Assembly (NCBI GenBank): GCA_965242725.1 | Contig: CBDESZ010000020.1 | Coordinates: forward strand, 32,001 to 96,000 | DNA from: Alkalispirochaeta sp. | GTDB lineage: Bacteria; Spirochaetota; Spirochaetia; DSM-27196; Alkalispirochaetaceae | Direction of reading: 5' to 3' | Length of the DNA stretch: 64,000 nucleotides | Shown here: positions 1 to 64,000 of the stretch, in pieces | Position numbering within the stretch: position 1 is the first letter of the stretch | Layout: each line of letters begins with the position of its first letter | Made by a program: the position numbers and the translations under genes | Notes under the pieces: model-generated | The model's input: the letters and a program-made list of their open reading frames with translations, nothing else | Databases searched by the model: none | What the model was told of the DNA's origin: nothing

Positions 1-12
1 AGTCCGTTAGTC

Positions 13-990
13 TTGCCGAAACCAGTGCGTTTTAAAACCAATTCGGTCGTTTATTTCCAGGGCGACGTAGATGAACGGATCTACATACTCAAATCAGGGC
101 GTATCGTTCTCCGCTCGCGGGATATCGAAACGGGCCAGGAAATTACCGATCTGATTCAGACCGGTGAGTTCTTCGGGGTGAAAAGCGCCCTTGGACGTAC
201 TCCGCGGGAGGAAGATGCCGTCGTCCTCTCCGATGCCGAAGTCGTTCAATTCTCCGTCGCGGAATTTGAGCAGGTGGTGACGTCGAATACCCGGATTATC
301 ATAAAAATGCTGAAGGTCTTCTCAAATCAGCTGCGACGAATTCATTCAAAAGTTTCATCAATGTTGAACCAGCAGGACCAGATCGATCCGGCCGAGGGAC
401 TCCACCACAGCGCGACCTTTTATTTCCGGAACAGGCAGTTTGACCACGCCGTGTACATCTGGAATCGATATATCGAGCTGTATCCCGAGGGACGTCACAT
501 CGAAGAGGTGAAGCAGCAACTCTCGCGGGCGCAACAGTCCGCCGGGGGCAGGGAGGGGGCAGGTCGAAAGAGCGGCGACTCCGTAACCGCGCAACCCCGT
601 GCGGAACTGTCCGATTTGGGGCGCACCTTTTTTGAAGCGGAAAGCGCCTATGCCAACGACAAACTGAAAGAAGCGATTACGGGTTTTCAGAAGGTTCTGT
701 CGATGCCCGACAATGACGAATATCGATTCAAGGCGCAGGTCCAGTTGGGTCGCTGTTACTTTGACAACGGGGAGCCGGGCAAGACGATACGCCATTTCTC
801 CCAGGTATTGAAAGAAATCCCCCGTCATCCTCAGATTGGAGAAATTCTCTACTATATCGGTTCGAGCTACCTTAAAAACGGAGACGAGAAAAAGGGCGCA
901 ACCTTTCTCAACAAAGCCCGTGCGAGCGCGAACGACGAACCGGCGTTGCGGCGAAAGATCGACAAGGCGCTGTCGCAGGCTGGAGGCTGA
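13..990 (+). CDS. Cyclic-nucleotide-binding domain protein with C-terminal TPR-like repeats
   Basis: N-terminal cNMP domain (YFQGD...IYILKSG...GEFFGVKSAL...PR); C-terminal TPR/BamD-like helices (YIELYPEG, LGRCYF, LYYIGSSY); TTG start. Confidence 0.85.
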   Translation: MPKPVRFKTNSVVYFQGDVDERIYILKSGRIVLRSRDIETGQEITDLIQTGEFFGVKSALGRTPREEDAVVLSDAEVVQFSVAEFEQVVTSNTRIIIKMLKVFSNQLRRIHSKVSSMLNQQDQIDPAEGLHHSATFYFRNRQFDHAVYIWNRYIELYPEGRHIEEVKQQLSRAQQSAGGREGAGRKSGDSVTAQPRAELSDLGRTFFEAESAYANDKLKEAITGFQKVLSMPDNDEYRFKAQVQLGRCYFDNGEPGKTIRHFSQVLKEIPRHPQIGEILYYIGSSYLKNGDEKKGATFLNKARASANDEPALRRKIDKALSQAGG

Positions 991-991
991 A

Positions 992-1624
992 ATGGGTGCG
1001 TTTGACCGATTTGCCAAGACCATTCCCAAGGGTCGCATGATCTTCTGTGAGTACGAGCCGGGAAACAGTTTTTACCTCATCCAGGAGGGGCGCGTACAGA
1101 TTACGAAAGTCATGGGAGAGATTGAAAAGGCGATCGACATTCTCCGTCCCGGTGAGATTTTCGGGGAGATGGCGATTCTTGAGGAAGCGCCCCGAAGCGC
1201 GAGCGCCGTCGCCATTGACGACGTCACATTGCTTGAGTTCAACCGCGCCAATTTTGAAATTCTCCTGCAGGGCAATCCGCAGATCGCGTTGACCCTCCTG
1301 AGGACGTTTGTAAAACGAATTTACGACCAGCGCCGGCGCTTTATGATTCTTCGGCTTAACGACGTACAGGCCCGTGTTGCCGATGTCTTTCTCATGCTCT
1401 ATGAAGGCATGGCGTCAAAGGATGTGGACAAGGACCGGTGGGAGTTTCAGGTCACCGCAGACGATGTCGCTCATTGGGCGGGCATTGCGCCGGAGAAAGC
1501 GCGGACGGTGATCAACCAGTTTGTCAATCAGCATCGTATTGAGATGTATCCCGATAAGATCGTTGTGCTGAACATCCATGATTTACAGCGTCTCGTAAGC
1601 AGTCGTAGACGGGACGAGGAATAA
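992..1624 (+). CDS. Crp/Fnr family transcriptional regulator
   Basis: GEIFGEMAILEEAPRSASA cNMP motif plus C-terminal HTH region; ATG 992 follows GGAGG and the upstream stop. Confidence 0.9.
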   Translation: MGAFDRFAKTIPKGRMIFCEYEPGNSFYLIQEGRVQITKVMGEIEKAIDILRPGEIFGEMAILEEAPRSASAVAIDDVTLLEFNRANFEILLQGNPQIALTLLRTFVKRIYDQRRRFMILRLNDVQARVADVFLMLYEGMASKDVDKDRWEFQVTADDVAHWAGIAPEKARTVINQFVNQHRIEMYPDKIVVLNIHDLQRLVSSRRRDEE

Positions 1625-2542
1625 GTGCCCCTTCCCGTCGTAGCGCGGGCCGACCGCGCACTCCTCGGAATCTTTCGGTATCTTCAACGTCTCCGGAACG
1701 GCGCCCGGCTTCGTTATGTCACAACCGACGACGGACGCGAATGGCCTGTCTATCACTCCAGGCCGGAACAGACAAATATGGGAGAAGGCGTTCCCATCGT
1801 ATTTCTCCACGGATTCGGCAACGACGGCGCAACGTGGCTGCCCTATTTCCCCCTCCTCGGGGTTCGCCGGGAGCTGGCCAGCCCCGATCTTCCCGGATTC
1901 GGCCGTCACATTCTGGCCGACAACGAACAGCTTTCACCACGATGGTACAGTGCCGTCGTATCCGAATTACTTCGGGAGTTGACGGTACGGTGGGGACAGC
2001 CGCCGATTGTGGTGGGAAAGTCGATGGGCGGACTCGTCGGCGGACTCGTCGCGGGAGAGGTTCCCGCTCTGGTTCGGGCACTCGTTCTCATTTCTCCCGC
2101 CGGACTTGAAGCACCGGTCGTCTCCGACTTCTGGAAAGAGTGGAGCGAGGGAAAAAACCGCCTCCTCCCGGAAAACCACGGTGAATGGGATGAGATGACG
2201 AGACTCATGTATCACCGACCGCCGCGGATTCCTTCGTTCATGGCGCGGGTGGCATTACAGTCGATCGCATCCAACCGGCGCCGGTATGAACGCATTTTTG
2301 ACGGGCTCATGTCGGAGGGATACAACCCACTCGGTGATGCCCTTCATCGCGTAACGTGCCCGGTAACGGTCATCTGGGGAGAAGAGGACCGTGTGATGGA
2401 TCCCTCGGGAGCGACAATTATCTCGGAACGCATCCCGTCGGCGGATATACATTTCATTCCGGAGTGCGGACACTCGCCGACACGGGAGACGCCGGGCGAG
2501 GTAAACCGCATACTCCTTCGCGTACTAAGCCGCTGGGGTTGA
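1625..2542 (+). CDS. Alpha/beta fold hydrolase
   Basis: HGF oxyanion motif, DLPGFG, nucleophile elbow GKSMGG, WGEED, catalytic His in CGHSP. Confidence 0.9.
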   Translation: MPLPVVARADRALLGIFRYLQRLRNGARLRYVTTDDGREWPVYHSRPEQTNMGEGVPIVFLHGFGNDGATWLPYFPLLGVRRELASPDLPGFGRHILADNEQLSPRWYSAVVSELLRELTVRWGQPPIVVGKSMGGLVGGLVAGEVPALVRALVLISPAGLEAPVVSDFWKEWSEGKNRLLPENHGEWDEMTRLMYHRPPRIPSFMARVALQSIASNRRRYERIFDGLMSEGYNPLGDALHRVTCPVTVIWGEEDRVMDPSGATIISERIPSADIHFIPECGHSPTRETPGEVNRILLRVLSRWG

Positions 2543-3877
2543 TTCTCCCCTTCGGCGATCGATGAAAAGCCCCAGAACAAACAGCAGGAAGACGCCTCCC
2601 AGCGTGATCAGCGAACTGAACGCCGGCAGTGTCATGCCCGCGATCAGCGTCAGGGCAAATCCCCCCAGCAGTGTCAGGAGTCCTGTGACCGATCCCGCCC
2701 GGGGCAGGTGAAGGACTCCGAATAACAGCGGCAGGAACACGAGAAGAATTCTCGAGGACGCCACCGACAGTTCGACAAGTGCATTCGGCCGGGTGAGGGC
2801 GAAGAGAGCGACGATAAGGGTCAACACGACGACTGCGACTCGTCCCGACGTTGCCGAGGTGCGGCGGCGAAAGATATCGCGGGAGACGGTGCTTGCAAGG
2901 GTGAGCAGGATTGAGTTGGCCGTGGAGACGGAAGCAAAGACGATGCTGAGGGCCAGCGGCAGTGCGAGGGCGCGTCCCATCCGGCCAAGGAGATGGACGA
3001 TCACCTGGTCACGATTGTCGGGCACCGGGAATATGCCGATAGCGGTTCCGTGCTGCGCGGCAAACCCGATAAAGGTCACGATCAGGGTATAAAGCGCGCC
3101 GAAAACGGCGAAAAGAATGATCATTTTCTTCAAGTCCCGCCGCTTTTCAAGGATGAAAATCCGCTGCAGCACCTGAGGGTTGGTGAGGGCAAAAAACATC
3201 CACGGGAGCGTGAGGTTCATAAAAAAGAGGGGAGTCCACATCGCGTTGGGAAACCGGGACAGTTCAAAGCCCTGAAATTCGTTATTGCTCCACATAAAGG
3301 CGGCAATGGCGACGACGATCATGAAGACGCCCTGCAGCGCGTCGGTGATTGCCACGCCCCGCAACCCCCCGAGGAGTGCCCAGGTGGCGATCACAACGGC
3401 GGCAAACACGACGCCTCCCGTAAATGAGAAGCCGTACCCTTCCAGAATGACCGCCAGACCAATGACCTGGACGGATGTGTACGGTATGAGTGCGATAGCT
3501 GCGACGACTGCCGCCGCGGAGGCGGTGTATGATCCGTAGTGTGATTTCAGCAGTTCCATCGGCGATACGACGTTCCGGGTCCTGGCCAGATCCCAGATTT
3601 TCCCGCCGTAGACGGAGAGCAGGATCACCGTGGCAACGAGATAGACGAGCTCGAAGATCAGGGCGCCCACTCCGCCGGCGTATGCGAGGCCCACAAGCCC
3701 GACCATCATGAAGGCTGAATAGGTTGTTGCGGCGTAGGTCATGGCTGAGATTCCCCAGCCGATCGTCCCGCCGCCGACAAAGTATTCCTTCTGTCCCGAA
3801 CGTTTGCGCATGACGGCGATGGAAACGCCCGTGCCGGTGACGGCATACAGACCCAACAACAGGTAGAAATCGTTCAT
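2525..3877 (-). CDS. Sodium:solute symporter family protein
   Basis: Polytopic membrane protein with EYFVGG, ATTYSAF, GGLRGVAITDALQG and STANSILL SSS-family motifs. Confidence 0.88.
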   Translation of the reverse strand: MNDFYLLLGLYAVTGTGVSIAVMRKRSGQKEYFVGGGTIGWGISAMTYAATTYSAFMMVGLVGLAYAGGVGALIFELVYLVATVILLSVYGGKIWDLARTRNVVSPMELLKSHYGSYTASAAAVVAAIALIPYTSVQVIGLAVILEGYGFSFTGGVVFAAVVIATWALLGGLRGVAITDALQGVFMIVVAIAAFMWSNNEFQGFELSRFPNAMWTPLFFMNLTLPWMFFALTNPQVLQRIFILEKRRDLKKMIILFAVFGALYTLIVTFIGFAAQHGTAIGIFPVPDNRDQVIVHLLGRMGRALALPLALSIVFASVSTANSILLTLASTVSRDIFRRRTSATSGRVAVVVLTLIVALFALTRPNALVELSVASSRILLVFLPLLFGVLHLPRAGSVTGLLTLLGGFALTLIAGMTLPAFSSLITLGGVFLLFVLGLFIDRRRGESTPAA

Positions 3878-3936
3878 GTTTCAGGAGGGTATCAAAGTTA
3901 CCGACCATGTACCAGCTTTTTCACGGGAAGGGGACG

Positions 3937-3965
3937 TTGAACAAATGGTGGGGGAGGCGTATTCT
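3937..3965 (+). promoter_or_regulatory. Putative sigma70 promoter of the PAS/GAF gene
   Basis: TTGAAC-17 bp-TATTCT, 8 nt before ATG 3974. Confidence 0.55.
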
Positions 3966-3973
3966 GTATATTT

Positions 3974-4933
3974 ATGGGAGAGCGGACTCCTGAACGTATT
4001 CAAATCATCACGCGCGGCGGGAGGACTCCCCAGTGTACCCTTGACAGGGCGTGGAATATTCATCGATGTAACGATGAGTTTCTCTCGTGGTGCGGCGGTG
4101 CACGTCGCGGACCCGCGGCAGCGGGGAGCTCTCTCGAGAAAATATTGCCTTCCGCCGTATGGGATCCGTTGCAGGAGATCCTCCTCCAGGGATTCCGCGG
4201 CGAGGTATCCTACGCCATATTCCGGGACTATCGCCCGTCCGCCGGCGAAGATCCGCAGATCTTCGAGCTGTTTATGGTCCCCTCGGACGGACAGGTACTT
4301 CATATAACCTTGCGTAACATCACCGAAAATCATACCGCCCAGCAACGAATGGTGCAGCTCGCCGGCAGATATCAAGCCGTCCTGGAGTCCGCCGTGGATC
4401 TGAACTCGTCCATTCAGGAACTTGAATCGGTCTACCGGACCACTCTTGAAAAGCTGGCAGGGGCGATCGACTTCGAAACGGGGACGATTCAGATTCTCGA
4501 GAACGATATTCTGCGCGTCGTGGCTCACCACGGATTCACGCTTCCACGTATTCTGGATACCCTTCGCTTCCCTCTGGATTCGCGTTTTCCGAATGTCATG
4601 GTGGTGCGCAGCCGGCGTCCCCTGGCGCTTACCGATATTCGTCACGATTTTCCCCACTTCCTGACGGAGAAGGATCAGTTCGGATCGGGACACATACGGT
4701 CGTGGATGGGAGTTCCGATCATCGACCGCGGTGAAGTGTGGGGCATGGTTACCCTTGACCGGTCTGAGGTGCGTCCTTTTGACGGAGAAGACATCGAGCT
4801 GGCGACGGCCATCGCGAACCATGCAGGCGTCGCAATTTCAAACGCCCGGCTCTACGCGACGCTGCAGCAGGCCCTTCTGGAACGGGAACGGCTGGCTGAC
4901 GAACTCGACCGCCGGGGCGGCGACGGTCGATAG
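3974..4933 (+). CDS. PAS-like plus GAF domain protein with no evident output domain
   Basis: PAS end (LRNITE), GAF motifs IRSWMGVPII...GMVTLDRS...FDGEDIELA...AISNARLY; ends after a short coiled coil. Confidence 0.8.
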   Translation: MGERTPERIQIITRGGRTPQCTLDRAWNIHRCNDEFLSWCGGARRGPAAAGSSLEKILPSAVWDPLQEILLQGFRGEVSYAIFRDYRPSAGEDPQIFELFMVPSDGQVLHITLRNITENHTAQQRMVQLAGRYQAVLESAVDLNSSIQELESVYRTTLEKLAGAIDFETGTIQILENDILRVVAHHGFTLPRILDTLRFPLDSRFPNVMVVRSRRPLALTDIRHDFPHFLTEKDQFGSGHIRSWMGVPIIDRGEVWGMVTLDRSEVRPFDGEDIELATAIANHAGVAISNARLYATLQQALLERERLADELDRRGGDGR

Positions 4934-5002
4934 GTCCGCGGATTCCGGGGAGCTCTCATTTTTCGTGCCAATTATCCCATTGTGTGATACTCTTCCTCCG
5001 TC

Positions 5003-6286
5003 GTGAAAAGAGTAATTCCTCAAGCCGAGAAGAGGCTGTATTGGGTGTTGTGGATACTCCTGTCGGGGGTATTTCTTTCCGCCGTTGTCGCCGACGGAAT
5101 GCAAGCACTTGTCGGTGCGTGGCGCCTTCAATTTCATCCCGCCCGGCTGGTGAATGATTTTACCGCGGTAGCCGGGGCAGGGGCCGCGCTTGTAAACGCC
5201 GTGGTTGTCGCGGTACTGGCCCTTGTCATCGTGTGGCGATCGAATATTTCCCTCTCGGGACCGACGATAGCGGCGATATTTACCGTTCTCGGGTTTGGAC
5301 TCTTCGGCAAGACGGTTATAAATACGGTTCCGATTGTCGTCGGTGTTGCCGTTTCGGCGCGGCTTGTGGGCAAGTCCTTCGGGGAGTATATCCTTATTGC
5401 CCTGTTCGGTACGGCCCTTGGACCGGTGGTGACTGCGGTTATCGTGGAGACGGGTCTTTCCGGGAGCAGTGCACTCGTCCTGGGGGTGCTATCGGGTGTG
5501 GCCGTTGGACTTCTTCTGCCGCCGGCGGCGATGGCGATGCTTCGTCTTCACCAGGGATTCAGTCTCTACAACATCGGCCTGACCAGCGGGTTCCTCGCGA
5601 TTTTCATCGCGTCGCTCTTCAAGACCGGCGGCATCGTTCTCTTTTCCGGCGGCGAGTGGAACCGGGAACCTGCGCTCCTGTTGCAGTATTTGATTCCTGC
5701 CGTGGGAGTCTATTTTCTCGTCGCAGCTTTTCTCCTTGACGGAAAAAAGATCTTTGCGCAACAGAAAAAGATTCGCGCCATGTCCGGACGGTTGCCTTCC
5801 GACTTCGTCAGTTCCGTCTCAGCCGGCGCCACCCTTCTGAATATGGCCATTCTCGCGCTCGCGTTCTGGCTCTATGTGGTGGTGATCCGCGGTGACTTGA
5901 ACGGTCCCGTACTGGGGGGGATATTCACAATTATAGGATTTGCCGCCTTCGGGAAGCATCCCCGTAATTGCTGGCCCGTGGCGGCGGGGATCATCACGGC
6001 GGCGCTAGTCTTCAACCATCCCCTCGCATCGGCCGGCCCGATACTCGCTGTGCTCTTCGGTACAACCCTCGCTCCCCTTGCCGGGGAGTTCGGAATTCCC
6101 ATCGGTTTTTTGGCGGGAATAGTCCATCTGGTAATGGTCATGCAGACCGGGGCGTGGCATTCGGGTATGACTTTGTACAATAACGGCTTTGCCGGCGGTT
6201 TGACGGCGGCCCTGATCGTATCGGTTATTGAGTGGTGGCAGACAAATCGACGCCAGGATCCCATGGCGAGGAGCAGAAAGACATGA
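5003..6286 (+). CDS. DUF1576 domain membrane protein
   Basis: Two internal repeats (FGTALGP/FGTTLAP; GFSLYNIG/GMTLYNNGF), GFAAFGKH. Confidence 0.8.
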   Translation: MKRVIPQAEKRLYWVLWILLSGVFLSAVVADGMQALVGAWRLQFHPARLVNDFTAVAGAGAALVNAVVVAVLALVIVWRSNISLSGPTIAAIFTVLGFGLFGKTVINTVPIVVGVAVSARLVGKSFGEYILIALFGTALGPVVTAVIVETGLSGSSALVLGVLSGVAVGLLLPPAAMAMLRLHQGFSLYNIGLTSGFLAIFIASLFKTGGIVLFSGGEWNREPALLLQYLIPAVGVYFLVAAFLLDGKKIFAQQKKIRAMSGRLPSDFVSSVSAGATLLNMAILALAFWLYVVVIRGDLNGPVLGGIFTIIGFAAFGKHPRNCWPVAAGIITAALVFNHPLASAGPILAVLFGTTLAPLAGEFGIPIGFLAGIVHLVMVMQTGAWHSGMTLYNNGFAGGLTAALIVSVIEWWQTNRRQDPMARSRKT

Positions 6287-6666
6287 ATCGACGTGACTTT
6301 ATTTTACATCTCATAAGCGAAGTGGGACATTACGTTCTCGATGCCGATCCCAACAGGATGGTGGTCTCCCTTCATCAGGAAACCGATGGTTTACATCTTG
6401 CGGTCCTGGACGACACAAAACGGAGCTCCGAAGAACTGGACGGTATACGCAACTCCCTGAACGGTACCGCCCGACCGGAGCTGGCCGGATATTACGGGAG
6501 TATGGCGGGCTACGATTTCCTCGGTTCCGCCAGGCTGGACCTTGTCGGATGGCAGGTGAAGCACGCCGACGTATCCGCCACGGACAGCGGAACACGTATT
6601 GATCTGTGGTTGGGAGGGGACCGGTTCAACCCGGCGGATTTCAACATGCCCGACGGGTGCGATTAA
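6283..6666 (+). CDS. Conserved hypothetical protein translationally coupled to DUF1576
   Basis: ATGA overlap with the DUF1576 stop; RPELAGYYGSMAG...LDLVGWQV. Confidence 0.7.
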   Translation: MNRRDFILHLISEVGHYVLDADPNRMVVSLHQETDGLHLAVLDDTKRSSEELDGIRNSLNGTARPELAGYYGSMAGYDFLGSARLDLVGWQVKHADVSATDSGTRIDLWLGGDRFNPADFNMPDGCD

Positions 6667-6701
6667 AGGCGGCGCGGCGGGCAGGAATACCATATTATTC
6701 C

Positions 6702-6781
6702 TTACAGAAACTGTAATAATTAATATACTTGACATTTTTAGAAAACGCTTCAATACTTCATTAAGTGACGTCAACGCTTAA
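6702..6781 (+). promoter_or_regulatory. Promoter/operator region of the Mbx-like operon
   Basis: AT-rich; TTGACA (6729-6734)-17 bp-AATACT; palindromes TTACAG-N3-CTGTAA (6702-6716) and TTAAGTG-N7-CGCTTAA (6761-6781). Confidence 0.6.
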
Positions 6782-6826
6782 CTGTTGTGGCTGCGACGTT
6801 ATCAACAATCCGACAGAGGGGGAAAA

Positions 6827-7324
6827 ATGAAGTCCTTTCGGCAGCGGGGAACCCTTGCGGTCATCCTCGTACTCTTTTGGGTTATCCTCGCGCACCCATT
6901 GTCGGCGCAGGAGATCGGGGTCGGTATCATTGTGGCCCTCATCATCGCGGCGCTACCGCTGCCGGGAATAGACCTGTTCGGTGAACTGAAACCGTTGCCC
7001 CGTCGTATCGGTGCTGCCGGGCTGTTCATTCTCGTCTTTCTCCGCGCCGTCGTTCGATCCAACCTTGACGTCGCCTTTCGCGTCCTGAGTCCGCAATTGC
7101 CGATCAACCCGGGAATCGTGCGGGTGAAGACGCGTCTCAAGAGTCGTATCGGTCGTCTGCTCCTGGCAAATTCAATCACCCTCACGCCGGGAACGATCAG
7201 TGTTGCCATAGACGGTGATGACTTCTACATCCACTGGATCAGCGTAGGAGCGAAGGACGTGGAAGGAGCGACACGACAGATCGTTTGGGAGTTTGAGAAA
7301 TACCTGGAGGTGAGTTTTGGCTGA
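6827..7324 (+). CDS. mnhE: Mrp/Mnh antiporter subunit E-like (MbxA)
   Basis: SNLDVAFRVL, PINPGIVRVKT, LANSITLTPGT; GAGGGGG RBS before ATG 6827. Confidence 0.9.
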   Translation: MKSFRQRGTLAVILVLFWVILAHPLSAQEIGVGIIVALIIAALPLPGIDLFGELKPLPRRIGAAGLFILVFLRAVVRSNLDVAFRVLSPQLPINPGIVRVKTRLKSRIGRLLLANSITLTPGTISVAIDGDDFYIHWISVGAKDVEGATRQIVWEFEKYLEVSFG

Positions 7325-7577
7325 CACGATTCTCATGGCGGCGGGATGGATCGTCCTCGCGTCGATGGTCGTATCCTTTATCCGCTTCGTACTCGGACCC
7401 GATTATCTCAACCGGCTGGTTGCCTTTGACGCAATGACGATCATGGCACTTTCCCTGATCGTCCTGCTTTCGTGGTACCTGGAGCGGATGATTTACCTCG
7501 ATGTGGCGCTGGTCTACGGACTGTTGAGCTTTCTCGGCGTCGTCGCAGTTGCCCGATTCGGGGAAGGGGAGCTCTGA
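7317..7577 (+). CDS. mnhF: Mrp/Mnh subunit F-like (MbxB)
   Basis: GP...RLVAFD...YLDVALVYGLLSFLG; TTG start after GGAGGTGA. Confidence 0.9.
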   Translation: MADTILMAAGWIVLASMVVSFIRFVLGPDYLNRLVAFDAMTIMALSLIVLLSWYLERMIYLDVALVYGLLSFLGVVAVARFGEGEL

Positions 7578-7578
7578 C

Positions 7579-7932
7579 ATGTTTGAACTGATCGGCGCAA
7601 TCGTCGCCCTTATCGGATCGCTGTTTCTGCTTCTGGCAGCGCTCGGTTTGATCCGCATGCCTGACGTCTATAACCGTATGCAGGCGGGAACCAAGGCGAC
7701 TACCCTGGGAAGTATCCTCATATTCACCGGTGTCGCCTTTTTTGTACCCCTCCATTGGACGAGACTGCTCATCCTTATCGTTTTCATTTTCCTGACCAAT
7801 CCTCTTTCTTCCCACGCCCTGGCACGATCGGCCCATTTTCAGGGAATACCGGTGGTTCTGCCGGAAAAGGCCGCTTCCGGGAACGGTGCGCGGGACGATC
7901 TCGCCGAGGCACAAAAGGAGTCCGCCCTATGA
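7579..7932 (+). CDS. mnhG: Mrp/Mnh subunit G-like (MbxC)
   Basis: GLIRMPDVYNRMQAGTKATTLG, TNPLSSHALAR. Confidence 0.9.
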   Translation: MFELIGAIVALIGSLFLLLAALGLIRMPDVYNRMQAGTKATTLGSILIFTGVAFFVPLHWTRLLILIVFIFLTNPLSSHALARSAHFQGIPVVLPEKAASGNGARDDLAEAQKESAL

Positions 7933-8204
7933 TGATGACCGTATTGATCACCCTGGGGGTGATGATGGTTGTCTCCGCCCTTGTCGCCCTGTACACCAAC
8001 GACATCGTAGGAGCCATCGTCGCCGCGGGAGCCGTTTCTCTCCTGGCCAGTGTTGTCTATCTGATGTTCGGAGCTCCCGACGTGGCCATGACCGAGGCGG
8101 CCATAGGGTCGGCGCTTACGACGGTGGTCTTTCTTTTCGCCTGGAGCCGTATCCGGGGGATCACGTCCGAACAGGAGGAACATGACGGGGAGGTGGATTC
8201 ATGA
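7929..8204 (+). CDS. DUF4040/MbhD-like small membrane subunit (MbxD)
   Basis: APDVAMTEAAIGSAL motif; ATGA overlap. Confidence 0.85.
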   Translation: MMMTVLITLGVMMVVSALVALYTNDIVGAIVAAGAVSLLASVVYLMFGAPDVAMTEAAIGSALTTVVFLFAWSRIRGITSEQEEHDGEVDS

Positions 8205-8905
8205 TCAAAAGACTCGTATCGCTGGTAACCGTCATCGTACTGGCCGTCTTCAGCGCTCCTCTGTTCCTGACGGTTGCGGAACGGAGCGAGGTCGGCGACG
8301 TTGCGGGACGGTACCTTTCCCAGGCACCGGGAGAGCTTGGTGCCGCCAACGTTGTAACCGCCGTGGTCGTCACATATCGGGGGTTGGACACCCTCGGTGA
8401 GGTTACCGTCCTTTTTGCCGCGTCGGCGGGCATCGCCCTCGCCCTGGCACATTTCGGCGGCGCGCGACGCAAGCCCTCAACGATGCGCCGGCAGCCGCCG
8501 TCGGAGCTGATCGTAACCGGAGCGGGGCTGTTGCTTCCGCTGATCGTGATGTTCGGAGTGTACATCTTTGTGCACGGTCATCTCACTCCCGGAGGTGGCT
8601 TTCAGGGCGGCGTCGTCATTGCCGCCGGCGTACTTCTTGTCTTTCTTGCCGGAACGGTCCGTGAATTTGCCCACGAGACGATGCATCTCCTTGAAATACT
8701 GTCGGGTGCCGGCTATGTGGCCATAGGTCTCCTCGGCATATGGGGCGCCGCAGGCTTCCTGGATCCGCGGTTTCTTCCAGTCGGAACGACCGGTGAGCTT
8801 CTGAGCGCAGGCGCGATTCCGGTGATTTACAGCCTGGTAGGTGTCAAGGTCGGAGCTGAGCTTTCGGGAGTATTGGACGCCATGCGTGATAGGGGGAGCC
8901 GGTAA
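8201..8905 (+). CDS. mnhB: MnhB-type subunit (MbhE+MbhF-like fused)
   Basis: NVVTAVVVTYRGLDTLGE and HGHLTPGGGFQGG. Confidence 0.9.
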   Translation: MIKRLVSLVTVIVLAVFSAPLFLTVAERSEVGDVAGRYLSQAPGELGAANVVTAVVVTYRGLDTLGEVTVLFAASAGIALALAHFGGARRKPSTMRRQPPSELIVTGAGLLLPLIVMFGVYIFVHGHLTPGGGFQGGVVIAAGVLLVFLAGTVREFAHETMHLLEILSGAGYVAIGLLGIWGAAGFLDPRFLPVGTTGELLSAGAIPVIYSLVGVKVGAELSGVLDAMRDRGSR

Positions 8906-9261
8906 TGGCACAGACGCTGGGTATTTTTGCCTTTCTCTTAATGGGAATCGGGATCTGGGGACTTGTGAGTCGCAGACATCTTATCAAAATCATCATCGGC
9001 TTTTCCCTGCTCGACACGGGAATTCACCTGCTTCTGGTAGCCCTCGGGTATCGGAAGGGAGGAACGGCGCCAATCGTGAGCGACGGGTTAACCCCGGAGT
9101 CTCTCATTGAAGGAGCCGTCGATCCGGTGCCTTCCGCGCTGGTTCTGACCGCAATCGTCATTGGTCTTGCCGTAACGGCACTGATGCTGACCTTTGCCGT
9201 CCGCATGTATGACCGCAACAGAAGCATATACGTCGAAAATAACAAGGAGCTGAAATGGTAA
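8905..9261 (+). CDS. mnhC: MnhC/NuoK-like subunit (MbxG)
   Basis: DPVPSALVLTAIVIG. Confidence 0.9.
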   Translation: MAQTLGIFAFLLMGIGIWGLVSRRHLIKIIIGFSLLDTGIHLLLVALGYRKGGTAPIVSDGLTPESLIEGAVDPVPSALVLTAIVIGLAVTALMLTFAVRMYDRNRSIYVENNKELKW

Positions 9262-12200
9262 GCCCCGTCATTCTTCTCGTTGTGGCCCTCCTGTCGGCCT
9301 TTCTGTATCCCCTTGTTGAACGCATAGGCCGTCGCGTCGCGTTTCTCGCCACGCTCCTGTTGTCGGCGTCATTCGTAGCCGTCGCGCTCTCATGGGTCGT
9401 CGGACTTAGTACGACGGACGTGGAGCTGCTCATCGCGGATACCGCCGGGTTTCCCGCTCCCCTGTCCATAAACCTCGCCGTCGGGCTTACCGAGGCTCTC
9501 GTACTTACGGTCATTGCCCTCATCGGTACCCTCGGTGTGATCAGCGGCATGACCCGGGAGGACGAACCATGGAAGGGCAGACAGATTGTCCTCTTCTTTG
9601 TACTCATGCTCGGTGCATTCGGACTGCTGATGAGTCAGGATCTCTTTAACATCTTTGTCTTCATGGAAATCAGCGGTATCAGCGTCTTCGGGTTGTTGGG
9701 GACTTCACGGGACACCCGGGCATTTGAAGGAGGCTTTAAGTACATGATCGCCTCCGGTCTCGCATCGGCATTTTTCCTCGTCGGAGTTGCCTTTATCTAC
9801 TATACGGTGGGTTCTCTGAACATCGCCGATATCGTCTCCGGTTCCAACCTGATCGTCGGTATGACCGGCGTGATGGCACTGGTCTTCCTTGCCGCGGGTA
9901 TCCTGATTGAGCTGAAGCCGGCTCCCGCCAACGGGTGGGCCCTCGATACGTATCAGGCCGCGGATCCCGCCCTCGGTGCATTGATATCCGGTGTCAACGC
10001 GACGGCGATGGCAGTTGTTTTCTCCCGGCTCATGCCGATCTTTACCGGCGCAGCCGGCGCGGTATTTACGCCGCTCTTTCTGATCGCCGGGGTCCTCGCA
10101 TTTCTGATACCCCAGTTTCAGGGACTCATGCAGGACAATCTGCGTCGCATGCTCGGGTACTCGTCGGTTGCCCAGATCGGTCTGGTGGTCATTGCCCTGA
10201 GTGTACTTCCCGAGGATGTCCGTTTCGGGATGGTAGTGCTGCCGGCGGCGATTGTGCTGCTCCTCAATCACGCCCTTGCCAAGGCGGGGCTTTTCTGGGT
10301 GGTCAATGTAATCGGCGATGAGAAGACGGGGTTTGATGGACGGTGGCCGCATTCGATTCGTATGCGAAAGCGGCTCTCCGTCTTCATCGCGCTTCTCGTC
10401 TTCGCGCTGTTGGGTCTTCCTCCCTTCCCCGGATTCTGGGCCAAGTGGAACCTCGTGCAAAGTCTGGGTGGAACGGGTATGTACGCCGTCCTTGCAGTTG
10501 TTCTGGCAGGCAGTCTTCTGGAAGCGGTATATCTCATGAGGTGGTACGTAGGTCTCGTCCGTGGGGAGGGAGACGATGTATCGGTGACGGGCGAACACAT
10601 ACCCGCAGATTTTTCGACAGGAGAAGACGAGACATCCGTCGAGGGCGGCGGCTGCCCCGACAGCGGGTGTAAACCCGCTCTGGCGTGCGCGGGAATGTCG
10701 ACGCTCCTCCTCGTTGTCGGTGGCCTCTCCGTCGCCTGGTCCGCCGGATTTGCGGCGCCCTCGCTGTTGCTGATACCGGTGATACTGCTCCTTGCGATTG
10801 TAGATGCAGTACAGGTGCCCATGAAGCTTCAAACTGCGGCGTCTATTGCGGTTGTCGCGGGCGCTCTCTATATGCTTGCACCTTTTGTCAGCGGAATCAG
10901 ACTGTTGTTCGCCGGACTCTTCGGAATCGGCGGGGCGGTTCAACTCGTCGCCTTCTTCAATAGGAGCGAGCGAGCCCCCGGACTCGTACCGCTCACGGCG
11001 GGACTCATTCTTACCCTCATGACCCTCACGGCGGCGCCGGCGATGAACGGTGCGACGGGTGGTCTCGAACTTTTCTTCCTCTGGGAACTCCTGGCGGTCA
11101 TCTCCTTCGCCCTCGTTCTTCAGGGCAGAAAGGGCGGTGCGGCGGCGTTGCGGTTCATCATATTCAGTCTCGGTGGGGCCTATCTGATGCTGGCGTCCCT
11201 GGCGCTTCCCGACAATCCCCTGATGGCAGGTCAGGCGGCGTCCGGTACGCTTCCGACGGCGCAGGGAGTATGGGCGATCGTGCTATTTGCCGGTGCGCTC
11301 CTTACAAAGCTCGGAAGCGCAGGAGTTCACGTGTGGCTGCCGCCCTCCTACGCCGAGACGGCGGATGACGTATCCGCCATTGTCAGTTCCGTATTGAGCA
11401 AGGCAGCGGTTTTCCTCCTCTTTGTCGGCGGAACTGCCTTCACGGCGCCCCTCTTCGGGTCGGTACAGCTCATGACGCTTGTCGGCTGGCTCGGTGTCGT
11501 AACCGCCGTCGTTGGTGCAATGATGGCGCTCTTTCAGGAGGACGCCAAATACCTCCTGGCCTATTCTTCAATGAGTCAAATCGGATATATCGTGCTCGCC
11601 TTTGCGGTGATGAGTCACCTCGGCTGGGTCGGGAGCCTCTATTTGACGGTAACCCACCTCCTGTTCAAGGGGATACTCTTTCTCGCTGTGGCCGGTGTGA
11701 TACACCGGACGGGGACGCGGCTCATGTATCAAATGGGCGGGCTCATAAAACGCATGCCCTGGTCATTTGTTTCGGTACTGATCGGTATTATCGCCGTATC
11801 GGGGGTTCCGCCGCTCACCGGATTCGGCGGAAAGTGGCTGCTCTACACGGCCCTTCTGGAAAAAGGGTGGTACCTGCAGGCGGCGCTGGCGATGTTCTCT
11901 TCAGGTGTCGCGTTTCTGTACCTCTTTCGTCTCATTCACACGATATTTCTCGGTCAGAGAAAGGCGAAACACCACACCCTGCGGGAAGCGCCTCTTGCCC
12001 TGCTCATTCCGCAGTACCTCTTCATCGTCATCATCATGGTTTTCTCCATGTTTCCCAATATGATCATCCTCCCCCTTCAGGCGGTAGTTGAATCGGTCTT
12101 TCCCTCCACCGTTGCCTGGGACGGCTACAGCGTCATTTCGGCGTTGGGATACTGGAACGGGAACGCCGTCATGTACGTCACAATGGGTGTATTCCTCGCT

Positions 12201-12512
12201 CCGCTCCTGTGGCTTCTTCTGGTGAAAGGACGGGTCTACCGGGTAGAACAGTTCAATATTGTCTACGCCGCGGAGCGTCCCCATACACCGGAAAGCACAC
12301 ACTACGCATTCAACTTCTACGGCCACTACCGGAAAGCCTTCGGTCGAGCCCTTGATCCCTGGGCGGAGCGCTTCTGGGCTTCAGTCTCCGCGACGGGCGC
12401 ATCCATAGGACGGGGACTCCGGGGGTGGAACACGGGCAATCCCCAGACCTACGCGCTGCAAATCATTCTGTACGTTCTGCTTATCGTCTTTATCGCTCAG
12501 GGAGGAGTGTAA
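9255..12512 (+). CDS. Fused tandem proton-antiporter (NuoL/M/N, MnhD-type) subunit, MbxH+MbxH'-like
   Basis: 1085 aa with two complete antiporter domains (FVFMEIS/ELKP/NHALAK and FFLWELL/TKLG..HVWLP/THLLFK). Confidence 0.88.
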   Translation: MVSPVILLVVALLSAFLYPLVERIGRRVAFLATLLLSASFVAVALSWVVGLSTTDVELLIADTAGFPAPLSINLAVGLTEALVLTVIALIGTLGVISGMTREDEPWKGRQIVLFFVLMLGAFGLLMSQDLFNIFVFMEISGISVFGLLGTSRDTRAFEGGFKYMIASGLASAFFLVGVAFIYYTVGSLNIADIVSGSNLIVGMTGVMALVFLAAGILIELKPAPANGWALDTYQAADPALGALISGVNATAMAVVFSRLMPIFTGAAGAVFTPLFLIAGVLAFLIPQFQGLMQDNLRRMLGYSSVAQIGLVVIALSVLPEDVRFGMVVLPAAIVLLLNHALAKAGLFWVVNVIGDEKTGFDGRWPHSIRMRKRLSVFIALLVFALLGLPPFPGFWAKWNLVQSLGGTGMYAVLAVVLAGSLLEAVYLMRWYVGLVRGEGDDVSVTGEHIPADFSTGEDETSVEGGGCPDSGCKPALACAGMSTLLLVVGGLSVAWSAGFAAPSLLLIPVILLLAIVDAVQVPMKLQTAASIAVVAGALYMLAPFVSGIRLLFAGLFGIGGAVQLVAFFNRSERAPGLVPLTAGLILTLMTLTAAPAMNGATGGLELFFLWELLAVISFALVLQGRKGGAAALRFIIFSLGGAYLMLASLALPDNPLMAGQAASGTLPTAQGVWAIVLFAGALLTKLGSAGVHVWLPPSYAETADDVSAIVSSVLSKAAVFLLFVGGTAFTAPLFGSVQLMTLVGWLGVVTAVVGAMMALFQEDAKYLLAYSSMSQIGYIVLAFAVMSHLGWVGSLYLTVTHLLFKGILFLAVAGVIHRTGTRLMYQMGGLIKRMPWSFVSVLIGIIAVSGVPPLTGFGGKWLLYTALLEKGWYLQAALAMFSSGVAFLYLFRLIHTIFLGQRKAKHHTLREAPLALLIPQYLFIVIIMVFSMFPNMIILPLQAVVESVFPSTVAWDGYSVISALGYWNGNAVMYVTMGVFLAPLLWLLLVKGRVYRVEQFNIVYAAERPHTPESTHYAFNFYGHYRKAFGRALDPWAERFWASVSATGASIGRGLRGWNTGNPQTYALQIILYVLLIVFIAQGGV

Positions 12513-13445
12513 ATGACCAATCCCATACTCATCAAAGCGTTGTACACCGTCATTTCCCTGGCGGTCATAACGATCTATGCGTTGCTGCTCATAGGCACGA
12601 TGGCCCGGGTCCGTGCGAAGGTACAGGGCCGTATCGGTCAACCGGCGTATCAGCCGTTCATCGATATCATCAAAAGCAATGCGAAACGGACCGGAATCAG
12701 CCACGGGGTGATGTTCTTTCTTGGCCCGGTATTCCGGCTTGCCGGGGGGCTGGGAACGTATCTCTTCATTCCCGTCATCTTCGGTTCCGCCGTCTTTTCC
12801 AACTTCAGTTTTTCCGGCGATCTGCTCCTGGTGATGTATTTCATCTTCTTCGGTCAGCTCGGTATGGCGCTGGGTGCCGGTGAAAGCGGGCATCCCGCCT
12901 CCGCCATCGGCGTGGGACGCGGTCTGGCCCAAATGACGGCGTTTGAACTTCCCTTTGCACTCTCAGTGATCGCCGTGGCGGCGCAACACGGAACGCTCTC
13001 CATTACGGATATCGTCGCCGCCCAGCAGGGAGGAGTTGGTAACTGGGTTGCCTTTACCAACCCGCTGGCCATGATTGCCGGAATGATCGCCTTTCTCGGT
13101 ATGAGCGGAGCAAACCCCTTTTCGGTGGTGATCGCTCCCCAGGAGATCCCCATCGGTCCTCCCACTGAGATGCAGTCGAGTTTCCTGGGGATGTTGCAGA
13201 CCAACCGTGCGATTTTCAACGGCGCCAAAATGGTTCTCTTCATGAACCTCTTCTGGGGAGGTGCCGCCCATGAAAATATCTTCGTTGCCCTGGCGATCAT
13301 GATCGCCAAGACATTTCTCATCTATCTCTATGTGACGATCGTGGGGGCAAGTTTTCCCCGGTTCCGGACGGAACAGTCGATCAGGTTTTTTCTCGGGATA
13401 CCCACGGCGATTGGTATCGGCGCGGTGATTCTGCAGATGGTGTAA
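12513..13445 (+). CDS. NuoH-like membrane subunit (MbxM)
   Basis: AKVQGRIG, QPFIDIIK, APQEIPIGPPTE, FPRFRTEQ. Confidence 0.9.
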   Translation: MTNPILIKALYTVISLAVITIYALLLIGTMARVRAKVQGRIGQPAYQPFIDIIKSNAKRTGISHGVMFFLGPVFRLAGGLGTYLFIPVIFGSAVFSNFSFSGDLLLVMYFIFFGQLGMALGAGESGHPASAIGVGRGLAQMTAFELPFALSVIAVAAQHGTLSITDIVAAQQGGVGNWVAFTNPLAMIAGMIAFLGMSGANPFSVVIAPQEIPIGPPTEMQSSFLGMLQTNRAIFNGAKMVLFMNLFWGGAAHENIFVALAIMIAKTFLIYLYVTIVGASFPRFRTEQSIRFFLGIPTAIGIGAVILQMV

Positions 13446-13470
13446 TGAATTGAAGAACAGAGGAGTTTTT

Positions 13471-14214
13471 ATGGCCGATACGATGACGCGAATATACGGC
13501 GAAGTCGATGCGCCGGAAGGGTCGCCGGTGAAAAACCCCGATCCCCGCACACTGGCCCCCGGGGATGTCGATACGGTCGACGGGCAGCTGAGGATCTTTA
13601 CGGAGGAACTCAAGCTCTCCAACAGCGGCCTTGCTGCCCACGACCGGCCCAACTTTTGCGACCATCCTCCGGAAGTGATTAAGCCCTTTCGCGGTTTCTG
13701 GGAGGACTTTGTCAACTGGGCACGGGCGGAGAGCCTGTGGATTCTCGGATTCGGCACCGGCTGCGGTGCCATAGAGCTGCGCCCCCTGATGACGAGCCGA
13801 TTTGATATGTACCAGTACGGTATACAGGCACGGCCCACGCCAAGACAGAGTTCGGTCTTTGTCATCGGCGGCTACGCGTCGGTAAAGACGATGAAGCGTA
13901 TCGTCCGCAGTTATGAGCAGATGCAGGGACCCAAGTTCGTGCTCGGTCTCGGCAGTTGCACGATCAACGGCGGTATGTACTGGGACAGCTACAATACCGT
14001 CAACCGTCTGGACCACTACATACCCGTAGACGTCTACATTGCCGGATGCATGCCACGGCCGGAGGCGTTGCTGGCGGGATTCATGGAGTTGAAGCGAATG
14101 ATCAAGGCAGGGGAATGCCAGGGCGCAAACAGGTATGCCGAGCACTTTGAGTGGTACAAGGCAAACCAGAAGCGCATCATCAAAGACTGGAACATGCCGG
14201 ATTACAACTGGTGA
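13471..14214 (+). CDS. NuoB-like Fe-S subunit (MbxJ)
   Basis: TGCGAIE, GSCTINGG, PVDVYIAGCMPRPEA; AGGAG RBS before ATG 13471. Confidence 0.9.
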   Translation: MADTMTRIYGEVDAPEGSPVKNPDPRTLAPGDVDTVDGQLRIFTEELKLSNSGLAAHDRPNFCDHPPEVIKPFRGFWEDFVNWARAESLWILGFGTGCGAIELRPLMTSRFDMYQYGIQARPTPRQSSVFVIGGYASVKTMKRIVRSYEQMQGPKFVLGLGSCTINGGMYWDSYNTVNRLDHYIPVDVYIAGCMPRPEALLAGFMELKRMIKAGECQGANRYAEHFEWYKANQKRIIKDWNMPDYNW

Positions 14215-14224
14215 GGGAGAAGCA

Positions 14225-14851
14225 ATGACCGACAAACAGCCGGAATCCATACAATCGTCGACTCCTGCCACGTCGCGGGACGTGCACGGCGTATTCAAGG
14301 AGATACACCTCCGTTTCCAGGTGCGGGAACTGGAAGAGAAAAGAGCCGACCAGGCGTATCTGCACGTGGAGAAGGAAGACCTGGTACCACTTCTGACCTA
14401 TTTGAGAGATACCGCCGGGTATACGCACCTCTCGTTTTTCACCGCCGTCGACCACATCGAGGAAGGGACGTTCGATCTTCTCTACATGCTCCACAGCTAT
14501 GAAAAGCGACACGATCTCGGAGTGATGGTACGCATATCCCGGGGAACGGGGCGAACAGACGGAGATGATCCTGAGGCGGCAGTCATGGATTCCATTCACC
14601 ACCTCTGGCCCGCGGCGGAGACGTATCAGCGGGAGTTGCGGGAAATGTTCGGAATCACTTTTCCCGGAAGCCCCCGGCTCCACGAGAACTTCGCCCTTGA
14701 AGGGTGGGAAGATATTCCCCCCATGCGACGGGAGTTCGACACACGGGAGTACTCGGAGCGCGTCTATTATGCCCGACCGGGCAGGACGACGAACGACACC
14801 CGTCAGCATATGAAAGACAAACTCTATCCCAGCGAGGCAGAATCATGGTGA
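14225..14851 (+). CDS. NuoC-like subunit (MbxK)
   Basis: SIHHLWPAA..YQRELREMFGITFPG, PPMRREF. Confidence 0.9.
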   Translation: MTDKQPESIQSSTPATSRDVHGVFKEIHLRFQVRELEEKRADQAYLHVEKEDLVPLLTYLRDTAGYTHLSFFTAVDHIEEGTFDLLYMLHSYEKRHDLGVMVRISRGTGRTDGDDPEAAVMDSIHHLWPAAETYQRELREMFGITFPGSPRLHENFALEGWEDIPPMRREFDTREYSERVYYARPGRTTNDTRQHMKDKLYPSEAESW

Positions 14852-16083
14852 GAAACGTAATGCCCACCCGATCGTCCGCCCGGGGCGTGCCCAATCTGGC
14901 GACCCGGAGTCAGGAACACATAAATGATAACCCGATCATGCCGCCCATCGTCCGCGGAAAGGCGAAATTTGACCTGGACAGCGGCAAGTACCTGAAGGTC
15001 TGGCAGGGGCCGCAGCATCCGGGAATCACCGGCAACATGAGTCTGGAACTCGTCGTCTGTGGTGACGAAATCGTGGAATGCAAGACCCACGTGGGATATC
15101 TCCACCGGGGATTTGAAAAACTCATGGAACGGCGGAAATACATTCAGTGTTTTCCCATCGTCTGCCGCATCGCCGTACCCGAGCCGGACTTTAATGAATA
15201 CCTCTTTGCCGCCACGGTGGAAGAATTGCAGGGCATAGAGGTCCCCGAACGGGCACAGTGGATAAGAAATCTCAATCTGGAAATGGCACGGCTTGCGAGT
15301 TTCTTTATGTGGCTCGGCGGACAGGCGGGAGCGTTCGGACTGGGAACGCAGGGTCAGTGGACCGTCACCATGCGGGACTACATTCTCGACCGTTTTGAGG
15401 AGCTCACGGGGGGACGGATCTACCACATGTACATGATCCCCGGCGGCGTGCGCAGCGACTTCCCGCCGGGATTCGCGGGGCGCCTGCGGGAGACGATGGA
15501 TACCTGTGAAAAAACGCTCGACGACGTTGAGCGAACGCTCTTTCATAACGCCGTCTTCAAGAAACGGGCAAAAGGGTTGGGTGTGCTCCATCCCGACATC
15601 ATCGATCAGTTCGGGGTGACCGGGCCCAATGCGCGGGCCGCAGGGTTTGCACGGGATGTTCGCAAGGATCACCCGTATCTCGTCTATGATCGGCTGGACT
15701 TCGAGGTGATCACCCATACCGACTCGGACGCCTACGCCCGTGCGTGGGTACGGCTGCAGGAGATGTACCAGAGCATCGATCTGATCAGACAGATACTTGA
15801 TCGAATGCCCAAGGACGGTCCGTTCTTCACCAAACTGCCCAACGTTCTGCACTGGCGTGTCCCGGAAGGCCATACCTACCAGCGGGCCGAATGCACCCGC
15901 GGTGAATACGGCTACTACCTGAACAGCGACGGCAGTGACAAACCACGGCGCATTTACGTCCGGGGGCCGAGTTACACCCACGCGGTGACGCTTATGGAAC
16001 ACCTGGCGATCGGGGTGAACATCGCCGACACGGCGGGACTCATGGTGAGTCTCCATACCTATCCACCGGAAGTTGAGAGGTAG
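14845..16083 (+). CDS. NuoD-like catalytic-module subunit (MbxL), lacking NiFe ligands
   Basis: GPQHPG, GYLHRGFEKL, RIAVPEPD, RGEYGY, RGPSY, C-terminal YPPEVER. Confidence 0.88.
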   Translation: MVRNVMPTRSSARGVPNLATRSQEHINDNPIMPPIVRGKAKFDLDSGKYLKVWQGPQHPGITGNMSLELVVCGDEIVECKTHVGYLHRGFEKLMERRKYIQCFPIVCRIAVPEPDFNEYLFAATVEELQGIEVPERAQWIRNLNLEMARLASFFMWLGGQAGAFGLGTQGQWTVTMRDYILDRFEELTGGRIYHMYMIPGGVRSDFPPGFAGRLRETMDTCEKTLDDVERTLFHNAVFKKRAKGLGVLHPDIIDQFGVTGPNARAAGFARDVRKDHPYLVYDRLDFEVITHTDSDAYARAWVRLQEMYQSIDLIRQILDRMPKDGPFFTKLPNVLHWRVPEGHTYQRAECTRGEYGYYLNSDGSDKPRRIYVRGPSYTHAVTLMEHLAIGVNIADTAGLMVSLHTYPPEVER

Positions 16084-16086
16084 AAA

Positions 16087-17883
16087 ATGAGTCTGAGAGA
16101 TATTGCCGCCCCCTTTACCGTATGGAAGCGGGCACTTGAAAAACCATATACCGACCGGAAACCCCTGGTGAATCGACCCGGTGCGGACCGCTATCGCGGT
16201 TTTCACATTAACGCCGTGGACAAGTGCATTGGCTGCGGAACCTGTGAGTCGGTATGTCAGAATGAAGCAATCGATCTCGTCCCGGTGGAGAGCCGGAAAA
16301 CGAAGCACGGCGATTCCGGATTGCGACCCAAAGTTGATTACGGTCGCTGCTGCTGGTGTGCCCTCTGTGTCGACATCTGTCCCACCGGCAGTCTGGGCAT
16401 GAGCAACGAGTATGTGTGGGTGGACAGGGACCCCGAGGTCTTTCGGTTCGTTCCCGGTGAGGATATCAAACCGTGGAACGGCAGCGAGAAGGGGTACCGC
16501 CGTTCGCCGGGATATGATCTTCTGGAACCGAAGCGCGTGGAAATGCCCATGCTCGACTTTGAAGAGAGCAGAAAGAGCTTTGTCGAGATGGTTCAGGGGT
16601 ACAGCAAGGAACAGGCCCAGGCGGAAGCGGACCGCTGTATTGCCTGCGGCATCTGTATCGCCACCTGTCCCGCCCACATGGACGTCCCGGCATACATCGA
16701 CGCGATCCGACGCGACGATATGGGCGACGGGCTGCGTATCGTCTATGAAGCTAATCCATTACCGGCGTCATGTGGTCGCGTCTGTTCACACGCCTGTGAA
16801 TACGTCTGCGCCATGAAGCACAAGGGGGAGGCGATCAGCATTCGCTGGCTGAAACGGTACATCATCGACCAGATCTATTCACAGGACTATCAGAAATTCC
16901 TTGAAAGCGCGGCCGAAGAAAACGGAAAACACATCACCATCGTCGGGTCGGGTCCTGGCGGTCTGGCGGCGGCGTATTACCTCAGGCTGTTGGGGTACGG
17001 GGTAACCGTATATGACGCCAACGAGCGCGCCGGCGGTATGCTGCGGTACGGTATTCCCGAGTACCGTCTGCCCTACGACCAGGTTGACAAGGATATCGAA
17101 TACATCCGGTCCCTGGGTGTAACAATTGAACAGAACGTCCGGATCGGTGTGGACCGCTCTTTCCGGGAGATTTACGACGGGAGCGACGCGATCTTTTTCT
17201 CGACGGGACTTTCCGATCCCTTTGCCCTGGACATACCGGGGGAGGAACTGAAGGGGGTCATTCCGGGACTGAAGATACTCGACGATGTGACCAACGGCAT
17301 CACCCCCGACATCGGCTCCTCCGTCGTCGTCGTGGGCGGCGGAAATGTCGCCATGGATGCGGCCCGCACGAGCCTCCGGTACAATGCGGATGTGACGATT
17401 CTCTACCGCCGCCGGGAAGAGGATATGCCCGCCGACGCGGAGGAAATCGAAGAAAGCCGCGGCGAGGGATGCGCAATTACCACCCAGGCGATACCGCTCC
17501 GTATTGAAAAGGGCGACACGACGCGGTTGAAGCTCTACTGGGGCAGGGCGGAAATGATTCCCGATGAAAAGGGCGGTCGCCCCCGGCCGCAACTCATTGA
17601 GGGAAGTGAAGAGGTCATTGAATGCGACACCGTCATTCCCGCCATCGGGCAGGGCGCGGACTACCGGTTCCTGCCGGAAGAAATAACTGATAAACTCGAT
17701 TTTTCCCGGGGCATGGTAGTGGTGAACGAGTTCAAGCAGACCGGCGATACGAAGATATTCGCCGGGGGCGACATCACCAACAGGACCCGTGATGCCATTT
17801 CGGCGATCGCAAACGGTCACTCCGCCGCCAAGGGAATCGATATCTATCTCACAAACTTTTCACAGAATGGGGAGCAACGATGA
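16087..17883 (+). CDS. NuoI-like 2x[4Fe-4S] domain fused to GltD-type FAD/NAD(P)H oxidoreductase (MbxN fusion)
   Basis: YRGFH, CIGCGTCESVC, CCWCALCVDIC, then CIACGICIATCP, CGRVC, GSGPGG, GGGNVAMD, YRRR. Confidence 0.88.
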   Translation: MSLRDIAAPFTVWKRALEKPYTDRKPLVNRPGADRYRGFHINAVDKCIGCGTCESVCQNEAIDLVPVESRKTKHGDSGLRPKVDYGRCCWCALCVDICPTGSLGMSNEYVWVDRDPEVFRFVPGEDIKPWNGSEKGYRRSPGYDLLEPKRVEMPMLDFEESRKSFVEMVQGYSKEQAQAEADRCIACGICIATCPAHMDVPAYIDAIRRDDMGDGLRIVYEANPLPASCGRVCSHACEYVCAMKHKGEAISIRWLKRYIIDQIYSQDYQKFLESAAEENGKHITIVGSGPGGLAAAYYLRLLGYGVTVYDANERAGGMLRYGIPEYRLPYDQVDKDIEYIRSLGVTIEQNVRIGVDRSFREIYDGSDAIFFSTGLSDPFALDIPGEELKGVIPGLKILDDVTNGITPDIGSSVVVVGGGNVAMDAARTSLRYNADVTILYRRREEDMPADAEEIEESRGEGCAITTQAIPLRIEKGDTTRLKLYWGRAEMIPDEKGGRPRPQLIEGSEEVIECDTVIPAIGQGADYRFLPEEITDKLDFSRGMVVVNEFKQTGDTKIFAGGDITNRTRDAISAIANGHSAAKGIDIYLTNFSQNGEQR

Positions 17884-18818
17884 ATCGGGTCGTAGAAAAA
17901 CAACGGCTATCGGACGACGTCTTCCGGATGACCTTTGAGGCGCCGTATATCGCCGAGGCGCGTAAGCCGGGACAGTTCATTATCATACAGTTGGATGACA
18001 ACTTCGGTGAGCGAATTCCTCTCACCATTGCCGACGCGGACGCGTCGGCGGGGACGGTGACGATCATTTTTCAGGCCGTCGGAAAGACGACGATCAACCT
18101 CGCCGGCAGGGAGGTGGGAGAGTCGATAGCCAATGTCCTCGGCCCGCTGGGAACGCCGACGGAAATCGAACGGTGGGGAACTGTTGTCTGTGTCGGCGGC
18201 GGAATCGGCGTCGCTCCGCTCCATCCCATCGTCCAGGCGGTGAAGGAAGCGGGCAACAGGGTTATCACCATCATGGGCGCCCGCAACAAGGAGCTGTTGA
18301 TTCTCGAAGATGAAATGAAACGATGGAGCGACGAGGTCATCGTATGCACCGACGACGGCAGCTACGGACGGAAGGATCTCGTGACCGCGCCGTTGAAGGA
18401 GCTTTGCGAAGAGGGCGTTCCCGACAAAGTCTTTGCGATCGGTCCGCCGATCATGATGAAATTCGCCGCGGAAACGACGCGGCCCTATAACGTATCTACC
18501 ATGGTAAGTCTCAACACCATCATGGTTGACGGTACGGGAATGTGCGGTGGGTGCAGAGTGACCGTGGGTGACGAGACGAAGTTCGTCTGTGTGGACGGGC
18601 CGGAATTTGATGGCCACCTTGTGGACTTTGACAACATGATGTCCCGACAGCGGGCCTACCTGGACCAGGAACGACATGCCAAAGAGGCGTGTCGCATCGG
18701 CCTTACTCCGAAGCCTGGCGCGACGTCGGCTGCAAAGACGGCGCCCGCTGATGCGCCGAAGCCCGCTGGAAAAACGGCACCGGTAGAAAAAACAACAACG
18801 GAACGGGGAGGCCGGTAA
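17880..18818 (+). CDS. nfnA: NfnA/SudB-type FAD/NAD-binding [2Fe-2S] subunit
   Basis: ERIPLTIAD, GGGIGVAP, TDDGSYG, MVDGTGMCGGCRV...CVDGPEF. Confidence 0.9.
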   Translation: MNRVVEKQRLSDDVFRMTFEAPYIAEARKPGQFIIIQLDDNFGERIPLTIADADASAGTVTIIFQAVGKTTINLAGREVGESIANVLGPLGTPTEIERWGTVVCVGGGIGVAPLHPIVQAVKEAGNRVITIMGARNKELLILEDEMKRWSDEVIVCTDDGSYGRKDLVTAPLKELCEEGVPDKVFAIGPPIMMKFAAETTRPYNVSTMVSLNTIMVDGTGMCGGCRVTVGDETKFVCVDGPEFDGHLVDFDNMMSRQRAYLDQERHAKEACRIGLTPKPGATSAAKTAPADAPKPAGKTAPVEKTTTERGGR

Positions 18819-18819
18819 G

Positions 18820-20331
18820 ATGGAAGGTCATCAAAGTGTTGAAGAACTGAACGCCCAGGCGCATCAGCTGTGGGAAGAGTTTGGTCCCCGGGAGCTCGAC
18901 GGGACGTTGAAGAACAAGGATAGACGACAGATTCCGCAAATGGATATGCCCGCTCAGGATCCCTCCCTTCGACGGTGCAACCAGTCGGAGGTCGCCCTGG
19001 GATATACGATGGAACAGGTGCAGGTTGAAGCGCTGCGCTGCCTGAACTGTCCCACCGCGCCGTGCATCAAGGGTTGCCCCGTATCAATCGATATTCCCAA
19101 GTTTGTCAAGCTTGCCGCCGTGGGGAAATTCCAGGAATCGGTGAACGTCATCAAGGAGTCCAGCCTCCTTCCGGCGATATGCGGTCGCGTCTGTCCCCAG
19201 GAAAGTCAGTGCATGCTTGAATGTACCGTCGGAAAGGCGGCCCGGGATCCCATGCAGTCGGTCGCCATCGGGCGGATTGAACGGTATGTAGCGGACCGGG
19301 AGAGAGAGCAGGGCGCTATAGAAGTTCCCGCAGTTGCATCGGACTCCGGTTTCAAGGTGGGTGTCATCGGTTCCGGTCCCGCCGGACTCACCGCGGCGGC
19401 GGACCTGCGCAAGGCGGGTCACCACGTGGAAATCTTTGAGGCCTTTCACAAACCCGGTGGCGTCATGATATACGGCATCCCCGAATTTCGGCTGCCCAAG
19501 AAAATCGTTGAACAGGAGATTGCCGGTCTGAAACAGATGGGCGTCGTATTTCGGACCAACTTCCTCATCGGCCGGACACGGACGATCGAAGAGCTTCTGG
19601 AAAAGGACGGGTTTGACGCGCTCTTCATCGGAAGCGGGGCGGGCCTTCCCAGATTCATGGAAATTCCCGGAGAAAATCTCGTCGGTGTGTTCAGCGCAAA
19701 TGAATATCTGACCCGGTCAAACCTCATGAAAGCGTACGACAGGGAAAACGTGGATACACCCATTTACAATTCCAGGGTCGTCGCCGTTCTCGGTGGGGGA
19801 AATGTCGCCATGGACGCGGCGCGTATGGCATTGAGACTGGGTGCCGAGGAAGTTCACGTCATCTACCGCCGGACCCGCACCGAGATGCCCGCCCGTGTCG
19901 AAGAGGTGGACCACGCCGAGGAAGAGGGAATCATTTTTCACTTTCTGAGCAATCCCGTGGAAATCCTTGGTGACGAGACCGGTCGCGTCCGGGCAATCAC
20001 GTGCCAGCGGTATGAACTCGGGGAACCGGATGACTCGGGACGTCGCCGGCCGGTCCCGATCGAAAACGATTATTTCGAGATGGATGTGGACACCGTCATT
20101 CCCGCCCTGGGGAATGTCTCCAATCCGCTCATTCGAAAGACCACCGATAATCTCGTGACCAATAAATGGGGAAATATCGAGGTGGATGAGCAGAATCGAA
20201 CGAGTCTCCAACGGGTATATGCCGGGGGCGACATCGTCCTTGGCGCGGCGACGGTCATCCTCGCCATGGGTGAAGGGAGGCGTGCTGCCGCGGCGATCAC
20301 AGCCGATCTCGCAACCGGACGATGGAAATGA
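18820..20331 (+). CDS. nfnB: NfnB/SudA-type (GltD-like) flavoprotein subunit
   Basis: RCLNC..PCIKGCP, CGRVCPQESQC, SANEYLTR, GGDIVLGAATVILAMG; adjacent to nfnA. Confidence 0.88.
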   Translation: MEGHQSVEELNAQAHQLWEEFGPRELDGTLKNKDRRQIPQMDMPAQDPSLRRCNQSEVALGYTMEQVQVEALRCLNCPTAPCIKGCPVSIDIPKFVKLAAVGKFQESVNVIKESSLLPAICGRVCPQESQCMLECTVGKAARDPMQSVAIGRIERYVADREREQGAIEVPAVASDSGFKVGVIGSGPAGLTAAADLRKAGHHVEIFEAFHKPGGVMIYGIPEFRLPKKIVEQEIAGLKQMGVVFRTNFLIGRTRTIEELLEKDGFDALFIGSGAGLPRFMEIPGENLVGVFSANEYLTRSNLMKAYDRENVDTPIYNSRVVAVLGGGNVAMDAARMALRLGAEEVHVIYRRTRTEMPARVEEVDHAEEEGIIFHFLSNPVEILGDETGRVRAITCQRYELGEPDDSGRRRPVPIENDYFEMDVDTVIPALGNVSNPLIRKTTDNLVTNKWGNIEVDEQNRTSLQRVYAGGDIVLGAATVILAMGEGRRAAAAITADLATGRWK

Positions 20332-20687
20332 TATCTCAGGATCGCATGGCGATCATCGAAGATCTGAAAAACGATTACTCGGAGAAACGCTGCACCGATG
20401 TGCAGCAGCTCCTCTCGACGATGGCCAATCCGATCCGTTTTCGACTCCTTTGTGCCCTCCGGGGCCGTTCTTTTACCGTGACGGAACTTGTGGAGCTTAC
20501 CGACTCCAACCTTCCCAATGTGAGCCAGCATCTCAAGATGATGTGGATGGGGGGGTATATAAACAAGGAGCGTCACGGGAAGCAGGTCTATTACAACCTC
20601 TCGGACAAAAAGATCATCGACGTTCTGGAAATGGTCGAGCAGGTCTTCCCGGCCGGTTCATATCGTGAGGACGGCGGCTGCGATTGA
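20328..20687 (+). CDS. ArsR/SmtB family repressor with Cys in helix 2
   Basis: MANPIRFRLLCAL...TVTELVE...NVSQHL...GKQVYY; ATGA overlap with nfnB (ATG 20322 also possible). Confidence 0.85.
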   Translation: MISQDRMAIIEDLKNDYSEKRCTDVQQLLSTMANPIRFRLLCALRGRSFTVTELVELTDSNLPNVSQHLKMMWMGGYINKERHGKQVYYNLSDKKIIDVLEMVEQVFPAGSYREDGGCD

Positions 20688-20715
20688 CCGGCGGCGCAGT
20701 CGGAAATGCCGCATT

Positions 20716-22185
20716 TCATCGGTGTCGATTTGTCGTCCCATCGGCACCGTCGGGAGCGGACATATATGCGTCCAGTGCCGCTGCGAGCTCCTCGGGGGCA
20801 AGTCCCCAGGTACGACCGAATCGGCGCCAACAAAAGCCGGAAAAGTCGTAAAAGCGATAAAAAGGTGAAATCTCGCGGTCCAGAAGCCGTGCGACGGGAC
20901 CGGGAAAACGGCCGCGATTGACGACGAGTTCCCAGTATTTTGCGAACCTTTTCAGATGTTCAATTTCCGACTCCGTCATGCGGTCCGTCTCGAGGACGTC
21001 GTACGGCGGATCGGCACTGTACCGCATTCGAGCGTCGTGAGCGGCGATCGGTGCACCGGGAAGGCGCTTTAATATCCCCACCTGTATTTCACCGGGACGG
21101 TATCGATAGAGGCGATCAAAACCGGTGGCGAAGCTTTCAAGTGATTCCCCGGGAAGACCGACGATGAGGTCGGCGTGGACGACCGCAGCGGTCTCGTTCG
21201 ACAGGAATGCCATGGTTCTCTCCGTCTCCACGTGGTCGCTCCGTCGTTCTATCGATGCTGCAACTTCTTTGTTGAAGGTCTGAACGCCAACCTCCAGTCG
21301 CAGCGTATCCGGCGGGAATCGGCGTATCACATCCCGCAGCTCCCGGGGAAATCGATCGGGTACCGTCTCAAACTGAACGGTCATTCCCGGTCGTACGCGA
21401 TTCAGCCAGAATTCCAGCACCGCCGCGGCGCGGGAGTAGTCGAGATTGAAGGTCCGGTCGATGAATTTGAATCGCGTCGCCCCGCGGCGTATGAGATGAT
21501 CGCTCATGTCAAAGAGTTGATCCAACGGAGCCGGCCGTATCTTCCGATCCAGGCTGCTCAGGCAGAACTGGCACCGGAAGGGACATCCCCGGCTCGCTTC
21601 GAGGTACATGAACCGCCGCTCAATGTCGTGGTCAGAAAAGAGGTGATGGGGTAACCGCACGGTCGAGAGGTCCGGAGGAGGCGCGTCGACGACCCAGTGT
21701 CCCCGACCGGTTACACGCGCTTCCCGGGGAACCGCTTTTTTCTCCCCGTCTCTTCCCGTCAGCAGCTCGGCGGCGATAGGCGGAAAGACCAGCTCAGCTT
21801 CACCACGGACGACACCGTCGACTCGGCCGAATATGGGGTGTGATACCGGCAGATGTGACGCTTCCGGCCCTCCGAGGATGATAAATGTGTCGGGAAGGTG
21901 GTTGCGGACCGCCTCGAGTACCGGAAGGGTGTCGAGATGGTTCCAGATGTACAGACCGACTGCGAGAATTCGCGGTCGCCGTTTCAGAACTTCTGCGACT
22001 ATATAATCATTCCCGGCGCGACGGGTGACTTCAAGAATATCAACTGAAAAGCCTTCGAGTCCGCCCTGGGACTCCATGTTCGCCCGAAGATACCACAGAC
22101 CCATTGCGGGATGGACGTATCCGGCGTTAATGGTGAAGAGGAGAATATCCGGCCTGGAAGGATCTGCATTCAACGCGTTCATCAC
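20716..22185 (-). CDS. B12-binding radical SAM protein
   Basis: YIWN, LGGPE, EASRGCPFRCQFC, DRTFN, DLIVGLPGE; start moved to GTG 22185 (ATG 22182 alternative). Confidence 0.85.
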   Translation of the reverse strand: MMNALNADPSRPDILLFTINAGYVHPAMGLWYLRANMESQGGLEGFSVDILEVTRRAGNDYIVAEVLKRRPRILAVGLYIWNHLDTLPVLEAVRNHLPDTFIILGGPEASHLPVSHPIFGRVDGVVRGEAELVFPPIAAELLTGRDGEKKAVPREARVTGRGHWVVDAPPPDLSTVRLPHHLFSDHDIERRFMYLEASRGCPFRCQFCLSSLDRKIRPAPLDQLFDMSDHLIRRGATRFKFIDRTFNLDYSRAAAVLEFWLNRVRPGMTVQFETVPDRFPRELRDVIRRFPPDTLRLEVGVQTFNKEVAASIERRSDHVETERTMAFLSNETAAVVHADLIVGLPGESLESFATGFDRLYRYRPGEIQVGILKRLPGAPIAAHDARMRYSADPPYDVLETDRMTESEIEHLKRFAKYWELVVNRGRFPGPVARLLDREISPFYRFYDFSGFCWRRFGRTWGLAPEELAAALDAYMSAPDGADGTTNRHR

Positions 22186-22250
22186 GGCGCGCAAAGTATA
22201 CCCGGCGACAACGGATTGATATACCGTCGACATTTGGTGCATATAGAGGT

Positions 22251-22646
22251 ATGGCACGATTTGCATTTGAACATGTAGCTCTCAACGTTCCCCGGAAAGC
22301 GGAAATGGCCGATTGGTACGTCGCCAATCTCGGTCTCCATATCGTCAGAGAAGTCCCCGGCAGGATGGTATTTCTTGCCGATTCCGAAGGTGTCGTCGTC
22401 ATGGAGTTGTATACCAATCGGGACGCCGCGCAGTTGGAACTGCAAAAGGTGGAGCCCCTTTCGCTGCACATCGCGTTTGAGGTATCCGATCCGGCGACGG
22501 CTGCGGAAGAACTGGTTCGCGCCGGTGCCTCCATTGAAGTTCCTGTGGAGCAGGTCGGGAATGATACGATGGTGATGCTTCGTGATCCCTTTGGATTACC
22601 CCTCCAGCTCGTGCGTCGGGGAGAGAAAATGCGCCGGAATTCCTGA
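22251..22646 (+). CDS. VOC/glyoxalase family protein
   Basis: EHVALNV, LHIAFEV, LRDPFGLPLQLV. Confidence 0.85.
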   Translation: MARFAFEHVALNVPRKAEMADWYVANLGLHIVREVPGRMVFLADSEGVVVMELYTNRDAAQLELQKVEPLSLHIAFEVSDPATAAEELVRAGASIEVPVEQVGNDTMVMLRDPFGLPLQLVRRGEKMRRNS

Positions 22647-22654
22647 ATGTCTTA

Positions 22655-22684
22655 TTGACAATATATTATAAAAACATAATATAT
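22655..22684 (+). promoter_or_regulatory. sigma70 promoter overlapped by a perfect 9-bp inverted repeat
   Basis: TTGACA 22655-22660; ATATATTAT-N6-ATAATATAT 22661-22684. Confidence 0.65.
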
Positions 22685-22688
22685 AGTA

Positions 22689-23201
22689 GTGACACTACAT
22701 GAATTCAACACAATAGCCTCGGATACGGAAAAAGCGACAATAATCGATCTCTGGGCTTCCTGGTGCGGACCATGCAAGATGATGAAGCCTCATTTCGAGG
22801 CGCTGGCCCGGGAATACGGTGACCGTATTCGCGTCCTTGCGGTAAACGTAGAGGAGAGTCCGGAGATTGCAGAAGAGTTGAAGGTCTTCTCCATTCCAAC
22901 CGTCGTTGTCTTTCGTGGCGGCGGGGAAGTAGCACGCCGCAGCGGCGCCCAGTCTGAGGCCGACCTGCGTACCCTCTTTGATGCGGTGGCCGACGAGCGG
23001 GAAATACCGGCAATGAGCGGTAAAGCGCGGCTTGTTCGCATCGTCGGGGCGGTTGTACTCTCGGTCATAGCCGGTCAGGTTCAACCGGGTTGGCCGCTTC
23101 AGATCGCGTCGGCGTTGCTCTTTGTCTCAGCCATACACGATCGCTGTCCGATTATTCAGGCGTTGAAGCGTCCCTTCCTCCGTTCCTCTTCTGAGACATA
23201 G
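22689..23201 (+). CDS. Thioredoxin with C-terminal DUF2892/YgaP-like membrane hairpin
   Basis: WASWCGPCK, SIPT; two C-terminal hydrophobic helices ending HDRCPII. Confidence 0.8.
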   Translation: MTLHEFNTIASDTEKATIIDLWASWCGPCKMMKPHFEALAREYGDRIRVLAVNVEESPEIAEELKVFSIPTVVVFRGGGEVARRSGAQSEADLRTLFDAVADEREIPAMSGKARLVRIVGAVVLSVIAGQVQPGWPLQIASALLFVSAIHDRCPIIQALKRPFLRSSSET

Positions 23202-23247
23202 GACCCGCGCGGTTTCCGTCCCTCGTCGGTCCTCCGCCCGAGAAAAT

Positions 23248-23276
23248 TTGACCTTCGCTGAAAATCTTTTTATCGT
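23248..23276 (+). promoter_or_regulatory. Putative sigma70 promoter
   Basis: TTGACC-17 bp-TATCGT upstream of the phasin-like gene. Confidence 0.5.
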
Positions 23277-23313
23277 TAATGTATAGAACCCAAAACGTCG
23301 AAAGGAGGCCAGA

Positions 23314-23622
23314 ATGGCACAACAGCGAAATATTTTCCAGGAAGGAATCTACGCGGGGCTAGGAATTGCTCTTCGGACGAAGGATCGGATTGAAGAGTTT
23401 GCAAAGAAAATCACCAGCGAATATGAAATGAACGAAGAAGAAGGAAAGCGGTTCATGGATGATCTGGTGAAGCAGTCGGAGGAGACGCGGACACGTCTCG
23501 ACGAAATCATCGAGAAACGTATGGAGTCCTACATTAAGGATGCGGGACTATCCACGAAAGCCGACACGGATAAGCTGATGAAAAAAATCAGCGAACTTGA
23601 AAAGAAACTCGATCAGAAATAA
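23314..23622 (+). CDS. Phasin-family (granule-associated-like) small protein
   Basis: AGLG...EEEGKRFMDDL...TKAD..L..KI..LE pattern; AAGGAGG RBS; adjacent to a UbiB kinase. Confidence 0.7.
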   Translation: MAQQRNIFQEGIYAGLGIALRTKDRIEEFAKKITSEYEMNEEEGKRFMDDLVKQSEETRTRLDEIIEKRMESYIKDAGLSTKADTDKLMKKISELEKKLDQK

Positions 23623-23692
23623 CCGACACACATCAGGCCGTACTTTAAGGATTTGAACCATCATTAAACGCAAGCTTCGCAGAGGCGCGGTT

Positions 23693-25360
23693 GTGTCCCG
23701 GTACAGTGAAATCATCGCTGTGCTGGGTAAGTACGGTTTGGCTGAATTTGTCAGCCATCGACCGCTCCTGCGCCGCATTTCCACACGGCTGACTCGCAGC
23801 GGTGGAAAATACCGGCCTCCCCGGCTGGTCCGCGAGACCTTTGCCCAGCGTCTTCGGCGCGCCCTGGAAGAACTGGGACCCACGTTCATCAAATTCGGAC
23901 AGATTCTGGCGGACCGGGGCGACATCGTTCCCAAAGAGGTTGTCCGGGAGCTGAAACGGCTTCAGGACGAAGTTGCGCCCTTTCCCGCCGACGAGGCGCG
24001 CCGGCTGGTTGAAAAAAACCTTGGAAAACCGATAGATCACCTCTTTCTCCATTTTTATGATGAACCCGAGGGGGCAGCCTCTCTCGCACAGGTGCACCGG
24101 GCAATTCTGCCTACGGGGCAGGCGGTGGCGGTGAAGATCAAGCGTCCGGAAATCGATGATCTGATCTGGGCCGACCTGGAGATCATGCGACAACTGGCAG
24201 GGTTCCTCGACGGGTATACGAGTTACTTCAAGGTCGTTACTGCAACGGAAATCATTGACGAATTCGCGGTTCAGATCGAGAAGGAACTTGATTTCGTCGA
24301 AGAGTTTCTCAGCATCACAAAGTTTTCCGCCGACTATGAGGACGACGAAACCGTCGCCGTGGCGCGTGTTTTCAATGACTATGTGACCAGGGACGTGCTT
24401 GTACAGGAGTTCATGTACGGCAAGAAGGTTTCCGAAGTCATCGAAATGGAGAACACCGGCCGGTACGACAAGAAGGAAATAAACCGACGGACCGCGGACT
24501 TTATCATGTCTCAATTGTTCATCAACGGTTATTTCCATGCCGATCCCCATCCGGGCAACTTCCTCGTGCTGGAAGACAACGTCATCTGTTTTATCGACTT
24601 TGGAATGGTGTACTCCCTGCGCCCCTATGAGCAGGAGAATCTCAATCTCATGATGATCGGCCTTTCACGGCTCGACCCGGCACTGGTGGCACGCTCGCTC
24701 CTGCGGATGGGATACGCCGAGGGTGCCGTCGATGCTGAACGCTTTGAGTCGGTGGTTCACGATTACATTGAAGCCCATCTCGCCCGGCCGTTGGAATACA
24801 TCGATATTCCCGCGGCGCTGATGCAGTTGCTTCAAATGGTCGTCAACTACGGGATCAAACTTCCCCCGCGGCTCATCTATGTGGCAAAGGTGCTGGGGGG
24901 ACTTCAGACTATCGGTGCCGGTCTGGATCCGGAGTTTCAGCTGCTGAAGTATTTGAGGGACTTCTCTCCCCGCATCTGGGCAAATCAGGTTGCCTCGGAC
25001 CGCGCCGGGAACCGCGTCCTCAACGCAGCCCTCAACTGGAATGACGCGTTCCTCGATGCGCCGGTCCTCGTCCAGGACTTGCATCGCCTCCTCCGGGATC
25101 GGCGGTTGGAGATACATGTCCCGGAAGCGGAGTACCTTGCGGAAACATACGACCGGGTAGGCTTTCGCATGACCTTTGGACTCGTGCTTTCGGCGCTGCT
25201 CATGAGTTCAGCCGTCGTCGTTCTGGCAGATATTGAACCCCAGATCAACGGAATACCGATTTTCGGAATCATAGGGTTCGCCGTCGGCGGGGTGATGGGG
25301 CTTGTCTTCCTCTTTATGGGCATGATGAGCTTTTTCAGATGGCACCGCCACCACCGCTAA
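23693..25360 (+). CDS. AarF/ABC1/UbiB family kinase
   Basis: LGPTFIKFGQ, AASLAQVH, VAVKIKRP, FHADPHPGN, IDFGMV; true start uncertain. Confidence 0.9.
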   Translation: MSRYSEIIAVLGKYGLAEFVSHRPLLRRISTRLTRSGGKYRPPRLVRETFAQRLRRALEELGPTFIKFGQILADRGDIVPKEVVRELKRLQDEVAPFPADEARRLVEKNLGKPIDHLFLHFYDEPEGAASLAQVHRAILPTGQAVAVKIKRPEIDDLIWADLEIMRQLAGFLDGYTSYFKVVTATEIIDEFAVQIEKELDFVEEFLSITKFSADYEDDETVAVARVFNDYVTRDVLVQEFMYGKKVSEVIEMENTGRYDKKEINRRTADFIMSQLFINGYFHADPHPGNFLVLEDNVICFIDFGMVYSLRPYEQENLNLMMIGLSRLDPALVARSLLRMGYAEGAVDAERFESVVHDYIEAHLARPLEYIDIPAALMQLLQMVVNYGIKLPPRLIYVAKVLGGLQTIGAGLDPEFQLLKYLRDFSPRIWANQVASDRAGNRVLNAALNWNDAFLDAPVLVQDLHRLLRDRRLEIHVPEAEYLAETYDRVGFRMTFGLVLSALLMSSAVVVLADIEPQINGIPIFGIIGFAVGGVMGLVFLFMGMMSFFRWHRHHR

Positions 25361-25416
25361 ACCTGCGCCGCCGACGGCAACCGGCCTCCGGCAACTGCCG
25401 CCGACCGAAATAGCCG

Positions 25417-26361
25417 TTACATAATGTGCGCTTCCGAAAGGACCGACCGGGCCCACATCCTGGATTCCTCGTCTTCCTTCCAGATCTCGTCGAGAGCGGC
25501 GTGAATCTCCGGCGTCAACCGACCCGTTTCACGGTACGCCATAACGCCTTTCGCGGCGTCCGCGGTGAGGACGGAATATGAGTTCCCGTGTGTTTTCAAC
25601 GCGCTTGACGGAATGGAATCGATAACCTCGTCGTTCCCGTAGGACGCAAGGACTGAAAATATCTTTGACCGTTGCGGGACGAGATCCACGATCGTGCCGG
25701 CCAGCAGGAAGAATCCCACCGTTGCCGTGGCGGCATAGTCGGGCACGTCGGTAACTTCGGGAAAGTACTGCGGCCAGTCTATGGTCTGTTGAATCCTGTT
25801 CTGCCTGTTAATGGGAACGCGAATCATCTCCGCCGGATGGTCCAACGGCGTCTCCCGGCCGTGAAATCCCCAGTGACCATCCATCCCGATTCCCTTGACC
25901 TCGATAACGTGGACTCCCGGGTCATCGAGAGTCGCACGGAGAGATTCACCGTAGTTCTTGAGACGTTCGTCGTCACCGTCGCTCCCGTCGATCTCCAGGG
26001 GGTGTATGTTTTCCGCCGGAGGTGCAGCGTCGCCGAGACGGCGGTACACTTTGTCTTCAAGAAGGTGGCGGAACGTGACGGGAAAACGCGGGTCCGACCG
26101 GGCAATCGGATAGTCGTCAAACTGAAAGAAGTGCGACCTCCGTACAACCCTTGCGAAATCCGCATCATCCCGGCAGTCGGCAATGAAGGCGTCGTACCAC
26201 GCCAGTGCGCTCGGTGCAGCCATGAGCCAGAATACGACATTCTTTCCCTCATCCGCGGCCTCGAGGGCACGGGCCTTCACGATCTTCTGTGCCGCCCGTC
26301 CCATGGACCGTTCGTCGGGGACGACGGTTATGCGAGTTTTTCCTGCATTGAAATTGCTCAT
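25417..26361 (-). CDS. Divergent glucosamine/galactosamine-6-phosphate isomerase (NagB-fold) protein
   Basis: FQFDDY, GIGMDGHWGF, IPSSALKTH resemble NagB motifs. Confidence 0.7.
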   Translation of the reverse strand: MSNFNAGKTRITVVPDERSMGRAAQKIVKARALEAADEGKNVVFWLMAAPSALAWYDAFIADCRDDADFARVVRRSHFFQFDDYPIARSDPRFPVTFRHLLEDKVYRRLGDAAPPAENIHPLEIDGSDGDDERLKNYGESLRATLDDPGVHVIEVKGIGMDGHWGFHGRETPLDHPAEMIRVPINRQNRIQQTIDWPQYFPEVTDVPDYAATATVGFFLLAGTIVDLVPQRSKIFSVLASYGNDEVIDSIPSSALKTHGNSYSVLTADAAKGVMAYRETGRLTPEIHAALDEIWKEDEESRMWARSVLSEAHIM

Positions 26362-26366
26362 AGCAG

Positions 26367-27131
26367 TTATCCCAGATGGCGTACGCGGGGTATATAGCGA
26401 CGTTCGTTTTCCCTGTTTGCCTCATCACCGCCGGGGAGATTTGCACTCATCCACAGGGGCGGTTCCACACCCAGATCAACCAGCTGTTTCACCGTCTCAA
26501 TCATGAGGAGGTTGATCGCAAAGACGTTGCACAGCGTCGCGGTAGGCCCTGTCTTCTGGGGAGAACCTTCAATTTCCACGACGGCGTCTCCGTAGGGAAG
26601 ATGACAGTTAATGAAATGGTCAACTTCCTGATAGAGATTTTTTCCGCTCGGGTGGCGGGAAGGGTGGTCCGCCGGAAGGCGGTCTGCAAACTCCCGGGAC
26701 GTGATTCCGATCGTCGTCATCTCCCGTTCCCGTGCCGACAGCACCGTATCGATAACCATTGAATTGATGCCGTATGCGTTGGCGATCACAATGACTTCTC
26801 CCGGTTCCCTGCCGACACCGTATGCGTTGAGCACACTCTGGGCGTATCCGGGGGTGCGTTCTATGACGTTTGATCGTTTTGCCCCGTGGATGAGGTTGGT
26901 ACCGGCGTCGAGAATGGCGTTAATCGGCGCAAGTCCTCCCGCCCGCCAGAGCACCTCTTCGGCCACCATATTGGAATGGCCCCCCGGGCCGATGACATGC
27001 ACCAGGCGGTCGTCGGCGATCGCCCTCGCGATCGGTTTGGCCGCCAGCTCTATCGATTTCCGTTCCTGCATAATGGCGTCAAACGCCGAGCGTACTGCGC
27101 TGTTGTACTGGTCAAAGTGGTCATGCATCAT
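26367..27131 (-). CDS. SIS domain sugar isomerase-like protein
   Basis: GPGGHS, RAGGLA, ERTPGYA, SRHPSGK, PYGDA, SANLPGGDE; ATG 27131 after AGGAAG. Confidence 0.85.
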   Translation of the reverse strand: MMHDHFDQYNSAVRSAFDAIMQERKSIELAAKPIARAIADDRLVHVIGPGGHSNMVAEEVLWRAGGLAPINAILDAGTNLIHGAKRSNVIERTPGYAQSVLNAYGVGREPGEVIVIANAYGINSMVIDTVLSAREREMTTIGITSREFADRLPADHPSRHPSGKNLYQEVDHFINCHLPYGDAVVEIEGSPQKTGPTATLCNVFAINLLMIETVKQLVDLGVEPPLWMSANLPGGDEANRENERRYIPRVRHLG

Positions 27132-27594
27132 GTACTTCCTTTCGTGTTTTTGCGAGTCGTTCAATGTTGACAAGGAGCATTAGAGCCGCAGCGACGGGAA
27201 GTGCCAGATAGGCGTATCCCGTCGGAAAGTTCCACGTCTCGTAGGATATTCTCATACGGACCGATGTTATTCGCGCCCCGTTTATGATTATCAAGACGAA
27301 AAAGGGCAGGGTGAGCGTATCCATTGCGGAACGAACGATTCTTCGTACCCTGTCACCCATCTTCTGGACGAAGTAATCGACCATCAAATGGTCGTCCCGC
27401 CGATAAAGAATCACCGCCGACATGAGAACCGACCATATAAAGGTCATTCTGATCATTCCCGGTACCCATTGAATGGCGACGCCGCCGAGATTGCGGCTTA
27501 CGATATTTGTGATGGTAAAGACGAAGACGGCGGTAAAGAGAACGCCGCTTACCGTTTCAAGGATCGCCTCCACCCGGTCAAGCAGGTATTTCAT
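27121..27594 (-). CDS. dctQ: TRAP transporter small permease
   Basis: 4 TM segments, HLMVD motif; GGAGG RBS before ATG 27594. Confidence 0.85.
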   Translation of the reverse strand: MKYLLDRVEAILETVSGVLFTAVFVFTITNIVSRNLGGVAIQWVPGMIRMTFIWSVLMSAVILYRRDDHLMVDYFVQKMGDRVRRIVRSAMDTLTLPFFVLIIINGARITSVRMRISYETWNFPTGYAYLALPVAAALMLLVNIERLAKTRKEVHDA

Positions 27595-27610
27595 TTCGCG
27601 CTTCCCCTCC

Positions 27611-28888
27611 CTAAAAGAGCAGATTGGGTACCCACAGGACGAGCTGGGGGACCCATGTGATGAGTATGAGAACGGCAAAGAGTGCTACCGTGTATGGCCA
27701 GAGGGCGTATACCAGATCACCGAATTTCATTCCCGAAATCTTGGTCTGTACAAAAAGAAGCGCTCCGATCGGCGGCGTCAGGAGGCCGATCATCAGATTG
27801 AGAACGGTAATGACCCCGAAATGGGTGGGATCGATACCGAGATTTATCGCGATGGGCAACAGTACGGGGAAAAAGATCAGCATCACCGGGACCGCGTCGA
27901 GAATACACCCCATGAGGAGAAAGAAGATTGTCGTCAGCGCGAGAAAACCGTTCCTTCCCAGATTGAGATTGGTAATGAGGGTAAATACCTGCTCGCCGAG
28001 TTGTTCCGACGCTACAATGTACTGGTAGAGGCCCACTACGGCAAAAATGGCCATAATTGAAGCTGAAAAGACGGCAGTATTGCGAATGATCGGAAATATC
28101 TCCGTCACCTTGATCGATCGGTAGACGATGAGGCTGAGGACGAGAATGTAGACATTGGTCAGTGCCGCGACCTCCACCAGCGTGACAAAACCGAAGACAA
28201 CTCCGCTGATGACAAAAAGCGGCGCAAGTACCGCGAGGAACGTATCCCGCAGGAGCATGAGAAACTCGGAGAAATTGCGTTTCCCCTCGATGCGGGGATA
28301 GCCCTTCTTCTTCGCCTGAATCGTTGAAACGACCCATAAGAACGCGGCCATGAGGAGCCCCGGCACGAGGCCACCGAGGAAGAGTCGGCCGATGGAAATG
28401 CCGCTGATCACGCCGATGAATATCATCGGTACGCTCGGCGGAATGATCGGTCCGATCACGGCGGAACTGGTGTTTATCGCCGCTGCGTATCCGTCGTCAT
28501 ATCCCCGTTCACGCATAATCGGATGGAGCACCGAGGAGACTGAACTGGCATCCGCGACGGCGGATCCCGATACGCCGGCCATGATGACGCTCACCACGAT
28601 TGATACATACGCCAGTCCCGCACGAAACTGACCGACGAAGAAGTCGGCAAATCGCGTGAGCCGCCTCGTAATTCCCGTGGTGTTCATGAGATTGCCTGCG
28701 AGAATGAAAAGGGGAATTGCAACGAGTGTTGTCGAATCGATTCCGCCGACCATCTGGGAGGCGAGGACACGCAACGACACCTCTCCCTTGAGGAGAATGA
28801 AGACCATGCCGCTCACCCCCATAGCCAGCCAGATGCTGACGCCGAGACCGATGAGCGTGAAAAGCATTGCGAATAAGAGTAAGACCAA
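27611..28888 (-). CDS. dctM: TRAP transporter large permease
   Basis: AIPLFILAG, SGSAVAD, IIPPS, LTPPIG; TTG 28888 after AGGAG. Confidence 0.92.
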   Translation of the reverse strand: MVLLLFAMLFTLIGLGVSIWLAMGVSGMVFILLKGEVSLRVLASQMVGGIDSTTLVAIPLFILAGNLMNTTGITRRLTRFADFFVGQFRAGLAYVSIVVSVIMAGVSGSAVADASSVSSVLHPIMRERGYDDGYAAAINTSSAVIGPIIPPSVPMIFIGVISGISIGRLFLGGLVPGLLMAAFLWVVSTIQAKKKGYPRIEGKRNFSEFLMLLRDTFLAVLAPLFVISGVVFGFVTLVEVAALTNVYILVLSLIVYRSIKVTEIFPIIRNTAVFSASIMAIFAVVGLYQYIVASEQLGEQVFTLITNLNLGRNGFLALTTIFFLLMGCILDAVPVMLIFFPVLLPIAINLGIDPTHFGVITVLNLMIGLLTPPIGALLFVQTKISGMKFGDLVYALWPYTVALFAVLILITWVPQLVLWVPNLLF

Positions 28889-28906
28889 AATTGCCGCTCC
28901 TGGTAT

Positions 28907-28931
28907 GGTCGCCCGCACACGGCGGGCGACC
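28907..28931. other. Perfect 10-bp GC stem-loop between dctP and dctM
   Basis: GGTCGCCCGC-ACACG-GCGGGCGACC. Confidence 0.7.
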
Positions 28932-28945
28932 TCTCATGTGTTCAT

Positions 28946-29944
28946 TCAGTCAAGATTCCGGATCTGCTCAAGCATGCCGGCAGGCCACTTGTCGCCGTCC
29001 CAATCCTCAAATACACCTTCAAGTTCAGCTCGTATCGCCGGGAGGTTCAGTTCCGGTTCTTCAATGACCGTCATATTCTCCCGAAGCGTCTCGTACGCCT
29101 GTGCGAGCTGCTGTTCCGTGAGCATCGTAACCAGTTCTCCCGCCTCTTCCGCGGCGTTCCTGATCAGCTCCTGATCCGCTGCCGGGAGGCTGTCCCACAT
29201 TGCGGGGCTGGCGTAGAACGTCTCGATATCGCGAATGTAATCGGTACGCATATAGTAGTCCTGAACTTCGTAAAAGCTCATGTTTGCCACCGTGATGGCG
29301 CCGTTTTCCTGGGCATCGACGACGCCGGTGCTCAGGGCGACATAGAGTTCACCGAATGCGATCTGCTGGGGAACCGCCCCAAGGCGTTCCATAACGCGAA
29401 GAACAACTTCACTTGCTGCGGTACGAATCTTCAACCCCTCAAAATCTTCGGGTTCCCGGATTGCACGGTCTGCCGTCAGGCCGCGGGGAGCGGTGTCGCC
29501 GGCGATAGTGACGATGCGTACACCCGTGTTTTCCTCGGCTTCCGCGATGACCGGTGCGAAGAAATCGGATGTCAATGCGGAGCGCATGTGCTCATAGTCG
29601 CGATAGAGAAAGGGGATGGCCGTGATTTCAAACGCTTCGCCTCCGTCGATGAATGCAAGCGTGTTGATACCGCCGTAAACCATATCGAGATCTCCCGTCT
29701 GGAGTTGGGTGAACATTTCCTGGATATTACCCATTTGACTGTTTGGAAAAACCCGGACGGTTATTCGTCCGTCACTCGCCTCATTGACCAGCTCGGCAAA
29801 ACGAAGAGCCCCCAAATGAGTGGGATGGGCGGTATCCCGGATATGTCCCATGCGAATGGTCATTGTACCGTCTTCCGCCACTCCCGACGCAAAGACCACA
29901 GTTGCGACAGCGAAAAGCAATGCCGCTACGAATGTTCGTTTCAT
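28946..29944 (-). CDS. dctP: TRAP transporter substrate-binding protein
   Basis: Signal peptide, FPNSQMG, GLKIRT, GVVDAQEN, FYEVQ; GGAGG RBS. Confidence 0.92.
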   Translation of the reverse strand: MKRTFVAALLFAVATVVFASGVAEDGTMTIRMGHIRDTAHPTHLGALRFAELVNEASDGRITVRVFPNSQMGNIQEMFTQLQTGDLDMVYGGINTLAFIDGGEAFEITAIPFLYRDYEHMRSALTSDFFAPVIAEAEENTGVRIVTIAGDTAPRGLTADRAIREPEDFEGLKIRTAASEVVLRVMERLGAVPQQIAFGELYVALSTGVVDAQENGAITVANMSFYEVQDYYMRTDYIRDIETFYASPAMWDSLPAADQELIRNAAEEAGELVTMLTEQQLAQAYETLRENMTVIEEPELNLPAIRAELEGVFEDWDGDKWPAGMLEQIRNLD

Positions 29945-29993
29945 AAAAACCTCCTTGAAAAGATTGAAAAAACAAAACCGCCAATATTTTCTG

Positions 29994-30722
29994 TTACTGA
30001 TACACCTCCTTTGCCAGTTTGCCTTTGGTGGAACTCCAGCTGATGACGTCCTTGAAATGCTCCTGCAGACGCCGTTCCGCAAGTTCCACATCCTTCATTT
30101 CCAACGCATCAACGAGCTCCCTGTGGAGGCGTATAAACTCTTCAGTGTCCGAGGTGTGATACTCCCGCAGGTGCGTCATCGACCGCTGAAGGGTTGAAAA
30201 CATCTCAATGAGGTGAACCAGCAGGTGGTTGTTCAGAGGCCGGTAGAGGGTGCTGTGAAATCGGGTGTGTATCGAAATGAGTCTGTCTTCGTCTTCATCA
30301 TCGCCATCATCTGCGGCGACTTCCGCCATTTGGGAGAGCAGATGGCGGAGATCGGAAATATCCTCGTCGGTCAACAGGGGAATGACCCGGGCGATAAAGG
30401 TATGTTCCAGGGCCATACGGACGGCGATGACGTCGGCGAAGTTCTTGACGCTTATTTCCGTCCCGTAGGCTATGCTCGATACGAGCGCATCATAGTTGAA
30501 CCCGCGGACAAACCGTCCCACCCCGTGGCGCGTCTCGATCGCGCCTATCGCCTCAAGGGAGCGTAGTGCTTCCCGTATCGACGTGCGACTGATTCCCAAT
30601 GCATCGCCCAGGGCCTTCTCCGTGGGGATCATGTCGCCCTCTTTGAGACCCTGTGTCGCGATGTACATCCGGATCTGTGTTTGAGCGCTTTCGGTGAGAC
30701 CTGCAGATCTGAGATTTTTCAC
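29994..30722 (-). CDS. GntR/FadR family regulator
   Basis: IPTEKAL..LGISRTSIREAL...HGVGRFV plus FCD-like C-terminus. Confidence 0.9.
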   Translation of the reverse strand: MKNLRSAGLTESAQTQIRMYIATQGLKEGDMIPTEKALGDALGISRTSIREALRSLEAIGAIETRHGVGRFVRGFNYDALVSSIAYGTEISVKNFADVIAVRMALEHTFIARVIPLLTDEDISDLRHLLSQMAEVAADDGDDEDEDRLISIHTRFHSTLYRPLNNHLLVHLIEMFSTLQRSMTHLREYHTSDTEEFIRLHRELVDALEMKDVELAERRLQEHFKDVISWSSTKGKLAKEVYQ

Positions 30723-31987
30723 GAAACCACCTCCATCGATTTGTCCCGATATACGACGACACCGTCCCGTATTGCGTGGGTGACGTGCAGCTCCCGATCG
30801 CCTTCACGCCACTCAAATCGCACCAGGTCTCCGAACATTTCGGCTCCACCTTCGGTTTTCTCCGTTTGGGACGGATCGGAGGTGATGTATCCGGGCAGGC
30901 GGAAGTGGTCCATTGTGCGTAGGGTGCACGCCTCAACCGCCTGGGACAGGGATAGATCTGTATGCCGCACCGCCTGGGCGATATTGTGATTGAGGAGGTG
31001 GCCTGCTCCGGCAAGAAAGGGAGTACCGGCAAGGGAGACGTGTCCGTCGTGGTGCACCTCTACCTCCATATTGCCCCACCGTTTACGCCCCGGCGCGGTA
31101 CCTGCCAGGGGAGCGACATCACTGACGAGGATAATGCGGGATCGCTCCTTGCCGCGGACGATGCTCCGAAGCGCGTGGGGGGGAAGATGAAAACCGTCGG
31201 CGATAATTCCGGCGGTCAACCGGTCTTCCGCAAGCTGGGTCCATAGATAGTTGTTCAGACGCGGAAGGGATGCGTGGCTGCCGTTTCCCAGGTGGGTGGA
31301 CATGGACGCGCCGGCATCGACGGCGGCGAGAATCTCGTCATCCGTCGCGGCGGTATGACCGATGGATACAACGACCCCTTCCGACACCAGCCGTTCTATG
31401 AGTTTAATCGAGCCGGGTCGTTCCGGCGCGAGGGTAACCATCGCGAGGTCACCCCCTGCGGCGGCGAGCCATTCAGATACTTCCGCCCAATCGGGATTGC
31501 GCACATATCGCGGATCGTGGGCTCCCCGGGGTCCGTCTTCCGAAGAAATGTAGGGCCCCTCCACATGCAATCCGGCGAGAGCCGCCCGTCGCTGTGGCAG
31601 GGAGTCGGCAATCCCGTGAAGAATCTCGAGGTTGCGACATATCCGTTCCTGGCTGTTGGTAATCACCGTGGGTACGTGCCGTGTCGTTCCGGTGACGGCG
31701 AGTGCGTTGATCACACGGTCGACATCGTCCTCGCACAGATCGGGTCCGCTGTAATCAACGCCGTTGTAGCCGTTGACCTGAATATCCACAAAACCGGGGG
31801 CCCACCATGTGTGGTCCCGTCCCTGCCGGTACGTATCCGACGCCGATAGCGCCTGACCGGCAACAACGGCGGAAGATGCCACGATACTGGTGTCATCGGA
31901 GTATACATAGACGAATACGTCGCCCCCGTCCGCTATCCATCGACCTGAAACGGCCGAATTTTCGGCATGTAGGTCATCTGTTGTCAT
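30719..31987 (-). CDS. nagA: N-acetylglucosamine-6-phosphate deacetylase family amidohydrolase
   Basis: PGFVDIQVNG, HVEGPYIS, TLAPE, GHT, THLGN, IADGFH, VSD, LAGA. Confidence 0.85.
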   Translation of the reverse strand: MTTDDLHAENSAVSGRWIADGGDVFVYVYSDDTSIVASSAVVAGQALSASDTYRQGRDHTWWAPGFVDIQVNGYNGVDYSGPDLCEDDVDRVINALAVTGTTRHVPTVITNSQERICRNLEILHGIADSLPQRRAALAGLHVEGPYISSEDGPRGAHDPRYVRNPDWAEVSEWLAAAGGDLAMVTLAPERPGSIKLIERLVSEGVVVSIGHTAATDDEILAAVDAGASMSTHLGNGSHASLPRLNNYLWTQLAEDRLTAGIIADGFHLPPHALRSIVRGKERSRIILVSDVAPLAGTAPGRKRWGNMEVEVHHDGHVSLAGTPFLAGAGHLLNHNIAQAVRHTDLSLSQAVEACTLRTMDHFRLPGYITSDPSQTEKTEGGAEMFGDLVRFEWREGDRELHVTHAIRDGVVVYRDKSMEVVS

Positions 31988-32025
31988 ACAACATACATGT
32001 TACCGTCGAACGTTCGTCCTGTCAA
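31980..32025 (-). promoter_or_regulatory. sigma70 promoter and FadR-type operator of the nagA operon
   Basis: Minus-strand TTGACA-17 bp-TAACAT; palindrome GTTGT-ATG-ACAAC (31980-31992) centred on the start codon. Confidence 0.65.
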
Positions 32026-32037
32026 TGTAATGTGCCG

Positions 32038-32964
32038 TCAGAAAATTGTGCGAAGAATAAGGTCCTGGTCGTAATTCCCGAATCCCCGACCGAATATGTT
32101 CATGCCCCCCACATGCGCCGCGTCCCGTTCCACCCCGATACATACCTTGATGGAGTGGTGGTCGGACAGCCCCAGCTGATCAAGAGTCACGTCGGAGATT
32201 CTCACGCCGTCAACGTAGGATCCACTGTGATTGATACGCCAGTTCTTGAGGAGTCCGTATTGAGAGCCTTCCAGCTTCCACCAGGAGGGAGTCAGCTTTC
32301 CCCTGCGGTCTCCGTAGTCGCCGGGGGAGGTCCAGGTGCCGATTCTGACGCCGTTGATCCACACCGCGATATCCGAGCGCCATTCCTGATTTGTCCCGGG
32401 AATCTCCGACGACAGTTCCGCGGACAGTTCAAGCGATTTTACCGGTTTGTCCTTGTACAGGCTGTTGTTGGGAAACTTGTATTCTATGAAACCCGTTTCA
32501 AACCAGATAAGACCCGCTTTCATCCGGGCAGGATCGAGAAAGGACTCGGGAACATCGAGATAGCCGATAATACTTTCGGTGGAGCATAATCCGCAGGGCG
32601 CCGTTACTTCATATCGCGTGTACAGACCGATGGGCATTTCGACCTCAATGCGATTGTCGTCTTTTGGCGCCGGCTCAGGGGGATGGAGCTGAATGACGAG
32701 CTCCCGGTACACGGGATGACAGATTTTCTGAACCCCTTTCTTCCCCTTTACGTTTTCCGTTTGAATGAGTCCGGCCTTCTCGAGTATCGCGACGTTTGTC
32801 GCAACGGTCGACTGAGGCATCGAAAGGGTCGCCGCGATTTCATTAATGTTCTGTGGCCGTTCCTGTATGGCAAACAGTATGTCTACCCTGATCTCCGAAG
32901 AAAGCCCCTTTATCACCGAGACGTCGCGCTTGAGATCCACCACCAGAATCCGATCTTCTTCCAT
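32038..32964 (-). CDS. ArsR-HTH regulator with large C-terminal domain, divergent from the arabinoside operon
   Basis: N-terminal HTH (NINEIA..PQSTVATNVAILEKAGLI); APCGLC, SSEIPG, WTSPGDYG..RGKLTPSWW..SQYGLLK. Confidence 0.8.
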   Translation of the reverse strand: MEEDRILVVDLKRDVSVIKGLSSEIRVDILFAIQERPQNINEIAATLSMPQSTVATNVAILEKAGLIQTENVKGKKGVQKICHPVYRELVIQLHPPEPAPKDDNRIEVEMPIGLYTRYEVTAPCGLCSTESIIGYLDVPESFLDPARMKAGLIWFETGFIEYKFPNNSLYKDKPVKSLELSAELSSEIPGTNQEWRSDIAVWINGVRIGTWTSPGDYGDRRGKLTPSWWKLEGSQYGLLKNWRINHSGSYVDGVRISDVTLDQLGLSDHHSIKVCIGVERDAAHVGGMNIFGRGFGNYDQDLILRTIF

Positions 32965-33085
32965 ATAACGATTGAATCATAATTTGTGATATATTACCAG
33001 CATTTCGTTGAGGCATCGACGAAAAACGCTCAAAAATAGTCGTCCCGGACGTGTAAAAAAGTGATATAAAACATAAAGATTGATC

Positions 33086-33114
33086 TTGACGGGAGAAAAA
33101 AGCGCTCGTATAGT
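33086..33114 (+). promoter_or_regulatory. sigma70 promoter of araNPQ-abfA
   Basis: TTGACG-17 bp-TATAGT in an AT-rich divergent intergenic region. Confidence 0.7.
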
Positions 33115-33209
33115 AAAAACGTTGATGAAATACGTTGGACGTATGCTTTATCTCGACCAAATACGGTACTATATCAAATATAATGATATAGACCAAAAGG
33201 AGTAATTCC

Positions 33210-34520
33210 ATGAAGCGATTCAGTACGTTATTCTTTGTCGTTCTTCTTGTGGCCACATTGGCCGTCCCGGCGGTGTATGCCGGAGGACAGGGAGAGACTG
33301 CTGCCGACGGCGTTACCGAGTTGGAGTTGTGGACATTCCAGGAACTTCACATTGAGTTTTACGAACAGATGGCGCAGCGCTGGAACGAAGCCAACCCGGA
33401 CAGACAGATTGAACTTGTCGCGACTGCCTATCCCTATGACGACATGCACAATCAATTGCTTGTTGCCCTGCAGTCAGGTGTCGGAGCTCCCGATATCGTC
33501 GACATAGAAATCTCCCGGTTTCCGAATTATCTGCGGGGTACTCCGCAGCTCGTTTCGATAAATGATGTGGTAGAACCGATCATGGAGGACTTCGTTCAGG
33601 CCCGCTTTGAAATTTATGCCAAAGATGGGACCTATTACGGAATGCCCTTTCATGTCGGTGCCACCGTCATGTATTACAACACGGAAATTCTCGGGCAGGC
33701 CGGCGTCGACGTTGATACCATAGAAACGTGGGACGATTACATCGCGGCGGGACGCGCCGTCCGCGAACGGGTTGGGGTACCGATGACAACCGTTGAGGTG
33801 ACCGAACAGTGGACCTTCTGGCCCCTCATTTCACAACGGGGATCGGGTCTTGTCGATGAGAATGGCGCGGTCATCCTGGACAACGATATCAACGTCGATA
33901 CCCTGGAGTTTCTCCATAGCCTGATCTATGAACATGAAATTGCAATTCCGACCCCGGGGGGATTCCACCATTCCGAAGAGTATTACGGCTTTATGAACGA
34001 CGGTGGGGCGGCGAGCATTCTCATGCCCTTCTGGTATATGGGACGGTTTACCGACTACATGCCCGACCTGAAGGGTAGGATCGCGGTCCGTCCCCTTCCA
34101 CGATTTTCGCCCGGCGGCAACCGGTCAGCAGGTATGGGCGGTACGGGAACCGTTATCACCCGGCAAAGCGAGCATATCGAACTGGCGAAAGATTTTCTTT
34201 CCTTCGCCAAATTGTCCGAAGAGGGCAACATTTACCTCTGGGAACTCATGGGCTTCGATCCTCCCCGGTGGAGCGTCTGGGACGATCCGGCGCTTCAAAG
34301 GGAAAACAAGTTTACCAATTACTTCACCAACGGTACCGCGATATTCGAAGAGGTATTAAAGGTACGAAATGAGATCAATCCCGTGTACATGTCACCGCAG
34401 GTACCCGATATCATCGGAATCATACAATCCGAAGTGATGTACCAGGCCCTCAATGATCAGAGCAAGAGTCCCCGTCGGGCCCTTGAAGACGCCGCCGATA
34501 GTATACGGGCGATGCAATAG
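33210..34520 (+). CDS. araN: Arabino-oligosaccharide ABC substrate-binding protein (AraN-like)
   Basis: WTFQELH, GAPDIVDIE, HVGATVMYYN, PGGFHHSEE, SAGMGGTGT, GFDP; next to a GH51 gene. Confidence 0.82.
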   Translation: MKRFSTLFFVVLLVATLAVPAVYAGGQGETAADGVTELELWTFQELHIEFYEQMAQRWNEANPDRQIELVATAYPYDDMHNQLLVALQSGVGAPDIVDIEISRFPNYLRGTPQLVSINDVVEPIMEDFVQARFEIYAKDGTYYGMPFHVGATVMYYNTEILGQAGVDVDTIETWDDYIAAGRAVRERVGVPMTTVEVTEQWTFWPLISQRGSGLVDENGAVILDNDINVDTLEFLHSLIYEHEIAIPTPGGFHHSEEYYGFMNDGGAASILMPFWYMGRFTDYMPDLKGRIAVRPLPRFSPGGNRSAGMGGTGTVITRQSEHIELAKDFLSFAKLSEEGNIYLWELMGFDPPRWSVWDDPALQRENKFTNYFTNGTAIFEEVLKVRNEINPVYMSPQVPDIIGIIQSEVMYQALNDQSKSPRRALEDAADSIRAMQ

Positions 34521-34615
34521 ACTGAAGGAAACGGCGGAGCCCACGTATCGTGTACGACACAGCGCGTATGCATGCGTGGGCGTTTTCTTCAGCGGCACGC
34601 CACAGGAGCCTGTTA

Positions 34616-35503
34616 ATGAAACGGACCGGCAGTTATCCTTCATATGTACCCTATATCTTCATCGCGCCGTTCCTGGTTTCACTGGCGGTCTTCTTTTTCT
34701 ATCCGATCATCATGACGATCATCATGAGCTTTCAGGAGATCGTCCCGGGAGAGACAACCTTTGTCGGCCTGCGCAACTATCAGCGCCTGAGGAACCCCCA
34801 ATTCGGGACGGCCATCAAAAACAGCCTCATCTATACCGCATTAACCATCGCAATACTGATCCCCGTACCGATGGTACTGGCGACACTTTTGAACAGCATA
34901 CCGAAACGATCAAGTAATGTACTTCGGGCGATGCTCTTTGTGCCGGCGCTTCTCTCGGTGGTCGTGGTGGGAACCCTTTTCAGACTGATATTTTCTTCAA
35001 GCGATGTCGCCCTGGCAAACGCCCTTTCCGGTATCCTTGGATTTGAACCTCAGACGTGGTTATTGGGAGGGGCGAGCCACTCCATGGCGCTTCTCGTACT
35101 CATTGCGACATGGCGGTGGACGGGTATTAATATCGTGTACTTTCTCTCGGGGCTGCAGCAGGTTCCGGACGAGCTTTATGAATCGGCCGAAATCGACGGG
35201 GCGGGGCCGTTGCAGAAATTCTGGGGAATTACCGTTCCCCTCCTGCGGCCGACAACGATTTTTGTTACCGCCATCAGCATCTTCGGCGGGCTTGCGATGT
35301 TTGAGGAAAGCTTCATCCTCTGGACGCAGGGATCGCCCAACAATACGGGGCTGACGATCGTCAGGTACATATACCGACGCGGATTTGAAGCGGGCGAGCT
35401 GGGATTCGGTTCTGCCGTCGGTATTGTCCTCCTTGCCCTCGTGGTGATTATCAGCGCTCTCTTTCTCACGTCTGCGGGATTCTTCCGTCGGGAGGAGGCG
35501 TAG
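34616..35503 (+). CDS. araP: Carbohydrate ABC permease (AraP-like)
   Basis: WRWTG, ELYESAEIDGA EAA loop; AGGAG RBS before ATG 34616. Confidence 0.85.
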   Translation: MKRTGSYPSYVPYIFIAPFLVSLAVFFFYPIIMTIIMSFQEIVPGETTFVGLRNYQRLRNPQFGTAIKNSLIYTALTIAILIPVPMVLATLLNSIPKRSSNVLRAMLFVPALLSVVVVGTLFRLIFSSSDVALANALSGILGFEPQTWLLGGASHSMALLVLIATWRWTGINIVYFLSGLQQVPDELYESAEIDGAGPLQKFWGITVPLLRPTTIFVTAISIFGGLAMFEESFILWTQGSPNNTGLTIVRYIYRRGFEAGELGFGSAVGIVLLALVVIISALFLTSAGFFRREEA

Positions 35504-35505
35504 CG

Positions 35506-36354
35506 ATGACTTCAATCGACCGTTCTTCTACCGGCAGATTTCTGAGTATCACGGCTCTCATACTTGTCGCCTTTATTTTTCTCGTTCCCGTCTACGCACT
35601 GGCCCTCGCCGCATTTCGTCCCGGCCAGGAACTCCTGCGTTACGGAATTACCTTTCAGACCCTCGTACCGACGGACCTCATTCCAGACAACGTTATAAAC
35701 CTGATTTCGGCGCGCCGCGGCGCATATCTTCACTGGTTCCGGAACAGCGTTGTCATCATGGTGCTGAGGACCGGGTTGTCCGTATTCGTCTCCTCGTTTG
35801 TAGGGTACGGGCTGGGGGTGTATCGATTCAGGGGGCGCAACCTCGTTCTCTCCCTCGTTCTGCTGCTGATGGTCGTACCGATTCAGATTCTGATTCTTCC
35901 CTTGTACCGCCTTATCATCACGCTGCGTATCATTAACACGATCTGGGGCGTTATTTTGCCCTTTATCGTCTATCCCTTCGCAATATTCTTTTTTCGGCAA
36001 TTTGCACTTACCTTGCCGAAAGATTTTCTCGATGCCGGACGAATCGACGGAGTCGGTGAATTCGGAATCTATTTTCGTATCATGATGCCCCTTATGGCGC
36101 CCGCATTTGGCGCAATGACGATTCTCATCTCGCTGCAGAGCTGGAACGATTTCCTTTGGCCCCTCATCGTTATGCGTACGGAAACGATGTTCACCATTCC
36201 CATCGGACTCAATGCATTGCTGACACCCTACGGGAACAACTACGACATGCTGCTCTCGGGGGCGTTCGTCGCGACGCTGCCGATAATCGTCGTCTTTCTG
36301 TTCTTCCAGAAGTATTTCATCTCCGGGCTCAGTGCCGGTGCGATAAAAGGATAG
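35506..36354 (+). CDS. araQ: Carbohydrate ABC permease (AraQ-like)
   Basis: LDAGRIDG, WNDFLWPLI, LTPYGNNY. Confidence 0.85.
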   Translation: MTSIDRSSTGRFLSITALILVAFIFLVPVYALALAAFRPGQELLRYGITFQTLVPTDLIPDNVINLISARRGAYLHWFRNSVVIMVLRTGLSVFVSSFVGYGLGVYRFRGRNLVLSLVLLLMVVPIQILILPLYRLIITLRIINTIWGVILPFIVYPFAIFFFRQFALTLPKDFLDAGRIDGVGEFGIYFRIMMPLMAPAFGAMTILISLQSWNDFLWPLIVMRTETMFTIPIGLNALLTPYGNNYDMLLSGAFVATLPIIVVFLFFQKYFISGLSAGAIKG

Positions 36355-36377
36355 ATACGATCAATACCAATGGATAG

Positions 36378-37925
<1,548 letters not shown>

Positions 37926-38035
37926 GAGAATAGGAAGAGAAGCCGCCGAATGACGCAGCGTGCTCATGAGACATACCACTTGAGCGGTACTGGGGAGATC
38001 CCGTAGACACTCCTGTTTTGGATAGTGGAACAAAA

Positions 38036-38107
38036 AGCCAAGCGTCGGAGTCGAACCGACGACCTGCTCATTACGAGTGAGCTGCTCTGCCTCTGAGCTA
38101 GCTTGGC
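38036..38107 (-). tRNA. tRNA-Thr(CGT)
   Basis: Cloverleaf GCCAAGC...TAGCTCAG...CT-CGT-AA...GGTTCGACTCC...GCTTGGC; CCA not encoded. Confidence 0.95.
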
Positions 38108-38152
38108 GTGTGAGGCGACATCCTACCGAAAAAGGAACAGAATGTGAAGCCC

Positions 38153-38179
38153 TCAACCCTCGCTTCCACATGCCGATAT
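38153..38179 (+). promoter_or_regulatory. sigma28 (FliA)-type promoter of flgF-flgG-flgJ
   Basis: TCAA-N15-GCCGATAT, 7 nt before ATG 38187. Confidence 0.75.
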
Positions 38180-38186
38180 TATCACC

Positions 38187-39053
38187 ATGGTGCGAGGAGT
38201 ATTTACCGCAGCGAGCGGTATGGTTGCACAGCAACATCGCCTGGACGCGATATCAAACAATCTTGCCAATGCAAATACGGTCGGCTACAAACGGGACGTC
38301 TCCGTCCATAAAGCGTTTCCGGAGCTTCTGTTGCGTCGACTCAACGACAACGGCGTCATTTCCTTTCCCTACCGGAACGAACCGGTGGGCAGTATCGACA
38401 AGGCGCCGGTTGCGGGTCGGCTGGGAACCGGGGTGGAACAGAATGAAGTCTTCACCATCTTTGAGCAGGGGGCGGTACGACAGACGGAAAGCCCCTTTGA
38501 TGTCGCCCTGGAGGGGGAAGGGTTCTTTGTCGTCGATACACCGTACGGTGAGCGATATACGCGCAACGGTAATTTTACCATCGGTCCGGAAAGTCTTCTC
38601 GTCACGCAGCAGGGATATCCCGTTCTCGGCAGCGACGGAAATCCGATTGAAATCAAACTGAACAACTTTGTCATCGACGAGGATGGACGAATCTTTGCGA
38701 ATGAACGCTTCCTCGACGATCCGGACCGTCTTGTCCAGATGATGGAAAACGAATGGGACGAGACGATAGAGGTTGGTCGGCTCCGCCTGGTGGGTATGGA
38801 CGAAACGCGATACCTCCGCAAGGAGGGGGCAAATCTCTGGAATACCACGCGGGAGAGCGGGGAAGCGATGGACCTCATCGATGAAGGCAGGCCCGCCGTG
38901 CTTCAGGGATTTCTTGAAGAGGCCAACGTCAACCCTGTGACGGAAATGACACAAATGATCGAGGTCAATCGCGCGTATGAGGCGAACCAGAAAGTGGTGC
39001 AAAGCCAGGATCAGAGCACCGCGCGCCTGATCAGTGAAGTACTACGGATATAA
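38187..39053 (+). CDS. flgF: Flagellar basal-body rod protein FlgF/FlhO-like
   Basis: SNNLANANTVGYK, YTRNGNF, QGFLEEANVN..EM..MIEVNRAYEAN. Confidence 0.85.
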   Translation: MVRGVFTAASGMVAQQHRLDAISNNLANANTVGYKRDVSVHKAFPELLLRRLNDNGVISFPYRNEPVGSIDKAPVAGRLGTGVEQNEVFTIFEQGAVRQTESPFDVALEGEGFFVVDTPYGERYTRNGNFTIGPESLLVTQQGYPVLGSDGNPIEIKLNNFVIDEDGRIFANERFLDDPDRLVQMMENEWDETIEVGRLRLVGMDETRYLRKEGANLWNTTRESGEAMDLIDEGRPAVLQGFLEEANVNPVTEMTQMIEVNRAYEANQKVVQSQDQSTARLISEVLRI

Positions 39054-39069
39054 CGAGGAGTAACGAACC

Positions 39070-39864
39070 ATGATGAGATCGCTGTGGACCGCCGCGTCGG
39101 GAATGATCGGACAACAATACAATATCGATACCGTCTCGAATAACCTTTCCAACGTGAATACGACGGGTTTCAAGCGGAATCGGGCGGACTTTGAGGACCT
39201 CCTTTACCAGACGACCCGTACCGCCGGTACGCCGGCAACGGAGCGTACCCTTGTTCCAACGCCGGTACAGGTAGGACACGGCGTCAAGGTGGCCGGTTCT
39301 TCCAAGCTGTTTCAACAGGGAAGTCTCCAGAATACCGGCAATGTCAGCGATATCGCCATTGAAGGTGAAGGCTTTTTTCGCGCCCTCGATTACGACGGTT
39401 CCTACGTCTATACCAGGGACGGAGCGTTTCAAATCGACTCCGACGGACAGCTGGTGACCAACAACGGATTGCGGGTTGCACCTGAAATCATTATGCCTCC
39501 CGATTTTATTCGTGAAACCGTAACGGTCACTGAGGACGGACGGGTATTCACCCAGGTTCCCGGACTGGAAGACCCGATCCAGGTCGGTCAGATCCAGCTG
39601 TATCGCTTTGTGAATCCCGCCGGACTGAATGCGACGGGACAGAACCTCTTCCGTCAGACGGCGGCAAGCGGAGAAGCGATCGGCGGTACACCTGGCGTTG
39701 AGGGAATGGGTCGTACCCGGCAAAAGTTTCTGGAAATGTCCAACGTCTCCGTGGTGAGCGAGATGGTCAATATGATTGTCGCTCAGCGGGCGTATGAAAT
39801 GAACAGTCGGGCGATACAGACAAGCGACACCATGCTGGGTATTGCCAACGGACTGAAGCGGTAA
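39070..39864 (+). CDS. flgG: Flagellar distal rod protein FlgG
   Basis: MMRSLWTAASGM, NNLSNVNTTGFK, FEDLLYQ, YTRDGAF, LEMSNV..EMVNMIVAQRAYE. Confidence 0.95.
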   Translation: MMRSLWTAASGMIGQQYNIDTVSNNLSNVNTTGFKRNRADFEDLLYQTTRTAGTPATERTLVPTPVQVGHGVKVAGSSKLFQQGSLQNTGNVSDIAIEGEGFFRALDYDGSYVYTRDGAFQIDSDGQLVTNNGLRVAPEIIMPPDFIRETVTVTEDGRVFTQVPGLEDPIQVGQIQLYRFVNPAGLNATGQNLFRQTAASGEAIGGTPGVEGMGRTRQKFLEMSNVSVVSEMVNMIVAQRAYEMNSRAIQTSDTMLGIANGLKR

Positions 39865-39926
39865 GACAAACATGATACCCCGCGGCGGGATGCACAGTAG
39901 CCGTCGCGGGATGAAAGGGTAGTCAC

Positions 39927-40241
39927 ATGGACGGATCGATAGGAATTTCAAACGGTTCCGCCAACCTGGCGCAGCTGCAGTTACAGAACCTCCGGTATGA
40001 GCTTCCCCGGGGCGCCGATGAAGATCGTCTCCGTACAGTTGCCGAAGACTTTGAGGCGATTTTCGTCAAGCAGATGCTGGAGAGTATGCGCGGCACCCTC
40101 AACCCCGACAACAGGCTTGTAGATACCGGCATGGCCGGCGAGATTTATGAGGATATGCTCTACGACGAGTACGCCCAGGTCATGACCAAAAGCGGCGGGT
40201 TTGGATTGGCCGATATGATTGTGAAACAGTATCGACCGTGA
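39927..40241 (+). CDS. flgJ: Rod-binding protein, single-domain FlgJ
   Basis: DFEAIFVKQMLESMR...YEDMLYDEYA...GLADMI. Confidence 0.88.
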   Translation: MDGSIGISNGSANLAQLQLQNLRYELPRGADEDRLRTVAEDFEAIFVKQMLESMRGTLNPDNRLVDTGMAGEIYEDMLYDEYAQVMTKSGGFGLADMIVKQYRP

Positions 40242-40277
40242 TATGTTCCCTCTATGAGGTGGTCTTGTTATCGCCTC

Positions 40278-40328
40278 TGTATGATAATTTGTACACCATA
40301 CGGCTGTGATTGTATAAAAAAGAATACA
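40278..40328. promoter_or_regulatory. Tandem TGTA-N10-TACA palindromes, candidate enhancer (UAS) for a sigma54 activator
   Basis: TGTATGATAATTTGTACA (40278-40295) and TGTATAAAAAAGAATACA (40311-40328), 33 bp apart. Confidence 0.6.
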
Positions 40329-40412
40329 TTCTGATTATCCCCTTCCGCGCCCCCAGGTCATAAGTCCTGATATTAAAAGTAATTATAGTCAATATACCGC
40401 GTAAACGACCTC

Positions 40413-40429
40413 TTGGCACGGCTATTGCT
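40413..40429 (+). promoter_or_regulatory. sigma54 -24/-12 promoter
   Basis: TTGGCACG-GCTA-TTGCT matches TGGCACG-N4-TTGCW; lies 21 nt before ATG 40451. Confidence 0.85.
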
Positions 40430-40450
40430 TCATTGTATGTGGAGGATAGT

Positions 40451-41296
40451 ATGGCTGAGAAAAGAATTGCGAAAAGTGCCAGGACCGATGCATTGCAGGC
40501 GTACTATGACCAGATACGACGCAGCCCCCTGCTCACCGCCGAGGACGAGCGGGAGTTGTCCATTCGTATTCAGCGAGGCGAGAGCGAAGCACGGACGCGT
40601 CTTGTGGAGTGCAATCTCAGGCTGGTGGTAAAGATCGCAAAGGCCTATATGAACCCCGATATTTCGCTTCTCGACTTGATCCAGGACGGTAACCTCGGCC
40701 TTCTCAAGGCGGCTGCCCGCTTTGACTACCGAAAAAACGTGCGTTTCAGCACCTACGCGGCGTGGTGGATCAAACAGGCAATTACCCGTTCGCTCGCCAA
40801 TCGGCGTCGGACGATCCGTCTTCCCCATCGCAAGGAAGGAGCACTCAAGCGAATACAGAGGGCCTATAATTTCCTCAGCCAGAAACTCATGCGTTCACCC
40901 TCGATAGAGGAAATCGCCGACGAGGTGAACATGAATGCCGAGGATGTGGCGGAAATCATGCACATGGCGATTACACCGGTCTCCCTCGATACCGAAATCA
41001 ATGAGGAGTCGGGGACGATCATGGATTTAATCGAGGACAACTCGTATGCCCCCGATCTCTTTGTCATGGAAAAAATGCTCAGGGATGAAGCTCGGGCAAG
41101 TCTCAAAGTACTGAAAGACCGGGAGCAGCGTGTCCTGCGGTACCGCTTTGCCCTGGACGGAGGAGAACGGTACACACTGAAAAAAGTTTCCGACACGATG
41201 GGGATATCCCCTGAAACGGTCCGTCAAATCGAAATGCGGGCAATTAAGAAGCTTCGCCGGGACGCCGATCATTTGAAGGAGATGATGGCAAACTGA
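40451..41296 (+). CDS. Short RpoD/RpoS-family sigma70 factor lacking region 1.1 (RpoS-like)
   Basis: LLTAEDE, NLRLVVKIAK, DLIQDGNLGL, RFSTYAAWWIKQAI, ETVRQIE; GGAGG RBS. Confidence 0.88.
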   Translation: MAEKRIAKSARTDALQAYYDQIRRSPLLTAEDERELSIRIQRGESEARTRLVECNLRLVVKIAKAYMNPDISLLDLIQDGNLGLLKAAARFDYRKNVRFSTYAAWWIKQAITRSLANRRRTIRLPHRKEGALKRIQRAYNFLSQKLMRSPSIEEIADEVNMNAEDVAEIMHMAITPVSLDTEINEESGTIMDLIEDNSYAPDLFVMEKMLRDEARASLKVLKDREQRVLRYRFALDGGERYTLKKVSDTMGISPETVRQIEMRAIKKLRRDADHLKEMMAN

Positions 41297-41309
41297 CCGG
41301 CGGAGGACC

Positions 41310-42257
41310 ATGAAACGAATTTTCTACATTTTGATTCTTTCTCTCGTGCTCGCTTCCGCTGTGTCGGCAATTGCATTCCTTGTCTATCCCGACGCGGCGG
41401 TGAACGGTGACGTACGTGAGGAAGGCGATAGCGCCGGCGTTGAACCCGTTGAAAACGAGAAGGGAAGGAACGAACAGCCGGGGGCGGAGTCTGCGGTACC
41501 TCTGGGGCGACGGGACGATGAAACGCGGGAGCCCGCTGTACCCGAGGATGACCGGGAAGGGAAAAAACTCTACCTGATACTTGACGATGGTGGTCACAGC
41601 ATCGACCAATTACGCCGGTTTACCCCTTTCCCCGGCGTATTCACCGTCGCGGTTCTCCCCGGACTTGCCGACAGTGTGGAGGTGGCGAGAATGACCGTCG
41701 CCCTCGGACATGAGCTCATCCTGCACCAGCCGATGGAGGCGCAGGGAGGCAACGACCCGGGGCCGGGTGCAATCTATACGGTGCAACGGGACCATCAAAT
41801 ACGGCGCGTTCTGCGCAGAAATCTCGCCCAGTTTCCCGACGCGATTGGAGTCAATAACCATATGGGCAGCAAGGCGACGCAAGACAGGCGGGTCATGGAA
41901 GCGGTCATATCGGCACTGACCATACGGGACCTCTTCTTTCTTGACAGCAGAACGACGGCGGAAAGCGTCGTGGATGGGGTCAACACATCCCACCTCCGAC
42001 CTCCTCTCCGCCGGGACGTCTTTCTCGACAACGTGAGAACCGAAGAGGCGATATCGAAGCAGCTCGATCTGGCCCTTCGACTCGCAGATCGTCGAGGGCA
42101 TGCCGTCATGATCGGGCACGTCACCTCCGGGGAGCTTGCCCGGGTGCTTCTCTCCCGATACGATGAAATAACGGCGGCGGGGTATGAGTTTTTCCCCATC
42201 AGCGATCTGGCCGTCGGAGAGGAAGCACGCCTGGCTCATGAGGATACTGGGAATTGA
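41310..42257 (+). CDS. Divergent polysaccharide deacetylase family protein
   Basis: ILDDGG, LHQPME, GVNNHMGS, FLDSRT, RDVFLDN, IGH; N-terminal TM. Confidence 0.9.
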   Translation: MKRIFYILILSLVLASAVSAIAFLVYPDAAVNGDVREEGDSAGVEPVENEKGRNEQPGAESAVPLGRRDDETREPAVPEDDREGKKLYLILDDGGHSIDQLRRFTPFPGVFTVAVLPGLADSVEVARMTVALGHELILHQPMEAQGGNDPGPGAIYTVQRDHQIRRVLRRNLAQFPDAIGVNNHMGSKATQDRRVMEAVISALTIRDLFFLDSRTTAESVVDGVNTSHLRPPLRRDVFLDNVRTEEAISKQLDLALRLADRRGHAVMIGHVTSGELARVLLSRYDEITAAGYEFFPISDLAVGEEARLAHEDTGN

Positions 42258-43281
42258 AAGCTCCTGTGACGAGACCTCCGCGTCGATCGTCCGGGACGGA
42301 ACGACGATAGAATCGCTTATCATCGCATCACAGACGGAAATTCACGCTCGATATCACGGGGTGGTGCCGGAAGTTGCCTCCCGGGCACATGTGGAGCAGA
42401 TACTCCCAGTGGTGACAGCCGCCATTGATGAGGCCGGCGGTATCCCTCCCGACGGCGTGGCGGTGAGCAACCGTCCGGGCCTGAGCGGCGCTCTTGCGGT
42501 AGGTGTCTCCTTTGCCAAGACGTACGCCTGGGCGACGGGGCTTCCCTTTGTCGCCGTTGACCATATGCACGCCCACGCCTACGCCGCATTTCTTGATGCA
42601 GAACCGGATACCGGAACCGAAGGTAAACGGCAACCGTTGACCTATCCCTACATCGTGCTTCTCGTTTCCGGAGGACACACGATGATCGGCGTGAGTCGCG
42701 GGCCCAGGGAGCTTGATGTGCTGGGGACGACTATCGACGACGCCTGTGGCGAGGCCTACGACAAGGTGAGCGCCTTTATCGGAACGGGGTATCCCGGCGG
42801 TCCCGTTATTGACCGTCTGGCGGCGGACGGTGATCCACGGGCGTGTGATTTTCCCCGTCCACGACTGAACCGCGCAAATGACCGGTACGATCTCTCCTAT
42901 TCCGGTCTGAAGACGGCGGTGGTTCATCAGCTCGACCGCTTCTGGGACTCCGCGTATCCCCGGACACGGGAGAATCTCGCCGCCGCATTTCAGCACACCG
43001 CCATCGGCATGGTTGTCGATCGGGTGGTGAATGCAATGGACGATACCGGAATCAACACGGTTGTCGCCGGCGGCGGAGTTGCGTCAAACAGTGAGTTGCG
43101 CCGCCGTCTCTACCGTCTGAAGGACGAGCGGGGCGCACAGGTGGTGATTCCGCCGCCCAGACTGTGTGTCGACAACGGTGCGATGGTTGCCGGATTGGGG
43201 TACCAACTCCTCACCGCAGGCGAGAGAACGGACTGGGATGTGGGTGTCTACGCCCGGGTACCTGCATTTCGCGGGCGCTGA
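42238..43281 (+). CDS. tsaD: tRNA threonylcarbamoyltransferase TsaD
   Basis: MRILGIESSCDET, GVVPEVASRAH, HMHAH, VSGGHT, DDACGEAYDK, SYSGLKTA, DNGAMV. Confidence 0.95.
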   Translation: MRILGIESSCDETSASIVRDGTTIESLIIASQTEIHARYHGVVPEVASRAHVEQILPVVTAAIDEAGGIPPDGVAVSNRPGLSGALAVGVSFAKTYAWATGLPFVAVDHMHAHAYAAFLDAEPDTGTEGKRQPLTYPYIVLLVSGGHTMIGVSRGPRELDVLGTTIDDACGEAYDKVSAFIGTGYPGGPVIDRLAADGDPRACDFPRPRLNRANDRYDLSYSGLKTAVVHQLDRFWDSAYPRTRENLAAAFQHTAIGMVVDRVVNAMDDTGINTVVAGGGVASNSELRRRLYRLKDERGAQVVIPPPRLCVDNGAMVAGLGYQLLTAGERTDWDVGVYARVPAFRGR

Positions 43282-43290
43282 CACAAACGT

Positions 43291-44274
43291 TCAGCTGCGA
43301 CCACCGTGGGGTGCGGTAAAATCCTCGGCAAGTTCCTGCAGATCCTCGTCATCGGGATAGAGCCTGGGCGTCTCCGGCACCGGCTCCTCGATGAGCCGCC
43401 CGGCGCACTGACTGACGGCCAGGGAGAACTGGCTCTGCGGGTAGGTAAGTAGCGTTGGTGAACGTTCCAGAGCGCTTCGCGACGCAAGTTCGTCCTGAGG
43501 AAAATATGCGATAAACTCAACATCGCTCCTGAGATTGTTCCGTACGACCTGGCGCAGTCTGCCGCCGAGACGGATATCCTGGGGGTTGCGTCCCATGTTC
43601 ATGATGATCCGCGGACGAAAGCCGTCAAGTGCCTCACGGGCCGTCTGCCCGCTCTCAGGATTGATGTCGTAGATCCGGGATACCAGGGTGTTCATCGTTG
43701 CATCCTGTCCTTCCACCTTTTCCTGCATGAAATCGAGGACGCATCGCCGCTCGTCGCTCTTGCCGGGGAAGGTGCGATGCAGGAGACGCAGCATCGCCGC
43801 CTTGAGAAAGGCGTAGGCGTTGAGAATGGCCGTCGTATCCGGGGTGGTGACGACGAGCCCGGACCGGGAGGTGAGAAAAAAATCGAGGGTGTTGTAGGTC
43901 GTACCCGAACCGAGGTCTATGAGGACGAAATCGGCGGTGAGGTTGTCCAATTCCTTCAGAATCGCCAGTTTACGCCAGTAGGGGAGGTTGGCGGTACCGC
44001 TGAAGAGGCTGTCGCCGGCGATGAAAAAGAGGCGGTCCTGGGTAGTGGGTACGACCAGCTGTTCCAGGGATTCAACCTTCCTGTTGATGAAATGACCGAT
44101 GCCTTCGTGACGGTTGCGGATTCCCAGCACCGTATGGAGGTTGCTTCCCCCCAGATCGAGATCCACGAGAATCACCGTCTTGTTCTGCTGCGCCAGAGAT
44201 ATGCCGAGATTTGCGGTGACCAGCGTTTTGCCCACGCCGCCCTTGCCGCTTGCCACAGGTATCCGGTATTGCAT
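43291..44274 (-). CDS. MinD/FlhG-family P-loop ATPase
   Basis: SGKGGVGKT, DLDLGGSNLH, IDLGSG; TTGCAT-17-TATAGT promoter favours the second ATG (44274). Confidence 0.85.
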   Translation of the reverse strand: MQYRIPVASGKGGVGKTLVTANLGISLAQQNKTVILVDLDLGGSNLHTVLGIRNRHEGIGHFINRKVESLEQLVVPTTQDRLFFIAGDSLFSGTANLPYWRKLAILKELDNLTADFVLIDLGSGTTYNTLDFFLTSRSGLVVTTPDTTAILNAYAFLKAAMLRLLHRTFPGKSDERRCVLDFMQEKVEGQDATMNTLVSRIYDINPESGQTAREALDGFRPRIIMNMGRNPQDIRLGGRLRQVVRNNLRSDVEFIAYFPQDELASRSALERSPTLLTYPQSQFSLAVSQCAGRLIEEPVPETPRLYPDDEDLQELAEDFTAPHGGRS

Positions 44275-44425
44275 CGCCATGTACTATATGCCCTCCGGCG
44301 GGGAGATGCAAAGGGCGGCGGGTCGACGACGGGTGGCGGAGAGGTATCGCAAAACGTGGCTGCGACGGAAATGACGGGTTCGTCGATATTGACCTCCCGG
44401 GAAATCCGTCGGATACTCACACCCG

Positions 44426-44959
44426 ATGAAACAGGATCGGATTATCGACAATGCCATCAGGAAAGTCCCCAACTTTCCCAAGCCGGGAATTTTGTTTTAT
44501 GACCTCACCAGCCTGCTTGCTGCGCCGCATGCATTTGCCCACACCGTAGACCGGATGGAGCAGTTGTACGAAGTGGAAAATCTGGATGCCGTGGCTGCTA
44601 TCGAGGCGCGCGGATTTTTGCTGGCCGCTCCCTTTGCCCTCCGACAGGGGCTGCCTCTCGTACTGTTGCGGAAAAAGGGAAAGCTTCCCGGCCGTGTTTT
44701 GAGCAGGGAGTTTGAACTGGAATATGGCACCGATCGTATAGAGGTTCACCAGGAAGATGTCCCTCAGGGGGGACGCATCCTCGTTGTCGACGATTTGATT
44801 GCCACCGGCGGGACCGTTGAGGCGGCGTGTGAACTGATCGAGGAGGCGGGCGCCGTAGTGGCAGGCGTCTTTGCGGTGGTGGCGCTGCCGTTTCTCAATT
44901 TCCGTGAGAAGCTCGGTGGACGTACCGTTCACTATCTGCAGGAGTACGCGACGGAATAG
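44426..44959 (+). CDS. apt: Adenine phosphoribosyltransferase
   Basis: FPKPGILFYD, IEARGF, RKKGKLP, LEYG, VDDLIATGGT. Confidence 0.95.
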   Translation: MKQDRIIDNAIRKVPNFPKPGILFYDLTSLLAAPHAFAHTVDRMEQLYEVENLDAVAAIEARGFLLAAPFALRQGLPLVLLRKKGKLPGRVLSREFELEYGTDRIEVHQEDVPQGGRILVVDDLIATGGTVEAACELIEEAGAVVAGVFAVVALPFLNFREKLGGRTVHYLQEYATE

Positions 44960-45106
44960 CGGCCGTCTCCGCGTACGGCTCAGGCGTTGTTGCCGTCGGG
45001 AGCCGGCGTGGACGTTCAGTTGAGCCGGTGCGGGTTCGGCGCGGCGCAATTACGACGGCGGCCCTTCCCCGGGGATCATTCCCCGTGATTGGAGCAGGTA
45101 AAATAC

Positions 45107-45135
45107 TTGACAGAGCGCCGGCGCGACGCTATAGT
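45107..45135 (+). promoter_or_regulatory. sigma70 promoter of the tRNA pair
   Basis: TTGACA-17 bp-TATAGT. Confidence 0.8.
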
Positions 45136-45149
45136 GCCACCGTTCAAGA

Positions 45150-45220
45150 TTCCCGGTAGTGTAATGGTAGCACCACAGATTCTGGATCTGTTTGTGGGGG
45201 TTCAAGTCCTCCCCGGGAAG
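45150..45220 (+). tRNA. tRNA-Gln(CTG)
   Basis: TTCCCGG/CCGGGAA acceptor; ACAGA-TT-CTG-GA-TCTGT anticodon arm; GTTCAAGTC T loop. Confidence 0.93.
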
Positions 45221-45226
45221 CTTCTT

Positions 45227-45299
45227 GGCCCCTTCGTCTAGTGGCCCAGGACGTGAGATTCTCATTCTCAAAACAGGGGTTCGATTCCCCTAGGGGCTA
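45227..45299 (+). tRNA. tRNA-Glu(CTC)
   Basis: GGCCCCT/AGGGGCT acceptor; TGAGA-TT-CTC-AT-TCTCA anticodon arm; GTTCGATTC. Confidence 0.93.
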
Positions 45300-45302
45300 T
45301 TC

Positions 45303-45334
45303 AGCCGGCAGTCATCGTACTTGCCGGCTTTTTT
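45303..45334 (+). terminator. Rho-independent terminator after the tRNAs
   Basis: AGCCGGCA...TGCCGGCT stem followed by a T run. Confidence 0.8.
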
Positions 45335-46287
45335 TATCTCGTTTGCGACCGTTTGAGTTGTCGGAGATAGAATGTTTCACCCCGGTATTTCTTTTCAAGG
45401 AGCTGCCCCGAGCTGATCAGGTCATCGACCAGCGACCAGGGATTCCCGCCTTTTGATACGAGCCGAACCATGTCGTCCCGGCGTACCGGGTGCACGGAGG
45501 TTATGGCGAGAATACCGTCGGCAACGTTGTCGCCGGTATTGAATTCCCCTTCTTCGTGGGTCACATTCAGTTCCGTCTTGATACCGCCGTCACTGAAGGT
45601 ACGATATGCGGTGAGGATTTCCTGTTCGTCCGGTGGTTCAACCCACGACTCGGCGGGAGGGCGTGTCGGAATTGAGAGGTATGCAATATCGGGAGCGATT
45701 TGTGCGATCAGGCGTGCCAGCGCACTCACCTGTTCCGTTGTCGTGTTGAGACCTTTTACAAGCATCGTCTCCGTTGCAAAAACGCCTTGGTAACGTCGCC
45801 GGAACTCTATGATCCCTTCAATGACGGTCCGGTAGTCAAGGGACCGGGAGGGGCGGTCAATCAAACGCCATGTGTGTTCATCGGCGGCATCGATCTTCAC
45901 GGAAACCCAGTCCGCCTGTGCTACAGCCGCCGTGACTTCCGGCTTGAAGAGGAGGCTTCCATTGGTAATGACCGCGCAGCGGACATCGCTTTCTTCACCG
46001 ATTCCCTGTAGGAGGGAACCAAGGTTTGTGTCGAGGGTCGGTTCCCCGTCGGGTACGATCGTGACGTAATCAACTCCGTTCTCGTCGCCGTCGTCACGAA
46101 GGACGCAAAGAACCTCGGAAGCCACGTCCACTGGGGCATAGAACTCCTGCAGTTCCGTCGTGACCCGTTGCGGCGCGCCAAGCTGGCAGTAGACACATGC
46201 GTAACTGCAATATTTTGGAGGGATATTGTTGACGCCGAGACTACGTCCCAACCGGCGTGAAGGTACGGGACCATAAATATATTTCAT
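45334..46287 (-). CDS. Radical SAM protein
   Basis: YGPVPSRRLGRSLG, CSYACVYC, DGEPTL, ITNGSL, RPPAE. Confidence 0.88.
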   Translation of the reverse strand: MKYIYGPVPSRRLGRSLGVNNIPPKYCSYACVYCQLGAPQRVTTELQEFYAPVDVASEVLCVLRDDGDENGVDYVTIVPDGEPTLDTNLGSLLQGIGEESDVRCAVITNGSLLFKPEVTAAVAQADWVSVKIDAADEHTWRLIDRPSRSLDYRTVIEGIIEFRRRYQGVFATETMLVKGLNTTTEQVSALARLIAQIAPDIAYLSIPTRPPAESWVEPPDEQEILTAYRTFSDGGIKTELNVTHEEGEFNTGDNVADGILAITSVHPVRRDDMVRLVSKGGNPWSLVDDLISSGQLLEKKYRGETFYLRQLKRSQTR

Positions 46288-46377
46288 TATACCATAATTG
46301 TAGTTCACCGGCGGCGGCTATGAAAGGGGCGCTTCGACTCCTCCGTCCATGCCGGCGCGTCTACAGGGTATCCAATA

Positions 46378-46446
46378 CCGGTTCAACCCCGAATTGTTAC
46401 GGTTCAGGCTACTCGTCCGGGCCGCGACGGATGGAGGACGTACAAT
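46378..46446 (+). promoter_or_regulatory. LytTR-type direct repeat operator and -10 element
   Basis: CGGTTCA at 46379 and 46400 (21-bp period); TACAAT at 46441 with no recognisable -35. Confidence 0.7.
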
Positions 46447-46478
46447 GGCCCAACACATTTTCCAAGGAGGATTGTTCG

Positions 46479-47552
46479 ATGAGACGAAACAGCATAGTAC
46501 TGTTCCTGATTCTCACTGCGACGCTTGCCTTTGCGTCGGGAACCCAGGAAGGGGCGGCGGCGGACCAGCCGGAAGAACGGGAGCTTGTGGTATACAGCAC
46601 CATATTTGCTGAATATGCCGAAGCGATGAAAGAGGGATTCGAGGCACTTCATCCCGGTGTCACCGTGCATGTACTGAACCCCGGTGGAACCGAGGCGATG
46701 TTCATGAAACTGGAGTCGGAGCGTGAAAATCCCCAGGCCGATGTCGTTCACGCCGGGTCCATGATCAACTACCAGAATGCGGTAAATCTGGGGCTTCTTG
46801 AACCATATGCGCCTCAGGCGCCGGGCTTTCAATCCTCCATCCCGGTTGGTGACGGGCAGCTGAACCTGAGTCATCCCGAAGACTACTACCACGTATGGTC
46901 GTTGATGTTTACGGGCATCATGTACAACCAACAGGTATTGGACCGATACGACCTCCCCGTACCCCGGACATATCAGGACCTGGCAAATCCCGTCTATAAG
47001 GACCAGATCATCAGTGCCGATCCCCTGAAGTCTTCCACCGCCAGCTCCAACGTCATGGCGATGCTGCAGATATATGGGGATGACGCTCCCCAACTCTGGG
47101 CCGGCATCAATGAAAACCTTCCGTATTACTCCGGATCGAGCTCTCGGATTTACACGCTTGTGAGCAAGGGTGAATTTGCCCTGGCGATCGGTCTCTCCCG
47201 ACCGGCTCTCGTGGCGATGCAGGAAGGCTTTCCCGTGGACTTCGTTTTTCCCGCCGACGGAAGTCAGATTTACGACAACTCCATGGGTATCGTCGCCGAC
47301 GCGAAGAACCCCGACCTCGCCAGAGAGTTTGTTGATTTCATTCTCAGTGACGAGATGCAGTTGAAGGGGTCGGAGTATCTCTACATTCCCGTTAAGTCCG
47401 GCGTCATCGATCCGTCGCTGCCGTTCAGTCTGGAAAGCGCCACCGCGGAGATAGGTACGATCTACTCCCCGGATCCGCAACTTGCGGACGAAAACCGGCA
47501 GCTCATCCAGGATACCTTCGGCGAGTACATTCGCAATAAAGGCACCCAATAA
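46479..47552 (+). CDS. ABC substrate-binding protein (Fe3+/AfuA/phosphonate-like family)
   Basis: Signal peptide FASGTQE, LVVYS, ENPQADV, GLLEPY, DPLKSST, AREFVDFILS; AGGAGG RBS. Confidence 0.85.
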   Translation: MRRNSIVLFLILTATLAFASGTQEGAAADQPEERELVVYSTIFAEYAEAMKEGFEALHPGVTVHVLNPGGTEAMFMKLESERENPQADVVHAGSMINYQNAVNLGLLEPYAPQAPGFQSSIPVGDGQLNLSHPEDYYHVWSLMFTGIMYNQQVLDRYDLPVPRTYQDLANPVYKDQIISADPLKSSTASSNVMAMLQIYGDDAPQLWAGINENLPYYSGSSSRIYTLVSKGEFALAIGLSRPALVAMQEGFPVDFVFPADGSQIYDNSMGIVADAKNPDLAREFVDFILSDEMQLKGSEYLYIPVKSGVIDPSLPFSLESATAEIGTIYSPDPQLADENRQLIQDTFGEYIRNKGTQ

Positions 47553-47573
47553 TACGCAGCCTTTGTGAAGGTT

Positions 47574-47637
47574 CGCGCCGCTTGCCTGCTGGTCGGTCCG
47601 CTCCGGCGGCTGCCGGCGGGCACGGCGCGCTATTTTT
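47574..47637 (+). other. Long GC-rich stem-loop after the binding-protein gene
   Basis: CGCGCCG..TGCCTGCTGG.....CCGGCGGGCA-CGGCGCG followed by CTATTTTT. Confidence 0.5.
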
Positions 47638-47652
47638 ACCTATACGGAGCAC

Positions 47653-49293
47653 ATGATGCGACTTTCTGTTTCACGTTCCTGGTTTTTTGTAGCCTATGCG
47701 GTGGTTACGATCCTGTTGGTGGCATTTCTTGTCGTACCCATCGGAAAGCTTTTTACCGGATCCTTTTCGATCGTTGCGGATCAATCACGGCCGCTTCCCG
47801 ACGGCTTTTTTCTCTACATGCTGCGGGTTACCTGGAATACCATCCGCATGGCTATGACAACGACAATTTTGTCGGTACTGATAGCCCTGCCGTTGGCATT
47901 CATGATCGTCAAGCTGCAGATACCGTCTGCGGGCGTCTTTCTCGGACTGCTCTCGGTTCCCCTCATTACGCCTGCGTTTATTTCCAGCTTTGCCACAATC
48001 ATCCTGCTGGGGAACAGTGGTGTGATTACCATGTTTTTCCAGTTGCTTGGTTTTGACCCGAAGACCATATACGGTTTCCGGGGGCTTGTTGTCACGCAAG
48101 TGCTTCACGCAATGCCCTACGCCCTGCTGTTGACCATTTCCGGCCTCAAGACGGTACCCCGTCATTTGGAGGAGGCGTCAATTTCGCTGGGTCACGGTGT
48201 GCTGAAAACACAGTTTTCCGTCGTGCTGCCCTATATCTTTCCTCATATACTCATGGCGGCGCTCATGGTCTTTTTGACCTCCATGGGCGATGTCGGCGGG
48301 CCCCTTATCATCGGCGGCAGCTACAAAGTTATCTCCACGGAGATCTATGCAAACTTCGTCACCTACATGGGAGACGAGAGAATACCGATCATCTTTGGTG
48401 CGTGGACGCTGCTTCTCTCGTTCATACTCCTTTTCATCGTGAATAAGCTGATGAAACTGACGGAAATAAAACACAAGTTTCGCCTCGGGATCATGACCTA
48501 TGACCACCGGCGGGCGCGTCGTGGTGCGACGGCGGCACTCGTGGTCGTCACATTTCTCTTCCTTGCCCCCTATATTGCGATCATCGTCCAGTCATTCGGT
48601 ACAATCTGGGCGTACGACTGGCTTCCCCGGGCGTTCACCGTGGACAACTATGTCACCGCCATTAAGGACTTTCACGCCATACGAAACACGATGATTCTCC
48701 TGGTGACGGTCACGCCGATCATTATCGTCGCAAGTGTCGTGTTTGCCCACATGTTCAAGAACCGGCGGGAGCTGGCGTGGATCAATTATATGACGCTGCT
48801 GCCCTTTACCATTCCCGGCGTCATCATTGCCGTGAGTCTCCTCCAGACCTATGCCGGCGTATCGCTGGGACAGCACGATCTCATTGCCACGATCTGGATT
48901 CTCATTATCGCCATCAGCATCAGGCGGCTTCCATTTGTCCTCAAGGTCATCGAGGCGGGCTTTTCGAAGATAGATGACTCACAACGGGAAGCGGCGTTCA
49001 GTCTGGGCGCATCGGAAGGCAGGACGTTCTTTTCCGTTATTCTGCCCCAATTGAAGCCGGCCATTTACACCGCTCTCGTCATAGGTATGATCAAGGTCGT
49101 TACCGAACTGTCGTCCAGTCTGATGCTCAACCCTCCGGGGTGGAGAAACATGTCACTGTATATCGCCTATTATGTGGAAGAGGGATTCATTGCCCGCGCG
49201 TCAGCCATGGGCATTCTCTTGATCATCATCGTCGGGATCGGAACCGCCGTATCCAACACACTTCAAAAGAGGGAGGCACAGCGTAATGGCTGA
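47653..49293 (+). CDS. ABC permease with two BPD_transp_1 domains (FbpB/AfuB-type)
   Basis: Two EAA loops (LEEASISLG; QREAAFSLGAS). Confidence 0.9.
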   Translation: MMRLSVSRSWFFVAYAVVTILLVAFLVVPIGKLFTGSFSIVADQSRPLPDGFFLYMLRVTWNTIRMAMTTTILSVLIALPLAFMIVKLQIPSAGVFLGLLSVPLITPAFISSFATIILLGNSGVITMFFQLLGFDPKTIYGFRGLVVTQVLHAMPYALLLTISGLKTVPRHLEEASISLGHGVLKTQFSVVLPYIFPHILMAALMVFLTSMGDVGGPLIIGGSYKVISTEIYANFVTYMGDERIPIIFGAWTLLLSFILLFIVNKLMKLTEIKHKFRLGIMTYDHRRARRGATAALVVVTFLFLAPYIAIIVQSFGTIWAYDWLPRAFTVDNYVTAIKDFHAIRNTMILLVTVTPIIIVASVVFAHMFKNRRELAWINYMTLLPFTIPGVIIAVSLLQTYAGVSLGQHDLIATIWILIIAISIRRLPFVLKVIEAGFSKIDDSQREAAFSLGASEGRTFFSVILPQLKPAIYTALVIGMIKVVTELSSSLMLNPPGWRNMSLYIAYYVEEGFIARASAMGILLIIIVGIGTAVSNTLQKREAQRNG

Positions 49294-50377
49294 AATCGTG
49301 ATCGATAATCTACACAAGTCTTTCGGCAACACCGAAGCCGTCCGGGGATTGTCCATCAATATAGAAAAGGGAGAACTCGTATCACTTCTTGGACCATCGG
49401 GGTGCGGGAAGACGACCCTGCTCCGGCTCATCGCGGGGTTTGAGACACCCACGGCGGGTAACATCTTTCTCCGGGATCGTAATATAACTGAAATTCCGCC
49501 GCAAAAGCGGAATATCGGGATCGTCTTTCAGGACTACGCCGTATTTCCGACGATGAACGTCTTTGACAATGTAGCATATGGTCTACGGATACGAAAGCTT
49601 TCGAGAGAGGAAATTACCGACCGGGTTCAGGAGTATCTGGAACTTGTCGGACTGACGGGATATGAAAAGCGCCTGCCCTCACAGTTGTCCGGCGGGCAGC
49701 AGCAACGGGTCGCCCTTGCCCGGGCGCTTGTCATCAAGCCGGATGTTCTCCTTCTCGATGAACCGCTTTCCAACTTGGATGCGGCCCTCCGCCTGAGCAT
49801 ACGCAAGGAGATACGGAAAATTCAGCAGTCCCTGGGAATAACGACCGTCTTTGTCACCCATGATCAGGAGGAGGCGCTCTCCATTTCAGACAAGGTCTTC
49901 GTCATGCGATTGGGCGAACTGATGCAGGGGGGAGGACCTCAGGAAATATATCGAATGCCGCGAAACGACTTTGTCGCCGGCTTCATCGGCAAGTCCAACA
50001 TCCTCTACGGGCGATTGACCGACCGGGAAGGGGGGCTTTCGCGGATCACGGTGGGTGATACGACCTTTACGACCGCATTGGGAGAGGACATACCTGCGGG
50101 CAGCGATGTATGGGTCTCCGTCCGGCCCCAGTACATCAGGATGAACCACCAGGCACCGAAGGACGCGCCCAATCAAGTATCAGGCGTCATTACCTATATC
50201 GAATATCTCGGAGGGGTTGTCAAAGGAGAAGTTTCCGTATCAGATGACCTGATCCTGGAGTTCGAGCAGCCCATACAGGGCAATGACGGATCGGCACTCC
50301 GACTTCGCGACAACGTGACCGGTGTCGTCGACGTACGGGATATTGTGGTGGGGAGAAACATGAGACGCCTTGATTAG
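49286..50377 (+). CDS. ABC ATPase (PotA/FbpC-type)
   Basis: GPSGCGKT, LSGGQQQR, LLLDEP, VTHDQEEA, C-terminal TOBE-like region. Confidence 0.95.
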   Translation: MAEIVIDNLHKSFGNTEAVRGLSINIEKGELVSLLGPSGCGKTTLLRLIAGFETPTAGNIFLRDRNITEIPPQKRNIGIVFQDYAVFPTMNVFDNVAYGLRIRKLSREEITDRVQEYLELVGLTGYEKRLPSQLSGGQQQRVALARALVIKPDVLLLDEPLSNLDAALRLSIRKEIRKIQQSLGITTVFVTHDQEEALSISDKVFVMRLGELMQGGGPQEIYRMPRNDFVAGFIGKSNILYGRLTDREGGLSRITVGDTTFTTALGEDIPAGSDVWVSVRPQYIRMNHQAPKDAPNQVSGVITYIEYLGGVVKGEVSVSDDLILEFEQPIQGNDGSALRLRDNVTGVVDVRDIVVGRNMRRLD

Positions 50378-53075
50378 GCTCCGACGACTCTATAGATATC
50401 TCATTCTCGTCCCGCCGGTGATTCTCATCGGCGGGTTTCTCGTCTTACCCCTGGCAAGACTGCTCGTTCACGGATGGACCGCAGCCATCACGATCAGGGA
50501 ACCGTTGCCCCCCTTTGTATGGCCACACCTCGTCTATGTCACGAAAAACACCTTTATCATGGGCGGCTTGACGACGCTGTTTTCCCTCACCGTCGCGCTC
50601 CCGGTCGCCTTCATACTTGCAAAGACCGACCTTCCGGGTCTCCGTTTCTGGCCCGGGCTGCTCACTATCCCCATGATTTCACCCCCTTTCATCATGGCCT
50701 TTTCCACGCTGCTGCTCTATGGGAGGAGCGGTGTACTGTCCTCACTCTTTCGTGAATGGCTGGGAATCAACCTTCCCCATATATTCGGTCTGCCCGGGCT
50801 CGTACTGACCCAGCTGGTCGTATCGATACCGTACGCCACGTTTATTCTCATGGCGGGGTTCAGGGGCATTCCCAGGCACGTTGAAGAGTCGGCATACGCG
50901 GTGGGCTCGCCGCCGATGCGCGTCTTTTTTGACGTCCTATTGCCGTGTATCTATCCCCATTTGATTATCGCCGGGCTGATGGTTTTTCTCATGTCCATCG
51001 GCGACGTCGGTGGTCCGCTGATTATCGGTGGTGGATATCCCGTCATCGCATCGGAAATCTACAGCAATTTCCTTTCAGTATTGACTGACGATCGCATTGC
51101 CGTAATCCTCGGGTCCTGGATCATCATTCTCTCGTTTTTAATGGTAGGCGCGGTGAATATTCTCCTTCGGTTTACGGTAAAGCGATATCGTCCGGGTTCC
51201 GATCCGGTGGTGTACAGACTGGGCCGTCGTCGCCCGCTTGCGCTCGTTTTTGTCGGGGCGGTCGTCGTTTGGCTGCTTCTGCCCTTTCTCATGGTCGTCG
51301 TCCAGTCTTTCGGCACGATCTGGACCGCCGAGCCGATTCCCCGGGGATGGACCCTGGACCATTACGTTCGTGTCTTTCAGGCACCCGGACTTGTGGTCAA
51401 TACGCTGGTCCTTGCCGCGGTGGTGACGCCGGTAATCGTCGTGATAAGTATCATTCTCGGCCATTCCCTGAACATCAGACGGGGACGAAAAATCCTCAAC
51501 GTCCTCATGGTCCTTCCTTTTTTGCTGCCCGGAGTCGTGTTGGCGTTGGGTGTGGTCGAAACGTATGCGACGCTCTTTGCTCACATGCGGACGATTCCCG
51601 TTTACGGGCTCTTGGCGGGGACGGTGATGATACGGCGCCTGCCATATACGTTAAAAACCCTTGAAGCGGGATATCTCGTGACGGACCGTCGTCGTGAGGA
51701 ATCCGCTACCAGTCTGGGGAGTTCACCGTTGGCCGCGTTTCTGAAGGTTACCCTTCCACAAATGCAGCCCTTCCTGCTGGCGGCATTGGTTATCGGTTTT
51801 ATAAAAGTCGCCACGGAACTGTCTGCGTCACTCATCCTCGCACCCCCCGATTGGCAAAGTCTTTCCATGGGAATCGTCTATTACATTGAACAGGGACAGC
51901 TCGGTCGCGCTTCGGCGATGAGCGTCGTGCTGGTCGTCCTCATCGGAACCGGCACTTTCACCGTGATGTACCGCCTTCATGGCGCGCGGGGTTATGAAGG
52001 CAATGACGGCGATCAGCGTGATCGTGAACACCTGCGGTCGGATGACGCTCTGGAAGGCATCGTTCTCGGTCGGACACCGGTGATCGTACCGACACCAAAC
52101 CGGGGAAGAACCGGCATTGTTTCCGTGCGGCCCGCCTGGGGCCGATGGGAGCCCCGGCTCGTGGTGGACTCCCGTTATGGGATCGTCGATGCGAGCAGGG
52201 GATTCCTGCGGCTCGTCGGCGCCTCCACCGTCGATGAATTGAAACGGGAGGGTCGTTTCTCGGTTCTCTTCTTCAGTGACCGTACGTTACTGGAGATATT
52301 CTCCACGCGGGAGGCGGTGCAGGAGCGGGCGACATCGATCATGACCCTGTCGGGAGCGCGTATCCCCGTCATCGTCTACGCCAATGTGGTGGAACGGGAC
52401 CAGGGTGATGTCATAGGATATTTTTACTGTCGCCGCGTCTCCGGGCGCTCGCGCCGTCTCCGGGAGTACCGACGTCTCAGGGATCGTATGGCTACGGCTG
52501 AACAGGAAATACTCAAGGCGCAGATCACCCCGCACCTCCTCTTCAACACCCTCAATAACATCGCCCACATGATAGGAGAGGAGCCTGAGGAGGCGCGGGA
52601 TGTCGTTCAGAGTCTGGCGGACCTCTATCGATATACCCTTGCCGCCACAAAGAAGGAGCTCGTGCCCCTGGCGGATGAGGTGGAGACGATTCGGCGCTAT
52701 CTTTCCATAGAGAAAGCGCGTTTTGGCGAGCGCTTGACGTGGCAGATCGACGTAAAGCCCGCCGCACAGGGCGTCTGGATTCCACCGATGATATTGCAGC
52801 CTATCGTCGAAAACGCCGTCACCCACGGCGCCGACGAGAGGGGCCGGATCCGGGTGGATGTTGTTGTCGCAAGGAGCGGTGATGATATCGTCATGTCGGT
52901 GAGGGACCACGGAGCTACCCCCTTTGACGAGGAAGCTCTCGTTTCCGGGAGCGGTACGGGATTGCGTAACGTGGAGGGACGTCTCTATGCGCTGTATGGG
53001 CGGCATCTGCAATTTGAACGATTCCCTGATGGTGGACTGAGGGTAATTATGACCCTGCCGGAACGGAAGGAATGA
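50370..53075 (+). CDS. ABC permease fused to a PAS-like linker and a LytS/YehU-type histidine kinase
   Basis: aa ~1-535 two-domain permease (VEESAYAVG; REESATSLG); then KAQITPHLLFNTLN (His722), EKARFGERL, LQPIVENAVTHG, VRDHG, SGTGLRNV; one open frame. Confidence 0.88.
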   Translation: MIRLRRLYRYLILVPPVILIGGFLVLPLARLLVHGWTAAITIREPLPPFVWPHLVYVTKNTFIMGGLTTLFSLTVALPVAFILAKTDLPGLRFWPGLLTIPMISPPFIMAFSTLLLYGRSGVLSSLFREWLGINLPHIFGLPGLVLTQLVVSIPYATFILMAGFRGIPRHVEESAYAVGSPPMRVFFDVLLPCIYPHLIIAGLMVFLMSIGDVGGPLIIGGGYPVIASEIYSNFLSVLTDDRIAVILGSWIIILSFLMVGAVNILLRFTVKRYRPGSDPVVYRLGRRRPLALVFVGAVVVWLLLPFLMVVVQSFGTIWTAEPIPRGWTLDHYVRVFQAPGLVVNTLVLAAVVTPVIVVISIILGHSLNIRRGRKILNVLMVLPFLLPGVVLALGVVETYATLFAHMRTIPVYGLLAGTVMIRRLPYTLKTLEAGYLVTDRRREESATSLGSSPLAAFLKVTLPQMQPFLLAALVIGFIKVATELSASLILAPPDWQSLSMGIVYYIEQGQLGRASAMSVVLVVLIGTGTFTVMYRLHGARGYEGNDGDQRDREHLRSDDALEGIVLGRTPVIVPTPNRGRTGIVSVRPAWGRWEPRLVVDSRYGIVDASRGFLRLVGASTVDELKREGRFSVLFFSDRTLLEIFSTREAVQERATSIMTLSGARIPVIVYANVVERDQGDVIGYFYCRRVSGRSRRLREYRRLRDRMATAEQEILKAQITPHLLFNTLNNIAHMIGEEPEEARDVVQSLADLYRYTLAATKKELVPLADEVETIRRYLSIEKARFGERLTWQIDVKPAAQGVWIPPMILQPIVENAVTHGADERGRIRVDVVVARSGDDIVMSVRDHGATPFDEEALVSGSGTGLRNVEGRLYALYGRHLQFERFPDGGLRVIMTLPERKE

Positions 53076-53076
53076 C

Positions 53077-53988
53077 ATGGAAAGACCGGTCATACGTATT
53101 TGCATTATTGACGACGAATTTCGTGCCCGGCGGCGCATCGCACATCTCCTTGAGGCCGAGAAACGGTGCACGGTGGTAGGCGAGGCCGATAACGGCGGAG
53201 ACGCCGTGGAACTGATCGACCGGGAAAAGCCGGATCTGGTCTTCCTCGATATACGCATGCCCGGCCTGAGCGGGTTTCAGGTACTGCAGCGAGCTCTTCA
53301 CCGTCCCGCGGTAATATTCGTCACCGCCTACGACGAGCACGCCGTACAGGCATTTGAAGTTCACGCGGTGGACTACCTGCTCAAGCCGTTTCCGGACGAA
53401 CGATTTCGTGATGCCCTTAGGCGCGCGACGGAACGCGTGTGGCCGCCGTCGGGATCCGATGCGGCCGCACACAATACGGCAGCGTCCAATATCGCCGGCG
53501 ACGAAGAAACTGACGGGCTCGTGCCGGCGTTGGCGGGCGGCGTGGGCGAGGCGCTCCTTGCGGAGCTGCAGCGGCTGACATATGGCCCCGACCGGCGCAC
53601 CGCGGAGGACGGCAACGCAGTTCGGGAAGCGGAAACGGGACATCCCGTACTGGAACGTGTCCCGGTACGCCGGGGATTTGAATTTGAAATGGTACCCGTG
53701 GCCGGCGTTGACTACTTCACCGTTATCGACGGTCTCGTTTTTCTCGTACGGGACGGACGACGAGTCGTTGTAGACCATACGCTCTCAGAGCTGGAATTGC
53801 GGCTCGACGCTCGTAAATTCATGCGGGTCCACCGCAAAAGCCTGGTGAATATCAATAGGGTCGAACGCGTGGTGCCCTGGGGGCGTGGCCGCATCGCCCT
53901 CCATTTCACTGGTGAAGAAGAAGCGGAGCCCGTACACGTCGGTCGGGACCGCACCCAGGAAGTGAAGAGGCGTCTGGGAATCCCCTGA
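53077..53988 (+). CDS. LytTR family response regulator
   Basis: IDDE, LVFLDIRMPG, FVTAYDEHA, DYLLKP; LytTR domain TLSELE..L..FMRVHRKSLVN. Confidence 0.95.
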   Translation: MERPVIRICIIDDEFRARRRIAHLLEAEKRCTVVGEADNGGDAVELIDREKPDLVFLDIRMPGLSGFQVLQRALHRPAVIFVTAYDEHAVQAFEVHAVDYLLKPFPDERFRDALRRATERVWPPSGSDAAAHNTAASNIAGDEETDGLVPALAGGVGEALLAELQRLTYGPDRRTAEDGNAVREAETGHPVLERVPVRRGFEFEMVPVAGVDYFTVIDGLVFLVRDGRRVVVDHTLSELELRLDARKFMRVHRKSLVNINRVERVVPWGRGRIALHFTGEEEAEPVHVGRDRTQEVKRRLGIP

Positions 53989-54041
53989 CGTGAACCCCGA
54001 AAACCTTGTTTTCATCGGTATGCTGCAGGTACTATGCATCC

Positions 54042-55703
54042 ATGAGCAGCCGGCCGGAACACCCCTTCGATGTCTACTATAAACGCGGATGGATCTATGT
54101 TGTGGTTCGTCCCGGCGAAGGGGGTGCGGAGGCCGTGCGGCCACCGGTTTATCCCGAGGACATTGAAAACCGCATGCGCCTTCTGGGAATGCCGAAAGTT
54201 CGATCGGGCGTGCTCCTCCGCCTCATCGACGAAGCGACGGGGGAGGCGGAGCGCCTTGTAAAGTGGCCGGAAGGCGAGCGCCTGGCTTCACGCATCTCCG
54301 TGGCGATATCGGACGATGAGATGAGCGCTTCCATTTCAGTAACAAAACCGCGTCGGGGCGCCGTCGGCCCCGACAGGGAAGACATCCTCAAGGCCCTTGA
54401 CGCCGCCGGTGTGACATTCGGAATCGATGAGGATGCAATCGCCGAGTTTCTTGCACACCCTCGTTACGACGAAAAGACAACCGTCGCCGTCGGAGGCGAG
54501 CCCGTATCCGGATCGGCACGCCGCGTGGAATACCGCTTCAAAGTGGATCGGGGAAAACCGTACCTCCAGATGCCCTTTGACCGCATCAACCTGCGGGAAC
54601 TGAACTTTGTGGACAACAGGAAAGAGGGTGACGTTCTCGCTGTTCTCCTTCCTCCCGTGAAGGCGAAGGACGGGAAAACGGTCACGGGTACCACCATTCC
54701 CGCCGCTACCGACGAGACCGTGGTGATCCTCCCGGCGGGAGAAAATACCCGCCTTGACGAGGAGGGGACCGAACTCATCGCCGCCTGTGACGGGAATGTC
54801 CGTTTTCACAACGGACTGGTGATCGTGGAACCGGTAATCGAGGTGGAGAACGTCAATTATGAGACGGGAAATATTCACTTTGACGGATCGGTGGTTGTTG
54901 CGGGAAGCGTCGCCGACGGCTTCATCGTGGAAGCGGGAGGATCTATACAGATCGGACGGGGCGTCGGACGGGCGCAACTCCGGGCAGGCGAAAATATACT
55001 CCTCACCAGCGGCATGAACGGAAACGGCGAAGGTGTTCTCGAGTGCGGCGGAAATCTCTTTGCCCGGTATATCGAGAGTGCGACGGTCCGGTGCAAGGGC
55101 AACGTTCTTGTCGAAGAGGCGATTCTCCACTCGACAATCACCGTCTGGAATCACTGTATCCTCAATGGACGACGGGCGGAGTGCATCGGCGGTGAGCTCA
55201 TTGTCGGAGGAAGTCTCTGGTGCCGGAAGCTGGGTAATCGTAACGACGCACAGACCCTCGTCGCCATCGGCGTTCCGCCGGAACTCTTTGAGGAGTACCG
55301 CACCGCCCGGGGAGAGCTGGACGCCAAGGAGGATGAGGTGGAAGAACTTGAAGAAAAACTCCGCCGCATAGAACGGGCGATCGACGACGGCAGGACCGAT
55401 GAAAAGTACCTTGCCGCCCGGGAGCAGCTGAGGATAGATCTCGCCCGGGAGGGCGTCCAGATCGACGTCCTGCGTCGCCGAGTGCCTGCTCTACGGGATC
55501 GCCTTGATCCGACTACGGCGAGTTTTGTCGTCGCCGAGGAGACAATCTTCAACGGCGTCACCGTCACCTTCGGTAAACAGGAGTATCGCGTGCCCCAGAC
55601 GGGCACCCGGAAGGCACTTCTCCACGTCACCCGTGACGCCATCAAGGTGGAAGGATTCAACCGCCAGACACCACCCAAAATCGAGTTTACCCTGCCGGTG
55701 TAG
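54042..55703 (+). CDS. FapA/DUF342 family protein
   Basis: AGVTFGIDE, GKTVTG, AGENT, NVNYETGNIHFDGSV, CIGG. Confidence 0.85.
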   Translation: MSSRPEHPFDVYYKRGWIYVVVRPGEGGAEAVRPPVYPEDIENRMRLLGMPKVRSGVLLRLIDEATGEAERLVKWPEGERLASRISVAISDDEMSASISVTKPRRGAVGPDREDILKALDAAGVTFGIDEDAIAEFLAHPRYDEKTTVAVGGEPVSGSARRVEYRFKVDRGKPYLQMPFDRINLRELNFVDNRKEGDVLAVLLPPVKAKDGKTVTGTTIPAATDETVVILPAGENTRLDEEGTELIAACDGNVRFHNGLVIVEPVIEVENVNYETGNIHFDGSVVVAGSVADGFIVEAGGSIQIGRGVGRAQLRAGENILLTSGMNGNGEGVLECGGNLFARYIESATVRCKGNVLVEEAILHSTITVWNHCILNGRRAECIGGELIVGGSLWCRKLGNRNDAQTLVAIGVPPELFEEYRTARGELDAKEDEVEELEEKLRRIERAIDDGRTDEKYLAAREQLRIDLAREGVQIDVLRRRVPALRDRLDPTTASFVVAEETIFNGVTVTFGKQEYRVPQTGTRKALLHVTRDAIKVEGFNRQTPPKIEFTLPV

Positions 55704-55884
55704 CGTCGGCTGCATATGCCTCGGCTTCCGCCGTCGGGCACAAGTCCGCCGTTTCCGGACTTCCGTCGCGGACGTCGACCGTCCGATGCCGACGGTCAGA
55801 CTTTGGCCCTCGACCCCGCACGCCTCGTAGGATACACTCACCGATAAACATGATAAATAAACTCATAAAAACAGGGGAAGAACG

Positions 55885-56823
55885 ATGCAGGTAACCGTAT
55901 TTGGAGCCACAGGAAATACAGGAGGTGCCGTCACCCGTCATCTCCTGCGCGCCGGCGCCACCGTCCGCGCAGTGACCCGGGACCGACGGAACGCCGAAGA
56001 CCTCGGTGTACAGGAAATCATGGAGTGGGACTGGCAACGCCCTGGGGCGTTTCGGGAAGCCCTCCACGGCGCCGACGCCGCCTATTTCATGTGCCCTGTG
56101 GGATTACACGAGGGATCGCTGTACGCATTCCGGGATGAATACTCCCGTCGATTTGCCGCCGCCGCCCGGGCCGCCTCCGGTACCGCCCCAACGCCTGAGA
56201 CTCCAGCCACACTCCGCCGCGTCGTCCAGCTTTCAAGCTTCGGTGCCGACATCGCCGCAGGATCGGGCGTCCTGGAAGGTCTCCACGCTGCCGAGGAAAA
56301 CCTCGCCGGCTGTGTCCCCAATCGCATCATCCTCCGTCCCGGCTACTTCTGGCAGAACTTCCGCGCCAACGTGGAGGGCGTCCGGGATCGGGGCTTCCTC
56401 GGGGGGTATCCCATAGAGCCCGAAACCCGCCTCCTTTTTGCGGACACGACGGAGATCGGGCGCGTCGCCGCGGAGCTCCTCCTTGACGGCCCCCGCCGGG
56501 GTGAAGAGCTCTACTACACCGGACATCCCACTCTGTACAGCTTCCGTGAGATCGCCTCCGCGCTGGCGGACCATCTGGATCGTCCCGACCTTGTGTGGAC
56601 CAACGTCGGCTATGACGCCGCCCGGGAGCACATGGCCGCCCGTTCCATGCCCGTGGACCTCATCGACAACTTTCTCGCCTTTTTTGCCGCCATCAACTCC
56701 GGTACAACCATGGAAGCCTACTCGTCGGACCTCCTCATCCCCCAGCACTTCGGACTGGATGACTTCCTTCGCTGGTTTGCCGACCTCCTGGCCGACGACG
56801 ATTCACTATCTTCTTCTTCCTGA
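55885..56823 (+). CDS. NmrA-family NAD(P)-binding protein
   Basis: VFGATGNTG, VQLSS.GA, LRPGYFWQN. Confidence 0.88.
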   Translation: MQVTVFGATGNTGGAVTRHLLRAGATVRAVTRDRRNAEDLGVQEIMEWDWQRPGAFREALHGADAAYFMCPVGLHEGSLYAFRDEYSRRFAAAARAASGTAPTPETPATLRRVVQLSSFGADIAAGSGVLEGLHAAEENLAGCVPNRIILRPGYFWQNFRANVEGVRDRGFLGGYPIEPETRLLFADTTEIGRVAAELLLDGPRRGEELYYTGHPTLYSFREIASALADHLDRPDLVWTNVGYDAAREHMAARSMPVDLIDNFLAFFAAINSGTTMEAYSSDLLIPQHFGLDDFLRWFADLLADDDSLSSSS

Positions 56824-56905
56824 ATTTTTGCTTCGCGAACGTGCGTTCTGCCCGGTTTGTACCGCATACCGCGGAAGCAACCGGATCGGCCGGCGGGGCG
56901 GGCGT

Positions 56906-58108
56906 TCACCCTCGCGCGGCAGCACCCCTCGTCCGATCCAGGATCGCCAGGATCACGGCAACACCGTACAACGATGCGCCGACGACAAAGACGATCCCGG
57001 CGGATTCCACCGCCTCGATGGCAAACCATCCCAGGAGGGGCCCGCTGGCGGCACCGAGGTCCGAGGCGGTCATCGTCCTGGAAAAGACTCCGCCTCCCGC
57101 GACGCCCGCCTCGGTGACGACTGAAATACGGCACGCCACGGTTGCGACAAAAAAGAGTACTACTGCGGCAATGAGCACCGCACCGTTGGCGGTGACGGCC
57201 GCCGTTCCAAGGGAAAAAATACCGACGGAAAATCCCGCAATCTGTGCCGCTGCGAGTCCGATCCTGTCTATCCACCGTCCCGCCAGGGGAGAACCGACGC
57301 CGTTGACGCCGTAGTTTACGGCGATGAGAAAACCGTTGAGTGCAGCTACACCGGTGACAACGGAACCGACAGCGACCCTCCCGCCAAAGCGCGCGTTCAG
57401 TACAAACCCGAGTGTGGAAATGACGAGCCCGGTACCGACACCGCTTGTTATGAAGGCGCGGACCAGAATGGACCAGTCCACCGCGGTTCGTACGTCCCCC
57501 GGTGCCGACGGAATACCCTGCCGTACGGGGAGGCGATGAAGGGCGGCACGGCCGGCCGGTATCGCGAGGAGAGAGAGCGCCGCGGCGGTCAGAAAGGCTG
57601 CGCGATACCCCCATCGCTCGAAGAAGAGGGCACCACCGAGAGTTCCCGCCACAAAGAAGATCGGTACCACTCCGTGATAGACACCCAGTCGGCCGCCGGA
57701 CTCCTCACGCCTGCCGGCGTCGACGGTGGTGAGTACGCCTGCGTGACGAATGAAGGACCAGCAAACGCCCCACAACGCACGGGCCGAGAGAAAGAGGATA
57801 AAGGGGGGAGAAAAGGCGTATATCATCGTTGAAGCGGCGCCCACACAGAGTGCCGCAGAAAGTGTTGAAGTGGTATTCCGCCTCTCCAGGACGCGACGGG
57901 CGGAGCCGTTGGAGATAAGCCGCACCCACCGGTTCACCGAGAGAAGGACTCCCACCTGCATCGGTGAGAAGCCCAGAGCGGCTGCTTCAACGGGAAGGAC
58001 CACATAGATCAGCATGTCGCCAAAGAGGGAGAGGCCCACCGCACCTGCCAGGACCATGACCCATGCGGTGCCGGCAGCGGGCGAAAAAACCGGTTTCATA
58101 GGTGACAT
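56906..58108 (-). CDS. MFS transporter
   Basis: ~12 [39 protein letters not shown]. Confidence 0.85.
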
Positions 58109-58178
58109 CGTGACGCAGACCCCTGGAAGCGTCTATACTGTCCCCATCCACGAGTACCAATCTCAGCGGGAGGCTATG

Positions 58179-60689
58179 ATGGCCAAAAAAAAAGTTGACA
58201 AACCGGAACTGACTCCTTCAAACAACCCCTTCAAGGGCACCGACGTGGAGTCTCTCATACACTCATTTGTGAATCACCTTGAATACAGTCAGGCAAAAGA
58301 TGAATACAGCGCCACCAAGCTCGATCTCTACAAGAGTCTCGCCCTGACGATGAGGGACCTCCTCTTTGAACGGTGGATCGATACTCAGCAGAGTTACTAT
58401 AAAAAACCGTCCAAGCGTATCTATTACCTCTCGCTGGAGTTTCTGATCGGGCGTACGTTGGATAACGCCATCATCAACCTTGGTATCCGCGAGGCGGTGG
58501 AAAAGGCATTGGGAGAGTGGAATCTCAACCTTGAAGACCTCGCGGAGATGGAGTTTGATGCAGGACTGGGCAACGGCGGGCTTGGCCGCCTGGCGGCGTG
58601 TTTTCTCGACTCAATGGCGACGCTGGCGCTGCCGGCCTACGGCTACGGAATCCGGTATGAGTACGGGATCTTCTTTCAGCGCATTCGCAACGGAGAGCAG
58701 GTTGAAACACCCGATCCCTGGCTGCGTTACGGGAACCCCTGGGAGATCGAGCGGCCGGAGTTTCTCTACCCCGTACATTTTTACGGTCAGGTGCAGCAAC
58801 GGACGGACGAGCAGGGACGGCAGCGGGTTGAATGGGTGGACACCCAGGAGGTGATGGCCATGGCCTACGACACCCCCGTGCCGGGGTACCGCAACGATAC
58901 GGTCAACAACATGCGTCTCTGGGCCGCCAAATCGACGCGTGACTTCGAGCTCAGTTACTTCAACCATGGGGACTATGAACGGGCCGTTGCGGACAAAGTT
59001 ATCACCGAGACGATATCCAAGGTGCTCTATCCCAACGACAACATATTCGAAGGAAAGGAATTGCGTCTCAAGCAGGAGTACTTCTTCGTTTCCGCAACGC
59101 TCCAGGACATCGTGCGCCGGTACAAAAAGACGAACGGCAATTTCGGCCGCTTTCCCGATGAGGTGGCGATTCAGCTCAACGATACACACCCGGCCGTCGG
59201 CATCGCCGAGCTCATGCGCATATTGGTTGACGTAGAGGGGGTGACCTGGAACACCGCCTGGGATATCACTGCCCGCACCTTCGCCTATACGAACCATACG
59301 GTCCTTCCGGAAGCCCTTGAACGGTGGCCGGTGGATCTCTTCGGCCGCGTTCTCCCGCGACATCTGCAGATCGTCTTTGAGATAAACCAACGTTTCATGG
59401 AAGAGGTAGCCCGCCTCTATCCGGGCGATACCGGGCGAATGGCGCGCATGTCCATCATAGAAGAGGGGGCGTCCAAGAAAATTCGTATGGCAAACCTTGC
59501 AATCGTGGGAAGCCATTCGGTGAACGGCGTCTCCGCGCTGCACAGCGAGATTATCAGGAACGACCTCTTCCGGGACTTTGCCGAGATGTGGCCGGACAAG
59601 TTCAACAACAAGACCAACGGTATAACGCAACGACGATGGCTCAAGAGCTGTAATCCCGGCCTCTCGCAGTTGATCAGCTCAAGAATTGGAGACGGGTGGG
59701 TGACCGATCTGGAGGAGCTGGAAAAACTCCTTCCCCTCGCGGAGGACGCGGAGTTCCGCGCGCAGTGGCGGAAGGTCAAACGCGCCAACAAGGAGCGAAT
59801 GTGCGCCTACATTCTCAAGCACAACAGTCTGGTGGTAGACGGGGACTCTCTCTTTGACTGTCAGGTAAAGCGCATACACGAGTACAAACGGCAGCTTCTG
59901 AACGTCCTCCACGTGATACACCTCTACAACACAATCAGGGACAATCCCGACGCGGAGACGGTACCGCGGACCGTCATATTCGGCGGCAAGGCGGCGCCGG
60001 GTTATCACATGGCAAAACTGATCATCCGCCTCATCAACGCGGTAGCGGAGGTCGTGAACAACGACGAGGCGACGGCGGACAAACTCCGGGTAGTCTTTCT
60101 GGCCAATTACAGCGTCAGTCTCGCGGAGAAACTGATGCCCGCCGCGGACCTCTCGGAGCAAATCTCGACCGCCGGCACCGAGGCGTCGGGAACGGGCAAT
60201 ATGAAATTCTCCCTTAACGGCGCTCTCACCATCGGCACTCTGGACGGTGCCAACGTGGAGATCCGTGAAGAGGTGGGCGCTGACAACATCTTTATCTTCG
60301 GCCTCAGAACGGAAGAAGTGGAGGCGACGCGCCGCGACGGCTACGACCCGTGGAAGTACTACAACGGTGACGCCGCCCTGCGGCGCGTACTGACGATGAT
60401 CTCGACGGGCCATTTTTCACCGGACGAGCCGGGACGGTTTACTCCGATCATCGATGCACTGCTTCAGCATGGCGACACGTACCGCCTCCTCGCCGATTTT
60501 CGTCCCTACATCGAGGCACAGGAAGAAGTCTCCACCCTCTACCGCGACGAGGAAGAGTGGACGAGAAAATCCATTCTCAACGTTGCCCGGATGGGAAAGT
60601 TCTCCAGCGACCGCACCATCAGGCAGTACGCCGAAGAGATATGGAACACCAAACCGGTGCCGGTGAAGCGTACGAAGAAGCGTTCCTGA
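58179..60689 (+). CDS. glgP: Glycogen/maltodextrin phosphorylase
   Basis: [53 protein letters not shown]. Confidence 0.97.
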
Positions 60690-60819
60690 GGCGGTGTATC
60701 TGGGTGGGCAGGCGAGGCGGGTGGCCCTTGCCACTTTCACGATCGTACGCCTCAGATAACCGGATGGTTCGATCTAAAAAGTTTGATAAATTCTTGGTAT
60801 CAAATATAATTCATTTCAA

Positions 60820-62700
60820 ATGAAACGTTCATCGATTTTTGTCCTGCTGGCCATCAACGTCGGTGTGCCCCTGTTCTTCGGGGCTTTTGTTCGGGAGCAA
60901 TTTGTCGGGCTCTTTAATCCGTATATTGAATTAACCCTGGGTGAACGAGTTCTCTTCTCCCTGCGGCCGGTGAACTACGGTGCGGTGGTCTTCTTCGGCG
61001 TGCTGGCTCATGGTATGGTCATGGGGTTGCTGCGACCGCTGTCCCGCTATTTAAAGGGCGACAACGCGTTGTACGACCGCGCCCGTCGGGCGGCGCTCAG
61101 GGTTCCCTGGTTTCTCATCGCCGTTCACATGGTGTTGTGGTTCATCGGGGTGACGGTGGTATATGGAGTGCTTTACAAGTGGAACGCTCCAGGCGGCATC
61201 GGTTATGTGAAATCCCTGATCAACTCTCTGGCGACGGGGCTGATCACCGGCATCACCTCGGCCCTGGCGATCAACATCGTCCTCGTACCCTACAAGCTGG
61301 CGCTGAAGATGGTGGATATTCGCTCCGGCGAGCGTGATCTCTTTCTCCATATCAAGGATTTTCTCATCCTTGGCGCCGTTGCCCTCAACATGGGCGTCTT
61401 CTTTGAGCATATACTCATTTTTTATCGCGACGGGACCAACATTCCGCCCCTCTATGAGAATCACGTTACGGCGATCGTTCTTGTGACCCTCTTTTATGTT
61501 CTTGTTCTTTCCGGGCTGCTCCTGCTTTCCCGGAAGGAGAGCGCCAAACAGTACGGCTATCTGGAGGAACGGATCGATGAGTTGCGCCGCGCCGGGGGAG
61601 ATCTCTCGCAGATGGTCTATCTGGTAAACTTTGACGACCTCGGTCGAATTTCGGAAGGCATGAACGGGTTCATCTCGTCACTGGCGGAGATGATCGGAAC
61701 CATCGTGGACCGGGTACAGTCCCTCTCCGACGTCGGCCACGCCCTGGAACGGTCTATCCAGGCCGTGGAGCGTGAAGTGAGCAGGGACGGAGCCATCGTT
61801 TCCGATACGACGGGAAAGATCGGGGAGACGAGAGACAAAATCGGAAATTCGACGGAATCGGTCCTTGCCATAACCGGACAGGTGGCTTCCCTGGACGTAC
61901 AGGTCGCCGAACAATCAAGCGCCGTCGAGCAATCATCCGCAGCGGTGGAAGAGATGATCGCCGGCGTCAACTCAATCGGCACCCTCGTCCGGGACCTGGA
62001 GGCGATTTTTCAGAAACTTCGCCGGGCGATCCGGGACTCCCAGGAGCGCACCCAATCGATCACGGCAAACATGGCCGAGGTGGTGACCCAGGCGCAGGAA
62101 CTCGGCAAGGCAAACAAGCTCATTCAGGAGGTCGCGTCCAGGACGGGGCTTCTGGCGATGAACGCCGCCATCGAGGCGGCCCACGCGGGGAGCGCCGGTC
62201 ACGGATTTGCCGTCGTGGCCCAGGAGATCAGGGAGCTTGCGGAGAACAGCGCCGGCCAGTCACGACAGATCAGGGAAGCTCTGAAGACGACGACTCACCT
62301 CATCGAGTCGATCTCCCGGGAGGTAAACGCATCCGACGAAGCCCACTCGGTCATGGGTTCCCTCGTCGAGGAGACCCATCACATCGAGCAATCCGTCCTG
62401 AGCGCCCTCGAGGAACAGCAGGTGGGCAGCAACGAGGTACTCCAGACACTTGGTACGATGCGGGAGTCGACGTCGGCGGTAAAGGTTTCCGCCCAGGAAA
62501 TGAACGCCCAGGCGACGACGGTGCAGGAACGGATGCGGGACCTCATGGAACTGAGCGGCTCGCTGGAGGACGCAATTGGTCGCGTATCCGAAAGCAGCGA
62601 AACCATCGGCGCCACAACGGCGGAAATGACCGGGCAGAGTACGGAAATGGGCGCCGCCCTGGAGCACATCAGGCACCTGGTAAGCCGGTTTTCCCGGTGA
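60820..62700 (+). CDS. Methyl-accepting chemotaxis protein with multi-TM N-terminus
   Basis: About six N-terminal TM segments, HAMP-like GDLS..DDLG, signalling tip [28 protein letters not shown]. Confidence 0.92.
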
Positions 62701-62740
62701 CCAACGGGCCTTTAAGAGAGTGCGGGCCGGGAGCGTCGCA

Positions 62741-62769
62741 TTGACAATTGTCACGTGACAGATTACAAA
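62741..62769 (+). promoter_or_regulatory. higBA promoter with palindromic operator
   Basis: TTGACA-17 bp-TACAAA; perfect palindrome TGTCACGTGACA (62749-62760) in the spacer. Confidence 0.75.
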
Positions 62770-62774
62770 TTGAC

Positions 62775-63059
62775 GTGATAAAGACTTTCGCCGATAAGCA
62801 TACTCAAGGGTTCTACGTTACCGGAAGGTCAAGAAAGATTCCTCCGGACATTATCCGAAGGGCACGGAGAAAGCTTGAGTATGTCGATGTGGCGTCCAGG
62901 TTGGAGGACCTCAAGGTGCCTCCCGGAAATAGACTCCATCTCCTTCGGGAGGATCGAGAGAGGCAATACGCAAATCGAATTAATGATCAGTGGCGGGTGT
63001 GTTTTCAGTTTGTAGATGGTGATGCGTATAACGTTGAGATTACTGATTACCACTCGTAA
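62775..63059 (+). CDS. higB: HigB/RelE-family toxin
   Basis: MIKTF, DLKVPPGNRLH, RINDQWRVCF, VEITDYH; GTG start. Confidence 0.88.
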   Translation: MIKTFADKHTQGFYVTGRSRKIPPDIIRRARRKLEYVDVASRLEDLKVPPGNRLHLLREDRERQYANRINDQWRVCFQFVDGDAYNVEITDYHS

Positions 63060-63070
63060 AGGAGTAACCA

Positions 63071-63385
63071 ATGAGTATTCCAAATAATAGAGCAAGACAA
63101 ATTAAACCAATTCATCCCGGTGAAATGCTAAGAGAAGATTTTATGTCCGATTTCGGACTGACCGTTTCTCAACTGGCCGCCGCGTTATGCGTTTCCCGGC
63201 AATCGGTGAATGAGCTTGTTCGCGAGCGCCGAGCGGTCAGTCCGGAGATGGCCCTTCGACTGTCTCGGCTGTTTGGTAACTCGCCCGAATTCTGGCTAAA
63301 CGCACAGCGGGCAGTGGATCTTTGGAATGCCGAACAGGCGGCGGGTTCCGACATTAAACGCGTAAAACCTTTGGATGTTGCATAA
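63071..63385 (+). CDS. higA: HigA antitoxin (HTH)
   Basis: PIHPGEMLREDF, VSPEMALRLSRLFG.SPEFWLNAQ. Confidence 0.93.
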   Translation: MSIPNNRARQIKPIHPGEMLREDFMSDFGLTVSQLAAALCVSRQSVNELVRERRAVSPEMALRLSRLFGNSPEFWLNAQRAVDLWNAEQAAGSDIKRVKPLDVA

Positions 63386-63512
63386 GAACAACGTGTGATG
63401 AATTCGATGTAGCACCGGGACACTTTATTCAAATACGATTATCACCCCTTTTTACCGGAAGAAACGGAAAAGTGCGGGAGACGCGTGCGACTTTGCGCGC
63501 CGCACCCGGTAA

Positions 63513-63666
63513 GCGTCCGACAGAGAGGGCCGGCGCATAACGACACGTTAGAACGAGGCATCGGCGCAGATAGAAACGCTGATGCACCAGTTCAAGGCGG
63601 AAGATCCGGATATACGCGCCATAATCCTCATTGGCTCCCTCGCGTCGGGTGCGCCGACAAAGAACC
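63513..63666 (+). pseudogene. Remnant of a minimal nucleotidyltransferase (MNT) gene N-terminus
   Basis: Frame reads RRITTR*NEASAQIETLMHQFKAEDPDIRAIILIGSLASG; the DxD motif is absent before the convergent gene. Confidence 0.4.
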
Positions 63667-64000
63667 TTACAGTAAATCCGGATACCGCTCCCGCAGCGCC
63701 TTGCGGAAAGCCGGGGGCTTCAGTCCCAACAGACGCGCCGCCTCCGCCTTGTTACCGTCGGCACGGCGCAATGCTTCGGCGTACCAGGCGCGTTCGGTAT
63801 CCAAAAGGATGTCGGTCACATCCACCGGAGTGTCGCCGGTCCACATCGTGGATGGGGAAGGCGCGGGTGATACGGGGGAGGTCGGTTCGGGTCCGCCTGC
63901 CGTACCGGGTACATCTCCGTCGTAAAGAATTTCCTGCACCTCCGCTGCGTCGATCACATCCGTCTCGGCATATGAACAGAGTTGGCGTACCGTATTTTGC
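63667..64000 (-). CDS. C-terminal part of a sigma54-interacting (Fis-HTH) regulator, truncated by the window edge
   Basis: QNTVRQLC...EALRRADGNKAEAARLLGL. Confidence 0.75.
   Translation of the reverse strand, partial: QNTVRQLCSYAETDVIDAAEVQEILYDGDVPGTAGGPEPTSPVSPAPSPSTMWTGDTPVDVTDILLDTERAWYAEALRRADGNKAEAARLLGLKPPAFRKALRERYPDLL

Follow-up and report, generated by a model that had tools for sequence, protein, structure and literature searches.

A type I ABC importer permease covalently joined to a LytS-type histidine kinase in some spirochetes

In an operon of Alkalispirochaeta sp., a permease of the type I ABC importer fold continues in one reading frame into a LytS-type histidine kinase. The fusion is real, and this covalent joining of a transporter domain to a kinase is conserved across genomes. 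We favour the view that the protein serves the importer of its own operon as a dedicated sensor, on which the binding protein and ATPase would dock so that the kinase switches and the regulator activates the operon. Support in silico comes from the fusion itself, the conservation of the operon, kinase and receiver motifs that are intact, repeats at the promoter, and the preferential conservation of the periplasmic gate and docking loops.

Results

Operon and domain structure of the fusion

Five ORFs with short gaps or overlaps lie on the + strand of the window, i.e., the 64,000-nucleotide stretch of DNA that was analysed. The ORF calls bear out the operon order proposed in a sequence-only reading: a solute-binding protein (SBP), a permease, an ATPase, the fusion and a LytTR regulator. 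The SBP (46479..47552, 357 aa) is AfuA/P5PA-like according to Pfam (SBP_bac_6), alignment and its closest PDB entries, P5PA, AfuA and VcA0625. It is followed by the transport permease (47653..49293, 546 aa), which is of the FbpB/PhnU2 type with two internal halves and is the slower-evolving of the two permease copies. The only ATPase gene of the operon (49286..50377, 363 aa; Pfam) has intact Walker A, Q-loop, LSGGQ, Walker B and H-loop motifs. The fusion ORF (50370..53075, 901 aa) begins with TTG and is adjoined by the REC-LytTR response regulator (53077..53988, 303 aa; Pfam and alignment), in which D12/D13, the phospho-acceptor D58 and K104 are present. An Rfam scan of 45000-55000 found two tRNAs and no riboswitch. 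The flanking genes gave no clue to the substrate, since they vary among fused loci and include no conserved neighbour.

Pfam finds two BPD_transp_1 domains, His_kinase PF06580 (710-789) and HATPase_c (808-899) within the single 901-aa ORF, as the sequence-only reading had anticipated, and all the permease and kinase motifs that it quoted are present in the translations. Residues 1-537 (50370..51980, +; Pfam, alignment, Foldseek) form the putative sensor domain, which had been read as a paralogue of the upstream permease keeping both EAA loops; the two indeed share 41% identity over 501 aa (E 3e-122), and other FbpB-like permeases of the genome reach merely 24-29% identity to the fused copy. 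Its two BPD_transp_1 halves, EAA loops with E173/G179 and E444/G450, and FbpB fold mark it as a type I ABC importer permease (FbpB/PhnU2-like), and the gate motifs GDxG and TEL are retained. Neither an Amt nor an SLC5/STAC fold is present in the fusion, and PF07694 (5TM-5TMR_LYT) has no match in it, BPD_transp_1 standing in its place. At the other end, residues 710-901 (52497..53075, +; Pfam, alignment) comprise a DHp domain with H722 (codon CAC, 52533-52535) and an ATPase domain with N815, D846 and G862/G864. PF06580 with its H-box and HATPase_c with N, G1 and G2 boxes together identify a LytS-type histidine kinase.

The AF2 model of the fusion (mean pLDDT 70.9) has twelve helices in the membrane and then a linker that is disordered except for one helix (557-565); an alpha/beta domain in PAS order (596-689), a coiled coil and the kinase follow. 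Foldseek places the FbpBC importer 9j4r first (TM 0.83 by target), followed by PAS/LOV kinases, and neighbours in the ESM Atlas are generic kinase clusters at 0.80-0.82. The linker helix belongs to a segment conserved after TM12 (residues 557-568, 52038..52073, +) with the alignment consensus ALERLVLGR, in which E562 and R568 are invariant across 19 aligned fusions; it is a candidate coupling element. For the PAS-like domain (residues 594-690, 52149..52439, +), which is missing in a divergent subfamily, Pfam gave no scoring match in the window's fusion protein. The earlier assignment of a PAS-like segment is nevertheless borne out by the strand/helix order at 596-689 in the model and by sister kinases that align over 594-899 and carry PAS matches.

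A family of fusions with a conserved gene order

The best 120 of 187 matches from a protein search included at least 17 other clusters with PF00528, PF02518 and PF06580, which are 50-77% identical across 96-100% of the length; a further cluster has PF00528 and PF06580 at 38% identity. An exhaustive search added further divergent fusions (P0124, P0125, P0129, P0133 and P0134). When 49 full-length rows were pooled, 36 distinct fusion proteins of 787-917 aa remained. The H-box, G1 and both EAA patterns are kept in all 36, and the N and G2 patterns match in 35, the exception carrying conservative variants. The EAA motifs persist in fusions down to 28% permease-domain identity. A PAS-sized linker is missing in nine of the 36, and those nine fusions keep the operon.

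We gathered 16 loci from genomes and 45 from metagenomes, some contigs being counted twice; the fusion ORF is complete in 8/16 and 17/45, respectively. In all 25 of these other complete-fusion loci the ATPase gene lies directly upstream and a LytTR gene downstream, and 23 extend far enough to show the full order of SBP, permease, ATPase, fusion and regulator. The searches recovered both the fusion and its gene order elsewhere. The slower-evolving transport permease stands beside the fusion in every locus that reaches that far, split into two ORFs in L006 and L025; truncated contigs and the partial locus L016, with the order fusion-regulator-SBP, are uninformative on this point.

Named carriers belong to the Spirochaetota (Sphaerochaetaceae, Treponemataceae and Spirochaetaceae), the exceptions being an unclassified bacterium and a short contig with the label Shapirobacteria that holds the permease part only. 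An Alkalispirochaeta MAG contains the closest named locus, with an 88% identical SBP, and the carriers include an isolate-type genome record, Pleomorphochaeta sp. (L003). The fusion system is rare: a sample of 400 other genomes of the phylum gave no match at E 1e-60, and 98 other genomes of the order gave nine matches at 1e-50, namely one close partial fusion, two permease-only proteins and six sister kinases.

An assembly artefact, or chance read-through of two genes, might be suspected from a few broken forms: every gene of L037 and L039 carries a frameshift, P0283 seems to be truncated, and a search for short proteins returned six matches, most of them judged at the protein level. These short matches, however, start at scattered internal positions and not at the permease/kinase boundary. 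Contigs in 4/4 runs bridge the junction without differences; they come from one sample, which is possibly the window's own source, and the 36 distinct full-length homologues are hence the stronger evidence for the fusion. These derive from independent assemblies, the isolate-type record among them, so that homologues are not always split into two genes and the uninterrupted frame from permease to intact kinase is genuine. We regard an artefact as excluded by this conserved full-length family.

Constraint on the fused permease

Mean corrected distances over 17 complete operons (136 pairs) were 0.39 for the SBP, 0.45 for the transport permease, 0.26 for the ATPase core, 1.17 for the fused permease and 0.96 for the kinase. 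The rate of evolution of the fused permease is hence about 2.6 times that of the transport permease. Its dN/dS is low (0.045-0.135; 7/9 pairs with measurable dS), which argues for a protein that is not a decaying remnant but under different constraints. For the PAS domain, which is conserved in the core clade, dN/dS is 0.03-0.08.

There are 218 near-invariant columns in 12 transport permeases versus 70 in the fused copies. Across the 218 transport-conserved columns, the periplasmic segments 211-240 and 482-510, which were chosen from the model before complex prediction and after alignment inspection, are the best kept in the fused copies (0.71 versus 0.51); none of 5000 random draws was as high with 12 taxa, and p was 0.004 in five core taxa. 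The EAA loops (0.53, p 0.33) and the pore helices (0.48, p 0.81) show average conservation, from which neither ATPase coupling nor loss of transport follows. In type I importers, the periplasmic loops hold both gate and docking residues. The conserved segments are part of the periplasmic gate as well, so that docking of the SBP need not be what keeps them conserved.

Predicted docking and cargo of the binding protein

The predicted complex of SBP and fused permease scored 0.72, with 0.00 for the best of three controls; the score mark was reached by 116/157 solved and 2/215 mismatched pairs, and as SBP-permease complexes have already been solved, the score shows likeness more than binding. Runs agreed in at least 90% of contacts, and partner pLDDT was at least 82. 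The modelled SBP interface on the fused permease includes 217-239 and 488-511, within the conserved periplasmic loops, while conservation over all 29 transport-conserved modelled interface residues was not significant (p 0.11). In the divergent subfamily, fusions resemble their own transport permease more at the interface (0.39-0.53) than elsewhere (0.24-0.33); in the core clade the interface is no closer than the remainder, with 0.35 versus 0.40 in the window. Together, loop conservation and the complex model support the earlier proposal that the SBP docks on the fused permease, as a prediction.

Whether judged by sequence, profile or fold, AfuA, VcA0625 and P5PA are the nearest SBPs of solved structure; all three bind phosphate esters and rank ahead of FbpA. 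The two-component-system SBP 6lkg, which we take to be HptA, is also among the structural neighbours. With P5PA ligand residues taken from PMC8427247, T37, S147, G148, T149 and S183 map to T71, S185, S186, T187 and S220 of the window SBP, so that the phosphate-binding Thr/Ser set is present; the ring-binding Y103 and H203 are replaced by S141 and R241. The protein thus shares the phosphate set with AfuABC/P5PAB and differs from them in the ring set; it is about 24-26% identical to these SBPs, for which the accessible text of the same source reports no fused kinase. S186, S220 and R241 are invariant in 33 SBPs.

The cargo is thus probably a phosphate ester and not iron. We infer a phosphorylated anion, e.g., a sugar phosphate, a sugar-acid phosphate or a PLP-like compound, perhaps a sugar-acid phosphate. 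Fe3+ was rejected as cargo because phosphate-ester SBPs rank above all FbpA entries and the pocket residues differ. The FbpA-type tandem Tyr is missing at the site equivalent to AfuA H205/D206, and the label "iron(III)" on homologues is not supported. Among unfused relatives, L049 (SBP 48% identical) lies between an RpiR regulator and phosphogluconate dehydrogenase, and L052 (SBP 33%) lies inside a cluster resembling that for vitamin B6 degradation. Vitamin B6 is kept as a lead only, since the L052 SBP has a different pocket in addition to its low identity.

A repeat at the operon promoter

De novo motif discovery in the region preceding the SBP gene yielded a direct repeat of 9 nt with the consensus TCCGGTTCA and a period of 21 bp (12-nt spacer). 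In the window, copy 1 (ACCGGTTCA, 46377..46385, +), a putative LytTR binding site, is followed, with the 21-bp period, by copy 2 (TACGGTTCA, 46398..46406, +). The repeats lie upstream of a probable -10 element, TACAAT (46441..46446, +). No consensus -35 was seen at TACAAT, and no sigma-70 pair was called on the + strand here, where the sigma-70/terminator scan performed at chance level; a missing -35 would fit an activator-dependent promoter.

The repeat occurs in 14/14 core loci, at a distance of 101-123 bp from the ATG; L011, L015 and L054 count among these loci by SBP/permease clade, their contigs ending before the fusion. Leave-one-out scores were 12.9-27.8, none of 100 shuffles scored as high, and only 1/13 unfused loci reached the same significance, with a low score of 9.1. 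The core matrix is weak in divergent fused loci (2/10 at p<0.05), whose repeat differs: these ten have their own de novo repeat of 21-bp period, with 20 bits per sequence versus 13 for unfused loci. When the window and its nearest relative were left out of the matrix, the window repeat was the top site of the genome (26.9; next 22.8), and no second convincing upstream site that would indicate a wider regulon was found in the window's genome with this matrix. In five other genomes, repeat matches with one mismatch were near control level, and in 4/5 the only exact match is the operon promoter, the pattern having been derived from those promoters.

LytTR operators are described as 9-11-nt direct repeats with 11-13-nt spacers (PMC4847170) that sit near position -60 (PMC4227749). 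The window repeat, with 9 nt, a 12-nt spacer and a place upstream of the target promoter, fits this format as a putative site. From its presence throughout the core loci and its rank in the genome it follows that the LytTR regulator probably induces its own importer operon, and the transporter induction suggested before gains support at this level.

Origin of the fusion

A 31-row IQ-TREE unites the fused permeases with the cognate transport permeases in one clade (100/100) and leaves the unfused SBP-permease-ATPase operons outside it; the fused permeases arise inside the clade of the cognate transport permeases (support 100/100). The 12 fused rows lie on one side of a branch supported by 36/65 only, and FastTree on 100 permease rows needs two changes; the fusion may have a single origin, which is neither shown nor rejected at this support. 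The kinase domains group (SH-aLRT 98) with TM-(HAMP-like)-PAS kinases of roughly 680 aa, within which the fused ones are not monophyletic. The window's own genome encodes one such sister kinase; on one side of it lies an SBP_bac_1 gene, and on the other a LytTR regulator and then a TRAP transporter. The promoter of this TRAP system contains a perfect repeat of 21-bp period, TCGCCGTTC.

In our reading, the permease gene was duplicated in place, and a (PAS)-LytS-type kinase module acquired one of the copies as its input domain. An SBP-linked PAS-LytS/LytTR module controlling neighbouring transporters would then have swapped its periplasmic sensor for a permease duplicate.

Discussion

Proposed mechanism and alternatives

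We propose that the SBP, when carrying a phosphorylated anion, docks on the fused permease in the way it would on the transport permease, and that the single ATPase of the operon probably docks on the retained EAA loops, too. The fused unit might then go from the inward- to the outward-facing state with little or no movement of cargo, and TM12 with the following conserved helix would transmit the motion to the dimeric kinase by way of PAS and the coiled coil. H722 would phosphorylate D58 of the LytTR regulator, which in its phosphorylated form would bind the 21-bp-period repeats and activate the operon; available substrate would thereby promote the synthesis of its own importer in a positive loop. 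Since the kinase must dimerise, whereas an FbpB-type permease acts as a single chain, the signalling unit would hold two permease copies. With respect to the sensing route, the dedicated duplicated permease copy and the intact kinase of the sequence-only reading stand, but the PAS segment it included is dispensable; its absence from nine fusions points to the permease as input. More tentatively, with slightly less than even confidence, we envisage a complete ABC importer (SBP, permease and ATPase) turned into an ATP-powered receptor, in which two permeases share one SBP and a single ATPase; uptake would be the task of the first permease, and the alternating access of the second would be read mechanically by the covalently attached kinase dimer.

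The preferential conservation of periplasmic loops, with EAA loops at average, would also suit an SBP receptor that dispenses with the ATPase; the fused permease would then be a docking platform for the closed, liganded SBP, comparable to HptS or XylFII-LytS except for its permease fold, and its EAA loops would be kept for structural reasons. Sister kinases of the same clade are in fact periplasmic-sensor proteins beside an SBP gene, with no ABC ATPase. We nonetheless consider this reading rather unlikely, because the EAA motifs are found in every distinct fusion, also in the most divergent permease domains, and the ATPase gene is always adjacent. Moreover, shape change in type I permeases is generally driven by their ATPases.

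Alternatively, the fusion could be a second working permease whose turnover is reported by the kinase, as in BceAB-BceS but covalently. The complete 12-helix FbpB fold, the retained GDxG and TEL motifs and EAA loops, and pore helices whose decay does not significantly exceed the average would be compatible with such flux sensing, which we hold to be improbable given that a slower-evolving transport permease accompanies the fusion wherever loci extend that far and that many transport-invariant residues vary in the fused copies. Very improbable, in our estimate, is a permease that serves merely as membrane anchor or scaffold for a kinase that senses a cytoplasmic signal via PAS or is repressed by the transport complex. 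Conservation of PAS in the core clade would agree with it, but PAS loss in fusions that keep the operon disfavours an anchor-only role, and purifying selection on a 12-helix domain with conserved periplasmic loops exceeds the needs of an anchor. The reading we prefer is hence that of a dedicated sensor for the importer of its own operon.

Relation to known sensors

Whole transporters as kinase inputs have precedents. In Ks-Amt5 (PMC5764959, PMC8534201), a whole transporter is likewise covalently fused to a histidine kinase as sensor; there, Amt binds the ligand directly, whereas the type I ABC permease needs a separate SBP and probably the ATPase. In BceAB-BceS/BceR (PMC8534201), an ABC transporter likewise controls a kinase that induces the transporter's own operon, but it does so non-covalently, with a working transporter, a BceB-type permease and a two-helix kinase, in contrast to the covalent duplicate from another permease family found here. 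The LytS/LytTR systems BtsS/YpdA (PMC11109136) likewise combine a PF06580 kinase, a LytTR regulator, a transporter-related membrane sensor and transporter induction. Their 5TMR sensor, which in LytS kinases shares the ECF S-component fold (PMC11109136), is absent here, its place being taken by a 12-helix type I permease with a paralogue in the operon. SBPs are also known to stimulate receptors (PMC9602780). In HptA-HptS (PMC8534201) and in XylFII-LytS, a system cited in PMC9602780, the liganded SBP is the primary receptor and docks on a periplasmic sensor domain of the kinase; here, the SBP would dock on a membrane-embedded permease fold. SLC5-STAC kinases of the CbrA/CrbS type are mentioned in PMC11109136.

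This comparison extends to further systems, and MFS-type UhpC is another transporter-derived sensor. CbrA/CrbS, too, are transporter-kinase fusions, in which a secondary-carrier (SLC5) fold is fused to the kinase via a STAC linker with neither SBP nor ATPase, while the fold here is that of a type I ABC permease. PstSCAB-PhoU-PhoR is a non-covalent ABC transporter-kinase control of the transporter's own operon that uses the working transporter. Unlike in Pst-PhoR and BceAB-BceS/BceR, the kinase here is LytS-type and the regulator is LytTR.

In the open-access literature searched, we found no prior description of an ABC importer permease-kinase fusion; the mention of BPD_transp_1 in PMC2853384 belongs to a count table. 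Within this literature, the earlier statement that no characterised covalent fusion of this kind is known holds. The sensor is conserved and uncharacterised, and we did not find the type I ABC permease fold reported as a kinase sensor; it thus adds to the folds used for this purpose.

How a kinase reads the cycle of an ABC importer, as in PstSCAB-PhoR and BceAB-BceS, is a long-standing question that is hard to address because the complexes are transient and consist of many proteins. Here, permease and kinase form one chain, the transport paralogue next door provides a built-in control, and the operator is predicted. If the reading as an ATP-powered receptor is true, the fusion would show within a single chain how the conformations of an ABC importer are signalled to a kinase, and the system suggests a route to biosensors in which importer permeases are grafted onto kinase modules. 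For the bacteria that carry it, sensing the importer's cargo to switch on the importer's own genes would probably be a new wiring of transport to gene control.

Genomic context and relatives of the fusion operon

About 1 kb upstream of the permease–kinase cassette lie genes for tRNA-Gln(CTG) and tRNA-Glu(CTC) (45150–45300), with a divergent radical SAM gene (45334–46308) in between. Because the distribution of the cassette is patchy, the tRNA pair is a possible integration site. GC content is 53–55% across 46001–50000. The window LytTR regulator (53077–53988) comprises 303 amino acids versus about 250 in all other loci, since a long low-complexity linker joins its receiver and LytTR domains.

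The same genome contains a conventional counterpart of the fused system on contig C25 (409951–416786), where a further FbpABC-type operon is divergent to the genes for a response regulator and for a PF06580-type kinase that is not fused. A sister system to the fusion operon, L093 (contig C26 of this genome, 63016–70409), combines an SBP_bac_1 gene, a TM-(HAMP-like)-PAS LytS-type kinase, a LytTR regulator and TRAP DctP/Q/M. Its dctP is preceded by a perfect 21-bp-period repeat, TCGCCGTTC. The periplasmic region of this kinase family (including P0140, P0153 and P0183) gave no Pfam match.

Among importer relatives without the fusion, L052 (1–10635) lies within a cluster of genes resembling pyridoxamine-pyruvate transaminase, FHMPC dehydrogenase, class II aldolase and xanthine-oxidase-family subunits, probably a route for vitamin B6 catabolism that has a dedicated ABC importer; molybdoenzyme genes also adjoin loci L055 and L027. 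At L049 (147–6155), genes for an RpiR regulator and phosphogluconate dehydrogenase flank the importer, for which 6-phosphogluconate or a sugar-phosphate is a candidate substrate.

L012, labelled Candidatus Shapirobacteria, is a 3-kb contig whose permease nests among spirochaete sequences; the contig is possibly misbinned. The transport permease of L031 (6822–11373) nests among those of fusion-bearing operons, with no fusion 3′ of it and no repeat 5′. Sensor and operator were thus probably lost together at this locus.
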